Shown one piece after another: positions 1 through 64,000 of a DNA stretch of 64,000 bases. This stretch comes from an uncultured delta proteobacterium. GTDB taxonomy: Bacteria > Desulfobacterota > Binatia > Binatales > Binataceae. The notes beneath the pieces were generated by a model. It saw only the letters and a program-made list of their open reading frames with translations, was not told where the DNA came from and made no database searches. Position 1 is the stretch's first letter; each line of letters begins with the position of its first letter. The translations under genes were made by a program, and so were the position numbers. The stretch covers positions 288,001 to 352,000 of the forward strand of contig CAWJET010000001.1 in the NCBI GenBank assembly GCA_963842085.1, in the 5' to 3' direction.

Positions 1-2069
1 ACTTGCTCGTAGATCTTGGGGAGCTGGCGCGGTAGCGACGCGATGTCGTCGATGACCAGGTAGCGGGACGATTGGCACATCTGGCGCAGGTAGTCGTGGC
101 CGGTTTTGTCGACGGTGATACAGAACGGGAGGACGCCGGCCAGTTCGAGTTCCTTGAGCGCGACCATCGTGTCCTGGATGCCGTAGGCGTTGGAGCGGCG
201 GTCGTGGCCGTAGTCGAAATCCTGCGGGAAGCCGTCGCTGAGCAGAATCATGTGCTTGGCGCGCGACGACACGTCCTTGAATTTTTCGCGCACGTGGCGA
301 ATCGCGGCGCCCATCCGGGTTGAGCGCTTGGGCTCGACGGCGCCGATGCGGGCCTTCACCTCTTCGCTGAGTTCCTGGTCGAATTCCTTGATCACGTAGA
401 ACTCGACGTTGTCGCGGCCGTGGCCGGAGAAGCCCATGATCGCGTAGGAGTCGCCGATTTCCTCGAGCGCCTGCGCCATGATGACGAGTGCTTCCTTGTT
501 CACGTCGATGATGCGGCGCGGACGATTGGCGGTTTGCGGCCGGCGCTGCCATGCCTTCATCCAGTCGTCAGTGTCGTCATCGTCGGTATGCTTGCGCGGC
601 TCGCGATGGACAGGCTCGTCGGTTGAGGCCGACATGTCGAGCAGGAAGAGCGTGGCGACGTCGCGCGCCTCTTTTTTGCGCGCCTTGTACATGCGGCCGT
701 CGGGCGTCTCGCCCATCAGGCGCGCCACGCGAGCCTCGATGGTGCGGTCGAGGTCGATCTCCTCGCCGTCCTCGAGACCGCGCACCATCCGGTACGACGC
801 GGGGCGGATGCGCTGGAAGTTGCGGCGCACGCCGGGCAGCATCTCGGCGTAGCGGATGAGGGTGTTTTCGTAGAAATCGCCCTCGTCTCCGGTCAGCGGG
901 ATTTCGCGCAGGCGGCACCAGTTGCGGCGGTAGTCGTTCAGCACGTAATCCCATTCGTCGTAGGCGTAGTACGAGTCCTGGCGGCCGCGGCCGATCATCA
1001 GGCGTCCCTGGCCGGTGACGGAGCCGACTTCGCCAAGCTGCTCGCGCATCTGCTCGAGCTCGCTGAGCTGCTTGCCGGTCAGCTGGGTCAGGTACATGCC
1101 GTCGCCCTCGGCGCTGCCGTCGCCTTGCGAGGGTTTGATCTCGGCGCCCTGCTCGATGAGCTTGCGCAATTCCTCGGGTGAGAGCGCCCTGCCCTGTCCG
1201 CCCTTGGACTGCTTGCCGGAGACGTCCATCTGGACGTTCTGATCGGGCTCGCCGCCGCCGTCGCCCTGCTCGCCATCTTCGCCTTCGCCGGCGGTCTGCG
1301 ATTCCGCGCCCTTCATGCCCTTGATCAGGTCGTTGCGCATCCGCTCCGCTTCCTCTTCGGTGAGCGGATCGTCTTCGCCGCGCTCGCGCGCCTGTCGAAT
1401 CAGCTCCTGGAGCCAGTTATAGAGAGCGCTGACCTGGCGGACGCTGGTCATGACGTCGGCCCCGCGCTTGCGCACGGGAGCGAAGTGATGCGACGCCATC
1501 CGCACCAATGGAGAATCCAGCGCCTCGCCGGTCGCGTCGAGATCGAGCGCCGCGCGCACCAGCATCGTGCTGAGCGACTCGGGATGAAGCCGATCGAGGA
1601 GCGAGCGGTTGAGGCCCGCGATGCGCGGCGCGAGCCCGCGATAGCGCCGCGCCAGCTCAGCGTCGATGCGCGCGGACTCCGCCAGCCGCATCAGGGCGCC
1701 AGCCAGGCCCGGGTCGTCGAACGACGCAACGAAGCTGTCGATCGCCTCGACGCCAGTCTCGCCGCGCTCTTCGAAGCCCGCGATGTCCGCGAGCCTCAGC
1801 TTGAACGTGCCGAAGTCGTGGCGCGCCGCGAGATGCGCGGTGGTGACAAAATAATAGATGTAGGCGTCGCCGCGAGTGCCGAACGGTTCGAGCCGCTCGG
1901 GCAGGTAGATCATCTCGCCCGGCAGGAGCGGATAGTGAAACGGGAGCATCGGGCCGCTGTTGGCGAGCGAGTCGATGCGGAACTCAAGCGGAAACAGCAT
2001 CCGCATGAACTTGGTCAGGACACCCTTGATTTCGAAGAGGTCCTGCGCTTTTTCGGCAACTTCGGGCAT
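1..2069 (-). CDS. NorD/CbbO-like VWA-domain protein (MoxR AAA+ adaptor), 3' end just outside window
   Basis: Not in ORF track (no stop in window). Read manually from ATG 2069: MPEVAEKAQDLFEIKG...; C-terminal VWA with MIDAS FLLDMSAST, TRMGAAIRH, LSDGFPQD; ends ...LPKIYEQV at window edge in the same frame. Confidence 0.8.
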   Translation of the reverse strand, partial: MPEVAEKAQDLFEIKGVLTKFMRMLFPLEFRIDSLANSGPMLPFHYPLLPGEMIYLPERLEPFGTRGDAYIYYFVTTAHLAARHDFGTFKLRLADIAGFEERGETGVEAIDSFVASFDDPGLAGALMRLAESARIDAELARRYRGLAPRIAGLNRSLLDRLHPESLSTMLVRAALDLDATGEALDSPLVRMASHHFAPVRKRGADVMTSVRQVSALYNWLQELIRQARERGEDDPLTEEEAERMRNDLIKGMKGAESQTAGEGEDGEQGDGGGEPDQNVQMDVSGKQSKGGQGRALSPEELRKLIEQGAEIKPSQGDGSAEGDGMYLTQLTGKQLSELEQMREQLGEVGSVTGQGRLMIGRGRQDSYYAYDEWDYVLNDYRRNWCRLREIPLTGDEGDFYENTLIRYAEMLPGVRRNFQRIRPASYRMVRGLEDGEEIDLDRTIEARVARLMGETPDGRMYKARKKEARDVATLFLLDMSASTDEPVHREPRKHTDDDDTDDWMKAWQRRPQTANRPRRIIDVNKEALVIMAQALEEIGDSYAIMGFSGHGRDNVEFYVIKEFDQELSEEVKARIGAVEPKRSTRMGAAIRHVREKFKDVSSRAKHMILLSDGFPQDFDYGHDRRSNAYGIQDTMVALKELELAGVLPFCITVDKTGHDYLRQMCQSSRYLVIDDIASLPRQLPKIYEQ

Positions 2070-2213
2070 GGCAGTAGTAATAATCTAATCATTGTTACAA
2101 AGAGCGAGACACCGATGCAATTTGAAGCCGGTCGCGCCGCAACGCGATGCGGCGGCTTCGACTTTTGATTCCTTGACTTGCCAGTAAGCGGCGGACTTAG
2201 ATGATCGGAAGCT

Positions 2214-3596
2214 ATGCGCATCACAATCTTTGGCAATCATCGTCGTCTCGCTCCGATGGCGGCGCTCGGTACCCTTCTATGCCTCGCTTCAGCGCCCGCG
2301 CGCGCGGGAATCGCGGACGCGGTCAAAGCCCAGACGCTGCCCAACGGGCTCAAAGTGCTGGTGCTGGAAAATCACAAGGCGCCGCTGGCGACGTTCAACG
2401 TCTTCTACCGCGTCGGCTCGCGCAACGAGCAGATGGGCAAGACCGGGCTGTCGCATTTGTGCGAGCATCTGATGTTCAAGGGCACCAAAAAGCTCGGCCC
2501 CGAAGAGTTCTCGCAAATCATCCAGCAAAACGGCGGGGAGGATAACGCGTTCACGGAAGAGGACTTCACGGATTATTTCGAGACGATCAACAAGGACCAT
2601 CTCGACGTGCCGATCACGCTTGAAGCCGACCGGATGGCCAACTTCGAGCCCAAGGAGTTCGACAAGGAGAAGCACGTCGTGCTCGAGGAGCGGAGGCTGC
2701 GGACCGACGACAATCCGGAAGACGCGCTCGACGAGATGGTGCACGCGCAAGCCTACGTGGCGCATCCGTACCACTGGCCGGTGATCGGATGGTTCCACGA
2801 CGTCAACGGGCTGACGCTGGCGGACGCGATGGCGTATCACAAGATTTACTACTCGCCGCAAAACGCGCTGATCGTGGCCGTCGGCGACTTCAACGCCGAG
2901 CAGGTGCTCAAGCAGATCAGCGAGGCGTTTGCGGGGATCAAGAACGGTCCCAAGCCGCCGCCGGTGACGGAAGTGGAGCCGCCACAGGAAGGAACGCGGC
3001 GGGTCGAGCTGCAGCATGCGGCCAATCTGCCGGCGTTCGAAGAGGCGTATCACGTACCGAACTATTCAAGTCCCGACAGTTTCGCGCTGGAAGTGGCGTC
3101 CGAGTTACTGAGCGACGGGCAAAGCTCGCGGCTGTACAAGAAGCTGGTGATCGAGAAGCAGATGGTGGTCGATATCGGCGCCGGCTACGACATGACGTCG
3201 TTCGATCCGGGACTGTTCGTCGTGTCGGCGCAGATGCGTCCCGGCGTTACGGCGGCGAACACCCAGGCCGAAGTCGAAAAGGAGCTTGCCGCGCTGCGCG
3301 ATACACCGGTTGGCGCGGAGGAATTGCAGAAAGCCAAGAATCTCGAACAGGCGGAATTCGTGTTCGGGCAGGACTCGGTCATGCGCGAGGCCGAGATGCT
3401 GGGCGTGTACCAAATGCTCGGCGACTACCACCTGGTCGATAAATATCTCGACGGAATCGACCAGGTGACCGCGGCCGACGTGCAGCGCGTAGCGAAAACT
3501 TACCTGGTCGCATCCAACATGACCGAAGGCGTGCTGGTGCCGACCGGCCTTCTGCCCCATGGGGGCGGTGGACTGAGCGGCGGAGAATTGCGATGA
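2214..3596 (+). CDS. M16 family zinc protease, catalytic subunit, exported
   Basis: Signal peptide; inverted zincin HLCEH (HxxEH), NAFT motif, EERRLR. Confidence 0.92.
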   Translation: MRITIFGNHRRLAPMAALGTLLCLASAPARAGIADAVKAQTLPNGLKVLVLENHKAPLATFNVFYRVGSRNEQMGKTGLSHLCEHLMFKGTKKLGPEEFSQIIQQNGGEDNAFTEEDFTDYFETINKDHLDVPITLEADRMANFEPKEFDKEKHVVLEERRLRTDDNPEDALDEMVHAQAYVAHPYHWPVIGWFHDVNGLTLADAMAYHKIYYSPQNALIVAVGDFNAEQVLKQISEAFAGIKNGPKPPPVTEVEPPQEGTRRVELQHAANLPAFEEAYHVPNYSSPDSFALEVASELLSDGQSSRLYKKLVIEKQMVVDIGAGYDMTSFDPGLFVVSAQMRPGVTAANTQAEVEKELAALRDTPVGAEELQKAKNLEQAEFVFGQDSVMREAEMLGVYQMLGDYHLVDKYLDGIDQVTAADVQRVAKTYLVASNMTEGVLVPTGLLPHGGGGLSGGELR

Positions 3597-4975
3597 GGGT
3601 CGCGGCAAAGCGGATGAAGATGTTCGCGAACGCCGCGGCAATAGCGGCGGTGGTCTTCGCGGCCACGCCCTCGCATGCGCTCGACATCAAGAAGCTGACG
3701 CTCAGCAGCGGCGCGACGCTGCTCGTCTCGGAAGAGCATCAACTGCCGATGGTGACGGTGATGATCGAGTTCGACGCGGGCACGCGGCGCGATCCCAAGG
3801 GCAAGGAAGGGTTGGCCAAGCTGACGGCGCGATGCCTCTCGCAGGGCACCAAGGAACTCACGGCGCCGGAGTTCAACCAGAAAGTCGATTTCATGGGCAG
3901 CACGGTCGAGGTGTCGGCCGGCCGCGACTATGCAAGCGCCGGGATGACGTCGCTGAAGAAGTACCAGGGCGACACGCTCAGGCTGCTGGCGGGAATCCTG
4001 ACGGAGCCGGGACTGCGCGACGCCGATATCGAACGCAAACGCGCCGAGCAGGTCGCGGAAATCAAGGCGGCCGAAGAACAGCCGGGCTATACCGCGGACG
4101 TGGAATTCACCAAGGACCTGTTCGGCGACACTCCGTACGGGCATCCGGGCGCGGGCTCGTCCGAGTCGGTCGCCAAGCTCACGGTTGACGACGTGCGCGG
4201 CTTCTACCGCGACCACTACAAGCTGGGCGGCGCGATTATCGCGGTGGCCGGCGATGTGACCGCCGACGAAGTTAAAGCATCACTTGAAAAAGAGCTGGCG
4301 GGACTTGCGGGCTCAGTCGCGCCCCAGGCCGAGCCGCCGCCGATCGCGGTGGCGCCGGGCCTGCATGTGAAACTGATCGACCGCAACGTCGAGCAAGCCA
4401 ATATCGTCCTGGGCTTCGGCGGCGTGGCGCGTTCGAATCCCGATTTTTACCGACTCAAGGTGATGAATTACATCCTGGGCGGCGGTGGATTTGCCTCGCG
4501 CCTGGTGAAGGTGGTTCGCAGCGAGCACGGGCTGGCTTATTCGGTTGCCAGCAGCTTCGAGTCGGGCAAGTTCCAGGGCGCGTTCAGCATCGGCCTGCAA
4601 ACGAAAAACCAGAGTTCGAACGAGGCGATCGATCTAATCCTGCAGCAGCTTCGCGAGATCCAGGAAAAGCCGGTCAGCGACGCGGAACTGGACGGCGCGA
4701 AAAAGTTTCTTATCGGCAGCTTCCCGCTTGGGATCGAGCGGCAGAGCGCGATCGCGTCCTTCATGGTGCAGGTCGAGTTTTACGGCCTTGGGCTCGACTA
4801 TGCGGAGCAGTATCCCAAACTGATCGGAGCGGTCACCAGGGATGAGGTGTTGGCGGTTGCGAAAAAATACCTGCATCCCGATTCGATGATCGTCGTCGCA
4901 GTGGCAAATCAGAGCGAAGCGAAAATCAAGAGCTCGCAGATGGAGAAGGCAGCCGACGGCGCCGGCGCGCAATAG
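3593..4975 (+). CDS. M16 family peptidase, non-catalytic subunit
   Basis: ATGA overlap with upstream M16 gene; lacks HxxEH; GGGGFASRL and VRSEHGLAY motifs. Confidence 0.9.
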   Translation: MRVAAKRMKMFANAAAIAAVVFAATPSHALDIKKLTLSSGATLLVSEEHQLPMVTVMIEFDAGTRRDPKGKEGLAKLTARCLSQGTKELTAPEFNQKVDFMGSTVEVSAGRDYASAGMTSLKKYQGDTLRLLAGILTEPGLRDADIERKRAEQVAEIKAAEEQPGYTADVEFTKDLFGDTPYGHPGAGSSESVAKLTVDDVRGFYRDHYKLGGAIIAVAGDVTADEVKASLEKELAGLAGSVAPQAEPPPIAVAPGLHVKLIDRNVEQANIVLGFGGVARSNPDFYRLKVMNYILGGGGFASRLVKVVRSEHGLAYSVASSFESGKFQGAFSIGLQTKNQSSNEAIDLILQQLREIQEKPVSDAELDGAKKFLIGSFPLGIERQSAIASFMVQVEFYGLGLDYAEQYPKLIGAVTRDEVLAVAKKYLHPDSMIVVAVANQSEAKIKSSQMEKAADGAGAQ

Positions 4976-4985
4976 GGCCTCGTCG

Positions 4986-5513
4986 ATCTTCACGATCGGA
5001 CACTCGACGCATCCGATCGAGCGTTTCCTAGAATTGCTCGGTGAGCATCGCATCGCGGTCGTCGCCGACGTGCGCTCGTTCCCCGGCTCGAAGCGATGGC
5101 CGCAATTCAACCGGGCGGAACTTTTCGGTTCGCTCGAGCGCGCGGGAATCGAGTATCGATGGATCAAGCAGCTCGGCGGCAGGCGTCATTCGAAGCGCGA
5201 CGACTCGCCGCACACGGCGTGGGAGCATCCCGCGTTTCGATCGTACGCGGACTACATGGAAAGTGCGGATTTCGAAGAGGGCTTGCGCGCATTGACCGAT
5301 GCGGCCGCGGCCGCGCGGACCGCATACATGTGTTCGGAAGGATTGTGGTGGCGATGCCATCGGCGAATCATCTCGGACAATCTGGTGATTCGCGATTGGA
5401 CGGTCGAGCACATCATGCCAACCGGGAAATTGTCGCCGCACGTGCTCGCGCCGTTCGCGCGCGTCGTGGACGGGCGGATCATCTACGACGGTGCGGTCGC
5501 GACGGAATCGTGA
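4986..5513 (+). CDS. DUF488 family protein (start uncertain)
   Basis: IFTIGHS in frame upstream of track start TTG 5034; DVRSFPGS, LGGRR, MCSE..WWRCHRRII motifs. Confidence 0.85.
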   Translation: MFTIGHSTHPIERFLELLGEHRIAVVADVRSFPGSKRWPQFNRAELFGSLERAGIEYRWIKQLGGRRHSKRDDSPHTAWEHPAFRSYADYMESADFEEGLRALTDAAAAARTAYMCSEGLWWRCHRRIISDNLVIRDWTVEHIMPTGKLSPHVLAPFARVVDGRIIYDGAVATES

Positions 5514-5522
5514 AGGTGCAAA

Positions 5523-8357
<2,835 letters not shown>

Positions 8358-8363
8358 GGTTGT

Positions 8364-9416
8364 TTACGCCGCTGCCCGCCGCCCGGTCTTTTCGCGACCC
8401 GCTGCGGCCCGCCAGGCATATTCGATCGCGGCAATCATGCTCGACGGATTGGCAATTCCCTTGCCCGCGATGTCGAACGCCGTTCCGTGATCGGGCGAGG
8501 TGCGGACGAACGGCAATCCCAGCGTGACGTTCACCGCGCGATCAAACTCCAGCGTCTTGAGCGCAATCAAGCCCTGATCGTGATACATCGCAACCGCCCC
8601 GTCGAAAGCAAACGAACCCGCCTTGCGGATGAACGCCGTGTCGGGCGACAGCGGACCGTAGGCGTCGATGCCGTCGCGATTGGCGCGCCGAATCGCCGGC
8701 GCAATCACGCGGATTTCCTCGTCACCAAACATCCCGCCTTCACCCGCGTGAGGATTCAGCCCGAGCACCGCGATTCGCGGCCGCGCGACGCCAAGCGCGC
8801 CACGCAGGTGCGCGGCGAGCAGGCGAATAGTATCCAGCACGTTGCGCTGCGTCAGCGCTGACGCCACTTTTGCAAATCCTATATGCGCAGTCACCAGCGC
8901 GACCGTCAGCTCGCCGCCCGCGAACATCATGCGCCACAGCCGGGTTCGCGCAAGATGAGCCAGCAGTTCCGAATGCCCGGGGTAATGATGCCCCGCGCGA
9001 TTCATCCAATCCTTGCTGATCGGCGCGGTCACGAGCGCGTCAACCTCGCCGCTCATCGCCATCCGCGCTGCAGTCACGATGTAGTCATACGCGGCGCCGC
9101 CGCCCTCGATCGTGGGATGCCCCGGGCGAATCGCGCGCGCCGACAAGCTCGATATGGAGAATACGCCGAGTCCTTTTGTGAGACGAATCGGCGGCTGACC
9201 GGGACGCCACTGGCAGGGAGCGGGCACGCCGTTTAAGCGGGCGGCGGCCGCGCCCATCGCGGACCAGTCGCCGACTACGGCGAGCGACGGCGCGCCGCGC
9301 CGGTTTGCGAGCGCCGCTGCCGCTTTCAGAATCACCTCGGGCCCGACGCCCGCCGGATCGCCCATGCTCACAGCCAACAGCGGCGGGGTCTTTCGTCTGA
9401 GCACCGTAGTTGTCAT
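8364..9416 (-). CDS. pdxA: 4-hydroxythreonine-4-phosphate dehydrogenase
   Basis: [39 protein letters not shown]; follows surA. Confidence 0.96.
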
Positions 9417-10658
9417 CTAGAACATGGTCTCGACGTAATGCTGCTTGACCAGATCGGAATCCACCCACTTCTCGAGTTGCTCGCCGGATTTTTGATCGAC
9501 GAGCTGTTCGCGAATCTGCGCCTTGACGTCGTTGAGCGGCCGGACCCCCGGCACTTCGTGGTCTTCGAGCTTGACGATATGAATGCCGTGTCTGGTGCGA
9601 ACCGGCGCGGAGATTTCCCCGGGCTTCAGTGGCCTGACGGCGGCCAAGATCTGGTCCATGATGTCGGCGGGTGCGAACCATCCGAGTTCGCCGCCGTTGG
9701 ACTTGGAATCGTCGTCCGAATACAGGCGCGCGAGGTCGCCGAAGTCGTCGCCCTTGAGCGCCCGCGCACGAATCATCGCGGCTTTCTTCTGCGCGGCGGA
9801 TACTTGCGCAGCAGTCGGGTTGGGCGGCAGCGCGATCAGGATCTGCGCGAGCTTGAGACGCTCCTTGGTAATCGTAAAGTCTTCCTGGTGGGCCTCGTAG
9901 TAGGCCTTGATGTCGGCGTCGGTTACGTTGATTTTGGCGCGGACTTCCTGCTCGATCATCATCGCTTTCTCGAGGTCCATCCGCGCCCGCTTGCGCAATT
10001 CATCGTAGCTCATCCCGCTGGCCTGCAGTTGCGCGCGGAACTCAGCGTCGCTCATGTGCTTGGATTCGCGCAATTGGGTTATGTACTTGTCGACCTGCGC
10101 GTCATCGACCTTGTCATCGTACTTCTTCACTTCCTGTTCGAGCAATTTCTCGCCGATCAACGCTTTCACTGCGGTCTTGGCAGTGTCCGAAGAGGCGAAA
10201 TCGTTGGTCTCGATCGGTTCGCCGTGCTGGGCGGCGAAGTCTTTGACCTCGCGCATCGTGATCGGATCGCCGTCAACGCTGGCGACGACACGATCCACCG
10301 CCGGCACACTCGCTTCCGCCTCCTCGTCCGCGGTCTCAGGCTGCACGACAGGAGACGGCGGCGGCGGTTCGTCCGTTTTCGCCGCGGCGGCAGCGTTCGG
10401 TTCGGGAGGGGCCTCCTTCGGCATCGGCGAAGGGTTGGCCGCTCCCTCCGAGTCCCGGGGCACCGTCGGCGCCTGCGGCTCGGTCGTGGCGGAAGTGGCT
10501 GCCTCCTTCATCAGCTTGTAAGAGAACGAATCTGGTTTGAGGAAATCGATCGAGCAGCCCGAAAACTCGCCCGCGAGGACAATTCCCAGCGATGCCGCCA
10601 ACGCCGCGGCGGCGGCGCGTCGCGCACCGGCTCGCGGGAACGATCTTCTCTTATGCAT
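9417..10658 (-). CDS. surA: SurA-like parvulin peptidyl-prolyl isomerase (probable lipoprotein)
   Basis: VDRVVASVDGDPIT N-domain; FGDLARLYSDD, GGELGW, GIHIVKL parvulin motifs; FSGC lipobox-like; mfd-surA-pdxA synteny; start at ATG 10658 is my choice. Confidence 0.85.
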   Translation of the reverse strand: MHKRRSFPRAGARRAAAAALAASLGIVLAGEFSGCSIDFLKPDSFSYKLMKEAATSATTEPQAPTVPRDSEGAANPSPMPKEAPPEPNAAAAAKTDEPPPPSPVVQPETADEEAEASVPAVDRVVASVDGDPITMREVKDFAAQHGEPIETNDFASSDTAKTAVKALIGEKLLEQEVKKYDDKVDDAQVDKYITQLRESKHMSDAEFRAQLQASGMSYDELRKRARMDLEKAMMIEQEVRAKINVTDADIKAYYEAHQEDFTITKERLKLAQILIALPPNPTAAQVSAAQKKAAMIRARALKGDDFGDLARLYSDDDSKSNGGELGWFAPADIMDQILAAVRPLKPGEISAPVRTRHGIHIVKLEDHEVPGVRPLNDVKAQIREQLVDQKSGEQLEKWVDSDLVKQHYVETMF

Positions 10659-10662
10659 CAGT

Positions 10663-13600
10663 CTAGTTGACGGCCGGCCCGACTTTCGCGGCCGGCCAGT
10701 TTTCCAACTTTTCACAGCCCGCAAGGGCCTGCAAGACGCCGTCGAGTTGCGCGAATATTTGTTCGTATTCTCCGGGTTCGATTCGCGCGATCACCTGGTA
10801 CGCCGGCGTGAGCCGCATCGTGCGGCGATTCTGATCGGCGAGCTTCACGAGCAGCGCGGTATCCACCGGCGCATCGGGATGAAACCTGATTTCGAGCTGC
10901 GAGCCCTTGAGGATCGCGCTCATGATCATCAACTGCTTCATCTGGCGCCGCACGTTCATCGCAGCGATCAGATTTTCGATCAGCGTCGGCACCGGACCGA
11001 AGCGATCGCGCATCTCATCGCGCATCTCGCCGAGATTCTCCTCGCTCTGCGCGCGCGCGAGCCGGCGATAGAGCACCAGCCGCTCGTTCTCGTCGGAGAC
11101 GTAAGCCTCGGGGATGTACGCGGGCACCGCGATTCTTAGTTCGGGCTCGAAGTCCGGCCGCTGCGGCTGGCCGCGCAGCTCGGCGATCGCCTCTTCCATC
11201 ATCTCGGTGTAAAGCTCGAAGCCGACCACCGCGATCTCTCCGTGCTGCTCGTGGCCGAGCAGGTTGCCGGCGCCGCGATGCTCGAGGTCGGCCATCGCCA
11301 GCTTGAAGCCGCCGCCGCTCTCGGACTCGACCAGCTCGCGCAGCGCGTCGATGCGCCGCTTGGCGTCGCGCGTGATGATGTGCTCGCCGGGAATCAGCAG
11401 GTAGGCGTACGCCCTTTGGCGCGAACGGCCGACGCGGCCGCGCAACTGGTACAGCTGCGCCAGGCCGAAGTGATCGGCGCGATTGACGATCATCGTGTTG
11501 GCGTTGGGAATGTCGAGGCCCGATTCGATGATCGCGCTGCAGACCAGCACGTTGACCCGCTTCTCGATAAAGTCGCGCATCACGTCCTCGAGCCGGCGCT
11601 CCTTCATCTGGCCGTGGGCGATCGCAATCTTGGCCTCGGGCACCAGCGAACGCAGATGACTGGCCATGTAGTCGATATTCTCGACGCGGTTGTGCACGAA
11701 GAACACCTGGCCGCCGCGGTTCAGCTCGCGCAGGATCGAGTCGCGGATGGTGGCGTCGTCGAAGTGCGCGACGAAAGTGCGAATCGCCTGGCGGTCCGGC
11801 GGCGGGGTCTGAATCACGGACAGGTCGCGGATGCCGAGCATCGCCATGTGCAGCGTGCGCGGAATCGGCGTCGCCGTCATCGTCAAGACCGGCACCAGCT
11901 TCTTGAGCTTCTTGATTCGCTCCTTGTCGACCACGCCGAACCGGTGCTCCTCGTCGATCACCAGCAGGCCCAGCCGCGGGAACTGCACGTCGCTCGAGAG
12001 CAGCCGATGGGTCCCGACGATGACGTCGACCTTGCCGCGGCCGGCCTCCTCGATCACTTCGCGATTTTCCTTGTGGCTGCGAAACCGCGAGACCATCTCG
12101 ACGCGCACCGGGTAGTCCTTGAAGCGCTCGCGAAACGTATTCCAATGCTGCTCGGCGAGGATCGTCGTCGGCACCAGCACCGCGACTTGCCGGCCGTCCA
12201 TCACCGCGATGAACGCGGCGCGCAGCGCGACTTCAGTCTTGCCGAAGCCGGCGTCGCCGCAGATCAGGCGATCCATCGGCTTGGCGCGCGTCAGATCGCG
12301 GATAACGTCGTCGATCGCCGATTGCTGGTCGGGGGTCTCCTCGAACTCGAAGCGCGACGCGAACTCCTCGTAATCCACGCCGGGAGCCGGATAGGCATGC
12401 CCCTCCATCACCTCGCGCGCCGCGTACACCTCGAGCAACTCGGCTGCCATCGCGAGCACCGCCTGCCGCGTGCGGCGCTTGACCTTCTCCCACGAGCCGC
12501 TGCCCAGCTTGTCGAGCTTCGGCTCCGCGTCGTCGCCGCCGATGTAGCGCTGAACGAGATTTATCCGCTCGACCGGCACGTACATGGTGTCGCTGGCGGC
12601 GTATTCGAGATTGAGAAAGTCGCCCTCGACGTCGGCGACCTTCAGGTGCCGCAGGCCGCGGTATTTCGCGATGCCGTGATCGATATGCACGACGAAATCG
12701 TCGGGCTTCAGTTGTTCCAGGTTGAGCAGCGCGCCCTTCGCGCTCGGACGCCTGCGCCGGCGCGCACGCGGCTCGCCGAAAATTTCCTCTTCGCTGTATA
12801 TGTAGAGACCGTCCTCCTGCAAAACGACGCCGGCCGAAATTTCCCCTTCCATTATCGCAGGCCGGTAGTCGGGCCATTCCAGAAGCGCCGAGAAACTTTT
12901 GCATTCGACGTTGACCTCGAGGTCCCACGCCTCCAGATGACGGCGCAGCCGCGCCACCTGGTGCGGCCCCTCGACGACCATCAGCGAACGTCCCTGCCCG
13001 CGCTGGACTTCGCGCAGTTCGGTCGCCAGCGGCTCGAAGCTCGGCGGCGTCCGCACCGCGCTCAGTTGGTTCGCGCCCAGCCGCAAACTGTTTTGCGACT
13101 TGACCTCGACCGGCACCGCCCATCCCTCACGCGGCGCGGCCATCGTCACCAGCGAGCCGACCTCGGCGGCGGTGAAGTTTCCGAGCGCACGCTCGAACGC
13201 CTGCGCCCCGACGAACAGCGAATCCGGCGCAGGATGAAACGCAGGCTTATGCGCCGCCGCGGCGGTCTCATTATTTACGGTATCGGCGAAGCGGCCGGCC
13301 TCGGCGAGGATGCGCCCCGGATCGACCAGCCACAGCAGCGCGTCCGCCGGCATGTAATCGAACACGCTGTCGAGCGCGCGCCCGTAGGCATACGGCATCA
13401 GCAGTTCCGCGCCCGGAAACAACAGCCCGTTCTGGAGCGCCTCGGCCAGCTCTGCTGCCTCTTTGCGCACCATGCCGATTTCCGCGGCCCGCAGCGCGAC
13501 CCGCTCGCGCAGTTTGGGGTCCTTCAGCGCAGACGGCGGCACGTAGCGAGTGCGCGTGATCGTCGCCTCGGCGAGTTCGGCGCCCGAGCGCTGGCTGTCC

Positions 13601-14238
13601 GCGTCGAAATGGCGAATCGAGGTGACCAGGTCGTCTTCGAACTCGATGCGAATCGGATTGCGGTACAACGGCGAGAACGCATCGACGATGCCGCCGCGCA
13701 CGCTGAAGTCGCCCGCCTCCTCGGTCTGCGGCACGCGCTGGTAGCCGCAGGCCGCCAGCGCTTCGACCAGCGCGTCGAGGTCCAGCCGATCGCCGATCGC
13801 CACCTTGACGATCGATTCGTCAAACACGGTGCGCGGAATCGTGCGCGTCATCAGCGCTTCGGCCGAGGTGACGACCAGCGGGGACTCATGCCGAAGCATC
13901 GCGAACAGCGCCGCCAGTTGCGACGCCTGCGCGTCGGTCGGCGGCGACAATTGCGCCATCGGCTTGACTTCCCACGAGCGGAGCAGATGCACCCGGCGGG
14001 TGGCGGCGTCGGCGTCGGCCGCCTCACCAAGAAAAAACGCGACCTCTCCCGCGAGAGCCTCGGCTTCCGGGGCGGTTGACGTGACCGTGACGATCGGACG
14101 CCGCAGGCGCATGCGCATCTCGCGGATCATCAGCGCGCCGGCCGCGCCGCGCAGTCCCATCACGGGGAATCGGCGTTCGGTATTTGCCGCAAGCCGCGCT
14201 TCGAGTTCGGCGGCCGCTTCTTTGAGGCTCCGTTGCAA
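10663..14238 (-). CDS. mfd: Transcription-repair coupling factor
   Basis: GDAGFGKTEVA, DEEHRFGV, TATPIPRTL, QLRGRVGR, VVHIDHG; start TTG 14238 likely (track starts 14295). Confidence 0.97.
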   Translation of the reverse strand: MQRSLKEAAAELEARLAANTERRFPVMGLRGAAGALMIREMRMRLRRPIVTVTSTAPEAEALAGEVAFFLGEAADADAATRRVHLLRSWEVKPMAQLSPPTDAQASQLAALFAMLRHESPLVVTSAEALMTRTIPRTVFDESIVKVAIGDRLDLDALVEALAACGYQRVPQTEEAGDFSVRGGIVDAFSPLYRNPIRIEFEDDLVTSIRHFDADSQRSGAELAEATITRTRYVPPSALKDPKLRERVALRAAEIGMVRKEAAELAEALQNGLLFPGAELLMPYAYGRALDSVFDYMPADALLWLVDPGRILAEAGRFADTVNNETAAAAHKPAFHPAPDSLFVGAQAFERALGNFTAAEVGSLVTMAAPREGWAVPVEVKSQNSLRLGANQLSAVRTPPSFEPLATELREVQRGQGRSLMVVEGPHQVARLRRHLEAWDLEVNVECKSFSALLEWPDYRPAIMEGEISAGVVLQEDGLYIYSEEEIFGEPRARRRRRPSAKGALLNLEQLKPDDFVVHIDHGIAKYRGLRHLKVADVEGDFLNLEYAASDTMYVPVERINLVQRYIGGDDAEPKLDKLGSGSWEKVKRRTRQAVLAMAAELLEVYAAREVMEGHAYPAPGVDYEEFASRFEFEETPDQQSAIDDVIRDLTRAKPMDRLICGDAGFGKTEVALRAAFIAVMDGRQVAVLVPTTILAEQHWNTFRERFKDYPVRVEMVSRFRSHKENREVIEEAGRGKVDVIVGTHRLLSSDVQFPRLGLLVIDEEHRFGVVDKERIKKLKKLVPVLTMTATPIPRTLHMAMLGIRDLSVIQTPPPDRQAIRTFVAHFDDATIRDSILRELNRGGQVFFVHNRVENIDYMASHLRSLVPEAKIAIAHGQMKERRLEDVMRDFIEKRVNVLVCSAIIESGLDIPNANTMIVNRADHFGLAQLYQLRGRVGRSRQRAYAYLLIPGEHIITRDAKRRIDALRELVESESGGGFKLAMADLEHRGAGNLLGHEQHGEIAVVGFELYTEMMEEAIAELRGQPQRPDFEPELRIAVPAYIPEAYVSDENERLVLYRRLARAQSEENLGEMRDEMRDRFGPVPTLIENLIAAMNVRRQMKQLMIMSAILKGSQLEIRFHPDAPVDTALLVKLADQNRRTMRLTPAYQVIARIEPGEYEQIFAQLDGVLQALAGCEKLENWPAAKVGPAVN

Positions 14239-14331
14239 CTTTTTCCGATCCGAATACGCAAATTCGCCCTGCGGCGATGCGCGCGAGGAGCGCACATGCC
14301 GCTGGTGTCACGAAGATGATAGCAGAAAATC

Positions 14332-14370
14332 GGCAGGGGTGACCCCTGCACCCAGTATTAAGAAAAGATG
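14332..14370. repeat. Dispersed palindromic repeat family A, copy 1 (GCAGGGGTGACCCCTGC core)
   Basis: Reverse complement matches 37140-37169 at 28 of 30 nt. Confidence 0.75.
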
Positions 14371-14383
14371 CGGGCGGAGTTTA

Positions 14384-14403
14384 GCCTGAGCGAAGTCGAA
14401 GGG
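14384..14403. repeat. REP-like half element CCTGAGCGAAGTCGAAGGG
   Basis: Resembles the CTGAGC...GAAG arm of the family C repeat at 42748-42834; intergenic. Confidence 0.45.
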
Positions 14404-14448
14404 TCCCGGTTACAACTTGTTGAGCAGAAGCGGTGAGAAGATGTCAGC

Positions 14449-15300
14449 TCAATTCGCCGCGCTCTCCGTCGCCGGCGACGGCGCCGCTCCCGGCGATGCT
14501 GCCGCTAGCGGGATTTTGTTCCCCGCCGCGTCGGTTTCGTAATCGATATGCAGCGCGATCCGCATCGTGCGATGGTATCCGCCGGCCAACGGCCGAATCA
14601 CCGTGATGTAGGTCGTGTCACCCGGCTTGAGATGGCCGAGCGCGTGAAGAATCTCGTCCTTGGTGCGCACCCGCACGTCGTCCACCGCCACGATCAGGTC
14701 GCCCGGCGTGCCCAGCGCCCCTGAGTCCCGCAGCAACGGAAACGTGAGCAGCGCGACGGGGCCCAGCAAGATACTTCCGAGCGCGCCCAGGTCGCCCTTC
14801 GGTGTGCTCCCGGTTCTCCCGATCAGACCCGCGCGCGCCGCCGGGCTGTTGGGGTAGACGCTCACGACTTCGAATCCGTGCTCCTCTCTGCCGAGATAGC
14901 ACTGCGTCGTGTATTCCAGATCGAGCCCGAGATAAGGCCGGTGACTGTCTTCCAAATCGTGCGGATGGAAATTGCGATTGAGTCTCGCGATTTCATCTTG
15001 TCGCGACTGGCGGAACACGCGCTGCTCCTGAGTCTCGCGGCTGTCGGGCGCGGGAACCTTGGCCGACGGTTGCCGCCCTATCTCCAGCGCCGCCGACTCG
15101 CCCGGCTGTCGCGCCGGGATACTCAGGCTCGAGCTGTTGCTCGGCTGTCCCGCCGGGACGCGCAAAGGCGCGTTGTCGTTCGGCTGCGCGGCGATCGAGG
15201 GCGAGGCGTGGTCGTTGGAAGAGTCTGCCGCAAGGATTGCGGATGGAGCGACCAAAACGATTAGCAGCGGCCCGCCGATGAGGACGCTCCGACTTCGCAT
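14449..15300 (-). CDS. Secreted PDZ-domain protein (paralogue 2)
   Basis: Signal peptide; PYLGL, PNSPAARAGL, GDLIVAVDD, LKPGD, TVIR; no protease domain. Confidence 0.82.
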   Translation of the reverse strand: MRSRSVLIGGPLLIVLVAPSAILAADSSNDHASPSIAAQPNDNAPLRVPAGQPSNSSSLSIPARQPGESAALEIGRQPSAKVPAPDSRETQEQRVFRQSRQDEIARLNRNFHPHDLEDSHRPYLGLDLEYTTQCYLGREEHGFEVVSVYPNSPAARAGLIGRTGSTPKGDLGALGSILLGPVALLTFPLLRDSGALGTPGDLIVAVDDVRVRTKDEILHALGHLKPGDTTYITVIRPLAGGYHRTMRIALHIDYETDAAGNKIPLAAASPGAAPSPATESAAN

Positions 15301-15440
15301 GACCGGTCACCTCGATGCAGATTTCGCGCTCGGGCCTGATAGTAAGTCCGATTTCGGCGAGGCTCAAGGGAGAAAATTACGCTCCCGCGCGTGACCGCGG
15401 TACCGAAGGAACAATCGTGAATGAAATCGTGCGAATCGAG

Positions 15441-16262
15441 TTAGTGCGGGTCGCCTGCCGGCGCCGCATTCGCGATCGGCTCGCCCACCGCGCCGACTTT
15501 CACCGCGATCTTGAGCGTCGCGTGCGGAGCGTGCTCGTCCGTGCCGTTCGGCCGAATGACCGTCAGGTACATCGTGTCGCCCGGCTTGAGGCGCGACATC
15601 GCGGTTTCCAGGTCGCTCTGGTCGCGCACACGCTTATCGTCAACCGCGACGATCAGATCTCCCCCCTGCCCCATCGCTCCCGAACTCGCCAGGGCCCTAT
15701 TGGCCAGGATCGAGCCGCCAGGCAAGATGCCTGTCAGAGTCGAAACCGCCGCGCCGATTGCGGTCATCCCGGAGCGCGCCTGCAAGCCCGCCTGCGCCGC
15801 CGGGCTGTTGGGATCGATGGTCAGCACCTCGAGTCCGTGCTCCTCACCGCCCATGTAGCACTTCGTCACGTACTGCACGGTGATGCCGAGGTAGGGCTGC
15901 GCGTGAGGCCGGTAGCTCTCGCCATTGCCGTTGCCATTGCTATCGATATTGCCGGTGCCGTTCCCGGTGCCCGGGCGGAAGTTGGGCTCGATCGACGCGT
16001 TGTCCTCGCCCGGATTAAAATTCCGGTCGCCGGGTATTTCCTTAACCGCGGGCTTGGGCACCACCCAGCCGGGCTGCGGCGCTATTTCGAGCGTCGCGTC
16101 GTCGCTGCCGCCTTGCCCCGCAATTCCGGGATTGGCGGAATCGGCCCCTCCCTGGGAGCGATTTCGCGATTCCTGGTTCTGCGCGAACGCGGCCTGAGAG
16201 AGCGCGAACAGCGCGGCGGTCGCCACACCCAGCGTAACTATCTTTTGCAACTTCATTTTCAT
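15441..16262 (-). CDS. Secreted PDZ-domain protein (paralogue 1)
   Basis: Signal peptide MKMKLQKIVTLGVATAALFALSQAAFA; PYLGI, PNSPAAQAGL, GDLIVAVDD, LKPGD, TVIR. Confidence 0.82.
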   Translation of the reverse strand: MKMKLQKIVTLGVATAALFALSQAAFAQNQESRNRSQGGADSANPGIAGQGGSDDATLEIAPQPGWVVPKPAVKEIPGDRNFNPGEDNASIEPNFRPGTGNGTGNIDSNGNGNGESYRPHAQPYLGITVQYVTKCYMGGEEHGLEVLTIDPNSPAAQAGLQARSGMTAIGAAVSTLTGILPGGSILANRALASSGAMGQGGDLIVAVDDKRVRDQSDLETAMSRLKPGDTMYLTVIRPNGTDEHAPHATLKIAVKVGAVGEPIANAAPAGDPH

Positions 16263-16387
16263 CGCGCTCGGCGAGCGAGCCGACGATCGAGCAACCCTGC
16301 AAATATAAGCCCGCCAGGCGATCTCCTCAAGCCGGACGATTTTTCCTTGAAGCTCGCGCAAAACGATGCGAAAGTTTGATGCGCTCG

Positions 16388-17401
16388 ATGAAAATAAGAT
16401 CCACAGTCGCGCTACAGCCCGCGCAACGCGCCGCGATTTCCGGTGCGCTGCCCGGCATCGAGATCGACCTGGCCGATCGCCAGTGCCGGACGGCCGAAGA
16501 AGTCGGCGAGTTCGTGAGCGCCGGATGCGACGTGCTGCTCACGTTTCGCGTGCCCAACGACATCGCGAATCGCGCGCGCGGCCTGAAATGGATTCAGCTG
16601 CTGAGCGCCGGCGCCGACCACGTACTCGGCGGAGCGCTTAAAGGAAGCGCGATTCCAATCACGACTGCGAGCGGAATTCATGCGACACCGATCGCGGAAT
16701 ATACGATGGCCTCGATGCTCGCGTATGCGCATCGGATTCACCTGGCGCTTCGGGCACAGATACGCCGCGAGTGGATGCGCTCGGGCGCTTTCATGGCCGG
16801 CGTCGACGACATCCGCGGGACGACGCTGGGCATCATCGGCTACGGCTCGATTGGCCGGGAAACGGCGCGGCTCGCGGCCGCATTCGGAATGAACGTGCTG
16901 GCGCTCAAGCGCAACCCGGCCGACCGCGTCGATCCCGGATGGTGTCCGGCGGGGCTGGGCGATCCCGAAGGCAGTATTCCCGCCCGCTTCTACGGTTCCG
17001 ACGAGCGCGAAGCGATTCTCCGCGAATCCGACTACGTATCCGTCACGCTCCCGCTTACCGATCACACGCGCAAGTTTATCGGCGAGCGGGAATTCGCCGC
17101 GATGAAGCCCGGCGCCTACCTCGTCAACATCGGGCGCGGCGAAGTGATCGACGAGCGCGCGATGGCCACAGCGCTAACCGCAGGCAAGATTGGCGGCGCC
17201 GGCCTCGACGTGTTCGAGCACGAACCGCTGGAAGCCACGAGCCCGTTGTGGGACATGGAAAATGTAATCCTGACCCCGCACATCTCTGGCGCCAATCGCG
17301 GCTACATGGACAAAGCCTGCCAACTGTTCGTGGACAACCTGAAGCGCTTCGCCGCCGATCGCCCGCTACTGAACCTGGTCGATCCAAAACTCGGCTACTA
17401 G
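16388..17401 (+). CDS. D-2-hydroxyacid dehydrogenase
   Basis: GIIGYGSIG, NIGRG, LDVFEHEPL, TPHISG. Confidence 0.93.
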   Translation: MKIRSTVALQPAQRAAISGALPGIEIDLADRQCRTAEEVGEFVSAGCDVLLTFRVPNDIANRARGLKWIQLLSAGADHVLGGALKGSAIPITTASGIHATPIAEYTMASMLAYAHRIHLALRAQIRREWMRSGAFMAGVDDIRGTTLGIIGYGSIGRETARLAAAFGMNVLALKRNPADRVDPGWCPAGLGDPEGSIPARFYGSDEREAILRESDYVSVTLPLTDHTRKFIGEREFAAMKPGAYLVNIGRGEVIDERAMATALTAGKIGGAGLDVFEHEPLEATSPLWDMENVILTPHISGANRGYMDKACQLFVDNLKRFAADRPLLNLVDPKLGY

Positions 17402-17411
17402 TGGTCTGTCG

Positions 17412-17446
17412 CCTCCTAACCTCTCCTTGTCCGAGGAGAGGTCAGG
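17412..17446. repeat. Palindromic repeat family B (CCTCTCC...GGAGAGG), copy 1
   Basis: CCTCTCCT-tgtccg-AGGAGAGG hairpin right after a stop codon; related copies at 57134, 57233 and 58134. Confidence 0.7.
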
Positions 17447-17510
17447 ATTCGGACAGGGACGCTAAGGCGCGGGTTTCGCTATCAATAAAAAGGGCGCTGT
17501 CGCACCTTGT

Positions 17511-17678
17511 TCATGGACGCCTCAGGAATCTCGAGTAGAACGCTGCGAACACCAAAACGATTCCAATATTCACTGTCAGCCGTTCCCAGAATCGGTTTCT
17601 GAAGAACACGAAATCTACACCGACTATGACGGCTGCCATCGCCACCACGTAAAGCACGATAGCCACCTGTCTGCCCAT
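17511..17678 (-). CDS. 55-aa two-helix small membrane protein
   Basis: Below track cutoff; MGRQVAIVLYVVAMAAVIVGVDFVFFRNRFWERLTVNIGIVLVFAAFYSRFLRRP; AGGGA upstream. Confidence 0.75.
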   Translation of the reverse strand: MGRQVAIVLYVVAMAAVIVGVDFVFFRNRFWERLTVNIGIVLVFAAFYSRFLRRP

Positions 17679-17706
17679 TTCAGTCCCTGGTTCAATCGTA
17701 ATTCAT

Positions 17707-19185
17707 TTAAGTCGTTCCACTCTCCTGAGTTTTCAGCGCCGCCAAAAATCGTTCCTTCAATCCGTCGAACGGCCCGTTCGACATGAAGAGCGCGACGTCG
17801 CCCGCGCGCGCGTCGGCGAGCATCCGCGCGAGGATCTCATCGTTCGACGCGCAGGCGACTGCGCTCGCACCGCGCGCGCTGATCGCACTAGCAAGCGCGC
17901 CGGTTTCGAGCCGCTCGCCCGCCGCAATCGGATCGTTCTCCTTGAAATATACCGGGCCCAGGTAAACGCGCGAGGCTCGATCGAACGCGGCCGCGAACGC
18001 ATTTTGAAAAACGTTGCGCCGCGCAGTGTTCGAGCGAGGCTCGAACGCCGCAAGTATCCGCCGGCCGGGAAACCGTTCCGCAATCGCTTCGAGCGTGACG
18101 CCGATCGCCGTCGGATGGTGCGCAAAGTCGTCGACCACCGTCACTCCTGCCGCCTTTCCGATAACCTGCTGCCGGCGCACGACCCCTTTGAAGGTGCGCA
18201 GCCCGCCGGCGATCTCCTCGCCGGAGACCCCAAGCGAACTCAGCAGCACGTAAACGCCGAGTGCGTTGGCGACATTCATCCGGCCGCCAATCGGAAGATG
18301 GATTGCATCGTGGATTCGCACGCCGGCACGCGTCACCGAAAATCTTGCCCCTTCAGCGCCCACCGCGATGTCCGCCGCGCGGTACTCGCCCTCGCGCAGC
18401 CCGTACGTGACCCGCCGCGCGCGCGCCGCCGCGCTGACCTCGAGCGCGTGCGGAAAGTCGGCGCACACCGCAAGCACGCGCGACGAATCCATCTGCTCGA
18501 CGAGCGCGCGAAAACTCGATTTCACATGCTCGAGATCGCGATAGATATCTGCGTGATCGAATTCGACCGCCGTTATGATCGCGCCGGCGGCCCGGTAATG
18601 CAGAAACTTCGGCCCCTTGTCGAAAAACGCCGTGTCGTACTCGTCGCCCTCGATCACAAAGTCGGCGCCGCGACCAAGCCGGTAGTTCGAGCCAAAATCG
18701 CTGGCCACTCCTCCCACCAGCATCGAGGGATCGCGCCCCGCCGCTTCGAGCACGTGCGCCATCATCGCGGTCGAGGTGGTCTTGCCGTGTGTCCCCGCGA
18801 CCATCAGCACGCGCCGGCCCTTTAGGAAAAAATGCCACAACGCCTCGGGCATCGAAAGATAAGGAATCGGCGATGCGAGCAGCGCCACGGCTTCGGGATT
18901 GGTCGGCACGATCGCATTGCCGACTATCACCAGGTCGGGCGCGGGCGACAGGTTCGCGGGCGAAAATCCCGTCATCAATCCGACTCGCGAGTTTCTTAGC
19001 AGCGACGCCGTCGGCTCGTAGAGCTGATTGTCGGAGCCCGTGACCGACAGGCCGCGCTCGACGAGCATTCCGGCCAGCGCGGCCATCGCGGTGCCGCCGA
19101 CTCCGATCAGATGCACGCGCCTGACGGTGTCTGGAATGCGCGCGAGGCGCGCGGCGCTGCCGGAATCAGCCACCTTCGAGCGCAT
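17707..19185 (-). CDS. mpl: Murein peptide ligase (UDP-MurNAc:L-Ala-D-Glu-mDAP ligase)
   Basis: HLIGVGGTAMAALA, AGTHGKTT, EGDEYDTAFFDKGPKF, DDFAHHPTA, FEPRSNT. Confidence 0.92.
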   Translation of the reverse strand: MRSKVADSGSAARLARIPDTVRRVHLIGVGGTAMAALAGMLVERGLSVTGSDNQLYEPTASLLRNSRVGLMTGFSPANLSPAPDLVIVGNAIVPTNPEAVALLASPIPYLSMPEALWHFFLKGRRVLMVAGTHGKTTSTAMMAHVLEAAGRDPSMLVGGVASDFGSNYRLGRGADFVIEGDEYDTAFFDKGPKFLHYRAAGAIITAVEFDHADIYRDLEHVKSSFRALVEQMDSSRVLAVCADFPHALEVSAAARARRVTYGLREGEYRAADIAVGAEGARFSVTRAGVRIHDAIHLPIGGRMNVANALGVYVLLSSLGVSGEEIAGGLRTFKGVVRRQQVIGKAAGVTVVDDFAHHPTAIGVTLEAIAERFPGRRILAAFEPRSNTARRNVFQNAFAAAFDRASRVYLGPVYFKENDPIAAGERLETGALASAISARGASAVACASNDEILARMLADARAGDVALFMSNGPFDGLKERFLAALKTQESGTT

Positions 19186-20296
19186 CCATGATCAAATCGT
19201 GAATCTTCGGGCGGAACTCGCGAATCTTTTGATTGTCGCGCCGCGGATGAACGCGATTGGTCAGGATCGAGATCGCCACTTCGCTCTCCGGCTCGATCCA
19301 GATCGAAGTGCCGGTGAAGCCGAGATGCCCCACTGCCGCCGGCGAGAATCGATGCCCCGAGCTGGAGTGCTCCGCCGACGGCGTGTCCCATCCGAGCGCC
19401 CAGGTCGAGCCGGGCACGGTCGCATCGCGCGTCCAGAATTCGCGGATTATCTTTTGCGGCACGAAATCCGAGCGTCCCGCGTAGCACGCGATCAGCTCGC
19501 GCGCGATACGATCGACCTCGCGCACGGGCGCGAACAATCCGGCATGACCCGCGACTCCGCCCATCGCGAACGCATTCTCGTCGTCAACCTCGCCGACCAG
19601 CAGCCGCTTGCGCGAAGGACACATTTCGGTCGGCGCAAACATGTCAGCGACCGGCTCCAGGCGCCGCGAGCGGACGTGTGAGATGTCGATATAGTCGGTC
19701 GCGCGCAGGTCCAATGGGCGGAAAATTTTCTCGCGGCAGAACCGGTTGAGCGCGATGCTGGCGACCTTTTCGATCGTCTCGCCCAGCAAGATGAACCCGA
19801 GGTCCGAGTAGATACTCCTGGTCGCCGCCGTGGCCTCGGGCTTCTCGCGATGAATCTCCTCGTAGACGAACTCTTTGGCGCCGTAGCTCGCCATGAAATT
19901 GACCCGCCCGCCTTTTTCGATCTCCGCGATCCGCTGGTAGAACGGCCGCCACGCCGCCAGGCCGGAGCAATGCGCCAGCAGATGGCGAAAGGTGATCGTG
20001 GTTTTGCCGTGCACGCCAAAATTCGGGAAAAAGCGCGTCGCCCGATCGTCGAGGCGAAATTTGCCGTCGCGCGCCAGGATCATCAGCGCGACGGTCGTCG
20101 CCAGAGCCTTGGTCAGCGACGACAGGTCGTAAACGGTTTCGATTTTGGCCGGCGAGCGGCTTGGCTCGATCGATCGAAATCCGAATGCGCCCTCGAACGC
20201 GACCTCTGCACCGCGCCGCACGACGACCGTCGCGCCTGGAATCACCCGCTGCTCGACCGCGTCGTTGAAAGCCTGCTCGACCTCACTCCATCCCAA
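19166..20296 (-). CDS. Beta-lactamase-family serine hydrolase
   Basis: YDLSSLTK (SxxK), YSDLGF, GHAGLF, GHLGFTGTS; TTG 20296 preceded by GGAGG. Confidence 0.9.
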   Translation of the reverse strand: MGWSEVEQAFNDAVEQRVIPGATVVVRRGAEVAFEGAFGFRSIEPSRSPAKIETVYDLSSLTKALATTVALMILARDGKFRLDDRATRFFPNFGVHGKTTITFRHLLAHCSGLAAWRPFYQRIAEIEKGGRVNFMASYGAKEFVYEEIHREKPEATAATRSIYSDLGFILLGETIEKVASIALNRFCREKIFRPLDLRATDYIDISHVRSRRLEPVADMFAPTEMCPSRKRLLVGEVDDENAFAMGGVAGHAGLFAPVREVDRIARELIACYAGRSDFVPQKIIREFWTRDATVPGSTWALGWDTPSAEHSSSGHRFSPAAVGHLGFTGTSIWIEPESEVAISILTNRVHPRRDNQKIREFRPKIHDLIMDALEGG

Positions 20297-20322
20297 CGCG
20301 CTATCCTCCGCAAATCCTGCCA

Positions 20323-21249
20323 CTACCGCGTCACGGCCGGCTCGGTAAAAATGATCCGGCGTGCGGCGGAATCGATTCGCGCCACCACGCCGAATGGAAT
20401 CGTGAAATTTTCGGTGCCATGCCCGGCCTCGACGCCGTACAGCACCGGGCATCCCAGACCCGCCGTCTGCTCGGCGGCGAAGCGCGCGATCAGGCGCGTC
20501 TCCTGCTCGTTGCCGTCGATCGCGCGAATCGCCCCGAAGACAACTCCCGCCACTCGCTCGAGCGCGCCGCTTTGGCGCAATTGCACCAGCATCCTGTCAA
20601 TTCGATAAGCCTTCTCGCCCGTGTCTTCGAGGAACAGGATTCGCCCGTCGAAGCGTGGCTCGTAGGGTGTGCCAATCATGGCGACCAATACCGACAAGCA
20701 CCCGCCGATCACCTCGCCCTGTGCGCTGCCGGGATGCATCGCTTCGCGCGCCTCGAGCTCGAAGCCGTCGAGCTTGCCGCTGAGCAGCCCCTGGATGTGC
20801 TCCAGCGCGCGCGGACTCAGGCCTCGCGCAAAATCCATCGCGACCATCGGTCCGTGAAAGGATACCATCCCCGCGAAATCGACCAGCGCATTAAGCAGGA
20901 AGGTCGCATCAGAAAAGCCGACGAAGACTTTGGGTGTGCCGGCGATCGCCTTGAAATCGAGCAGCGGCAACAGTCGCCCGCATCCGTAACCGCCGCGCGC
21001 GGAAAAGATCGCCTTGACCTCGGGGTCGGCGAAGTATTCGCGAAGCTCGTTCGCCCGTTCGCGATCGTCGCCGGCCAGAATCCCCGAACGCGCCAGCGCG
21101 CGCTCCGAAACTCTGACCCGGTAGCCCATCGAGGCGAGCACGTTGACGCCGCGCTCGAGATGCGCCGGTTCGATCGCCGCGGCGGGCGCGACGACCGCCA
21201 CTGTATCGCCCGGTTTGAGCGCGTTGGATTTGATCGGTTTGCGGTTCAC
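20323..21249 (-). CDS. ldcA: LD-carboxypeptidase (S66)
   Basis: RGGYG, GFSD nucleophile, LEDTGE, GHG. Confidence 0.92.
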   Translation of the reverse strand: MNRKPIKSNALKPGDTVAVVAPAAAIEPAHLERGVNVLASMGYRVRVSERALARSGILAGDDRERANELREYFADPEVKAIFSARGGYGCGRLLPLLDFKAIAGTPKVFVGFSDATFLLNALVDFAGMVSFHGPMVAMDFARGLSPRALEHIQGLLSGKLDGFELEAREAMHPGSAQGEVIGGCLSVLVAMIGTPYEPRFDGRILFLEDTGEKAYRIDRMLVQLRQSGALERVAGVVFGAIRAIDGNEQETRLIARFAAEQTAGLGCPVLYGVEAGHGTENFTIPFGVVARIDSAARRIIFTEPAVTR

Positions 21250-21329
21250 GCTATCTTGCCCCGAATCCTACCAGATGGTGCGTTCGAACGCCCGTCAGTC
21301 GTGCGAATTGCGCCACTTCTCGCTTCGGC

Positions 21330-22643
21330 TCACTCGTCGGCCCCGGCGACGGACGGCGTCGCACGCTCCGCTATCCCGGTAAGCGAACCGACCTCGGACA
21401 GACCGAGCAGCGCCGCCGTGACCCACAGACCCGCCGCTCCGATCGCTATCGTCGCGCGCAGCCCGATAATCTCACCGGCAACTCCCGCGGCGAGCTGCCC
21501 GACCAGCACACTGCCGAGGCTGACGAAGCGCAGGCTCGCATTCACACGGCCGAGCATCGGCTGCGGCGTGATCGTCTGGATCAGGCTGACAGCGTTGATG
21601 AGGTACATGGTCGCGGCGCCGTCACCTATTAGCTGCTGAGCGACCAGCAGCGCGATCGAACCGGTACCGGCGCCCCGCGCTATCGGCAGCAGCATGAGCG
21701 CGACGCCTTCGATCGCGAGTCCCGCGACCATCGCCATCCCGGTGCCCAGCATGTCGGCAGCCCGCCGCGCAGCCAGCGCACCGAACAGCGAGCTGGCGCC
21801 TCCGACCGCAAAGATCACACCGAGCAAGCCCGGCCGGAAGCCGAGTGCGTTGATGACAAACAGCATGTACATCGTGGAGACCAGGCTGTTCGCAAATCCG
21901 CCCACGATCGCGATCATTCCGAACGCGCGCAGACGACTGTCGTGGAATATCAGACGCGCGCCGGCCGCGATCTCGCGGGCTACGCTGGCGTCGCGGGCGC
22001 GTGGCGCAGGGGCCGGTTCGGGCTTGCGGATGAGCGCAATCGCGAGGGCAGACGCGAGGAATGAAATCGCGTCGATCAGAATTGCGAAGGGCGCGGTCAG
22101 CCACTGGACCAGCCAGCCCGAAAGCGCGAAGCCGCCGGCCTCCGCCACTCCGGCGCTGGCCGTGAGCTTGCTGTTCGCGTCGAGCAGATCTTCGCGCGCG
22201 ACCAGCGAGGGCAGATAGGAGCGGTAGGCGACGTCGAAGAAGAGGTCCAGCGCCGAGTAGGCGAGGATTACCGCGTAGAGCTGCGGCATCGTCAGCGCCG
22301 CGAACATCGCGGCAATCGGGATCGTGCCCAACACGATGAAGCGGCCGATATCCGTGCCGATCAGAATCGGGCGCCGTCGCATACGATCGACCAACACGCC
22401 CGCGAACAGGCCCAGCACCAGCGTCGGCACAATGCGCGCCGCGGCGAGGATGCCAATCTGCCACGGAGTCGCCTTGAGCGCGATCACGGCGGCAAAGCCG
22501 ATTGCGACATCGCCCATCCGCGTGCCGAACAGCGAGACCGTTTCTCCGGTCCACAGTTTCATGAAGTCGGCGTGGCGAAAGAGCAGGCTCCTTCGGCTCA
22601 AGGCGCCGCCGATTGATTGGTTGTCGTTTTCGTTCGAGTGCAT
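21330..22643 (-). CDS. MFS transporter (DHA3/EntS-like exporter)
   Basis: FMKLWTGETVSLFG, GVLVDRMRRRPIL motif A, about 12 TM helices, MLGRVNA. Confidence 0.9.
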   Translation of the reverse strand: MHSNENDNQSIGGALSRRSLLFRHADFMKLWTGETVSLFGTRMGDVAIGFAAVIALKATPWQIGILAAARIVPTLVLGLFAGVLVDRMRRRPILIGTDIGRFIVLGTIPIAAMFAALTMPQLYAVILAYSALDLFFDVAYRSYLPSLVAREDLLDANSKLTASAGVAEAGGFALSGWLVQWLTAPFAILIDAISFLASALAIALIRKPEPAPAPRARDASVAREIAAGARLIFHDSRLRAFGMIAIVGGFANSLVSTMYMLFVINALGFRPGLLGVIFAVGGASSLFGALAARRAADMLGTGMAMVAGLAIEGVALMLLPIARGAGTGSIALLVAQQLIGDGAATMYLINAVSLIQTITPQPMLGRVNASLRFVSLGSVLVGQLAAGVAGEIIGLRATIAIGAAGLWVTAALLGLSEVGSLTGIAERATPSVAGADE

Positions 22644-22672
22644 CGCAAGTCTCACACGCGGCGCGCCGCGCA

Positions 22673-22708
22673 GAAAAAGAAAAAGCCCCGGGCTTCGATG
22701 CCCGAGGC
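22673..22708 (-). terminator. Intrinsic terminator/attenuator hairpin in MFS 5' leader
   Basis: GCCUCGGGC-aucgaa-GCCCGGGGC followed by UUUUUCUUUUU; the G-U wobble pairs only on the minus strand. Confidence 0.85.
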
Positions 22709-22736
22709 TCTTTCAAGCCAGCTTTCGAAGTATCCC

Positions 22737-22784
22737 TCACCCACCAGGCAGTTGGTTGACGTAGATGACGAGGGTGACTTTCAC
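22737..22784 (-). CDS. Putative leader peptide MKVTLVIYVNQLPGG
   Basis: GGAG Shine-Dalgarno 6 nt before GTG; stop 28 nt before terminator stem; lies between promoter and terminator. Confidence 0.68.
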   Translation of the reverse strand: MKVTLVIYVNQLPGG

Positions 22785-22813
22785 GGGATTCTCCGAGTTC
22801 TGACTCCGGGGCG

Positions 22814-22842
22814 AGACTACTGCCGCCGCGCGAGCAGGTCAA
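22814..22842 (-). promoter_or_regulatory. Sigma70-type promoter for leader-MFS transcript
   Basis: TTGACC-17 nt-TAGTCT. Confidence 0.7.
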
Positions 22843-22851
22843 GAAACCGCA

Positions 22852-23832
22852 TCAGGCGAACCTGAGAATGATTTTCCCGAAGTGCTCGCTCGCTTGCATC
22901 ATGCGATGCGCCGTCGGCGCGTCCGCGGCCGGGAGCGCCTTGTAGATTGGCGGACGCAACCGGCCCGCCTCGAGTGCGGGGCCGAATTGCGCGAGGAACG
23001 CCGCGACGATCTGCGCCTTCTCGGCGGCAGGGCGCGTGCGCAACGTCGAGCCGAAGATCTTCAGATGACGGCGCAGAACGGCCGCCAGATCGAGCTCGGC
23101 GCGCGTCCCGTTCATCAGGCCTATCAGGACCAAGCGCCCGCCTTGCGCGAGCGACTCGATGTTTCCGGCCAGGTAGGCGCCGCCGATGCTGTCCAGGATC
23201 ACGTCCACGCCACGCCCTTCCGTCGCCGTCTTCACCGCCGGAGCAAACGGCCCGCGCTTGTAGTTGATCGCGACGTCGGCGCCAAGCTTGCGGCATTGCT
23301 CGCATTTCTCGTCCGCGCCCGCCGTTACCACCACACGCACGCCCGCTTCGTTGAGCAATAGAATCGAGGCGGTGCCGACGCCGCTGCCGCCGCCGTGAAT
23401 CAACGCGGTTTCGCCGCGCTTGATTCCGGCGAGCATGAAAAAATTCAGGAACGCGGTCAGAAAGACTTCGGGGATTCCGGCGGCTTCTTCGAAGCTCAGC
23501 GCCGCGGGAATCTTCATCGCGGAGCCGTAGTGCACCGCGGCCTTCTCCGCGTAGCCGCCGCCCGGCAGCAACGCCATCGCGCGCTCGCCGATTTTCCATC
23601 CGGGAGCAGCAGCGCCGACCGCGACGACCTCGCCTGCGCATTCCAGGCCGATGATTTCCGACGCGCCCGGCGGAGGCGGATAGAATCCCTGGCGTTGAAG
23701 AATGTCCGCGCGATTCACCCCGGCAGCCCGAACGCGAATCAGGATTTCATCGGGTTTGATCGCGGGCTCGGCAACCTCGCCGATTTTGAGCGCGTTCTCA
23801 TCGCCGGGCTTTTCGACGACTACTGCTTTCAT
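22852..23832 (-). CDS. NAD(P)H-quinone oxidoreductase, PIG3 family
   Basis: GVNRADILQRQGFYPPPPG, HGGGSGVG, GSTLR, GKIIL. Confidence 0.93.
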   Translation of the reverse strand: MKAVVVEKPGDENALKIGEVAEPAIKPDEILIRVRAAGVNRADILQRQGFYPPPPGASEIIGLECAGEVVAVGAAAPGWKIGERAMALLPGGGYAEKAAVHYGSAMKIPAALSFEEAAGIPEVFLTAFLNFFMLAGIKRGETALIHGGGSGVGTASILLLNEAGVRVVVTAGADEKCEQCRKLGADVAINYKRGPFAPAVKTATEGRGVDVILDSIGGAYLAGNIESLAQGGRLVLIGLMNGTRAELDLAAVLRRHLKIFGSTLRTRPAAEKAQIVAAFLAQFGPALEAGRLRPPIYKALPAADAPTAHRMMQASEHFGKIILRFA

Positions 23833-23841
23833 GAATTCAGA

Positions 23842-24303
23842 CTACCTATAGATCATTTTCACCGAAATCTGCTTCCAGCCATTGCCGTCGTAGTGAAACT
23901 TGCACTCGTCGAACGACGGCGCTTTGAACATGGGCACGACGTTGTTTGAAAATCCGTAGCCCTCGAGCGGATAGCCGATCATGTTCGAATCGAATTTGCC
24001 GTTTTTGTTCTCGTCGTGAAAAAGCGTGACGGCGTAGTCGCCGGCCGAATAAGCCCCGCCAAAGACGCACTCGCCGCGAGCGCCCTTAATCGGCGCCCAG
24101 ACATGCTTCAGGATGTGCGAGTCGTCGCGCGGAAATCCCTGCGGCCCCCGCCACAGCGAGCATCCCAGTTGCCCCTTGTCGTTGCGAAAGCCGGTCACTT
24201 CGACCTTGATGCCCGCCTTCGCCGGGTCTTGCGCCCGCGACAAACCAGTTGATGCGCCCGAGACGAGCAGCACCGCGAACGCGATCAGCACTCTCATTCT
24301 CAT
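23842..24303 (-). CDS. DUF2141 family exported protein
   Basis: Signal peptide; GDYAVTLFHDENKNGKFD, PLEGYGFSNN, APSFDEC; the track ORF is over-extended at its 5' end. Confidence 0.85.
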   Translation of the reverse strand: MRMRVLIAFAVLLVSGASTGLSRAQDPAKAGIKVEVTGFRNDKGQLGCSLWRGPQGFPRDDSHILKHVWAPIKGARGECVFGGAYSAGDYAVTLFHDENKNGKFDSNMIGYPLEGYGFSNNVVPMFKAPSFDECKFHYDGNGWKQISVKMIYR

Positions 24304-24383
24304 CGAATCCACGCTCCATACACGAAGAGGGTCCACAAGGACCCTCTCACGCGTCCAATGCCCACGCACCACGAAAACCGCGT

Positions 24384-25439
24384 CTAGTTGTAGTTGTTGA
24401 TCACCGTGACGCCGACGTTCTGGAACGTGTTCATCTCGTTGAAAATCTTGTTGATGCCGTCGAGTCCGCAGGTCCCGGTAACCATCGCCTTGGGCGTGAC
24501 CTTCTTGGCCTCGACCATTTGCAGCATCGCCGGATAGTGCGACGCCTGCATCCCGAGCGAGCCGATCACCTGCAGTTCCATCGTGACGATCCGATCGATC
24601 GGCATCGGAATCTCGCCCTGCTCCACCGAGGTCGTCAGCCCAATCTGCAGATGGCGTCCCTGCTTGCGCAGACTCATGATCGCGTTGCGGCAGGTGGCCG
24701 CGACACCGAGCGCATCGACGGCCACATGTGCGCCGCCGCCGGTGAGATCGAAGATCGCGCTTAACGGATCGCTCTTCTTCGCGTTGATTACGTGCGCCGC
24801 GCCCATGCCCTTGGCGAGTTCGAGCTTGGCCGAGTCGAGATCGACGCCGATGACGTTGGCTCCCATAGCCGCCGCGATATTGATCGCCGACAGCCCGATT
24901 CCGCCGCATCCATGCACCACCACCCATTCACCCGGCTTCACCTGCGCGCGATCGACGACGCCGTGAAACGAGGTCATGAAGCGGCAACCCATCGAGGCCG
25001 CCTCGACGAAGTCGATGCTCGCCGGGAGATTGACCAGGTTCATGTCGGCGAATGGCACCGCGACCAGGTGGCCGAAGCCGCCGTGATACGAGAAGCCCGG
25101 CAGCAGCGGCGTGAGGCAAACGTTGGATTGCCCGTTGCGACAATACTCGCAGGTGCCATCGCCCTGGCTGAACGGCACCACGACGCGCGCGCCCTTCTTG
25201 AAGTTGCGCACGTCCTTGCCGGCCTCTTCGACGACGCCGGTGAACTCATGCCCGAGGATTGCGCCGGGCTGCGCTGACAGCCCCATCCAGGTCCAATCGC
25301 CCGACCACGCGTGCCAGTCGGAACGACAGATGCCGTTGGCCTCGACGCGCACGATCGCGCTGGTCGGCGCGCATTCGGGATCGGGAACCGTCTTTACTAC
25401 GAGAGGTTTCTTGGTCGCCTCGAATACTGCTGCTTTCAT
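24384..25439 (-). CDS. Zinc-dependent alcohol dehydrogenase
   Basis: GICRSDWH, GHE, structural zinc loop DGTCEYC...C, GCGGIG. Confidence 0.93.
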   Translation of the reverse strand: MKAAVFEATKKPLVVKTVPDPECAPTSAIVRVEANGICRSDWHAWSGDWTWMGLSAQPGAILGHEFTGVVEEAGKDVRNFKKGARVVVPFSQGDGTCEYCRNGQSNVCLTPLLPGFSYHGGFGHLVAVPFADMNLVNLPASIDFVEAASMGCRFMTSFHGVVDRAQVKPGEWVVVHGCGGIGLSAINIAAAMGANVIGVDLDSAKLELAKGMGAAHVINAKKSDPLSAIFDLTGGGAHVAVDALGVAATCRNAIMSLRKQGRHLQIGLTTSVEQGEIPMPIDRIVTMELQVIGSLGMQASHYPAMLQMVEAKKVTPKAMVTGTCGLDGINKIFNEMNTFQNVGVTVINNYN

Positions 25440-25526
25440 CGTTGCCTGAGCCTCCTTAACAATGTCGCGATCAATTTCGATATAGCGCCTTTGCCGGCGA
25501 ATCGGCAAATTCAGTCCGTGCGCTCA

Positions 25527-26522
25527 TCAGAGCAGCCGCGCCACAGTCTTTTCGAACTCAGCCGGCGTGTGCGCGTCGATATCTATTGGATGCAGATCGA
25601 CGCCGGCCTCGTCCTGCGCCTTCAGCCGCTCGACTGCGCCTTCGATTCCACCGATATAACCCAACTCGGAGAGCAGCTTGGGCGACAGCGCCGCGGTCCC
25701 GGCCTTCGAGCCGCCCGCGTCCCAAGCCTGCTTGACCTTCTGCACCTCGTCGCCGAAGCCGAAGCGCGTGAGTTGCTCGGAATAGAAGGTGCCCATGCGC
25801 GCGGCGTAGAACGCGACGTTGGCGGCATGCCCCGCTACTGCGCGATCGACATTGGCGGTAACAGTCACATGTCCGGGCGCCTTGACCGCGACCGCGCGCG
25901 GCTCGCGTCCGGCCGCGGTCGCGATCTCGCGGAAATCCGCAATCGCTTTCCTGAGCGAATTGATCGGGATCATCACCGGCAGCCATCCGTCGGCTTTCTT
26001 GGCCGTGAACTCGACGCTCCTTTTGTTGAGCGAGGCGATCCAGATCGGAATGTGCTTGCGCGGCGTCTCGAAGCGCATCGTGAAACCGCGCTGCAACTTG
26101 AACACCTTGCCGTCGTAGTTGAGCGGCGTCTGCGCCATGATCATGTTGATAATTTCGACGTACTCCTTCATCCGCGTCAGCGGCGGATTGAACGGGATAC
26201 CGTGAAAATGCTCGATCACCTGCGGCCCGCTGGTACCCAAGCCAATGATCATGCGGCCGTTGCTCAACTCGTCGAGCGTGCCGAAATGCTGCGCGAGCGC
26301 GGCCGGCGTGCGCGAGTAGATATTCACGATCGAGGTCGCAAGCTGGATCTTGCTGGTATGCTCGGCGAGCAGCGTCAGCAGCGTGAACGCGTCGCGGCCC
26401 CACGCCTCGGCCACCCAGATCGAATGGATGCCTGCGGCGTCCGCGATTTTCGCTTTTTCGATCGTGCCCTTGAAATCGGGCTTGCCCTGCCAATTCACTC
26501 CGACTGCCAATTTGCGCGCCAT
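25527..26522 (-). CDS. LLM-class flavin (possibly F420)-dependent oxidoreductase
   Basis: WVAEAWGRDAF, SRTPA, LDELSNGR, GLGTSGPQVIE; SD AGGAGG before ATG 26522. Confidence 0.9.
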   Translation of the reverse strand: MARKLAVGVNWQGKPDFKGTIEKAKIADAAGIHSIWVAEAWGRDAFTLLTLLAEHTSKIQLATSIVNIYSRTPAALAQHFGTLDELSNGRMIIGLGTSGPQVIEHFHGIPFNPPLTRMKEYVEIINMIMAQTPLNYDGKVFKLQRGFTMRFETPRKHIPIWIASLNKRSVEFTAKKADGWLPVMIPINSLRKAIADFREIATAAGREPRAVAVKAPGHVTVTANVDRAVAGHAANVAFYAARMGTFYSEQLTRFGFGDEVQKVKQAWDAGGSKAGTAALSPKLLSELGYIGGIEGAVERLKAQDEAGVDLHPIDIDAHTPAEFEKTVARLL

Positions 26523-26691
26523 CGAAATTTCCTCCTGATTACCACGCGCTGCGGCGTGGTTCTCCAGCGCCCAACCTAGCCGAGACTGAGACTCTTCTAC
26601 AAACCGTTCGTCAGGTAATCGTCGCAACTGTCCGGCTACTCGATTTGCCCGCGCCACACTATGATTGTTCGTTATAGGCGTGAGGCTCGCT

Positions 26692-27525
26692 ATGAAGACA
26701 CGATGCACTTCCCTGATTGTCGTCGTCGCGCTGATCACCACTTTCTTCTCGTACGCCATCGCCCACGACATGGACGGAATGGACATGGGCTCGAGCGCCA
26801 GCGGCGCCGGCGCGATGGGCCAGATGGGCGCGCACATGAAGATCGGAGACCACATGACGATGACCGAGTCGCGACCCATGACCCCGGCGGACGTGCAGCG
26901 AGGCGAACAGATCATCGCGACGATGCGCGCGAAGCTCGCCAAGTACCAGGACTACAACGTCGCAATCGCCGACGGCTACGTGCCTTACATGGAGTCGGTG
27001 CCGCAGGACGTCTACCACTTCTCCAACCGCGCGGCGACGGCCGCCGAGTACATGGGCGATTTCGATCCGGCGCATCCCGGCTCCCTTCTCTATGAGAAGA
27101 AAACCTTCGGTGGATACAAGCTGGTCGGTGCTATGTACGACGCGCCGCCCGGCGACAGTCCCGCGCGGCTCAACGCGCTGATCCCGCTGGGCCTCGCGCA
27201 CTGGCACGCGCACACCAACATCTGCCTGCCGCACGACGTGACCGAAGCCGACGTGATCAACGGCAACGTCGGCAACCATATGCGGCCGGACATTTCCTCG
27301 GCGGTCGATACACCCCGTTTTGGTCGCGGCGCGGGTGACGGCGATCGAATCCGCTTCGGCTACCTGTCCGATCCGCGCTTCGGCTTCGCAGGCACAATTT
27401 CAAATCAGGCTGACTGCGAGGCGGCCGGCGGAAATTTTCACAAGCAGATATTCGGTTGGATGGTGCACGTCTATCCGTTCTTGAGCAACGATCTGAGAGT
27501 TGCGTTCAGCCTCGAAGCGCCGTGA
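26692..27525 (+). CDS. Secreted Met/His-rich hypothetical protein
   Basis: Signal peptide, AHDMDGMDMG...HMTMT, YHFSN, PGSLLYEK, LVGAMY, WHAHTNIC, GWMVHVYP. Confidence 0.8.
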   Translation: MKTRCTSLIVVVALITTFFSYAIAHDMDGMDMGSSASGAGAMGQMGAHMKIGDHMTMTESRPMTPADVQRGEQIIATMRAKLAKYQDYNVAIADGYVPYMESVPQDVYHFSNRAATAAEYMGDFDPAHPGSLLYEKKTFGGYKLVGAMYDAPPGDSPARLNALIPLGLAHWHAHTNICLPHDVTEADVINGNVGNHMRPDISSAVDTPRFGRGAGDGDRIRFGYLSDPRFGFAGTISNQADCEAAGGNFHKQIFGWMVHVYPFLSNDLRVAFSLEAP

Positions 27526-27533
27526 CGCCTCGG

Positions 27534-28175
27534 TCACCGCTCCGCCGCTGTAATCCGGTACGCGCAGCGCCGCGCGCCAGCCAGAATGTGATCGATCCGT
27601 TCGACCCGCGCCTTGTCGCCAAGCACCGAGCGGAACAGCGAGAGTTCTTCGCGGCATAAGCCCTGGCAGGTCGAGGCCGCCGCGCAGATGGGACAATGAT
27701 TCTCCGCCAACAGCATCGAGCCGTCGGGCATCCGCGCGCATTCGGCCATGTAGCCCTGCTCGCGACGAATCTCCGCCAATGCGTGCGCGCGCTTTGCGAT
27801 TGAAGTCCCCGCCGGGCGCAGCCGCGCGCGATACTCTTCGAGCTGGCGGCGCGTCCTTTCGCGCAGCAGCTTGTCCATCCCCGCCTCACCGAACGCCGCG
27901 CGCACCGCTGCGATGATCTCGACCGTCAGGTCGCTATGCGTGTCCGGAAAGCGCTCGGCCGCCACGCTCGTCAATCTCCACACGCGCGCGGGGCGTCCCA
28001 CCTTGCGCCGTTCGTCGGTAAATTCGACGAGGCCTTCCACCTTGAGGCGATAGAGATGCTGGCGCACCGCCATCGCCGTGACGCCCAGGCGGCGCGCGAC
28101 CTGAGCCGCGGTCTGCGGCCCGCGAGTCTTGAGCTGGTACAGGACACCCTCCTCCGCGCGCGCATCGTGCTTCAT
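27534..28175 (-). CDS. SufR-like ArsR/DeoR HTH regulator with C-terminal Cys cluster
   Basis: LGVTAMAVRQHL, VGRP, ENHCPIC..C...C and RRCAY. Confidence 0.88.
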   Translation of the reverse strand: MKHDARAEEGVLYQLKTRGPQTAAQVARRLGVTAMAVRQHLYRLKVEGLVEFTDERRKVGRPARVWRLTSVAAERFPDTHSDLTVEIIAAVRAAFGEAGMDKLLRERTRRQLEEYRARLRPAGTSIAKRAHALAEIRREQGYMAECARMPDGSMLLAENHCPICAAASTCQGLCREELSLFRSVLGDKARVERIDHILAGARRCAYRITAAER

Positions 28176-28205
28176 GAAATGCGATGGTACCCGCCATGAA
28201 TTATT

Positions 28206-28248
28206 AGTCAAGCGAGTGCTTGACTTAGTATATAAAGCGAGTACTTTA
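28206..28248. promoter_or_regulatory. Tandem operator palindromes between divergent regulator and questin oxidase-like genes
   Basis: AGTCAAGC-gagt-GCTTGACT (28206-28225) and TAAAG-cgagta-CTTTA (28233-28248); shared consensus TMAAG-N6-CTTKA in an AT-rich spacer. Confidence 0.7.
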
Positions 28249-28278
28249 CCAACTATCGGGACCCGAGAGGACGCGTCG

Positions 28279-29337
28279 ATGAACACCGATTATTCTGCGC
28301 TCGATGAAGCGCTCGAAATCATGGCGCCGATCGGCCCTGAACTGAACAACGGCTTGTCCAATCACGCACCCATGGCGATCGAAGCGATGTGTGCGATGGG
28401 ACGCCCCGACGCCGTGATGCCGTGGTTCGAGCGCTACCGCCGCCGGCTCGCGCAGCGTCGAGCCCGGGTCGCGCGGCTCACGGATGACAATTGGCGCGCG
28501 GCGCTCGGCGACCTCCGCCGCACCGAGGATTGGTTCGAGTTCTTTCGCAACGAGCTCGAGGAGCGCCCGTGGCCTGCCGCGCTCGACACGTGGGCCGCGC
28601 GGCTCGCGCCGGGTCTGATGGCGGCTGCGACGCATGGGGTGATTCGCACCGGCCACGCAACGCGCGCCCTCGCTCTCGAGAACACTCCTGCGCGCCGCCG
28701 CGAACTGGCCGACGGACTCGCTTACTGGGCCGCCGATTACTTGCCGCTGCCCGCTGAGCGGCACCCGCCGGCTCGTGCAAAGCCGTCAGACGCGATCGCT
28801 GGCGTGCAGATGATTCCGCCTGAGACTCGGCGCAACAACTTAGGCGCGTTTACCGACGCGCTCGCGCAACTCGATTCCTTCCCACCGTTCCAGAGCACGC
28901 TCGACGCAGTCGATCCCACCGGCGACCCGCGCGCATTCATCTCGGACCTGACCGCCACCTTTGCGCGCGTCTTTCTGGCCAACGCCCGCGACACTTACAC
29001 GGCCATTGCGTTTGTCCACGCCGTGACCGGCCCGTCCGCCATTCGCCCTCTCCTGCCGTACCTGCGCGAAGCAACTGCGCGCATAGCACTCGCATACGCG
29101 TGGCAGGCTGCGGCCGCGATGTACGCAACTTTCGGCACACGCGCGGACCTGTCGCGCCTCGATGAGGTCAAGGTCTGGGATCAGGATGGACTTATCGAGC
29201 GTGCGCTCGCATGCGGCGACGAGCACGCGATCAAATTCACCGAGGTCTGTTTACGCGAGCATGCGTTCAATCCGGACCCGGCGTTTCTCGCGGCTGCCGG
29301 CCAGGCGATTCGCGTGCTGAGCCGCGCCGAAGGCTGA
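28279..29337 (+). CDS. Questin oxidase-like (DUF4243) protein
   Basis: GLSNHAPM, ATHGVIRTGHA, GLAYWA, VHAVTG, DEHAIKFTE. Confidence 0.85.
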   Translation: MNTDYSALDEALEIMAPIGPELNNGLSNHAPMAIEAMCAMGRPDAVMPWFERYRRRLAQRRARVARLTDDNWRAALGDLRRTEDWFEFFRNELEERPWPAALDTWAARLAPGLMAAATHGVIRTGHATRALALENTPARRRELADGLAYWAADYLPLPAERHPPARAKPSDAIAGVQMIPPETRRNNLGAFTDALAQLDSFPPFQSTLDAVDPTGDPRAFISDLTATFARVFLANARDTYTAIAFVHAVTGPSAIRPLLPYLREATARIALAYAWQAAAAMYATFGTRADLSRLDEVKVWDQDGLIERALACGDEHAIKFTEVCLREHAFNPDPAFLAAAGQAIRVLSRAEG

Positions 29338-29339
29338 CG

Positions 29340-30020
29340 CTACTTGGTGCCGCAGTAAACGGCGAAGATCAGGTTTTTGTACGCGCAATCGATATCGCGG
29401 AACCCCGCCTCGCGCAGCCATTCGAGTTGATCCTCGAGCGTCGCCGCGCGATCGAACTTCATCCGTTCCAGCGCCGCCGCCAGGTCGCGCTCGTCCGCAC
29501 CCAATTCACGCACCCGCGTGACCCATCGCTCGTGATGGAACCGGTGCCGCTCCGGAGTCGCGCACCGAAACTGCTCGGCGTTGACAAAAACTCCGCCGTC
29601 GTTGAGCGCGCCGTGGATTCGATTGAACAACGCGCGCTTTTGCTCGTCGCCCAAGTGATGTATCGACAGCGCCGAAACGACCGCGTCGTACTTCTCCCGG
29701 ATCTGATCAACGCCGTAGTCCGAGACCTCGAAGCGAAAGCGCTCTCCCCCAAGCTCGAAGCGCGCACGCGCACGCTCGAGCATCTCGTTCGAGATATCCA
29801 CCATCGTGATTCGCGCATTCGGAAAACTGTACGCGATAAACGCCGCCATCAGGCCCGTGCCGGCGCCGAGATCGAGAACCTTGAGCCTGCTCTCGCGCGG
29901 AAACCGGATTAAATCGATCGCCGCCCGGTAGAAGTCGTCGAATCCCGGCACCAGCCGGCGCCGCGTGCGGTCGTAATCTTCCGCCGCAAGATCGAACGCG
30001 TGCTGTACTGAATTCGCCAT
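29340..30020 (-). CDS. Class I SAM-dependent methyltransferase
   Basis: VLDLGAGTG, VDISNEML, SALSIHHL. Confidence 0.92.
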   Translation of the reverse strand: MANSVQHAFDLAAEDYDRTRRRLVPGFDDFYRAAIDLIRFPRESRLKVLDLGAGTGLMAAFIAYSFPNARITMVDISNEMLERARARFELGGERFRFEVSDYGVDQIREKYDAVVSALSIHHLGDEQKRALFNRIHGALNDGGVFVNAEQFRCATPERHRFHHERWVTRVRELGADERDLAAALERMKFDRAATLEDQLEWLREAGFRDIDCAYKNLIFAVYCGTK

Positions 30021-30092
30021 CTGAAGATTGTGCGGTCGCGACGGTCGTGAATCAACCGCACAGTTAAGACGCGTATCGATCCGGCCGTGCTG

Positions 30093-30344
30093 CTACTTGG
30101 CTAGTTTCGTCAGTCCTTTCTTTCTGCGCTCGGCCCACCGCTTCTTCATAAGCTCCGACAGCCGCTTCCTGCCTTCCTTGGTGATGCCGCCGCGTCGCTT
30201 TCTTTTTGTGGCGCCCGGCTTGGCAGCAGCTTTACGGCCTCTCTTGCCGGTAGCCGCCGATCCTGCTCCTACCAGGGCCGTGATCGCACGGACCAGCCGG
30301 TCCCTTTCTTTCTTCAGGTCTGCAACGATTTTGTCGATTTCCAA
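30093..30344 (-). CDS. Small basic protein, putative DNA-binding/nucleoid-associated
   Basis: TTG start with AGAGGAG SD; N-terminal coiled coil, K/A/G linker with KRGRK, C-terminal ITKEGRKRLSELMKKRW helix. Confidence 0.8.
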   Translation of the reverse strand: MEIDKIVADLKKERDRLVRAITALVGAGSAATGKRGRKAAAKPGATKRKRRGGITKEGRKRLSELMKKRWAERRKKGLTKLAK

Positions 30345-30395
30345 ATAAGTGCTCCTCTAGGTCTAAAGCGTTTCGTTCGGCCGCTACTTAATATA

Positions 30396-30417
30396 TCCAG
30401 CAATTATAATTGCTGGA
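30396..30417. promoter_or_regulatory. Perfect 22-bp palindrome TCCAGCAATTATAATTGCTGGA (candidate operator)
   Basis: Self-complementary over 22 nt in the AT-rich region upstream of the small basic protein; second palindrome AATTGCAATT at 30427-30436. Confidence 0.65.
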
Positions 30418-30507
30418 GTTACTAAGAATTGCAATTTCTATGAGCTAGGTTGTGCGATGCCCCGGATAGGCCTCGGCCTGCCGGCCGCTAACTCAACCCT
30501 AGGACTC

Positions 30508-32202
30508 TCACGACGCCCTGGCGTGACCATAGCGCAGCAGCTTACCCGGTAATGAGCCGTCTGCCGCAACTTGATCCTTGTTCTCGCGCCGTATGACTGT
30601 CCCATTGACGATTACCGCGTCAATTCCTTCCGCGTCGGCTACCAGGCGATCCTGGTTGGCCGGCAGATCGTACACGCGGCGCAGCTTGCTCGCGCCAACT
30701 TTGTCCGGATCGAAGATCGTTATGTCGGCCGCAAGTCCCGGCATCAGCCGCCCCCGGTCCGTAATGCCAAACACCTCGGCCGGTCGTGCGCTCAGCATCC
30801 AGATTGCCCGCTCCATCGGGATTGCGCGTTTCTCGCGCACCCAGCGGCCGAGCATGTAGGTCGCGAAGCATGCGTCGCAGAGCTGGCTCGCATGGGCGCC
30901 CGCGTCGGACAACCCCAACACCGTATGGCGCCCCGCGAGCAGTTCCGCGACTTCGTCTTCGACGTTGTTGAGTATCGACATCCGAAAGCGCGCTTCGAGA
31001 TTCGACGCCAGCGCGAGATCGAGCGCGAGGTCGATCGGATCGAGGCCGCGCTCGCGCGCCACGTCGTTCAGGTTGCACTCCTCGAGCGACGGCTCGCTCG
31101 GCGAGAGCGAAATCACCGTGCGATCCCAGCGGTTGGCAAACGCACCGCGCGAGCCCTCGCCCGCCTTGGACTTGAACGCTCGCCGGAATTCCGGGTCCGC
31201 ATAGATTTTCTTCTTGCCTTCAAAGTCCGCCGCCGAGACCGGCGCGAACACGCTCATGCTTTCGAAAATAAACGGCGCCTTGAACTGGAACTCGAAGTTC
31301 AGCGGACGGCAGGTGACCTGCGGTATGATGCTCAGCCCTTCGTCGCACAGTTTCTGCGACGCCTCCAGCGGCCCGCGATGTCCGCCGGGTCCGTTCATGC
31401 CCGCCAGCAGCGCGGTGTACGTGATCGGGCGATGAATCTCGCGCGCGATTTCCGCAAACTCGCGCAAGAACAGCTCGCGCCCTATCGTCGCCTGCATGAT
31501 TCCGTGTCCCGCCTCGCCCATCGCCGACGCCAGTGCCCTAATCTCGTCGAAGTCCGACATTCGGCTCGGCACCGGCTTGCCGCTGTATCCCACGTGCGTC
31601 GGCGACTTTGACGTGGCGAAGCCAACCGCGCCGGCGTCGAGCGCGCGCCTGACCAGCGTCTTCATTGCCGCGACTTCGTCCGGCGTCGCGGCACGTTCCG
31701 TCGCCTCCTCGCCCATCACGTAGAGTCTTATCGGCGTATGTCCCACCAGCGCGCCAAGGTTGATCGCGGTGCCGCGCCGCTCGATCGTATCCATGTAATC
31801 CTCGAAGCTCTCGAACGGCCATTCGTAGCCGAGCCCCGTCTCGAGCGCCTTCAGACTCATGCCTTCGACGTTTTCGAGCGTCCGCATGATTAGCCCGCGA
31901 TGCTCGGGGCGCGTCGGCGCCACGCCGAATCCGCAGTTCCCCATCACGACGGTTGTCACGCCGTGCCACGGCGAGATCGTCATCATCCGATCCCACATCA
32001 CCTGCGCGTCGTAATGCGTGTGAATGTCCACGAAGCCCGGCGCGACGACCCGCCCCTTGGCCTCGATCGTTGCCGCTGCCTTGCCCTTCGCCTCGCCGAC
32101 CGCCGCGATCTTGCCGTCCTTGATCGCCACGTCGCCGACACGTCCGGGCTCACCGGTACCGTCGTAAATCGTGCCGCCTGTGATCTTCAGATCGTAGTCC
32201 AT
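30508..32202 (-). CDS. N-acyl-D-amino-acid deacylase family amidohydrolase
   Basis: PGFVDIHTHYD, GVTTVVMGNCG, SDAGAH, ADITIFDP. Confidence 0.9.
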   Translation of the reverse strand: MDYDLKITGGTIYDGTGEPGRVGDVAIKDGKIAAVGEAKGKAAATIEAKGRVVAPGFVDIHTHYDAQVMWDRMMTISPWHGVTTVVMGNCGFGVAPTRPEHRGLIMRTLENVEGMSLKALETGLGYEWPFESFEDYMDTIERRGTAINLGALVGHTPIRLYVMGEEATERAATPDEVAAMKTLVRRALDAGAVGFATSKSPTHVGYSGKPVPSRMSDFDEIRALASAMGEAGHGIMQATIGRELFLREFAEIAREIHRPITYTALLAGMNGPGGHRGPLEASQKLCDEGLSIIPQVTCRPLNFEFQFKAPFIFESMSVFAPVSAADFEGKKKIYADPEFRRAFKSKAGEGSRGAFANRWDRTVISLSPSEPSLEECNLNDVARERGLDPIDLALDLALASNLEARFRMSILNNVEDEVAELLAGRHTVLGLSDAGAHASQLCDACFATYMLGRWVREKRAIPMERAIWMLSARPAEVFGITDRGRLMPGLAADITIFDPDKVGASKLRRVYDLPANQDRLVADAEGIDAVIVNGTVIRRENKDQVAADGSLPGKLLRYGHARAS

Positions 32203-32376
32203 CGCGAGTTCCCTCGATGCTACCTATATCGCGCGCGCTCCGCCGCGGTCCAGACCGATCGGTATGGAAGACGCGGCATTGTAAACCCTACCATGCTTTA
32301 GTAAATAGAAATTTCAGCACAACGAAGATTCCCGGTCGGGAGTTCGCGCCGCCGCGAAACCAATCGAGGGCACACG

Positions 32377-33474
32377 ATGCAGAAGCCAATCATCTCCGCC
32401 GACTCTCACATAACCGAGCCGCCCAACACCTACATCGATCGAATCGATCACAAGTATAAGGATACTGCTCCGCACATGGTTCACGACGAGAAGCTCGGCG
32501 ATGTCTTTATCGTCAAGGACTTTCCGCGTCCCATAAACGTCGCGCTCGCCGCCGCCGCGGGCAAGGACGCAAGCGAGCTAAGAACTACAGGCGCGAAGTT
32601 CGACGAGATGCACCGGGGCGGATGGGACCCCAACGCGCGCATGGCCGACCAGGATCGCGACGGCGTCGCCGCCGAAGTCATCTATCCGACCGTCGGCATG
32701 ATCCTCTGCAACCATCGCGACTTCGACTACAAGAAGGCCTGCTTCGATGCCTATAACCTATGGATAGGCGAGTACTGCGCCGCCCATCCCGACAGGTTGA
32801 TAGGCACCGGGCAGACCGCGATGCGCTCGGTCGAGGAAGGAATCGCGGATCTGCGCAAGATGAAGGAACTCGGGCTCGAGGGCGTAATGATGCCCGGTAA
32901 CCCCGCGCTCGAGGACTACGACAGCAAGCTCTACGATCCCTTCTTCGAGGCGGCGATCGATCTCGAGATGCCGCTCAGCTTCCACATCCTGACCAGCAGC
33001 AGCGACAACTTCCAGACCCGCGGCCCCAAGCTCAACAGCTTCCTGTCGATCATCCGCGGATGCCAGGACATCATCGGCACTTTCGTTCTGGGCGGAGTCT
33101 TTGAGCGCCATCCGAAGTTGAAAGTAGTCTGCGTCGAGGCCGACGCCGGATGGGTGCCTCACTACATGTACCGGATGGATCATGCATACGATCGCCACCG
33201 CTACTGGCTGCCGGCCGGCACGCTAAGCAAGATGCCGAGTGAGTACTTCCGCGAGAACGTGTACACAACTTTCCAGGACGACTACGTGGCCTTCCAGGTC
33301 CGCAATCTTTGCAACATCCATCGCCTGATGTGGGCCAGCGATTTCCCGCATAGCGACTCGACCTGGCCGTGGTCGCAGGAAATTCTAAGCAAGCAGACGG
33401 TCGGGATGACGGCGGACGAGAAGAACCTCGTCCTGCACGACAACGTCGCCGAACTCTACCACCTCAGCATCTAG
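32377..33474 (+). CDS. Amidohydrolase_2 family protein
   Basis: ISADSHITEP, DQDRDGV, SFH, MWASDFPHSD. Confidence 0.9.
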   Translation: MQKPIISADSHITEPPNTYIDRIDHKYKDTAPHMVHDEKLGDVFIVKDFPRPINVALAAAAGKDASELRTTGAKFDEMHRGGWDPNARMADQDRDGVAAEVIYPTVGMILCNHRDFDYKKACFDAYNLWIGEYCAAHPDRLIGTGQTAMRSVEEGIADLRKMKELGLEGVMMPGNPALEDYDSKLYDPFFEAAIDLEMPLSFHILTSSSDNFQTRGPKLNSFLSIIRGCQDIIGTFVLGGVFERHPKLKVVCVEADAGWVPHYMYRMDHAYDRHRYWLPAGTLSKMPSEYFRENVYTTFQDDYVAFQVRNLCNIHRLMWASDFPHSDSTWPWSQEILSKQTVGMTADEKNLVLHDNVAELYHLSI

Positions 33475-33489
33475 CGGGCTCGCTCGAGG

Positions 33490-35448
33490 TCACTCCTCGT
33501 CGTCGCGGAGCTTCGCCAGCACCGACAGATCCTCGAGCGTCGTCGTATCGCCAAGCGTCTCGTCGCCCGACGCGATCTGCCGCAGCAGGCGCCGCATGAT
33601 CTTGCCGCTGCGCGTTTTCGGCAGCGCCTCGGTGAAGCGGATGTCGTCGGGGCGCGCCAGCGCGCCGATCTCCTTGACGACATGCGCCCGCAATTCGTCG
33701 CGCAGTTTGTCATCGCCCTTGCGCCCGCCCTCGAGCGTCACGAATGCGACCACGGCCTGCCCTTTCATCTCGTCGGGACGGCCGACGCACGCCGCCTCCG
33801 CCACTGTCACATGCGAGACCAGCGCGCTCTCGATCTCCATCGTGCCCAGCCGATGGCCCGATACGTTGATCACGTCGTCCACGCGCCCCATGATCCAGAG
33901 GTAGCCGTCCTGGTCGCGCCGCGCGCCGTCGCCGGTGAAGTAGGCGCCCTCGATTTGCGAGAAGTAATTGCTCTTGTAGCGTTCGGGGTCGCGGTAGATC
34001 GTCCGCAGCATACCGGGCCACGGCTTGCGTACGATCAGCAGCCCGCCCTGGTTGGCGCCGACGCTCTTGCCCTCGCGCGTCACCACGTCGGCCGCAATTC
34101 CGGGCAGCGGCAACGTCGCTGATCCCGGCTTGGTTGCGATCGCGCCGGGCATCGGGCTGATCATAATTCCGCCCGTTTCAGTCTGCCACCACGTATCGAC
34201 TATTGGGCATCGCTCGCCGCCGATAACTTTGCGGTACCACATCCACGCTTCGGGATTGATCGGTTCGCCGACCGAACCGAGCAATCTCAGGCTCGACAGG
34301 TCATGCTTTTTGACCCACGCGTCGCCCCACTTGATGAACGTGCGTATCGCCGTGGGCGCCGTGTAGAAGATGCTGACGCCGTACTTCGCGACTATTCGCC
34401 AGAAGCGATCGTTCTCGGGAAAGTTCGGCGCGCCTTCGTACATTACAACCGTCGCGCCCGCAGTCAGCGGCCCGTACACGGTGTAGCTGTGTCCCGTGAC
34501 CCATCCGATGTCGGCAGTGCACCAGTAGATGTCGTCGTCCTTCAGGTCGAACACCCAGCGCATCGTCATCAGCACGTGCGTCAGGTATCCGCCCGTCGTA
34601 TGCACGACGCCCTTGGGCTTGCCGGTCGTGCCGCTGGTGTAGAGGGTGTACAGCGGATGCTCGCTGTCGAGCGCGGTGGCCTCGCATTTCGGACTCTGCG
34701 CGGCAACCAGCTCGTCCCACCACACGTCGCGCCCCTTGCGCATCTCGACTTTGTTGCCGACCCGCTTGAGCACGAGCACTTTCCGTATCGACGGACACTT
34801 CTTCAGCGCCTCATCGACATTTTGCTTGAGCTCGACGACCTGCCCGCGCCGCCATCCGCCGTCCGCGGTGATGCAGACCTTCGCTTCCGCGTCGTTGATC
34901 CGATCGGCCAGCGCCTCCGACGAGAAGCCGCCGAACACCACCGAATGAATCGCGCCGATTCGCGCACATGCTAACATCGCGATCGCCGCCTCCGGCACCA
35001 GCGGCATATAGATCGCGACGCGGTCGCCGTCCTTCACGCCGAGGCTCTTGAGCGCGTTGGCGCACCTGCCCACTTCGTTGGCCAGCATCTGGTAGGTCAG
35101 CACGCGCGAGTCGCCCGGCTCGCCCTCAAAGATCAGCGCGGCCTTGTTGCGGCGCGGCCCCTTGAGATGCCGGTCGAGGCAGTTGTACGACGCGTTGATG
35201 GTGCCGCCGACGAACCACTTCGCAAACGGGAAATTCCACTCGAGCGTTTTGCCGAACGGCTTGAACCAATGCAGGTTGCGCGCACATTCGGCCCAGAACG
35301 CGTCGGGGTCTTCGTCAGCGCGCTTGCGCAGCGCGTTATACTCGTCGAGGCTCTTGACCCACGCCTGCCATCCGAACTCGGCGGGCGGCGGAAATTTGCG
35401 GGATTCGGTCAGGGTCGAATCGATATGAGTCGCTTCGCTCGAAGCCAT
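33490..35448 (-). CDS. acs: Acetyl-CoA synthetase
   Basis: [44 protein letters not shown]. Confidence 0.97.
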
Positions 35449-35478
35449 CGCACTGCACCTGTCGATTAAGCTTGATTG

Positions 35479-36939
35479 CTACACGCGACCGCGAGCTTCG
35501 CGCGTTTTCAAGCTGAGGTACAGGGTCGCGGCGTCGCCGTTTTCGCGCCGGTTCGAATTGATCCCGCGCAAACGCTCGAGCAGTTCGTGTTCGACGCTGG
35601 CCGAATGCTCCGCCGCCAGCTCGACGGCACGCGCCGCCCACCTGAGTGCGACGCGCCCCTCCAGCCCGCCGAAATCGTCGAAGAACCACGCGCAACTCGT
35701 CAGCGCCGCCTGCCCCGCACGCACCATCTCGAGCATCCTGAGCAGCGTCTCGCGGTTACCCTCGTTTTCGTCGGCAACACCGAACCGCTTGAAGGTCTCG
35801 TCATGGACGGCGGGATTCGGATCGATCAGCAGACGGATTCCACCGCGCAAAATCGCGCCGGGGTCTTTCACCAGCGCCGGCGCGAAACGATCGTAGGTCG
35901 CCTCGGCGTGGTTCTTCACGAAATCCATCGCAGCGCGTAACGGCGCGCGCCACTCCTGCGACGTGCTCGCATCGCTGCGGCATCCGCAGTTCGAGCGCCA
36001 CCGCTCGACGCCATGCGGACAACTCCACGACGTGGCCGCCGGAATCTCGAACGCCCCCGCCGCCGGATGTGTCGCCAGGTAATCCGCGCAATTCGTGACG
36101 ATCACATCGTCGCGCTGTTCGAGCGCCATCAGCGCCCGCGCCAACTCGGAAGCCCCGTGTTTATTATGATGCCCAAATGTTTCGCCGTCGGTCGCAATCA
36201 TCAGCGCGGCGCCCGGCTCCAGCTTGAGCGCCGTGTCCGCCATCCACTCCGCCAGCCGCGCGCCGTCGGCCAAGCCGTCGCCGAAAGAGACCGCACTGGA
36301 CAATTCGCGATCGAATCGAAAGACCGCCAGGCTCAATTCGCCGCTGCGCCATTGAAACGGTCCGGCACCTCGCAATTCGGCGCCCGGCCCGCGGAACTTT
36401 CCCTGGTCTGACCCGAGAATCACGAACTGGATTCCGGCCGCCGCGACCGACGCAAGCGTGTCGTCATCGGCAGCGCACTCCGGCAGCCACATCCCGGCGG
36501 GTTTGCGCCCGAAGCGGAAAACGAAATCCTCGATCCCCCAGGCGATCTGCAGCTCGCGATCGCGCGGCGGCAGGAGTGGCAAAATCGAATGACTATACGA
36601 TTGCGCGATCGCGTTGCCATGTCCGCCGTGCGCCTCGGCATACAGCGCGTCGCCGCGAGTCATCGCGCGATACGCTGCCTTGCCATGCGTTTGCAGCCAT
36701 CCCGCCAGCGTCGGCCCGACATCGAAGCTGAGGGTCTCATAGTTGTTGCGAACATGAACGACCGGCCCCGACATCGTATGGGCGTGAGCGTTGGCCGTGT
36801 AGCATTCGCTCAAAATCCGCTCGTTCCAGTTCTGAAACGGCGCCGCGCCATGCTCAGGGCTGATCAAGCCAGTCCAGGGGCTCTCGCGCGGAGGCTGATA
36901 AAAGTGCCCGTGAATTATTATGTGCCGAGGTTCGCTCAT
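35479..36939 (-). CDS. Glycoside hydrolase family 57 / DUF3536 protein
   Basis: HGHFYQPPRE, GMWLPE, ATDGETFGHH, SWSCPHGVERW, TSCAWFFDD. Confidence 0.9.
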   Translation of the reverse strand: MSEPRHIIIHGHFYQPPRESPWTGLISPEHGAAPFQNWNERILSECYTANAHAHTMSGPVVHVRNNYETLSFDVGPTLAGWLQTHGKAAYRAMTRGDALYAEAHGGHGNAIAQSYSHSILPLLPPRDRELQIAWGIEDFVFRFGRKPAGMWLPECAADDDTLASVAAAGIQFVILGSDQGKFRGPGAELRGAGPFQWRSGELSLAVFRFDRELSSAVSFGDGLADGARLAEWMADTALKLEPGAALMIATDGETFGHHNKHGASELARALMALEQRDDVIVTNCADYLATHPAAGAFEIPAATSWSCPHGVERWRSNCGCRSDASTSQEWRAPLRAAMDFVKNHAEATYDRFAPALVKDPGAILRGGIRLLIDPNPAVHDETFKRFGVADENEGNRETLLRMLEMVRAGQAALTSCAWFFDDFGGLEGRVALRWAARAVELAAEHSASVEHELLERLRGINSNRRENGDAATLYLSLKTREARGRV

Positions 36940-37131
36940 TACGACAATGTTGCGCCTCCAAGCCGAGCAGCGAAAGCCCAACTGACCAACGAGCAGTAGA
37001 GCTAATTTGTCTTCTTTGCCGGATTCGGTCCAGCTAATCAAGCGGAAATGGAAGTTCGAGCGCTAACTATCCACAATAATTCAACAATTCCATCAACAAG
37101 GAACCACCCGCATAAAGCGAAGGCCCCAAAT

Positions 37132-37169
37132 CATTCTTGTTAATACTGGGTGCAGGGATGACCCCTGCC
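37132..37169. repeat. Dispersed palindromic repeat family A, copy 2
   Basis: TTAATACTGGGTGCAGGGATGACCCCTGCC; inverted match to 14332-14361; adjacent perfect hairpin TGTGAAACCC-acggc-GGGTTTCACA at 37178-37202. Confidence 0.75.
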
Positions 37170-37235
37170 CAAGGAAGTGTGAAACCCACGGCGGGTTTCA
37201 CATTCAATCAAGTGATCTACCCTTCCCTATACGCG

Positions 37236-37655
37236 CTATGCGCAGGCGGCGCGGAAGCTGCCGCGGATTGCGGGCTCGCCTTTTTGATTCAGCACGATCA
37301 GGTCGCCCTCGATCTGCTTCTCGCCGTCTTTCTCGAGCTTGTTGGTGACCTTGCCGGTGCACGTGACGACGTCGCCCGGCCATACGCGCGTGGCAAAGCG
37401 CACCTGGAAACGGCGGACGTTGCCGATTCCGACGTAATCGGTGACGGCCTTCGAGAGCAGGCCCGCGGTAAACATCCCCTGCGCGAACACGGTCGGGATT
37501 CCGGCCGCCTCGACAAAGGTCTGGTCGTAATGCAGCGGCACGAAGTCGCCCGACGCGCCCGCATAGCGGACGAAATCGGGGCGGGTGACGCCTTTGATCT
37601 CGATTTTAGGAATTTCGTCGCCGACTTTTACTGAATCGAATTTCAACTTTGCCAT
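37236..37655 (-). CDS. MaoC-like (R)-hydratase, catalytic subunit
   Basis: YAGASGDFVPLHYD, FAQGM, VWPGD. Confidence 0.9.
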   Translation of the reverse strand: MAKLKFDSVKVGDEIPKIEIKGVTRPDFVRYAGASGDFVPLHYDQTFVEAAGIPTVFAQGMFTAGLLSKAVTDYVGIGNVRRFQVRFATRVWPGDVVTCTGKVTNKLEKDGEKQIEGDLIVLNQKGEPAIRGSFRAACA

Positions 37656-37674
37656 CTTTTTTCACCGACTGGAG

Positions 37675-38133
37675 TCAGGCTTTGACTGCTTGTCCTGTTT
37701 CGATCAGGGTCGAGCGCGCGAGCGCGACTTTCTCGCCCTTCTGGTTGGTGTACTCGGTCTCCGTGATCAGCAGCGTCATCTTGCCGCCGCGTCCGCCTTC
37801 TTTTTCGAGCACGTCGGCGACCTTGGTGACGCCGGTAAGAGTGTCGCCGACGAAGATCGGCTTGAAGAACTCGAATTCCTGCTCGCCGTGCAGGATACGG
37901 CGCAAGTCGAAGCCGCCGAAGCCGGGACTGGAGGTCTCGTCGGTCCAGAACGCGCTGGTCTGCAGAAACGTGACCGGCACCGGCACTCCGCCGAGCTCCT
38001 TTTTTGCCAGTTCGGGGTCGAAGTAGAGCGGATTGGGGTCTTTGATAGCGCGGGCGAACTCGCGCACCTTGCTCCAATCGACGTGCATCGTGAATGGTTT
38101 GCCGGTTTTCCCGACCGCGCTCCTGTCAGCCAT
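37675..38133 (-). CDS. MaoC N-terminal/FAS1-like dehydratase partner subunit
   Basis: FARAIKDPNPLY, ILHGEQEFEF, GD. Confidence 0.88.
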   Translation of the reverse strand: MADRSAVGKTGKPFTMHVDWSKVREFARAIKDPNPLYFDPELAKKELGGVPVPVTFLQTSAFWTDETSSPGFGGFDLRRILHGEQEFEFFKPIFVGDTLTGVTKVADVLEKEGGRGGKMTLLITETEYTNQKGEKVALARSTLIETGQAVKA

Positions 38134-38197
38134 GATGAATCAACCTCTCTCGATGTGATCGAGGAATTATTTACTGTTGCTCGACGAGTTTGTCCAC

Positions 38198-38974
38198 TTA
38201 CCCGGCGACGCGCATGCCTTCGCCGCCATCTACTATTAGCAGCGCGCCGTTGACGTAGCTCGACGCGTCGGATGCGAGGAAGATGCACGGATAGGCGATT
38301 TCCTCGACGCGGCCGAAGCGCTGCAGCGCACGCGAGCGCGCGACCATCTCCTTGACCTTTGGATTCGGCCATACGCGCGGCGCCGCGCCTTCGGTGTCGA
38401 TCGGGCCGGGCGCTATACAGTTGACGCGGATGCCCGCGGGGCCCCATTCGCCGGCGTGCGAAACGGTCAGGTTGATCACGCCCGCCTTGGCCGCGCCGTA
38501 CGGAAGCATCGTCGGCGAGCCATGCACGCCCGCCGTTGACGAGATATTGACGATCGAGCCGGGACTCTTCTGCTCCATGAACTGGCGGGCCGCCGCCTTC
38601 GAGCAGAAGAACACGCCGTCGAGATTGATCCCGACCACCGCGCGCCATCCGTTGGGCGAGAGGTTCAACGACGGCGTCGTAATACTGGCGCCGTGATTGT
38701 TGATCAGCACGTCGAGACGGCCGAAATGCCTGACCGCCTCGGCCACCATCTTGTCGCATTGCTCAGCGTCGCGGACGTCAACCGGAGTCATCTCGCATTT
38801 GCCGCCGGCCTTGCGGATTTCGTCGCGCACGCGCTCGAGGTTCTCGACTTTACGGCTCGCGATCAGCACCGGGGCGCCTCGGAGCGCGAACTCCTTGGCG
38901 ATCGACTCGCCGATCCCGGTCCCGCCGCCGGTCACAATCGTAACCTTGCCTTCGACGCTGAATGGATTCTTCAA
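38198..38974 (-). CDS. SDR family oxidoreductase (dienoyl-CoA reductase-like)
   Basis: TGGGTGIG, YGAAKAG, NCIAPGPI. Confidence 0.9.
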   Translation of the reverse strand: MKNPFSVEGKVTIVTGGGTGIGESIAKEFALRGAPVLIASRKVENLERVRDEIRKAGGKCEMTPVDVRDAEQCDKMVAEAVRHFGRLDVLINNHGASITTPSLNLSPNGWRAVVGINLDGVFFCSKAAARQFMEQKSPGSIVNISSTAGVHGSPTMLPYGAAKAGVINLTVSHAGEWGPAGIRVNCIAPGPIDTEGAAPRVWPNPKVKEMVARSRALQRFGRVEEIAYPCIFLASDASSYVNGALLIVDGGEGMRVAG

Positions 38975-39115
38975 AATGGAAACTTTCCTCCAGAGGGGGC
39001 TCGCTGAGATTTATCGCACTGTTGCGGCGCGTTGGCGAGAGGCGGCGTGGGCGCCACGGATGCCGCAGAACCCTCGCCTGAACTTTACCGTGAAGTAACG
39101 GGCAAGGGATCAGAA

Positions 39116-39724
39116 TCAGAACGCCGGGCTGACGACGGGGGTCCGGCGGCGGCGTCCCTGGCTCAGATGCTTGGTGCGCGGCGTAATCTTGAGCCGCAGA
39201 TGAGGCGTCGCGGCGCGCGACTGGAGGTTGCGCCGCAGCTCGTGCTTCCACGCCAGCATCCGGCGCCGCAGCATGCCGGGGTCGATCCCCAGCGCGTCGC
39301 ACACGGTATCGAAGCTGAATGCGTGACGGCTCTTCGCGCCAGCCGTGATCCATCGCTCGGCATCGACAAACAGCAGGCGCTTGCGCGTATTTCGCGACAG
39401 GACACCCTGTTGATAGACGTTGAGCGCGTCCGCCAGCAGCGCGAGCATCAGGCGCTGCTCGCCGGTCAGGCGATGGCCGCCCGAGACGTCGAAGTACTGG
39501 CAGGGAAGAACCTGGTTCAGGCCGACGACGCGTTCGACCGCGGTATCGGAACTCAGTTGCAAGCCTTCAGACATTTGCCAAATCTGCCGGGGGGTCAGCA
39601 CCCTCGGAAGCGCATCGGCCTGGCTCCCGCCAGAGCTCCCATGGACCGCGATGAGATTTTCCCCGTCGGTCTTGTCAACCGCCCATGCGGGCGATTGGTT
39701 CCCTTTGCGGAGTTTCCTTGTCAT
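39116..39724 (-). CDS. Hypothetical protein with GEQRLMLALLADA / FSFDTVCDALGIDP motifs
   Basis: Clean ORF with helical HTH-like segment; function unknown; start uncertain. Confidence 0.7.
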   Translation of the reverse strand: MTRKLRKGNQSPAWAVDKTDGENLIAVHGSSGGSQADALPRVLTPRQIWQMSEGLQLSSDTAVERVVGLNQVLPCQYFDVSGGHRLTGEQRLMLALLADALNVYQQGVLSRNTRKRLLFVDAERWITAGAKSRHAFSFDTVCDALGIDPGMLRRRMLAWKHELRRNLQSRAATPHLRLKITPRTKHLSQGRRRRTPVVSPAF

Positions 39725-39836
39725 GCCGTCGGCCCGGCAGGCGGCGACGCGCCGGTCACCTATAGGTACGGACGAGGCAAGTACGCGGATTATTCCGGGG
39801 CCCGGATTTACGCAGGGTCTTCGGGCAGTTCGGGCT

Positions 39837-40853
39837 TCAGGTGGAGAGCTGATGGACCAGCTCGATGAGTGACGGGTCCAGCGGGCGGCGCCGATTCGCG
39901 ACCTCCGCTAGCGGGACGCAAACGATTGCGCCCCGCTCTTCGGCAATCAGCGAAGGACCGACGCCGTCGAGGATGGCTCTGACGGCGCCCGCGCCCATCC
40001 GGCTCGCGAGCAGCCGGTCCCTGGCCGTGGGCGCTCCGCCGCGCTGCACGTGGCCAAGCACGACCACGCGCGCCGGCATGCCGAGCCGGGCGGTCAGGGC
40101 CTCGGCGACCGGGATGACGCCTCCGGTGCGCGGACCCTCCGAGACCACGACGATGCTCGAGCGTTTGCCACGGCGATGGCTGTCCTCGACGCGATCGCAG
40201 ATGTCGTCGAGGCGGAACGGAATTTCCGGGACGATGACCGCCTCGGCGCCGCCGCCGAGAGCGACCGCGATCGCAATGAAGCCCGAGTCGCGGCCCATCA
40301 CCTCGACGCAGAAGACGCGTTCGTAGGCGAATGCGGTGTCGCGGATGCGGTCGATCGCTTCGAGCGCGGTGTTGACCGCGGTATCGAAGCCGATCGAGTT
40401 GTCGGTGCCCGGTATGTCGTTATCGATCGAGGCGGGGATAACGAAGACCGGAACGCCGGTCTCGGCCCCGAACAGCGTCGCGCCAACCATCGAGCCCTCG
40501 CCGCCGACGACGATCAACGCTTCGATCTGGTGACGTTTCAGGTTGCGGGCCGCCAGGCCGCGGGCCGCCGGCGTGCGGAACTCCGGCGAGCGCGAGGTCT
40601 CCAGGAAGGTGCCGCCGCGCTGGATCATGTTGGCGACGGAGCGGCCGCTAAGCGGCTCGGCCAGGTCGCGGATCAGGCCCTCGTAGCCGCGCCTGAAGCC
40701 GATCACTTCCACTCCGGCGACCGCCGCGGTGCGGACGACCGCGCGAATGGCGGCATTCATGCCGGGAGCGTCGCCGCCGGCGGTGAGAATTGCGATGCGG
40801 CGGGGTCGCGCGCTGATCAGCTCGGGAGTTGGATTATTGCCGTCGCCGTCCAT
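39837..40853 (-). CDS. pfkA: ATP-dependent 6-phosphofructokinase
   Basis: GGDAPGMNAAIR, GGTFL, SIDND, EVMGR, LGHVQRGG. Confidence 0.95.
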   Translation of the reverse strand: MDGDGNNPTPELISARPRRIAILTAGGDAPGMNAAIRAVVRTAAVAGVEVIGFRRGYEGLIRDLAEPLSGRSVANMIQRGGTFLETSRSPEFRTPAARGLAARNLKRHQIEALIVVGGEGSMVGATLFGAETGVPVFVIPASIDNDIPGTDNSIGFDTAVNTALEAIDRIRDTAFAYERVFCVEVMGRDSGFIAIAVALGGGAEAVIVPEIPFRLDDICDRVEDSHRRGKRSSIVVVSEGPRTGGVIPVAEALTARLGMPARVVVLGHVQRGGAPTARDRLLASRMGAGAVRAILDGVGPSLIAEERGAIVCVPLAEVANRRRPLDPSLIELVHQLST

Positions 40854-40960
40854 GGAGATGAGAACGATTTTTCACTGCGCATCGCCCCCATATTCAAATC
40901 TAACGAGCGGGACGACCAGAACCAACCCGACGCGAGAGTGCGCCGGGCGAGCGGTATTTG

Positions 40961-41503
40961 TCAGGGCATGCGGGTGGCTTGCAGGCGCAGGAGCGCGGCC
41001 TTGGCTTCTTCCTGGGCGTCGGTGACGGTAGGGCCGGGGCTGTCGGCCGCCTTCCTGTAATAGTTGATGGCTTGGACGTCGTTGCCGAGCGCCTCGTAGG
41101 CGCGCGCCACGTTGACCTCGGCCCGGTCATCGGTGGGGCAGGCCGCGAGCGCGTCCTGGTAGTATCCGAGCGCCTTGGAGAAGTCGCCGGCAGCGAAGCG
41201 GTCACCGCCGTGCTGGCTGGCGACCGACTCAATTCCCTTGTCGCATCCGCCTGGAGCGGAGGTTGCGACTCCCGGCCGGTAGGAGGTTTGATTCTGACCC
41301 GCCTTGAGGGCTTCGATCTCCTGCTGCTGCCGCTCGAGCTGGTCCTGCTGCTGCTGCACCAGCTGTTTGGTGGCCTCGATCTGATCGCTCGCGCATCCCG
41401 CACCGATGAGCGCGAGGGCGCCAAGTGCGAGCGCGAGCAGGATCCGTTTTGCCGGGATCGTCGCGGAAAGGGAAATTGGGCCGGAGCCGAAGTTGTGTCG
41501 CAT
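40961..41503 (-). CDS. TPR-containing lipoprotein
   Basis: Lipobox GAGC, Gln-rich coiled coil, two TPR motifs. Confidence 0.78.
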   Translation of the reverse strand: MRHNFGSGPISLSATIPAKRILLALALGALALIGAGCASDQIEATKQLVQQQQDQLERQQQEIEALKAGQNQTSYRPGVATSAPGGCDKGIESVASQHGGDRFAAGDFSKALGYYQDALAACPTDDRAEVNVARAYEALGNDVQAINYYRKAADSPGPTVTDAQEEAKAALLRLQATRMP

Positions 41504-41690
41504 CGCCACCCATACTGGCGAATCGCGAAGCGGAGTCAATGCCGATGTGCGACGCCGATGCACTTGATCATCGGAGACCTTCACGTCTTGGCTCCCGGCG
41601 TAAATCGGCCTACTTTCCGATACGATTGCGGGCGTCCGATGACGTTAGCCGCCCTGGCGAATGGCGCAGAACAGATGGAGAGGTGCGATA

Positions 41691-42374
41691 GTGATTCCAC
41701 ATAAGAAAATCTTCGTGAGGAGTTTGATGCTGCTGGCGATCGCCGCGACGTCGTTAAGCACGACGCGGGTGGTGTTCGCCAAAGTCGCAGGACCTACCAT
41801 GAGTGCTCAACAGGCGTTGCAGCTTTTGCTCGAGGGTAATCAGCGGTTCGTTGCCGGCAAACTTGAGCATCCCGGCCAGACGCCGGCGCGGCGCACCGAA
41901 GTGGCCAAGGGACAGCATCCGTTTGCGTCGGTGCTGGCATGCTCGGATTCGCGGACTCCGCCCGAAATTATTTTCGACCGCGGACTTGGCGATATCTTCA
42001 CCGTGCGCGTGGCGGGCAACGTCGCGGACAAGGTGGTGATCGAAAGCCTGGACTACTCGGTCAAGCATCTCGGCGTGAGGCTGGTGATGGTACTGGGGCA
42101 TCGCCGATGCGGCGCGGTGATCGCGGCGGTCGAAGGACACGAGGAGGAAGGCGACGTCGGCCCGATGCTGAGCGAACTGCGGCCGGCCGTGGCAGCGTCC
42201 AAGGGCATGGCGGGCGACCCAGTTGAAAATGCGGTGCGCGAGAACGTCGAGCTGGTGATGAAGAATCTTGCCACTTCGGGAGAGCTCGCGGCGATGGTCA
42301 AATCGGGCGAGCTGAAGATCGTCGGCGGCATCTACGATCTCGATACGGGCACGATCGAGATGCTGAAGGACTAG
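41691..42374 (+). CDS. Beta-carbonic anhydrase, exported
   Basis: GNQRF, CSDSR, RVAGN, HRRCGAV; signal peptide; GGAGAGG SD. Confidence 0.93.
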   Translation: MIPHKKIFVRSLMLLAIAATSLSTTRVVFAKVAGPTMSAQQALQLLLEGNQRFVAGKLEHPGQTPARRTEVAKGQHPFASVLACSDSRTPPEIIFDRGLGDIFTVRVAGNVADKVVIESLDYSVKHLGVRLVMVLGHRRCGAVIAAVEGHEEEGDVGPMLSELRPAVAASKGMAGDPVENAVRENVELVMKNLATSGELAAMVKSGELKIVGGIYDLDTGTIEMLKD

Positions 42375-42375
42375 C

Positions 42376-42885
42376 CTACTGCGGGGGTTGCGTCACGATT
42401 ACACCGGCGAAGGATGACGCCTGATGGCCGTCGGCAGTCGTTGCAGTCACGGTAACCACGTAGCTGCCGGGGTTGGTGTAAGTGTGGAAAAGCGCGGTCG
42501 GCGGCAGCATCGAAACCTGGCCGTCGCCGAAATTCCAGCGAAAGGTTTGCAGCACGGTTTCCGGGTCGGTGCTCGACACCATGAAGCCGACGGTCAGCGG
42601 CGCCGGCCCGTATCCGGGCAAGGGTGTGAGCTGAATTTGCGGAATGGACGGCAGCATCATGGGCGTGGCCGTCGCAGTCGGCTCCTGCGCGAGGGCGGGA
42701 GTGCTCAATCCGCCAAGAAGAAGCAACGCAACGGCGAACGCCGGCTTTGTCATTCTGAGCGCAGCAAAGAATCCCGGCAGCCGTGCCCAGACGAGCACCC
42801 GAATCCGGGTTCCTTCGCAGCGCTCAGGATGACACAAGGAAAGAGCGATCCGCTTCGCGATCGAATGGGTGCGAATCAATCTCAC
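42376..42885 (-). CDS. Secreted PKD-domain protein (alternative start ATG 42753)
   Basis: WNFGDG, HTYTNPGSYVVTVT; signal peptide MTKPAFAVALLLLGGLSTPALA. Confidence 0.8.
   Translation of the reverse strand: MRLIRTHSIAKRIALSLCHPERCEGTRIRVLVWARLPGFFAALRMTKPAFAVALLLLGGLSTPALAQEPTATATPMMLPSIPQIQLTPLPGYGPAPLTVGFMVSSTDPETVLQTFRWNFGDGQVSMLPPTALFHTYTNPGSYVVTVTATTADGHQASSFAGVIVTQPPQ
42748..42834. repeat. Palindromic repeat family C (GTCATyCTGAGCG...CGCTCAGrATGAC doublet)
   Basis: TGTCATTCTGAGCGCAGC...GCAGCGCTCAGGATGACA inverted arms; half copies near 57286 and 61598. Confidence 0.75.
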
Positions 42886-43667
42886 TGCATGACGATGCCG
42901 CCGTCGGGATGCAGGATCGAGCCGGTGTAGTAGCGGCCTTCTTCGCTGGCGAGGAACAGCGCGGTGTTGGCGACATCGATTGGCTCGCCCATGTGCTTCA
43001 TCGGCACCCGCTGCATCATCTGCGAAGCGTCGGGCAGGTCCTGCAGGTTGGCGGTCATCGGTGTCTTGATGAAGCCGGGGCCGATCGCATTGGCAGTGAT
43101 ATTGAATGGTGCCAACTCGGTCGCGAGCACCCGCGTCAGCATCCAGACCCCGGCCTTGCTGACCGAATACTCGCCGAGGCCAGGTGAAGCGAGTCGCGCC
43201 GCGGCTGACGCGATATTGATGATGCGGCCGCCGTTGCCCGCCTTGATCATCGCGTCGGCGCAGGCGCGATCGGTCAGGAACACGCCGTCGAGATTGACGC
43301 TCAAGACCTTGCGCCAGTTGGCGAAGGACTTGTTGGCCAGAAACGTGATGTCGGGCTGGCCTTCCTCGCCATAGTGCGCGTGGGAGATTCCCGCCGCCGC
43401 GACGACGATGTCGACGCTGCCGAGGTCTTTCACCATCCGCGCAACCATCGTATTGACCTGCGTCTCGTCGCTGGTATCCGCCTGGAACGCGAGCGCCTTG
43501 CGGCCGAGCTTTTTGACGGAGGCGGCGGTCTCCTCGGCGGCGGCGAGATGGCGGTCGGCAACGAAGACGTTGGCGCCTTCTTCTGCGAAACGAACCGCGG
43601 TCGCGCGTCCGATACCGCTGGCGCCGCCGGTGATCAGTGCGTTTTTGTTTTCGAGTCTTAGCGGCAT
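42882..43667 (-). CDS. SDR family oxidoreductase
   Basis: TGGASGIG, YSVSKAG, NAIGPG; the track ORF is over-extended at its 5' end. Confidence 0.92.
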   Translation of the reverse strand: MPLRLENKNALITGGASGIGRATAVRFAEEGANVFVADRHLAAAEETAASVKKLGRKALAFQADTSDETQVNTMVARMVKDLGSVDIVVAAAGISHAHYGEEGQPDITFLANKSFANWRKVLSVNLDGVFLTDRACADAMIKAGNGGRIINIASAAARLASPGLGEYSVSKAGVWMLTRVLATELAPFNITANAIGPGFIKTPMTANLQDLPDASQMMQRVPMKHMGEPIDVANTALFLASEEGRYYTGSILHPDGGIVMQ

Positions 43668-43772
43668 CGAAATCTTCTCCTTGGCGATCTCTGTTCTCGT
43701 GCGGTTGTTAGCACGGCGGGCGGCGCATGAAAATCTATGCTCGCGATTTCGCGTCGAATAGAATTGCCGGTT

Positions 43773-44642
43773 ATGGCACAAGAGCAAGCGGCTACCGTGC
43801 TCGCGGAGCCGACCCATCGGTACGTCGAGGTTGAGGGACTCAAGCTTCACTATCTGGACTGGGGCGGCGATCCTGACAAACACACCTTCGTTTTGCTGCA
43901 CGGCGGCGCGGCGCATGCGCATTGGTGGGACGGCGTCGCACCGATGCTGACGCCGTACGGGCGCGTGCTCGCGCTCGATTTTCGCGGACACGGCCGCAGC
44001 CAGTGGGCGGAGTCGGGAACCTACGGTCCGCCGGCCTATCTGCAAGACGTGCGCGGGCTTGTCGAAAGCCTCGGCGCGCGCGTGGTGCTGGTGGGGCATT
44101 CGATGGGTGGCGCGGTCGCGCAGTGGGTGGCGGTGACGCATCCGGAGTTGCTCGAGGCGTTGATCATCGTCGATGCGCCGCACGGACCGCCGCCGCTGTT
44201 TCGCCGCCTGATGTGGCGATGGCGCCGGCGCTCGCACGGCGGCACCCGGCCCGAGCTGCGCTCCGCCGACGACATCATCAGGAAGTTTCGCCTGCAGCCG
44301 CCGCAGACGTATTTGACGCGGCTGGACGTCGAGCGGCTCGCGCTGCTCGGCGCCGAGCAGCTACCGAGCGGCGCATGGGCGTTTCGCTTCGACCCGGAAA
44401 CGCGCGCGTGGCGCAAGCACGGAGTCAGGATGACCCGGCCCAAGCTCAGGAACATCGCGATGCCGACGCTGCTGATCCGCGGCGAGCAGAGCGCCCTGGT
44501 GAGTCACTCACACGTACGGCGGATGCATCGGAAGATTCGCGGATCGGTGCTGAAGGAAATACCGCGCGCGTTCCATCACGTGCCGCTGGACAATCCCGGC
44601 GACACTGCGGCGGCGATTATCGAATTCGTCGAGAAGCTCTAG
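43773..44642 (+). CDS. Alpha/beta hydrolase
   Basis: LLHGG, DFRGHG, GHSMGG, FHHVPLDNP. Confidence 0.9.
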   Translation: MAQEQAATVLAEPTHRYVEVEGLKLHYLDWGGDPDKHTFVLLHGGAAHAHWWDGVAPMLTPYGRVLALDFRGHGRSQWAESGTYGPPAYLQDVRGLVESLGARVVLVGHSMGGAVAQWVAVTHPELLEALIIVDAPHGPPPLFRRLMWRWRRRSHGGTRPELRSADDIIRKFRLQPPQTYLTRLDVERLALLGAEQLPSGAWAFRFDPETRAWRKHGVRMTRPKLRNIAMPTLLIRGEQSALVSHSHVRRMHRKIRGSVLKEIPRAFHHVPLDNPGDTAAAIIEFVEKL

Positions 44643-44649
44643 CAGGCTG

Positions 44650-44991
44650 CTACGCGCGGAGCAGGAAGTCGCTCAGGTCCATCGCGTATTGGCCGTCGCT
44701 CAGCGTCATCGACTTGGGCGAGCGCTTGAGCATCAGGCGCGAGATGTCCTGCCCTTGCGGCAGCAGGTAAACGATATCCCCCGAGCCCATCGAGAACACA
44801 CGCACGCGCTCTTCGCCGCGGCGTTCCTGGCCGGCGACCTCGTACGAGCTGACGTGAAAGACGAAGCCGCGGGCGCGAATCAGCACGCCCTCGGTCTGCT
44901 CGACGATACCCACGAAAATCCGGGTGTTGTCGTCCTTGAAGAGCCTGCGATCGATGAGGACGATCCGGTCCCCTTCGCCGATTGTCGCCAT
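44650..44991 (-). CDS. Hypothetical 113-aa beta-rich protein
   Basis: AGGAGG SD, clean ORF, RRLFKDD..RIFVG motif. Confidence 0.8.
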   Translation of the reverse strand: MATIGEGDRIVLIDRRLFKDDNTRIFVGIVEQTEGVLIRARGFVFHVSSYEVAGQERRGEERVRVFSMGSGDIVYLLPQGQDISRLMLKRSPKSMTLSDGQYAMDLSDFLLRA

Positions 44992-45033
44992 CGTGCTGTT
45001 CCTCCTGTGGCCGTAGCCTCGAGCAGGATTCTA

Positions 45034-45097
45034 CTCGATCGCGAAGGCTAACACGACGCGGCGCGATCGAGGGTAGTGGGTCAGTGACCCACTACCC
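45034..45097. other. Two adjacent perfect hairpins downstream of the large TPR/PIN gene
   Basis: CTCGATCGCG...CGCGATCGAG (10 bp) and GGGTAGTGGGTC-agt-GACCCACTACCC (12 bp); no U-tract. Confidence 0.6.
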
Positions 45098-45116
45098 GAT
45101 CGGTTGGCATCCGGGA

Positions 45117-48100
45117 TCAGCGGCCGGCCATCAGGCGGTCATTCTGCGGCGTCTCGCTCTGGGCGGTCCATCCCCGCACGACGTCGCTCAGCTCGCGCGC
45201 TCGAATCAGGTCGAGTCCGAAGCGAATCGGCAACGAACGCGGCAATGTCTCGATCGCGTCGCGGCCGCCGGGGCGCGCCGCCAGCCGATCGAGCAGCCGC
45301 GAGGTCACCGTGCGGCGCTGCCCGCGCAAGTACTGGTCGTTGTACATCTTGACGATCAACTCGGCCGCCAGCCGCACCGCATCCGACATGTTCATCGAAT
45401 CGGACGCGAACTGGTCGAGCGCCTGCTTGAGCGGGAACTGGTCGGGATTCCATACCGCGACCGAGCCCGCGCGCATCAGCGTTTCGATGCTCGGCGTCGT
45501 GAACGAGTAGCCCCATCCGGCGAGCTTGGTGCTGGCCGTAGCCAGCTCGGCGGGATCGAGATTGCCCGCCTGCGCGCGCGCCTGCAATGCCGCCTCGGTC
45601 CAGACACGGCGCACACCGAATTCGGTTTTGGCGAGGTCGGCGAGGATCATGTCGTCGGTCCACAGCACGTGCCCCGGCATCGAGGCGATCACGATGCTCT
45701 CGGCGCCATGGCGGCCGAAGAACTTGATAAGGCGCTCGCGGCGTTCTGGATCGATCGAGGCGAGCACCGCGCCGTCGCGCACGCGGCACACCGACTGCAA
45801 TGCATCGGCGAGTCCCTTCAACTGAACGTCGGCGCGCTTGCCGTCGTTGGCGTTGCCGGTGATTGATGCGGAGAATCCGGGCGGCAGCCGCAGCAGGGTG
45901 TCCTCGAACGCGAGGCGCCGAAGTTCGGCGAGCGTGGACTGCGAAATCACGAACTGGCGCGGCCAGGTCGGCAGCAGGCTGAGCCGCCCGAGCATGCACA
46001 GCGTCGCGATCGCGGTCAAATCGAGCACCACGGCGTTGGCGCGCTCGAAGGCTCCCAGAGCGGCTTCGAGCTCTTCTGGCGAACCGGTGCAGCACTTCAG
46101 CGGCGCCTCGGGGCGCTGCGCCAGGATGAATACGGTCTGCAGATCGTTCAGGTTGAGCCGCTCCGCCACCGCGTGGATCGGGATCGAGTTATTGGCGTAG
46201 GTGCGCTCGGCCTGCTTGAGGAGGTCGTCGCGCTTGCCGCTGGCGGTGGCGTGGCCGTTGGCGACGCCGTTGACTTTGGCGACGCCGTTGCCGTTCGCGA
46301 CACCGTTGCCGTTGACATAGCTCGCTTCGAACAGTGACTCGAAGCTGTCGCTCATCTCGTTCCACGGAATCGCGTCGGCGCGTACGTAGCTCATTTCGAT
46401 CTCAGCCTGGCCGGGGAAGCGCGCCTGCCAGTTGATGAGTACGTCCATGTAGCGGTAGGCGTACTTGCTGATTATCTGCTTGATGGTGGCCTGGCGGCGG
46501 CTGAAGCGGCCTTCGGGGAGCTGGAACTTCTCGCCGGGCTTCTTGCCCTTGACGGCGCGCGTCATCGGATGTTGCGTGCCGTACTCGTCGAGCGCCTCGT
46601 CGGCGTCGTTGCCGTCCTCGAGCAGGATCCACTTCTCGGTGTTGGAACCCTCCTCGACGAAACTGACCGCGGCGCCGGGTCCGGCGCTGTCAAAGTCGGG
46701 CACGTGCGGCATCGGGCCAACCGGTCCGAGCGCGGCGAGGTACGCGCGATGCGCATCGACGTTGCCGCCCTGATGGCGCAGTAATTCGTAGGCGTAGGCT
46801 AGCGCCTCGTTGGCGCGGCCGCCGTCGCGCATGAATTGCACGGCCACGCGGCCGAGCGCAGGCGGAATTTCGCGCGCCGGGGGCATCGCATTCGGATCGG
46901 CGACGACCAGGTCGGCCTTGCCCAGGCGAGCGGCAACAATCGAGCGCCGCAACTTGAGCACACGGTCGTCGGGATGCTCCTGGAGCAGTTGCTCGAGGCT
47001 GGCCAGCGCCGCTTCAGGATCGTTGCATTCGAGTTTGTCGAGCTGATCGGCCGCGGCACCAGCGTCGCCCGCGTGATCGGGATGCAACTGGCGCGAGATG
47101 TCGTTGACGATGTCTTCGCGGCCGAGCCGGCTTGCGCAATCGAGCAGCCGGCGCGTGTCGGTGCCGGGCGTGCCGGCGGGCGCGAGCGTTTGCCACAGCG
47201 GGAGCGCGTCACGATAGCGCCCCAGGTCATGGAGTAGCGCGGCCAGCTTGCGCCGGTTGTCGGCGGAGGTGTCGGGCGTGAGTCCGGACAGGGCCTCGTC
47301 GGCAAGCTTCGAGGCCTGATCGAACTTGCCTTGCGCCAGCCGGAGGTTGGCGCGCAACGTCCGCATCGTGACGCCTGGCAGGCGCCCCTCGGCAATCGAC
47401 GACAACAGCGCGTCGGCGTCGTGATAACGCTCGGCGGTGGAAAGCGCTTCGACCGCGGCCGCGACCGCGAACGGAAAATCGCCTGCGGGAATTGCGTCTG
47501 GCCGCGCGATCGAGCGCATCAGCAGCTCGGTGGCCTCCTGCAAATCGCCGGGTTCGTCGCGCTCGCGGAGCGTGACCGCGAGATGGTACTCGATGTCGTC
47601 GCGGCCGCCCACGGACGCGGCGCGGCGCAGCACCTCGATAGCCTCATTCAGGCTGCCGCGCGAGCGCAGGACGATTCCGTACTCGCACAGCCCGTTGGCG
47701 TCCTCGCGCTCGAGGCTATGCGCCTGTTCGATATCCTTGCCCGCGCCGTCGGTATCGCGCAGCGCAATTCGCGCCTGCGCGCGTCCGATCAGCGCCTGCA
47801 CCTCGCTCGACGGCTGGCGTTCCGCCTGCGCGAGCGTGAGCGCCTGGGTGAAGCAAGTCTCGGCTTCACGCACGCGGCTTTCGTCATTTTGCGCGGGCGC
47901 ATCGGGACCGGCAGCGCCGGCGGCTTCGAGTTCGTTGAGCAGAATCGCCTGTCCCAGCACCAGCCACGGGATCGAATTGTTGGGCAACGCGGCGCTGGCG
48001 AGGCGCGCATAACGCTCGGCGCGATCGAAGTGCGCGTCGAGCAGCGCGCGGCGCGCCATCACGACCGCGACCTCGGGATCGGATGAGAGCTCGGGCGCGA

Positions 48101-49031
48101 CGTTTTCTTCGAGCGTCCTGGCGTCGAACGACTTGGGCGCATTGTTCAGCCACAGCGCGACCGCGCGGCCGCTCGACGGAAACTGCATCCGCAGCTTGTC
48201 CGCCAGCGCGAATGCGCGTTCGCGCTCACCGAGCAGTTCGTGCGCGAGCGCCTCGTTGGTGCAGGCGTTCTCCTCGTCGGGCTGCAGCGATTTCGCCGCG
48301 ATGAAGAGCATCGCGGATTTGCGCGGCTCGCCTTCCTTGAGCCACGCGGCGCCAAGATACGAGAGCACGCGGAACTTGTGCACGTTCGAGAGCTGGCTCC
48401 ACTTCTGCTCGCGCAGTCTTAGCAGTGCGAGGCGCGCGAGCTGATACTGGTGGCTCTCAAGAAAAGCCGCGGCGGCCGAGATCTCCTCTCCCAGCGCATC
48501 GGTAGGTCCCGCCGCCGCGGGCTCGCATCGTGCCTCGAGATGAACGACAGCATCGGCGCGCGTCAGCGCCTGGCGCTTGGCCGCGGTGCCAAAATCGGTG
48601 AGGATCTGAGGATACTCGTCGAGCAGCTCCTCGATATCATCCCACGTCAGAACCTCGATCGCCGAGATGCCGTCTTTGCGACTGGCGCGGTTGAGATCGA
48701 ACAACGAACGCTGCAAGCCCTCGGGCCTGGCGGCCGTGGTCGCGATCACGAAGCGCCCGATCGGAAGCTTCAGGCTCGCGGCGTGGTCCACAGCGTCCTT
48801 GATCTCGGCGATCGTCAACTCGCTGCGCGAAGCGCGCAAATCGCACTTGACCGCGGCGAGTCGCGGACGGCCACTGATCTCGATGAGGTTGACTCCCTTC
48901 TCGGCGCGTTCCGGGTCGCGGAACCGCTCGAGCTGAGGGAGCTGCCAATGACGCCGCAGGAGCTTGAGACAGAGTCTTTCGAACTCGTCGGCGCTCCTGG
49001 GCAGCGGATATCCGGCGGCGAATTTTGCCAT
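45117..49031 (-). CDS. Degenerate Mrr-like REase - TPR - GreA/B C-terminal - PIN multidomain protein
   Basis: N-terminal P.P...FERLC...GVNL...AVKCD...FVIATTA...WDDI; long TPR array; HPMTRAVKGKKPGE..IKQI GreA-C-like; PIN VVLDLTAI...AES...LWTDD. Confidence 0.8.
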   Translation of the reverse strand: MAKFAAGYPLPRSADEFERLCLKLLRRHWQLPQLERFRDPERAEKGVNLIEISGRPRLAAVKCDLRASRSELTIAEIKDAVDHAASLKLPIGRFVIATTAARPEGLQRSLFDLNRASRKDGISAIEVLTWDDIEELLDEYPQILTDFGTAAKRQALTRADAVVHLEARCEPAAAGPTDALGEEISAAAAFLESHQYQLARLALLRLREQKWSQLSNVHKFRVLSYLGAAWLKEGEPRKSAMLFIAAKSLQPDEENACTNEALAHELLGERERAFALADKLRMQFPSSGRAVALWLNNAPKSFDARTLEENVAPELSSDPEVAVVMARRALLDAHFDRAERYARLASAALPNNSIPWLVLGQAILLNELEAAGAAGPDAPAQNDESRVREAETCFTQALTLAQAERQPSSEVQALIGRAQARIALRDTDGAGKDIEQAHSLEREDANGLCEYGIVLRSRGSLNEAIEVLRRAASVGGRDDIEYHLAVTLRERDEPGDLQEATELLMRSIARPDAIPAGDFPFAVAAAVEALSTAERYHDADALLSSIAEGRLPGVTMRTLRANLRLAQGKFDQASKLADEALSGLTPDTSADNRRKLAALLHDLGRYRDALPLWQTLAPAGTPGTDTRRLLDCASRLGREDIVNDISRQLHPDHAGDAGAAADQLDKLECNDPEAALASLEQLLQEHPDDRVLKLRRSIVAARLGKADLVVADPNAMPPAREIPPALGRVAVQFMRDGGRANEALAYAYELLRHQGGNVDAHRAYLAALGPVGPMPHVPDFDSAGPGAAVSFVEEGSNTEKWILLEDGNDADEALDEYGTQHPMTRAVKGKKPGEKFQLPEGRFSRRQATIKQIISKYAYRYMDVLINWQARFPGQAEIEMSYVRADAIPWNEMSDSFESLFEASYVNGNGVANGNGVAKVNGVANGHATASGKRDDLLKQAERTYANNSIPIHAVAERLNLNDLQTVFILAQRPEAPLKCCTGSPEELEAALGAFERANAVVLDLTAIATLCMLGRLSLLPTWPRQFVISQSTLAELRRLAFEDTLLRLPPGFSASITGNANDGKRADVQLKGLADALQSVCRVRDGAVLASIDPERRERLIKFFGRHGAESIVIASMPGHVLWTDDMILADLAKTEFGVRRVWTEAALQARAQAGNLDPAELATASTKLAGWGYSFTTPSIETLMRAGSVAVWNPDQFPLKQALDQFASDSMNMSDAVRLAAELIVKMYNDQYLRGQRRTVTSRLLDRLAARPGGRDAIETLPRSLPIRFGLDLIRARELSDVVRGWTAQSETPQNDRLMAGR

Positions 49032-49129
49032 AGTGTAACATTTCCTAACATAATGTCGGGTTTGTAGGAAGGCCCTCAAATGGCTTGGCAAACAGCGGTC
49101 GCTTTCGGCACGCAAAGACCGCTGATAAG

Positions 49130-51118
49130 ATGACTTTTTTCACCATGCTGAGTCTCGACAACCTTTCCAAGTCCTACGGGGGCCGCAAGATCCTCGACGG
49201 CGTGAGCTGGTCGATGGCCGACGACGGACGGGTCGGCCTGGTCGGGCTCAACGGCGCGGGCAAGTCGACGCTGCTCAAGATGATCGCGGAAGTGATCCCG
49301 CTCGACTCGGGCCGCATCACCCGTCCGCAACGCACCCGCGTCGGGTACCTGGCGCAGGACGCGCCCGAAATGGGCGGCAGATCCGTGCTGCGCGAGACGC
49401 TGGCGGCGCTGGACCGGATGCAGGCGCTCGACTTGCGGCGCCGGGAAGTCGAGGAGCTTCTCGCGCGCGAGCATTCGGGGCCGGCGCACGACGCCGCGCT
49501 CGAGGAATTGGGCGAAGTGCTGACCGAGCTCGAGCGTCACGGCTTTTACAGCGCCGAGAGCCGCGCCACCTCGGTGCTGTTCGGGCTGGGCTTCACTGAC
49601 GACGACCTCGGCCGCGACGTCGCGGAATTTTCCGGCGGCATCCGGATGCGTATCGCGCTGGCAAAACTCCTGCTCGACGCGCCCGAGTTCATGATGCTCG
49701 ACGAGCCGACCAACCATCTCGACATCGAGGCGCGCAACTGGCTCGAAGATTACCTGTGCGGGTACCAGGGCGGGATCATCCTGGTCTCGCATGACCGCTA
49801 TTTTCTCGACCGCGTCACCACGCGCACCGTCGAAGTGTCGCACGGGCGGCTCACCGAATACGTCGGCGGCTACTCGCGGTACCTGGTCGCGCGCGAGGAA
49901 CGCTTCGCGCTCGAGCTGGCGGCGTACGAGAAGCAGCGCGAAGAAATCGAGCACCTGGAGAGTTTCATCAGCCGCTTCCGCTACCAGGCGAGCAAGGCGC
50001 GCCTCGTGCAAAGCCGCATCAAGCAGCTCGACAAGCTCGAACGCCTCGAGCCGCCGGAAGGCTCGCAGAAGCCGCCCGCGATTTCGTTTCCGAAATGCGA
50101 GCGCAGCACGCGGCGGGTTTTCGAGCTCAAGGGCGCGGTCAAACGCTACGGCGCGCTCACGGTTTACGACGGCGTCGATCTGACGATCGAGCGCGGTGCG
50201 CGAATCGCGCTGGTCGGCCCCAACGGCTCGGGCAAATCCACAATGATGAAGCTGCTGGCCGGCGTCGAACCGATGACCGCCGGCGAGCGAATAGTAGGCG
50301 CCAGCGTGCAGGCCGGATACTTCGCGCAGAATCTCGCCGAGTCGCTCTCGTATGACAAGACCGGGCTCGACGAACTGAGTGACAGCGCTCCGGGCCGCAC
50401 GACGCCGGAGATTCGCTCGCTGCTCGGCGCGATGCTGTTCTCGGGCGACGACGTTTACAAGCGCGTCGCAGTCCTGTCGGGCGGCGAGCGCGCGCGCCTG
50501 GCGCTGGCCAAGGTGCTGGTGCGCCCGAGCAATTGCCTGCTGCTCGACGAGCCGACCAACAACCTCGACATCGTCGCCAAGGATACACTGCTCGACGCAC
50601 TCCGGCGGTTTCCGGGAACCGTTATAATTGTCAGTCACGATCGCTTCATCCTGAATGAGCTGGTGACCGAGGTGCTCGAAGTCGGCCAGGGGCACGCGAT
50701 TCGCTACCTCGGCAACTACGACGAATACCTCGAGAAGAAGGCGCAGACCGAAGCGCCGCCGCCGTCGTCGCAGCCCGAGCGCTCCACGCCGGTGCATCTG
50801 CGCGATACGCGCGGCAACAACGGCAACACGCCGCATCCGAAGAAAGCGGAACCGCCGAAGGCCGCACCGCCGGCCAAAGACGATCGCGACGCGGTTCGCA
50901 AGCGCGAGCGAATCGCGCGCCAGCGGAGTCAAGTCGAAGCCGAGATCGAGCAGCGGGAGAACGAACGCGCAGCGCTCTCGACCGAGATGAACGATCCGAA
51001 CTTCTATCTCGCGCGCAAAGACGCCGACGAACTGATCGCGCGCTACGAACGGCTGGGCCGCGAGATCGAGAAGCTCTACGCCGACCTCGTCAAGTTCGAC
51101 GAAGCCGCGTCCGCGTGA
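49130..51118 (+). CDS. ABC-F family ribosome-associated ATPase (Uup/YheS/YdiF-like)
   Basis: Two ABC domains (GLNGAGKST, FSGG, DEPTNHLD; GPNGSGKST, LSGGE), no TM segments, C-terminal coiled coil; start 49130 or 49145. Confidence 0.93.
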   Translation: MTFFTMLSLDNLSKSYGGRKILDGVSWSMADDGRVGLVGLNGAGKSTLLKMIAEVIPLDSGRITRPQRTRVGYLAQDAPEMGGRSVLRETLAALDRMQALDLRRREVEELLAREHSGPAHDAALEELGEVLTELERHGFYSAESRATSVLFGLGFTDDDLGRDVAEFSGGIRMRIALAKLLLDAPEFMMLDEPTNHLDIEARNWLEDYLCGYQGGIILVSHDRYFLDRVTTRTVEVSHGRLTEYVGGYSRYLVAREERFALELAAYEKQREEIEHLESFISRFRYQASKARLVQSRIKQLDKLERLEPPEGSQKPPAISFPKCERSTRRVFELKGAVKRYGALTVYDGVDLTIERGARIALVGPNGSGKSTMMKLLAGVEPMTAGERIVGASVQAGYFAQNLAESLSYDKTGLDELSDSAPGRTTPEIRSLLGAMLFSGDDVYKRVAVLSGGERARLALAKVLVRPSNCLLLDEPTNNLDIVAKDTLLDALRRFPGTVIIVSHDRFILNELVTEVLEVGQGHAIRYLGNYDEYLEKKAQTEAPPPSSQPERSTPVHLRDTRGNNGNTPHPKKAEPPKAAPPAKDDRDAVRKRERIARQRSQVEAEIEQRENERAALSTEMNDPNFYLARKDADELIARYERLGREIEKLYADLVKFDEAASA

Positions 51119-51136
51119 AACGCTGAATACGCGCGC

Positions 51137-52294
51137 TCAGCTCAACTCCCGGTAGAATTCGCGAACGTCGGCGGCGAGCAACGCTGGCTCTTCCATCGCG
51201 GCGAAATGCCCTCCCTTCGGCATCACCGTCCAGCGCCGGACGTTGTACACACGCTCGGCCCAATGCCGCGGCGGACGCACCAGCTCGGCTGGAAACAGCG
51301 CGACCGCCGTCGGCGACTCGATCCGCGTGCCGGGCTTGAGCCGCCATGGATGATGGCGCGCCTCGTAGTACAGCCGCGTCGAGGAATTAATCGTCTGAGT
51401 GACCCAGTAGATCATCACGTTGGTCAGGATTTGATCGCGCGTGAAGCTCTTCTCGACGTCGCCGTGACAATCGCTCCAGGTGCGGAACTTCTCGACGATC
51501 CACGCCGCCAATCCCGCCGGCGAATCGTTCAGCCCGTAGGCGAGTGTCTGCGGCTTGGTGCCCTGGATCCACTGGTAGCCGGTTTCGGCGGTGCGGAACT
51601 TTTCCAGGTCGCCGAGGAACACTTTCTCCTCGGGCGTCAGCTCGGGCGCGCTGCGTCCTTCGGCGGGACCGATCGCAATCATGTTGATATGGATGCCGAA
51701 GACGCTGCCTGAGTGCACTTCGCCGATGCGCGAGGTGATTGCCGCGCCCCAGTCCCCGCCCTGCACCGCGTAGCGCTTGTAGCCAAGCGCTTCGGTCATC
51801 AGCTTGTGAAACAGCTCCGCCATCGCCTGGATATTCGTCGCGCGGCCACGCGGGTGATCCGAAAAACCGTAGCCGGGCAGCGACGGCGCGATCACTGTGA
51901 ACGAATCCTTCGCGTCGCCGCCGTGCGCGGCAGGATCGGTGAGCATCGGAATCAGCTCCATGAACTCGTAGATCGAGCCCGGCCATCCGTGCAGGAGCAG
52001 CAGCGGCTTGGGATTCGGTCCCCTGCCTTTTTCATGGATGAAGTGGATTCCGAGTCCGTCAACCGGCGCCTTGAAATGCGCGAAGCGATTGAGCTCGCGC
52101 TCATGCGCGCGCCAGTCGTATTTGGTTCGCCAGTATTCGATCAGTTCTTTCAGGTAGGCGAGATTGGCGCCGTACTCCCAACCCGTGTCGGGAACCTCGT
52201 CGGGAAAGCGCGTGTTGTTGAGCCGCGCGCGCAAGTCGGCCAGCACGTCGTCGGGCACCGCGACGCGAAACGGTTCGATTTTTCCAGTGACCAT
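51137..52294 (-). CDS. Epoxide hydrolase
   Basis: EHN N-domain, HGWPGS, QGGDWG, GGHFAAME. Confidence 0.93.
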   Translation of the reverse strand: MVTGKIEPFRVAVPDDVLADLRARLNNTRFPDEVPDTGWEYGANLAYLKELIEYWRTKYDWRAHERELNRFAHFKAPVDGLGIHFIHEKGRGPNPKPLLLLHGWPGSIYEFMELIPMLTDPAAHGGDAKDSFTVIAPSLPGYGFSDHPRGRATNIQAMAELFHKLMTEALGYKRYAVQGGDWGAAITSRIGEVHSGSVFGIHINMIAIGPAEGRSAPELTPEEKVFLGDLEKFRTAETGYQWIQGTKPQTLAYGLNDSPAGLAAWIVEKFRTWSDCHGDVEKSFTRDQILTNVMIYWVTQTINSSTRLYYEARHHPWRLKPGTRIESPTAVALFPAELVRPPRHWAERVYNVRRWTVMPKGGHFAAMEEPALLAADVREFYRELS

Positions 52295-52321
52295 GTGAGC
52301 CTCTGCGTTGACGGGGTCGCG

Positions 52322-52762
52322 TCACTGAGAAGACTTTCCTGCGAGCGCTGCTTTGGCGAGCTCGCTAGCGGTCTTGCCGTCAAGGCCGGCGCCGAACTTG
52401 TCGCGTAGCGCCTTCATGATTGGCCCGATCTGAGACGCGCCCGCCGCGATCGCCGCCGCGATTTCCGCGCGCACTTCGTCGGGCGAGGCGGTGGCGGGCA
52501 AATACGATTCGAGGACCTTGGCTTCGGTCTCGTTCTGCTCGATCAGATCCTGGCGGGCGGCCTTGCGCGCAAATTCCAGCGACTCTTCGCGCTTGGCCCG
52601 CTCGCGCTTGATGATTTGCAGGATCTCGGCTTCGTTGGGGTCGCGGCGAACGTCTTTTTCGAGCCGCGAGATCTCCGACAACACGCCGCGCAGCGCCATC
52701 GTGCGCAGCTTGTCGCCGCTCTTCATCGCGGCCTTGAGATCGTTCTGGATCCTAGCCTTCAC
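52322..52762 (-). CDS. GatB/YqeY domain protein
   Basis: DLKAAMK, KREES, YLP, GPIMK. Confidence 0.9.
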   Translation of the reverse strand: MKARIQNDLKAAMKSGDKLRTMALRGVLSEISRLEKDVRRDPNEAEILQIIKRERAKREESLEFARKAARQDLIEQNETEAKVLESYLPATASPDEVRAEIAAAIAAGASQIGPIMKALRDKFGAGLDGKTASELAKAALAGKSSQ

Positions 52763-52798
52763 TCAATAGCAACTCCAATAGCTACTTCTCCCGACTGA

Positions 52799-53308
52799 CT
52801 ATTTATGGGCCGCCGCCACGCCGGGGGTTGCCACGTCTTCCCACTTGGGCTGTTCGACTTCGGTCCATTTGCTGCCGTCGAGGCGGTAGTTGAAAATCAG
52901 CACCTTTTGCTTGCCGGTCGGCTTGCCTTTGCCCTCGCCGCTTTTGGGCGGCGTGTATTCGGGCGCCTGCAGCTTCGCGAGCACGGTCCAGTGCCCCGCC
53001 TTCATCGTAGGCAGGTACATGAACTTTGCGTGCTCGAGATCGACGTACACCTGTCCCGACGACTTCTTCTCGCTCTCGTCGCTGACATAGGTGTCGGATT
53101 CGCTCGCGATAGTGTCGCTGAGCGCCTGGCGTTGCGCGGCGGGGATGGGATTCTCGCGGGCGGGACCGGGAGCGCTCGGACCAGCGGGACCGCTGTTGTT
53201 GTAAAGGTCCTTCTTGACTTCGATCGCGCGTGCGCGGTTGGGCGCAAGAATCGCCACGACCATCAGCCCCGCCACCGCCAGAGTAGTACATGCTTTCGCA
53301 GCCATCAT
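52799..53308 (-). CDS. Secreted hypothetical protein
   Basis: GAGGAGGG SD, signal peptide ending ARA, clean ORF. Confidence 0.75.
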   Translation of the reverse strand: MMAAKACTTLAVAGLMVVAILAPNRARAIEVKKDLYNNSGPAGPSAPGPARENPIPAAQRQALSDTIASESDTYVSDESEKKSSGQVYVDLEHAKFMYLPTMKAGHWTVLAKLQAPEYTPPKSGEGKGKPTGKQKVLIFNYRLDGSKWTEVEQPKWEDVATPGVAAAHK

Positions 53309-53374
53309 TCCTACCCTCCTCGGATCGCGCTTATATCACGTTTTTCACTAACGCGCGCATACGTCGTGCCATCT

Positions 53375-54235
53375 CTAACGTGATCCAACGCGGTCCGCAC
53401 TTACCTCGACCAGCGCGAATCGAATCGGGACCAGAACCCAGCTTTCGAGCGCAAGTCCGCCGCGGCGAGCCGGGATGAAGCGCCATCGCGAGCGGACGGT
53501 CTGAAGGGCGGCGGCATCGAGCGCGTCGAACGCGGAAGACTCAGCGATTTCGGCGCGCTCGACGGAGCCGTCGGCGCCGACCAGCACCCTGACGATCACA
53601 GTGCCCTGCTGTTCGCGGCGGCGCGCGCTTGCGGGATAGGCGGGAGGAGGATTGCTGGCGTAATCCGCATGCGCGATGGAATCGAGATCCCCGCCGCCGG
53701 CGCCGTCGCCACCGGCGCCTGCGCCCCGCGTCCCCGCACCGGCACCGGCGCCCGCGCCGCCGTTTCCTGAAACGGCGGCTGCGCGCGAGCGCGACGGGTC
53801 GCTGCTCGGCGCGTCACGGATCTGCGAGCCATCGTGCGGCGCCGCTGCGCGCGGTCGCGCGGGCGCGACCGCGCGCAGCGGCGCCAGGCTGGCAACCTCG
53901 AGGTGCGGATGCTCGAGCTGCCGACGCGGCTTCCGCGCCGCCGGCGGCGGTGCGGACCGCGTTGGCGCGAGCGCCACGCGCTCAGCGTGGTGCGGCAGCG
54001 TTCCGGGCGCGGCGGCGCTCGCGCCGCCGCGCCCGGAGGCGCCGTCGCCTGCCTCGACCAGATAGGCGAGCACCCACTCGCTTTGCCTCCGCGGCATCGG
54101 CGAGGCGAGGCACACTATCGACCCGAGGATCGCCGCGTGAGCTGCTATCGAGGCTGCGAACGATGCGAGGTGACGGCGCGAACGCGGCCCGGCCGCGTCG
54201 TATGACTGATCGTTGTGCTGTGCGTCGTCCAACAT
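53375..54235 (-). CDS. tonB: Energy transducer TonB
   Basis: TM SIAAH (SxxxH), Pro/Ala/Gly linker, NPPPAYP..ARRREQQGTV, LDAAAL, WRFIPA, VPIRF; start uncertain. Confidence 0.85.
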   Translation of the reverse strand: MLDDAQHNDQSYDAAGPRSRRHLASFAASIAAHAAILGSIVCLASPMPRRQSEWVLAYLVEAGDGASGRGGASAAAPGTLPHHAERVALAPTRSAPPPAARKPRRQLEHPHLEVASLAPLRAVAPARPRAAAPHDGSQIRDAPSSDPSRSRAAAVSGNGGAGAGAGAGTRGAGAGGDGAGGGDLDSIAHADYASNPPPAYPASARRREQQGTVIVRVLVGADGSVERAEIAESSAFDALDAAALQTVRSRWRFIPARRGGLALESWVLVPIRFALVEVSADRVGSR

Positions 54236-54332
54236 CGCCCCAGCCGAGGGTTCGCGAACTGAAGATGGAAGCGGCCAGGAGCGACGGCCGTGCAAGTGGC
54301 ATTGCCACTGCTCGCACGCGCCATTGAAAAGA

Positions 54333-54469
54333 CTCCTGAAGCCTCCCTCACCCGCGAAGGTTCTTACGGCTCCATGATTCGCCCGGTCGCCTGACTCGAT
54401 GAGCACGGTGAGACTCATCTCACAGTTGCGGGGCAGCGCCGGCCTCTCACCGGCTTCCCCGGGCGAATC
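54333..54469 (-). ncRNA. Cobalamin riboswitch (compact)
   Basis: GGGAA-GCCGGUG..CCGGC-GCUGCCCCGCAACUGU...GAGUCAGG B12 box closed by an 11-bp stem; downstream hairpin loop GCGGG complementary to L5 CCCGC. Confidence 0.88.
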
Positions 54470-54476
54470 TCAATGC

Positions 54477-54504
54477 ACAGTACGCGCATCGCCGCCGATG
54501 TCAA
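54477..54504 (-). promoter_or_regulatory. Sigma70-type promoter upstream of riboswitch
   Basis: TTGACA-16 nt-TACTGT. Confidence 0.6.
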
Positions 54505-54614
54505 CCGGTTCCCCGGGGAACAATTGCGATTGGTCAATTTGTCGGAGAAAGGGCAATTCACACTACCTGTTGTGGTTGGAAAGGAAGGCATACCCCATCG
54601 GCAGCTTCGTTCCG

Positions 54615-55298
54615 TCAAAATTTGTTTTCGTCAAGCAGTTCCCGCTCGACACCGACTTCGGGCCGGGATGCTGAATCTGTTTCTGAGCCGGGAGCACGGC
54701 GGCGGGCGGCGCGGATCCGCTCAAGGGTATAGAGCGCGCGGTATAGGTTGCGCTTGATGAGGCGTTCGTAGCGGACGATTTTATCTACATCGGAATCGCT
54801 CGGCAGGATGAAGGCGTCGAGTCCGGCGCGATGGAGCTTGCGAGCGGTGCGCTGGCGAGCGGCTTGACGATCGTAGCCCATGATGGCGGCCATCGCCTCG
54901 CTGGGAGTCTCGGTCCTGGCGGCCCGGCGGTAAGCGTCGTCATCGACCCAGGATTTGCGGCATTCGTAGCGGAGCAGCCGCCGGATGCGCCAGCAGCATG
55001 CGGCGACCTCGTCGATCATGATGCGCTCGCGCACGGATTCGGGCTGGAATTCTTCGAGCAAGGCATCGAGGAGCGAATTGAATTCCTCAACGCGAGCGGG
55101 ACCGTCGAGCACGGGATTAACGACGTCGCACGAGAAGAATCCGTGCGTGAGGGCATTGAGGCGGGCGGTGTTTTTGCCTTCGGATGAGCGCGGGCCGGTG
55201 GATTTCTTCGCGTTGGCATGGCGCGCCGCAAGTTGGCGCGGCGAAAGGGCGGGCAGTCCGCTTGCGGGCGAGTGTGGAGTGTTCTGATTGTTGTCCAT
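54615..55298 (-). CDS. Hypothetical protein with NAKKSTGPRSxEGK..NALTHG motif
   Basis: Recognisable N-terminal STGP motif, WRIRR, RYE; function unknown. Confidence 0.8.
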   Translation of the reverse strand: MDNNQNTPHSPASGLPALSPRQLAARHANAKKSTGPRSSEGKNTARLNALTHGFFSCDVVNPVLDGPARVEEFNSLLDALLEEFQPESVRERIMIDEVAACCWRIRRLLRYECRKSWVDDDAYRRAARTETPSEAMAAIMGYDRQAARQRTARKLHRAGLDAFILPSDSDVDKIVRYERLIKRNLYRALYTLERIRAARRRAPGSETDSASRPEVGVERELLDENKF

Positions 55299-55360
55299 TC
55301 CAGATCACATAGCGCGGCAGGAGCGGCGGGGTAAGGCTGAACAGTTCATCCTGAACAAAA

Positions 55361-55394
55361 GTGCACGGCTTGAGCGTGAAGCGAACTGATTATT
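55361..55394 (+). repeat. Direct repeat copy 1 flanking tad fragment
   Basis: GTGCACGGCTTGAGCGtGAAGCGAA; 24 of 25 nt identical to 56701-56725. Confidence 0.75.
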
Positions 55395-55486
55395 CTTCTG
55401 GCTGATCTCGCGCGTATCGGAACCCGATACGGCATGCGGACGGGCGGTCCGACTGGATCGGGCGGCAGGCGGGGCAGAGCACCCGC

Positions 55487-55908
55487 TTACTGCGACACGA
55501 GCATCTGCGAGCTGGCGCTAAGGTGCAGGTTGACGGAAGGCATGAAAGGGATCTCGAGGGGGTAGGTGTGTGTGATCTGAATCAGGGCGTCGCTCTGCGC
55601 AGGGATCCGGGCATCGCTTGGAAACGAGACGGTGACATCACTCGCGGCCAGAAAGGGCGCGTAGTTCACGGCGATTCCGGCGATAGTACTGTCACTTTCG
55701 GGGACGGCGCTGGTGGGACTGTGGACGATCGCATAGCGAGCCGCCTCGCGCGCCGCCGCGCTCACGTCGTTGTATGCATTCACGGCGATCGCCATTTCCA
55801 TTATGCCGAAGAGCACCAGCAAAAAGACGGTGGCCGTGACCGCGAATTCAGCCATAGTCTGGCCGGCCGATCGTATGGCCAGGGGGGCGAAATGGCGCGT
55901 CGGTTCAT
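55487..55908 (-). pseudogene. TadE-like pseudopilin, frameshifted near 5' end
   Basis: RSAGQTMAEF prepilin motif and AAREAARYA in one frame; the coupled ATG at 55908 is 53 nt upstream (out of frame) across a G6 run at 55882-55887. Confidence 0.7.
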
Positions 55909-56384
55909 TGCTGCACCTGCATTATGGCCTTGCCCGTCAGGGTCAACGAATGCGGAACACCGGGATATTTCAACAGTGTGGTGAATGGTGCGGAAGTATC
56001 GACCTCGACGAAGGTCGCCGTCGCGCTGGCGTCACAGTAGCTTTTGGCACAGGCTGCAACCGATCCTCTGGGTGATTCGCAGGTGCATTGCGACGCGGTC
56101 GCGCTAAGACTCGGAACGTTGCTGCCGTCGGTGGTGGCGGCCGCTTTCATCCCAGTGATGTCCGCGGCAGTTATCACTGTCTCCGATCCATATTGCGCGC
56201 CCGCGCGGGCCGCGCTGTTGACCGCGATGCCGAAGAAGAACACCCGCCCGAAGTCGGCCGCGGCCACTAGCATCAGAGCCAGGACCGGCAGCGCTATCGC
56301 TAGTTCGACCGCCGACTGGCCGCCGCTCCAACCGCGAATATGGGATCTCGCGGGGAATCGTGTTCGCCCGACGCTGCTATTCAT
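55905..56384 (-). CDS. TadE/TadG family pseudopilin
   Basis: GQSAVELAIALP, DFGR, AARAGAQYG, Cys pairs. Confidence 0.88.
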   Translation of the reverse strand: MNSSVGRTRFPARSHIRGWSGGQSAVELAIALPVLALMLVAAADFGRVFFFGIAVNSAARAGAQYGSETVITAADITGMKAAATTDGSNVPSLSATASQCTCESPRGSVAACAKSYCDASATATFVEVDTSAPFTTLLKYPGVPHSLTLTGKAIMQVQQ

Positions 56385-56570
56385 AAAGGGTGTCCGATTT
56401 GACTGGCGAGCCACCGATTGACGCAAAGTTGGAACTCAAGGTGGTGCCGCCGCTGATGGTGATCGTATAGGCGACCAGAACCGCATCTTCAGGGGCGGCC
56501 GAGCTGCCTCCTGAAAAGACCAGCGGTGTAGTGGCAAAATACAGCGCTCCCTCGAAAATTGCGGTGACTG
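56377..56570 (-). pseudogene. C-terminal remnant of a TadG-like pilus adhesin
   Basis: EGALYF..T.L.FSGGS...LVA.TITISG...NFAS..GGSPVKS..L.E resembles TadG-like C-termini; upstream translation turns into Arg-rich noise; overlaps tadE start. Confidence 0.65.
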
Positions 56571-56700
56571 CCCGGCGTGGCTTTCCGCGACGGCGCAAGC
56601 CTGGCCGTCGAGTTCGGGGTTCACGACCTCGCCCGCGAAGAAACCGTGCTTGAGCGCGGTTGAGACGCGCAGCGGCCGTCCCTGAACTCGAAGACGAAAG

Positions 56701-56734
56701 GTGCACGGCTTGAGCGGGAAGCGAATAGTTTATT
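56701..56734 (+). repeat. Direct repeat copy 2 flanking tad fragment
   Basis: GTGCACGGCTTGAGCGgGAAGCGAA..TTATT; CCTGAAC also precedes both copies. Confidence 0.75.
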
Positions 56735-56745
56735 AGGATTCGCTC

Positions 56746-57132
56746 GTGAAGCGCGTGAAGAAAAAATTCGCCAAGCTGAACCATCTGCAGATCAACGTGC
56801 GCGATGCGGCGAAGTCGCGCGACTGGTACGTGAAGAACCTCGGTCTCAGGGTCGAGTTCGAGGTGCCCGAGCAGGGCTTCGTCGCGCTCGAGGACGATTG
56901 GGGGATGGCGCTATTGATCAGCCAGGGCAAGCCGGCGAGCGGCGCGGCGTCGGGATTCGTGATTCATTTCGAAGTTGAAGATGTGGACGCGCGCTATCGG
57001 AGCCTCAAGGGCAAGCGCGTGAAATTCGTGCACGCGCCGAAGCGGACGGTGTGGGGGTACGGGCCGGAGATGCGCGATCCGGATGGGTACACGGTCCGGC
57101 TGTTCGATTATCGCAGCATCACGAAATCCTAG
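56746..57132 (+). CDS. VOC/glyoxalase family protein
   Basis: LNHLQINVRD, WYVKNLGL, FEVEDVD, WG...RDPDG. Confidence 0.88.
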   Translation: MKRVKKKFAKLNHLQINVRDAAKSRDWYVKNLGLRVEFEVPEQGFVALEDDWGMALLISQGKPASGAASGFVIHFEVEDVDARYRSLKGKRVKFVHAPKRTVWGYGPEMRDPDGYTVRLFDYRSITKS

Positions 57133-57133
57133 C

Positions 57134-57314
57134 CTCTCCTTGTGCGAGGAGAGCTTTGCGCAACCTTCGAGCGCGTTCAGGTCGGAGGCAGAATCTTGAA
57201 TCGCGCGCGAAAAGAACGCGCGCTGTACAAAGACCCTCACCTTCATCCTCATCCCTTGCAGGGAGAGGAGACAGAAAAGATCCGGGATTCTTCGCCGCAG
57301 CGGCTCTGAATGAC
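57134..57314. repeat. Cluster of family B (two copies) and family C (half) palindromic repeats
   Basis: CTCTCCT-tgtgcg-AGGAGAG; CCCTCACC...CCC...GGGAGAGG; GATTCTTCG...CTGAATGAC. Confidence 0.6.
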
Positions 57315-57351
57315 GCAGGTTACGGAAAGAATCGTTTACGGAAAGCGGCGG

Positions 57352-57410
57352 TTGACAGTTTTTCGGGATCGCGCTATGAGGTGAAGTTCATAATATGAAT
57401 CTTAATTCAT
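57352..57410 (+). promoter_or_regulatory. Promoter and tandem TetR operator
   Basis: TTGACA-17-TATGAG; palindromes ATGA-N8-TCAT (57376-57391) and ATGAAT-ctta-ATTCAT (57395-57410). Confidence 0.7.
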
Positions 57411-57423
57411 TGCGCACTACTGG

Positions 57424-58218
57424 ATGAGCGTTCAGGAACGGCATCGGCGCGAGCGGCGCGCGCGCGGGCAGGCAATCCTGACCGCGGCCGCCAAGGTCTT
57501 CGCCAGGCATGGGCTGGAAGGCGCGACGATCGAGATGATCGCGCGCGAGGCTGAAGTCGCGGTCGGCACGATCTACCTCTATTACTCGTCGCGCGACGAT
57601 CTTTACCTGAACCTTATCGCGCACCGCGCCGAACAGCTTCGCGCGCGCTACCTGGAGATTTTCGCGCGCGCGCTCGAGCCGCTGGAAGAACTCAAGACCA
57701 TCGCGTCGGCCTATCTCGACTACCTGCGCGAATCGCGCGAGATCTTTTTGTCGCAGCATTCGGTAGTGTTCTCGCAGCTCCATCAGCGCCTGCGACGCAA
57801 GTCTGAAATACGCGATTTTCAGCGGGTGATGGAGCTGAGCCACGAAATCTTCGGACTGTGGGAAGGCACCATCAGGCGCGCGTTCGAGGGCGGCGTGATC
57901 GCCAACTCGATGGGCCCGAAGAGGACCGCGGCGGTGGTCTGGGCGAGCATGAACGGCGCGTTCATGCTGATGGGCGACGGCAATTTCTTCCGCGACGTCA
58001 CCGGGCTCAACCCCGAGCATTTTCTCGACGAGGCGCTCGAATCGCATCTGGCCGCGGCGCAGTTAAGCGTACGAAGAAAAGCGAGCAGGAGCAGAATCGT
58101 GAGTCGCGCGCGAAAAATGCGCGCTGTACAAGGTCCCTCACCCGCGCCACAGCGGCGCGACCTCTCCCGGTTAAGGAGAGGGGAAACAGAAGAAGCCGCG
58201 GTGCATCCCGGCGCGTAA
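57424..58218 (+). CDS. TetR/AcrR family regulator
   Basis: ILTAAAKVF..G...TIEMIAREAEVAVGTIYLYY; C-terminal tail includes a family B repeat. Confidence 0.92.
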   Translation: MSVQERHRRERRARGQAILTAAAKVFARHGLEGATIEMIAREAEVAVGTIYLYYSSRDDLYLNLIAHRAEQLRARYLEIFARALEPLEELKTIASAYLDYLRESREIFLSQHSVVFSQLHQRLRRKSEIRDFQRVMELSHEIFGLWEGTIRRAFEGGVIANSMGPKRTAAVVWASMNGAFMLMGDGNFFRDVTGLNPEHFLDEALESHLAAAQLSVRRKASRSRIVSRARKMRAVQGPSPAPQRRDLSRLRRGETEEAAVHPGA

Positions 58219-58257
58219 TCGCAACGGGAGCGCGACGATCATAAAGGAGAAAGGTTT

Positions 58258-59559
58258 ATGAAATTTACCTGGTTCCACCTGATGCCCTATCGGTTCCTGC
58301 CCGAAGACTTCAAAGAGAAGTATCGCAGCGTATGGGTCGATATCCCGCGCGACTTGTACGATCCGAAAGTCGGGCATCGGCTGTACAACGACTACCTCGA
58401 TCAGCTCGAATACGCCGACGCGATGGGCTTCGACGGGCTGGGCGTCAACGAGCATCATCAGAACGCGTACGGGCTGATGCCGTCGCCGAATATCATGGCG
58501 GCGGCGCTCAGCCGGCGGACGCGCAACGCCAGCCTGGTGGTGCTGGGCAACTCGATCGCGCTCTACAATCCGCCGATTCGGGTGGCCGAGGAATTCGCGA
58601 TGCTCGACGTGATCTCGGGCGGGCGCCTGGTTGCGGGCTTCCCGGTCGGCACCTCGATGGACACCAACTTCTGCTACGGCGAGGTGCCGGCGACGATACG
58701 CGAGAAGTATTACGAGGCGCACGACCTGATCATCAAGGCGTGGACGTCGAAGAACGTGTTCTCGTTCAACGGCAAGTACACCAAGCTGCGTTACGTCAAC
58801 CTGTGGCCAAGGCCGATCCAGCAGCCGCATCCGCCGATCTGGATTCCCGGCGGCGGCTCGGTCGAGACCTACGACTTCTGCGCCGACCACGGCTACCAGT
58901 ACAGCTTCCTGTCCTACTTCGGGTACATCGCGGGCAAGAAGGTTGCCGACGGCTACTGGGAAGTGATGGCGAAGAAAAAGAAGGAGCTGAATCCCTACAG
59001 CCTCGGCTTCGCGCAGGTGGTCGCGGTGTCGGAGACCGACGAGCAGGCGGAGAAGGATTACGCGCCGCATATGGACTACTTCTACAACCGCTGCCTGCAC
59101 GTCTACAACGGCTTCGCCGACGCGCCGGGCTATCGCACGGTGCGGACGATCAAGGCCGGCATCCTGGGCCAGGTCGGCGAGCGGGCGGCGTTGCAGCGCG
59201 AAGGCCTCAAGTGGAAGGACTTCATCGAGCAGGGCTACGTGATCGCGGGCTCGCCCAAGACGGTGCGCGAGCGCCTGCGCGAGGCGATGAAATCGCTCAA
59301 CTGCGGCCATCTGATGATGCTGATGCAGATCGGCTCGATGCCGCCGGAACTGGTGCGCAAGAGCACCACGCTGTTCGCGACCGAGGTGATGCCGCACATG
59401 CGCGACCTGTGGAGCAACTTCGAGGACAAGTGGTCGCCGAAGCGGATGCCGCAAAATGAGATCGCGATGCCGGCCCCGGTCCATTTCCAGAAGACCGAAG
59501 GCAACGGCAAGGCGCGCGCGGTGGCGGCGGCGTCGACGGAAGTCCGGAGCGCGAAATGA
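58258..59559 (+). CDS. LLM-class flavin-dependent monooxygenase
   Basis: AAGGAG SD; NEHHQ, PSP, RVAEEFAMLD..SGGR, PRPIQQPHPP. Confidence 0.92.
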   Translation: MKFTWFHLMPYRFLPEDFKEKYRSVWVDIPRDLYDPKVGHRLYNDYLDQLEYADAMGFDGLGVNEHHQNAYGLMPSPNIMAAALSRRTRNASLVVLGNSIALYNPPIRVAEEFAMLDVISGGRLVAGFPVGTSMDTNFCYGEVPATIREKYYEAHDLIIKAWTSKNVFSFNGKYTKLRYVNLWPRPIQQPHPPIWIPGGGSVETYDFCADHGYQYSFLSYFGYIAGKKVADGYWEVMAKKKKELNPYSLGFAQVVAVSETDEQAEKDYAPHMDYFYNRCLHVYNGFADAPGYRTVRTIKAGILGQVGERAALQREGLKWKDFIEQGYVIAGSPKTVRERLREAMKSLNCGHLMMLMQIGSMPPELVRKSTTLFATEVMPHMRDLWSNFEDKWSPKRMPQNEIAMPAPVHFQKTEGNGKARAVAAASTEVRSAK

Positions 59560-60338
59560 ACACGACTCAGAAACTGCTAAACGGAAAGTTCTCGCTCGAG
59601 ATGCAGGTTTACGGCAGCGGCGAGCCGCTCCTGTTCATGCACGGCGCCGGCGGCCTGATGCCGGTCGAGCCGTTCCTGGAGGAGCTGGGCAAGAACTTCA
59701 AAGTCTATGCGCCGCAATTTCCCGGCTACGGCGATTCCACCGGCAACGAGTATATCGACGACGTCGCCGACGCGGTGCTGTTCTATCACGAACTGATGGA
59801 TGAACTCGGCATCCCGACCGCCAACATCGTCGGTCATTCGATGGGCGGGATGCTGGCGGCCGAGGTCGCGGCGTTCGATATTCATCGCGCGAAGAAGCTG
59901 GTGCTGATAGCGCCGGCCGGTTTCTGGATCGACGAAGTGCCGATCCCCGACCTGTTCGCGGCGCAGCTTACCGAGATTGCGCCGCTGCTGTTCCACGATC
60001 CCAGCTCGCCGGCGGCGCAAATGATGACCGCGATACCGACGGACTTCAAAGCGCTGGAGACGATGTACGTCGAGCGCGTGAAGCGGCTGGCGACGGCGAG
60101 CAAATTCCTGTGGCCGATCCCGGACCGCGGGCTGAAGAAGCGCGCGTATCGGATTGCGGCGCCGACCCTGCTGCTGTGGGGCGACGACGACAAGCTGATC
60201 CCGGCGGCCTACGCGAAGGAGTTTACGAGCCGGATCAAGAACAGCAAGCTCGAGCTGATCAAGAACGCCGGGCACATGGTGATGTACGAGCAGCAGGAGG
60301 CGCTGGTCGGCGCGATCCGAAAATTTCTGAAGAGCTGA
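59556..60338 (+). CDS. Alpha/beta hydrolase
   Basis: ATGA overlap with LLM gene; HGAGG, GHSMGG, WGDDD, AGH. Confidence 0.9.
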   Translation: MNTTQKLLNGKFSLEMQVYGSGEPLLFMHGAGGLMPVEPFLEELGKNFKVYAPQFPGYGDSTGNEYIDDVADAVLFYHELMDELGIPTANIVGHSMGGMLAAEVAAFDIHRAKKLVLIAPAGFWIDEVPIPDLFAAQLTEIAPLLFHDPSSPAAQMMTAIPTDFKALETMYVERVKRLATASKFLWPIPDRGLKKRAYRIAAPTLLLWGDDDKLIPAAYAKEFTSRIKNSKLELIKNAGHMVMYEQQEALVGAIRKFLKS

Positions 60339-60360
60339 GACGAACACAACAGATCGCACC

Positions 60361-60395
60361 ACGGCCGGAGCGTCGATGCTCCGGCCGTTTTTTTT
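60361..60395 (+). terminator. Intrinsic terminator
   Basis: ACGGCCGGAGC-gtcgat-GCTCCGGCCGT followed by a T run. Confidence 0.88.
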
Positions 60396-60437
60396 CGCGG
60401 CTTGAATCTGAATGCGGACGCGACTAGCTTCCGGCGC

Positions 60438-60860
60438 ATGGCAAATGAAGCGGCGCGCACACCGCGTGGAACTTTTCTCACCGTGATGACGGTGCTGTTT
60501 GTGGTGCTCGCGCTCTCGGATTTCACCAAGGCGATCCAGTTTGCCCGCCACCCTGCGCTCCTCGGGCTGGTGGTCTTCGGTCACCGGCTCCACGGCATCG
60601 CGCACAACCTCGTGCTGGGTCCGCTGTTCGGCGCAGTGCTTCTGTTCTTCGCGTACGGCATCTGGAATTTGCGAAAGTGGGTGCTGCCGCTTTCGATCGT
60701 TTACGCGTTCTACGTCCCCTACAACCTGGTGCTGTTCTGGTACACGCAGCCGCCGGGGCCGCGACCGATTGGCGCCATCGTGGGCTATCTCGCAATCGCG
60801 CTGACGGGGTCGATCGGCACCGCGATCTATCTTGCCTACCATCGCGAGCGGCTCACCTGA
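60438..60860 (+). CDS. Four-TM hypothetical membrane protein
   Basis: Four hydrophobic segments, GIW..RKW motif. Confidence 0.78.
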   Translation: MANEAARTPRGTFLTVMTVLFVVLALSDFTKAIQFARHPALLGLVVFGHRLHGIAHNLVLGPLFGAVLLFFAYGIWNLRKWVLPLSIVYAFYVPYNLVLFWYTQPPGPRPIGAIVGYLAIALTGSIGTAIYLAYHRERLT

Positions 60861-60887
60861 CGCCGCGCGCGCGTGCGCGTTGCGTGC

Positions 60888-60916
60888 TTGACGGCGGCGG
60901 CGCACAGTTTTAAATT
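60888..60916 (+). promoter_or_regulatory. Sigma70-type promoter, near-leaderless GST mRNA
   Basis: TTGACG-17-TAAATT, ending 9 nt before ATG; no SD. Confidence 0.55.
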
Positions 60917-60925
60917 GCAACCACT

Positions 60926-61537
60926 ATGAAAATCTACGAATTCACCCAGGCTCCGAATCCACGCCGCGTGCGCGTCTTTCTCGCGGAAAAAGGCATCACC
61001 AACATCCCCCTGGTGCAGGTCAACATCGCGGCCGGCGACAATCGCAAGCCCGACTTCCTGAAAATCAATCCGATGGGCGGGCTACCGGTGCTCGAACTCG
61101 ACGACGGCACCCATATCGCGGAGTCGGTTGCGATTTGCCGCTACTTCGAGGAGACCAAGCCCGAGCCGCGGCTGATGGGCGTGGACGCCAAGGACAAGGC
61201 GGTGGTCGAGATGTGGAACCGGCGGATGGAGTTCGAGATATTGTCGATGACGGCGAGCGCGTTCCGCAACACCAGCGACTTTTTCAAGGGGCGCATCCCG
61301 CAGGTCAAGGAATACGGCGAGGTTTGCCGCAACGCCGCAGTCAAACGGATGGAATGGCTCGACACGGTGCTGGCCGACCGCGAATTCATCGCGGGACCGC
61401 GCTACACGATTGCGGATATCACGGCGCTGATTGGAATTGATTTCGGGCGGACGACCGGGATCAAGATCCAGGAGAATCAGAAGAACCTCGCGCGATGGCA
61501 TCAGGCGGTGTCGAGCCGTCCAAGCGCGAAGGCGTAA
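60926..61537 (+). CDS. Glutathione S-transferase family protein
   Basis: APNPRRV, NPMGGLPVL, ESVAICRY, TIADI. Confidence 0.93.
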   Translation: MKIYEFTQAPNPRRVRVFLAEKGITNIPLVQVNIAAGDNRKPDFLKINPMGGLPVLELDDGTHIAESVAICRYFEETKPEPRLMGVDAKDKAVVEMWNRRMEFEILSMTASAFRNTSDFFKGRIPQVKEYGEVCRNAAVKRMEWLDTVLADREFIAGPRYTIADITALIGIDFGRTTGIKIQENQKNLARWHQAVSSRPSAKA

Positions 61538-61597
61538 GGTTGGGACCGCTTCGCGATTTCAGAACCGGTACCGGCTTCGCTGGCGCGAAGCTGTCCG

Positions 61598-61642
61598 AGA
61601 TCCTTCCATCCGCTCGCGTTGCTCGCTTCGGTCAGGATGACG
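61598..61642. repeat. Family C half repeat (GATCCTTC...TCAGGATGAC)
   Basis: Similar to the 3' arm of 42748-42834; lies between convergent genes. Confidence 0.5.
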
Positions 61643-61666
61643 GGTACTGCCGGCAGTGTTGACCGT

Positions 61667-62137
61667 TCAGCGCGAGACCGACGTCGCGACAGCGATCGCC
61701 GGCAGCGAATATATCGGCGTGTACATCTGGTAGCACATCAGGTAAACGATCACGCCGGTAACCGACACGTACATCCAGAGCGGCCAGGTCCATCGCGCGA
61801 TTCGCCGATGACGGCGGAAGCTGCCGCGGAGCGCGAACACGATAGTCGCGATCGCGAGCGGCACGATCACGCCGGCCAGAATTACGTGCGGAATCAGAAT
61901 CGCGAAGTACAGCGAACGGACCCATCCTTGGCCGCTGAAGCGCACGTTGCCGACGTTGTAGTGATAGACGAGATACGAGGTCAGGAAGACGGCGGAAAAG
62001 CCCACCGCGCTGAGCATGCATGCGCGATGCGCCCGCACCCAGCCATTTTTTATGAAGATGAATCCCGCCAGCAGCAGGACGGTGGCGCATCCGTTGAGGA
62101 TTGCGTTGAGTGGCGCCAGCGAATGATAGGCATCCAA
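61667..62137 (-). CDS. DUF420 membrane protein
   Basis: LNAILN, HRACM, FLTSYLVYH, HRRIARWTWPLWMYVSVTG. Confidence 0.92.
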   Translation of the reverse strand: MDAYHSLAPLNAILNGCATVLLLAGFIFIKNGWVRAHRACMLSAVGFSAVFLTSYLVYHYNVGNVRFSGQGWVRSLYFAILIPHVILAGVIVPLAIATIVFALRGSFRRHRRIARWTWPLWMYVSVTGVIVYLMCYQMYTPIYSLPAIAVATSVSR

Positions 62138-62152
62138 CAGATTGCCAAGCGC

Positions 62153-62560
62153 TCAAAGCTGCGGAATCGGAGCCTGCGCTGGAGCGGGCGGCGCGACCGG
62201 ATTCGCACCCATCTCGGCGGGGTTCGTCACCTTGATCTTGTGATCGTACCTAGTCCACATGCGCGTCGTCAGATCGGGCAGCAGCATGAAGCACAGAAAG
62301 GTGACGAGTAGCACCGGGGTTAGTGCGATGATCGCCAGCGCGCGGCGCTCCATCGCCAGATGCATGAAGTACATCGCCACCAGCACGGCCTTGGCCCACG
62401 CCAGCGCAACGAGCAGGCCGACCTTGGGGATTTGCGGGAGACCCATGGCGTAGACGCCCAGCTCGATCGCGGTCAGGATCGCCAGGTAAATGAAGACCGC
62501 GATGTAATTCGGCGCGCTATGTTCGGCTTGGTGTCCTGCTATCGCAGCTTGGGTCGTCAT
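62153..62560 (-). CDS. Cytochrome c oxidase subunit IV family protein
   Basis: YIAVF..LAILTAIE, KAVLVAMYFMHL. Confidence 0.88.
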   Translation of the reverse strand: MTTQAAIAGHQAEHSAPNYIAVFIYLAILTAIELGVYAMGLPQIPKVGLLVALAWAKAVLVAMYFMHLAMERRALAIIALTPVLLVTFLCFMLLPDLTTRMWTRYDHKIKVTNPAEMGANPVAPPAPAQAPIPQL

Positions 62561-62605
62561 GTTTGAATCTCGTCTCCAGCCCGTGGTCGTTGAAAAAGCT
62601 GCCGC

Positions 62606-63238
62606 CTAAATCAGGTAGATGAAGGTGAAGATCAGGATCCAGACCAGGTCGACGAAGTGCCAGTACAGCCCCGCGATCTCGACCAGCCCGGCCTTGGCCT
62701 GCGGTATCTTGCCCATCATGCCGCGAATCAGCAGCACGCTGTTGTACACCACGCCGCCGAAAACGTGACAGCCGTGGAAGCCGGTCAGGATGAAGAAGGT
62801 CGCGTCGAACAGGTCGCGCCTGATCGACATCCCTTTTTCCGTGAGCAGGTGATGCCACTCGAACGCCTGCATGCCAAGGAACAGGAGGCCGCCGAGAACG
62901 GTCAGCGCCATGAAGGTCTGGAACTTGGACTGGTTGCCGTGCTGGACGCCGTCGAGCGACTCGACCATCGTGACGCTCGAGCAGATCAGGATGAAGGTCA
63001 TGATGGCGGTGGTGGTGATGCCGAGGTAGTCGGCGGGCGTGGGCCAGTTGGGATTGTTGATGCGCAGCGCGCCGTAGGCAGCGATGCCGGCGCCGAAGGT
63101 CATCGCGTCGCCGGCCAGGAACGTCCACATCCCGAGCTTGCCGAGATTACCCGGGGTAAGCGACGGTTCCAGCTGATCGGCATGCACCGCGTCGTGATCG
63201 TGGGTCTCTACTGCAGCAGCCTCGCTCATCGGGACCAT
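62606..63238 (-). CDS. Cytochrome c oxidase subunit III family protein
   Basis: KLGMWTFL, TGFHGCHV, GLYWHFVDLVW. Confidence 0.92.
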   Translation of the reverse strand: MVPMSEAAAVETHDHDAVHADQLEPSLTPGNLGKLGMWTFLAGDAMTFGAGIAAYGALRINNPNWPTPADYLGITTTAIMTFILICSSVTMVESLDGVQHGNQSKFQTFMALTVLGGLLFLGMQAFEWHHLLTEKGMSIRRDLFDATFFILTGFHGCHVFGGVVYNSVLLIRGMMGKIPQAKAGLVEIAGLYWHFVDLVWILIFTFIYLI

Positions 63239-63297
63239 CCTTTTCGGGGCAAATGGCTATAGCCAGTCTTCATTTGAAATGACTACCTCGTCACAGA

Positions 63298-63564
63298 TCA
63301 GCGCTTGGTGACCGCGGGCGGAGTGGCGTCTCGATCGTGGCGGACAGAGCGGCGGTAGGCGAAGTAAGTAATCCCGCCGATTGCGGCAAAGGCAGCGTAG
63401 GGGGAAGACAGCATGAACAGCACGCTGGCCCTGTAGGCGTGGGCCGCGTGACTGTCGTCCGACAGCCCGCACGTCGCGCACGCGTTCGCGAGCCGCGGGG
63501 CCGCCGCAACGATCGCAGTCACAATAGTCATTGCGGCTGCCTTGAGCTTTGCACCTTTACTCAT
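63298..63564 (-). CDS. Small membrane protein with CxxC after signal peptide
   Basis: GGGGAG SD; ANA-CATC, one TM helix with PY motif; inside the oxidase cluster. Confidence 0.75.
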   Translation of the reverse strand: MSKGAKLKAAAMTIVTAIVAAAPRLANACATCGLSDDSHAAHAYRASVLFMLSSPYAAFAAIGGITYFAYRRSVRHDRDATPPAVTKR

Positions 63565-63587
63565 CAGTTTCTCCCCGCAGGCGAACA

Positions 63588-64000
63588 CTACATTAGATAT
63601 ACCAGGCCAAACAGGAGCGGCCAGATCGCGCAGACGAAATACCAGTACACGGCGCATAGCTCAACGCCGTGGGCGTTGCGAGCGTTGTATCTGCCGCTCT
63701 GCGCAAGCATCGCCACGCACGCGAGCCAAATGACCCCGGCGGTCACGTGCGCGCCGTGGCATCCGATCAAGACATAAAAGGTGCCACCGTACGTGCCGCT
63801 GGAGAGCTTGAGGCCGTGCGCGACCAATCGCACCCATTCGCTGCCCTGCACGGCGAGAAACGTCACGCCGAGCACCAGCGTCGCCAGCAGATAACGGCGC
63901 ATCAGGCGTTGGCGGCTGCGATGGACCGCACGCAGCGCGAGCGTCATCGTGACGGCGCTCGATAGCAGGACGAAGGTGTTCACCCAGGTGACTTCAATCG
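63588..64000 (-). CDS. Second cytochrome c oxidase subunit III-like protein, 5' partial
   Basis: NTFVLLSS, Q..EW, IGCHGAHV, YWYFV; frame open to window end. Confidence 0.88.
   Translation of the reverse strand, partial: IEVTWVNTFVLLSSAVTMTLALRAVHRSRQRLMRRYLLATLVLGVTFLAVQGSEWVRLVAHGLKLSSGTYGGTFYVLIGCHGAHVTAGVIWLACVAMLAQSGRYNARNAHGVELCAVYWYFVCAIWPLLFGLVYLM

Follow-up and report, generated by a model that had tools for sequence, protein, structure and literature searches.

What kind of protein is encoded by a very large gene that stands among housekeeping-type genes of a soil bacterium and yet carries two nuclease-like domains? The question arose from a window of 64,000 nucleotides of Binataceae DNA, in which a minus-strand open reading frame spans 45117–49115. 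Translation from the ORF list places the start at the ATG at 49031, and the orthologues share the same MAKFA... start residues in the alignment; the whole gene therefore occupies 45117..49031 on the minus strand (1304 codons, with the stop codon at 45117–45119). It is a single intact gene for a protein of 1304 amino acids, with full-length orthologues at 51–93% identity. From the N terminus the modules are an Mrr-like PD-(D/E)xK head, a TPR array, a GreA/B-C-like domain, an NG-rich linker, a PF20698-type PIN domain and a helical tail. An initial annotation, made from the letters alone, had called the Mrr-like, TPR, GreA/B-C and PIN domains, and all four were borne out using VIA-align, a family profile, Foldseek and Pfam PF20698, although the window protein alone as query gave no PDB sequence match. 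We conclude that the gene is a well-supported new member of the known TPR-GreA/B-C-PIN (TGP) family. Kaur et al. (2021, eLife, PMC8195603) describe this conflict family, in an account that takes in REase-headed forms and lists REase as one of 13 N-terminal effectors. Those REase-headed forms and the window protein have the same module order, and both are stand-alone with few conserved neighbours.

The PIN domain (residues about 996–1150; 45582..46046, minus strand) was recognized by both Pfam and Foldseek. PF20698, PIN-TPR-GreABC, matched residues 1002–1135 at 51.2 bits (cut-off, 27.8), and a whole-genome search placed it on the same gene at 55.8 bits. Foldseek matched the domain to 1o4w, 3i8o, 2fe1 and the VapC structure 3zvk with probabilities of 0.97–1.00. 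The acidic residues that had been described as retained, in the motifs VVLD (D1004), AES (E1111) and WTDD (D1126 and D1127), proved to be conserved among the aligned sequences: E1111, D1126 and D1127 are invariant in 41/41 sequences, and position 1004 is D or E in all of them. VapC-type toxins share the PIN fold and the four conserved acidic residues, but the window PIN has no antitoxin gene, is one domain within a giant protein and has a Pfam family of its own. Ahead of it lies a small helical module (residues about 936–995; 46047..46226, minus strand; model helices H186–227) in which Y945, C980, C981 and G983 are invariant alignment columns. Behind it, a C-terminal helical domain (residues about 1151–1304; 45120..45581, minus strand; model helices H401–548) is modelled with pLDDT mostly above 85 and is kept across the family. 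When the PIN and tail region was compared with plasmids by tblastn, one distant match was found, 23% identical, on a Nostoc plasmid. Passages of DefensePredictor and of a preprint on 'embedded defences' deal with other PIN systems and were set aside.

Between head and PIN, a linker and TPR array extend over residues about 191–760 (46752..48461, minus strand). Pfam TPR models fall on residues 386–694, each below its own cut-off, and the family profile matches solved TPR proteins over positions 226–655 (E 3.8e-19); on this basis a long TPR array is predicted for the window protein. The GreA/GreB C-terminal-like domain that follows (residues about 775–880; 46392..46709, minus strand) was identified mainly by its fold. 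Searching with an AF2 model, Foldseek returned 2pn0 (E 7.4e-4) and GreA 9a7t_B (rmsd 2.3 over 76 columns), together with Gfh1, GreB and Rnk, all at probability 1.00. Sequence matches were weak in the window protein itself (NCBIfam GreA at E 0.076 over residues 785–843; PF01272 at 13.4 bits in the search of its own genome), but the homologue P0109 matches PF01272 at E 9.4e-4. The protein thus shares the C-terminal globular fold of GreA/GreB, Gfh1 and Rnk; it differs from GreA/GreB in that the domain sits inside a 1304-residue protein and is preceded in the model by TPR-type helices, not by a coiled-coil finger with an acidic tip. The next segment is a disordered linker with an NG-rich hexapeptide repeat (residues about 881–935; 46227..46391, minus strand; pLDDT under 50 at model residues 163–185). 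The low-complexity NGNGVA repeat reported earlier is real: TRF finds a tandem repeat at 46256–46314, with a period of 18 and 3.3 copies. Relatives at 75% identity or less do not have it, and its length differs between more similar sequences.

The head (residues about 8–146; 48594..49010, minus strand) adopts the REase fold in an AF2 model with a pLDDT of 77.7, in which the elements H14–28, E34–36, E49–51, E58–64, H74–85 and E91–98 form an alpha-beta-beta-beta-alpha-beta core. VIA-align matched this model to nuclease structures, FokI among them, with Z scores of 9.6–11.9 (AF1548, 11.9; LlaBIII, 10.3; AspBHI, 10.2; MspJI, 10.1; Avs4, 9.9), and Foldseek, which also recovered the GreA/B-C and PIN folds, matched the head to Avs4 at E 4.8e-4. 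At the sequence level, phrog_8991 matches the head (E 1.3e-11), and Pfam Mrr_cat_2 (PF13156) is found on the head homologues P0114 (23.6 bits) and P0212 (26.3 bits; cut-off, 22). Some relatives of the head are fused to nSTAND NTPases (P0185 and P0235), and more distant relatives carry an extra TIR or HTH domain ahead of it. Avs4 (PDB 8dgf), a STAND NTPase with an Mrr-like head and a TPR sensor, shows the same head fold and the same pairing of nuclease head with TPRs; the window protein lacks its NTPase module and catalytic motif and carries GreA/B-C and PIN in the C-terminal part instead. None of 50,697 phage records matched the head in a tblastn search.

We then compared the catalytic site of the head with that of its relatives. 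The window protein reads G46-V-N48 and K62-C-D64, just as the initial annotation had given it (GVN...KCD): codon N48, at 48888..48890, stands where the first catalytic Asp (GxD) would be, and codons K62-C63-D64, at 48840..48848 (both minus strand), where the QxK motif would be. Of the head's 150 best relatives, 141 have D at position 48 and 133 have QxK, with the full D...QxK in 132. All 31 aligned Binataceae-type sequences instead follow the pattern N/H/D...(K/R)-C-(D/E), and none retains Q62 or K64. In this alignment the canonical D...QxK site of the head is lost in the Binataceae lineage, in line with the earlier call of a head 'probably inactive or rewired'. Because the D...(Q/E)xK residues are missing, we file the head as derived from the Mrr-like family and not as an active member of it. 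The domain is nevertheless conserved: head dN/dS is 0.095–0.219 in six pairs, indicating purifying selection (PIN, 0.087–0.331). A head that has lost its D...QxK residues and is still maintained most likely serves a non-catalytic role, for example DNA binding or self-association.

Residues K/R62 and D/E64 could, however, form a rewired active site, and the non-catalytic reading of the head is to that extent unproven. The head would then still be an active nuclease: its lysine would have shifted by two positions (Q-C-K to K/R-C-D/E), with N/H/D48, E35 and the acidic residue 64 holding the metal, so that the protein keeps both of the family's weapons. A charge swap describes the substitutions better than random decay does (K or R at position 62 in 30/31 Binataceae-type sequences, D or E at 64 in 30/31), E35 is conserved in at least 90% of 41 sequences, and purifying selection on the head is as strong as on the PIN domain. 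Some PD-(D/E)xK enzymes, such as BamHI, also do without the lysine. On the other hand, position 48 has drifted further (N in 11, H in 7 and D in 13 of the 31 sequences), which is ill-suited to a conserved metal site; the relatives overwhelmingly keep the canonical motif, and no Mrr model of Pfam finds the window protein with E values up to 1. We regard a rewired, active head as unlikely, though a serious minority reading.

The gene is flanked by an ABC-F gene and, downstream, by a core gene of 113 amino acids, both of housekeeping type like the other neighbours. It shares with the ABC-F gene, whose ATG is at 49145, a divergent intergenic region of 113 bp (49032..49144, no strand assigned); one sigma-70-like match was found on the plus strand at 49025–49054, and in a promoter and terminator scan sites were no more numerous than in shuffled sequence. 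The flanking genes do not depend on the TGP gene: the 113-aa gene occurs in 59/61 family genomes with the TGP gene present or absent, which led us to reject it as a partner, and the two flanking genes adjoin directly in 8/10 genomes without the TGP gene. No small gene specific to the locus and no adjacent antitoxin gene was seen. The TGP gene stands alone, as had been proposed. Its composition (GC 0.669, GC3 0.836) falls inside the neighbours' range, the ABC-F gene left out, and PADLOC gave no specific defence match on the 28 ORFs between 24 and 63 kb; the host-like setting without defence neighbours that had been described thus holds, and by neighbourhood and PADLOC the gene is neither in a defence island nor on a mobile element. 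PADLOC also holds no model for the window protein itself, but its library dates from 2023, so this blank is not evidence against defence. We also considered the gap between the ABC-F and 113-aa genes as an integration hotspot for defence genes and rejected it, as the one other large insert there (genome G002, 8 kb) consists of metabolic-type genes.

The only TGP member with a demonstrated anti-phage role, Agp of E. coli ECOR25, acts together with a partner: Agp and Bab mediate abortive infection against phage T5, for which the GreA/B-C domain is required (bioRxiv 10.1101/2024.11.07.622273). The earlier statement that no mechanism is known for such architectures is thus out of date. In the same study, Agp triggers the pore-former Bab, encoded by an adjacent gene, through a common amyloid motif, its output runs through Bab with no Bab-independent activity found, and its PIN mutant also destabilized the protein, so that PIN catalysis is unproven even in Agp. 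The window protein shares the TPR, GreA/B-C and PIN core with Agp but has a nuclease-fold N terminus in place of the N-terminal amyloid motif. It might, like Agp, be a sensor only and trigger a separate killer protein, the sole mode of action experimentally shown for a TGP protein. We consider this very improbable: no gene for a Bell-domain (Bab-like) partner is present at the locus, where the flanks are family-wide core genes, and the first helix of the head begins at residue 14 in the model, so that the 13 residues before it would hardly accommodate an N-terminal motif some 24 residues long, a comparison with the Agp BASS11 motif that is one of length only.

How did the gene come to stand here? 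A full-length orthologue is present in 12 of the 61 family genomes sampled, with one copy of the TGP gene per genome, and PF20698 scored above its cut-off in none of 150 other genomes of the phylum. The synteny check across orthologues found the same chromosomal position in all 10 fetched loci. All 11 carriers in the tree fall in one clade (SH-aLRT 99), gene tree and flank tree contain the same clades, and seven sampled genera share vertical inheritance at this one site; two genomes inside the carrier clade lack the gene at an otherwise intact site. Apparently the gene was gained once in a Binataceae subclade and descended vertically, with at least two losses. Relative to the family as published (PMC8195603), the distinguishing features are a Binataceae lineage without the D...QxK head motif, its vertical descent at one site across the seven genera, and the NG-rich repeat linker. 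The lost head motif and the low-complexity insert of variable length would also suit a decaying remnant without function, a reading to which we give almost no credence: the frame is open over its full length in the window and in all 10 orthologous loci from other genomes, whole-gene dN/dS is 0.155–0.286 with every domain under purifying selection, and the PIN residues E1111, D1126 and D1127 have not changed.

Long vertical inheritance also lends some weight to the earlier suggestion that the gene may be domesticated; the other half of the record, its patchy presence and its losses, marks it as dispensable. Under full domestication the protein would be a host factor on RNA polymerase that, for example, clears stalled or backtracked complexes or degrades their transcripts, with no role in immunity. 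A single site, congruent gene and flank trees, host-like composition, uniform purifying selection, a single copy per genome and a suicidal head without its catalytic motif are all consistent with this. Short contigs from four soil metatranscriptome libraries, 90–99% alike and mostly 90–95%, fall in 27 to 30 of the 30 bins into which the stretch was divided; they represent relatives in soil RNA libraries and not transcription of the window gene, and are a weak hint, since RNA libraries of this kind may contain DNA. Against a host factor stand the few carriers, the two carrier-clade genomes without the gene and its absence from the rest of the phylum sample. The genome moreover encodes an ordinary GreA elsewhere (a 174-aa frame; PF01272, 71.5 bits), and the closest proteins of the outgroup have heads of a kind typical of immunity, namely TIR and intact nuclease domains. 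Together these make a host factor of this kind quite unlikely.

We consider it probable that the gene encodes a stand-alone TGP conflict protein with a REase-type head that would combine docking on RNA polymerase with RNA cutting. In this model, drawn from the published account of the family and from Agp/Bab, the GreA/B-C domain would dock at the secondary channel of RNA polymerase, where it would contact the beta-prime rim helices. The TPR array would act as the sensor, either of a protein of the invader or of a polymerase that has been altered, after which the PIN domain would cut RNA, perhaps the transcript at the polymerase. The Mrr-like head may be a back-up DNA-cutting weapon in relatives; the Binataceae head, without a canonical site, most likely has a non-catalytic role, which would leave a non-suicidal RNase guard that the clade could keep for long. 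The initial annotation had proposed a sensor and effector that monitors RNA polymerase or a phage protein and cleaves RNA. This is the model published for TGP proteins (Kaur, Iyer, Burroughs & Aravind, PMC8195603) and is hence already known. Points against a defence reading include these: the gene is in no defence island or mobile element and is stably inherited, and the sole demonstrated output of Agp needs Bab, a partner that the window locus appears not to offer. Stable inheritance is uncommon for defence genes.

What sets this gene apart within the TGP family is only its head without catalytic residues and its long stable inheritance at one chromosomal site. Both might be joined in one history, which we put forward tentatively, as a possibility short of an even chance: a suicide-capable TGP protein with two weapons was taken up once, its head was disarmed stepwise (first QxK became RxD/E, later D became H or N) and kept for a non-catalytic role, and a non-abortive, polymerase-riding RNase was retained across genera in the manner of a chromosomal gene.

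The TGP family is large, but bench work covers only one member. Natural mutants are available in this lineage, with D...RxD, H...RxD/E and N...KxD heads to set against D...QxK outgroups and the PIN domain intact in all; a comparison could reveal the function of a head that does not cut and whether the RNA polymerase and PIN part works alone. The locus also indicates that vertical persistence at a single site, away from any defence island, is possible for a defence-type gene; methods that rely on genomic context miss such genes. If the stepwise disarming is true, it would be a natural case in which an abortive-infection protein became a transcription-surveillance factor that the cell tolerates and perhaps uses for housekeeping.

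The window protein is securely a member of the TGP (TPR–GreA/B-C–PIN) conflict family. Its gene lies in the longest open frame of the region (45117–49115, minus strand in the ORF listing), and a protein of 1304 residues is read from the ATG at 49031; the initial annotation had set the gene at 45117..49031, and these coordinates are correct because orthologue N termini start with identical residues. The Pfam model PF20698 (PIN-TPR-GreABC) matched residues 1002–1135 with 51.2 bits against a cut-off of 27.8. We folded residues 745–1304 from a 35-sequence alignment (mean pLDDT 81.8) and searched the model against the PDB using Foldseek. One part matched a GreA/GreB-type group (2pn0, E 7.4e-4; GreA 9a7t_B, rmsd 2.3 over 76 columns; also Gfh1, GreB and Rnk), with a probability of 1.00 for the whole group, and another matched PIN domains (1o4w, 3i8o, 2fe1 and the VapC 3zvk) with probabilities of 0.97–1.00. 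By sequence, the Gre match of the window protein is weak (E 0.076; 13.4 bits), and PF01272 was reached by one homologue (E 9.4e-4). Residues E793, E805, K856 and R860 of the Gre-like domain are conserved. Pfam TPR models fell on residues 386–694, all under their cut-offs, and a sequence profile of 41 family members matched solved TPR proteins over positions 226–655 (E 3.8e-19). The PIN residues E1111, D1126 and D1127 are invariant in 41/41 sequences, and residue 1004 is aspartate throughout except for glutamate in three of the 41. Between the Gre-like and PIN parts, TRF found an 18-bp unit in 3.3 copies (46256–46314) that codes for NG-rich hexapeptides with pLDDT below 50. This insert is missing from relatives that are at most 75% identical and varies in length in closer ones; it is a slippage-prone disordered linker.

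The N-terminal domain (the head; 48594–49010, minus strand) had been described as a degenerate Mrr-like nuclease. A Pfam search of the window protein matched no Mrr model; two homologues of the head passed the Mrr_cat_2 cut-off. When residues 1–185 were folded (pLDDT 77.7), the model showed the alpha-beta-beta-beta-alpha-beta order of PD-(D/E)xK nucleases. A structural search against representatives placed Mrr-type nuclease domains at the top (AF1548, Z 11.9; LlaBIII, 10.3; AspBHI, 10.2; MspJI, 10.1; Avs4, 9.9; FokI, 9.6), and Foldseek agreed (Avs4, E 4.8e-4; MspJI, 9.3e-4). The head also matched phrog_8991, a phage protein family of unknown function (E 1.3e-11); tblastn with the head against 50,697 phage records returned no match.

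We aligned 41 proteins to compare the catalytic motif (positions 48, 62 and 64; N48 and K62-C-D64 in the window protein). The eight outgroup proteins that could be aligned, which are 30–37% identical, carry G-[IV]-D...Q-C-[KR]. In close relatives of the window protein, here termed Binataceae-type, the glutamine is replaced in 31/31 sequences by lysine, arginine or, once, leucine, and the lysine, again in 31/31, by aspartate, glutamate or, once, alanine. Position 48 is aspartate in 13 of these sequences, histidine in 7 and asparagine in 11, the last group including the window protein. Their order on the identity ladder suggests that the step from QxK to RxD/E came first and that the replacement of D by H or N followed; the deep-clade type has D/R/D at the three positions. 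With residues 1–150 as the query, a library-wide search returned 1267 representative proteins at E ≤ 0.001; among the best 150 of these, 132 have D...QxK and 4 have D...QxR, and the remaining 14 comprise at least 9 of the Binataceae type (K/R-x-D/E), the rest being fragments or odd variants. Elsewhere the intact-motif head is fused to TIR, SIR2, trypsin, glycosyltransferase, VMAP-C and nSTAND NTPase domains; it is therefore a weapon module that conflict systems have shuffled. In the outgroup TGP proteins P0106, P0108, P0109, P0110 and P0114, the intact D...QxK head is itself preceded by a further module: TIR in P0108, an Xre-type HTH in P0110 and, in P0106, P0109 and P0114, a stretch of about 113 residues assigned to no known family. 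The head of that branch belongs to the constant region, and the outermost variable part lies in front of it.

Nei–Gojobori estimates from six orthologue pairs gave dN/dS values of 0.095–0.219 for the head, 0.087–0.331 for the PIN domain, 0.155–0.286 for the whole gene and 0.26–0.85 for the repeat linker. The head has thus lost its canonical catalytic residues and yet remains needed. A less likely rival reading is a still active nuclease with a rewired site. We favour a head that would no longer cut by the canonical route and may be retained for another role.

The TGP gene is divergent from a gene (49145–51118, plus strand, ATG at 49145) for an ABC-F ATPase with ABC_tran_Xtn and ABC_tran_CTD domains, and is followed on its own strand by a 113-codon gene (44650–44991, minus). 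Other neighbours encode phosphofructokinase, carbonic anhydrase, a PKD-domain protein, a short-chain dehydrogenase, two alpha/beta hydrolases, YqeY and TonB. PADLOC models run on 28 ORFs between 24 and 63 kb gave generic ATPase-type matches only. The ABC-F ATPase matches the PADLOC model mad3 (E 4.5e-55), but its gene occupies this site in 19/20 related loci fetched, whether or not these carry the TGP gene, so the match looks like general ABC-F likeness and not like a defence system. Weak PADLOC Csa3 matches (E 2.4e-6 and 9.6e-6) were seen for a 250-aa ORF at 27534–28286 (minus). A 451-aa ORF (42882–44237, minus) overlaps an alpha/beta-hydrolase gene (43737–44642, plus) and has a dehydrogenase domain in residues 198–448 only; its first 170 'conserved' residues are probably an antisense shadow of the hydrolase gene, and its true start is likely to be near residue 190. 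In soil metatranscriptomes, short contigs from four libraries, mostly 90–95% alike, fill 27–30 of the 30 bins of 44600–49200, so relatives of the TGP gene are common in such libraries, which is not proof of transcription.

The TGP gene is single-copy in its source genome. Among 61 sampled genomes of the family, 15 gave matches, three of them short and TPR-only, and a full-length orthologue was found in 12 (including G044, an unpublished genome), representing 7/30 genera; PF20698 exceeded its cut-off in 0/150 genomes from the rest of the phylum. The 10 carrier loci fetched all have the gene between ABC-F and the 113-aa gene. One of these has two extra genes on the ABC-F side, for a ribose-phosphate pyrophosphokinase and an NTP_transf_6 nucleotidyltransferase (L019 6292–7848, genome G023), found in this genome only, and two have one extra gene on the other side. 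Where the TGP gene is absent, ABC-F directly adjoins the 113-aa gene in 8/10 genomes, at a distance of 107–879 bp as measured between match ends. The same gap holds 8 kb of other genes in another genome, G002 (L056 4358–12618), which encode an ECF sigma factor with DUF6596, an MBOAT protein, an M24 peptidase, an enoyl-CoA hydratase and a NIPSNAP protein; insertions of several kinds can thus enter this site. A tree of five flanking proteins grouped 11/11 carriers with two non-carriers in a single clade (SH-aLRT 99), a pattern that takes three changes or more, such as one gain and two losses. The TGP protein tree, rooted on four outgroup proteins, recovered the same clades. Read most simply, the gene was inserted once, descended vertically and has now and then been lost cleanly. 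These data also bear on full domestication, a less likely rival in which the TGP protein would serve as a host transcription factor: the gene resembles its neighbours (ABC-F left out) in GC (0.669), GC3 (0.836) and codon usage, and it is also cleanly lost at times.

In the TGP systems described by Kaur et al. 2021 (PMC8195603), the TPR, GreA/B-C and PIN part is constant and the N-terminal effector is one of 13 alternatives, including REase; the genes mostly stand alone. In the model of these authors, the Gre-like domain would contact the beta-prime coiled coil, the PIN domain would cleave the transcript that is extruded, and the head would act as a suicide effector in reserve. The TGP protein Agp of Escherichia coli confers abortive infection against T5 together with Bab, a pore-former encoded next to it with which it shares an amyloid motif (Ibarlosa et al. 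2024, bioRxiv 10.1101/2024.11.07.622273). The preprint reports that defence was abolished by mutations in the Gre-like domain and also lost in a PIN mutant, but that the mutant protein was destabilised, and that no Bab-independent activity of Agp was observed. That dependence is in keeping with a further, unlikely rival, that the TGP protein is a sensor for a hypothetical partner. The 113-aa gene was considered for this role and rejected: it is kept in 59/61 Binataceae genomes sampled (four of the 59 unpublished), so it is not a partner. Its product matched no Pfam or PHROG family, and the gene adjoins ABC-F or the TGP gene in most loci fetched.

Our literature search found no paper on Binataceae TGP proteins or on a TGP head without the catalytic motif, and in the supplementary material of Kaur et al. 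2021 (8 files searched), the term 'Binat' does not appear. The observation in the initial annotation was correct, and it is well supported that the protein is a new member of a known, already catalogued kind, with one lineage-specific twist that is modestly interesting. In the mechanism that we propose, the TPR array would do the sensing, the Gre-like domain would dock on RNA polymerase and the apparently intact PIN domain would cleave RNA.
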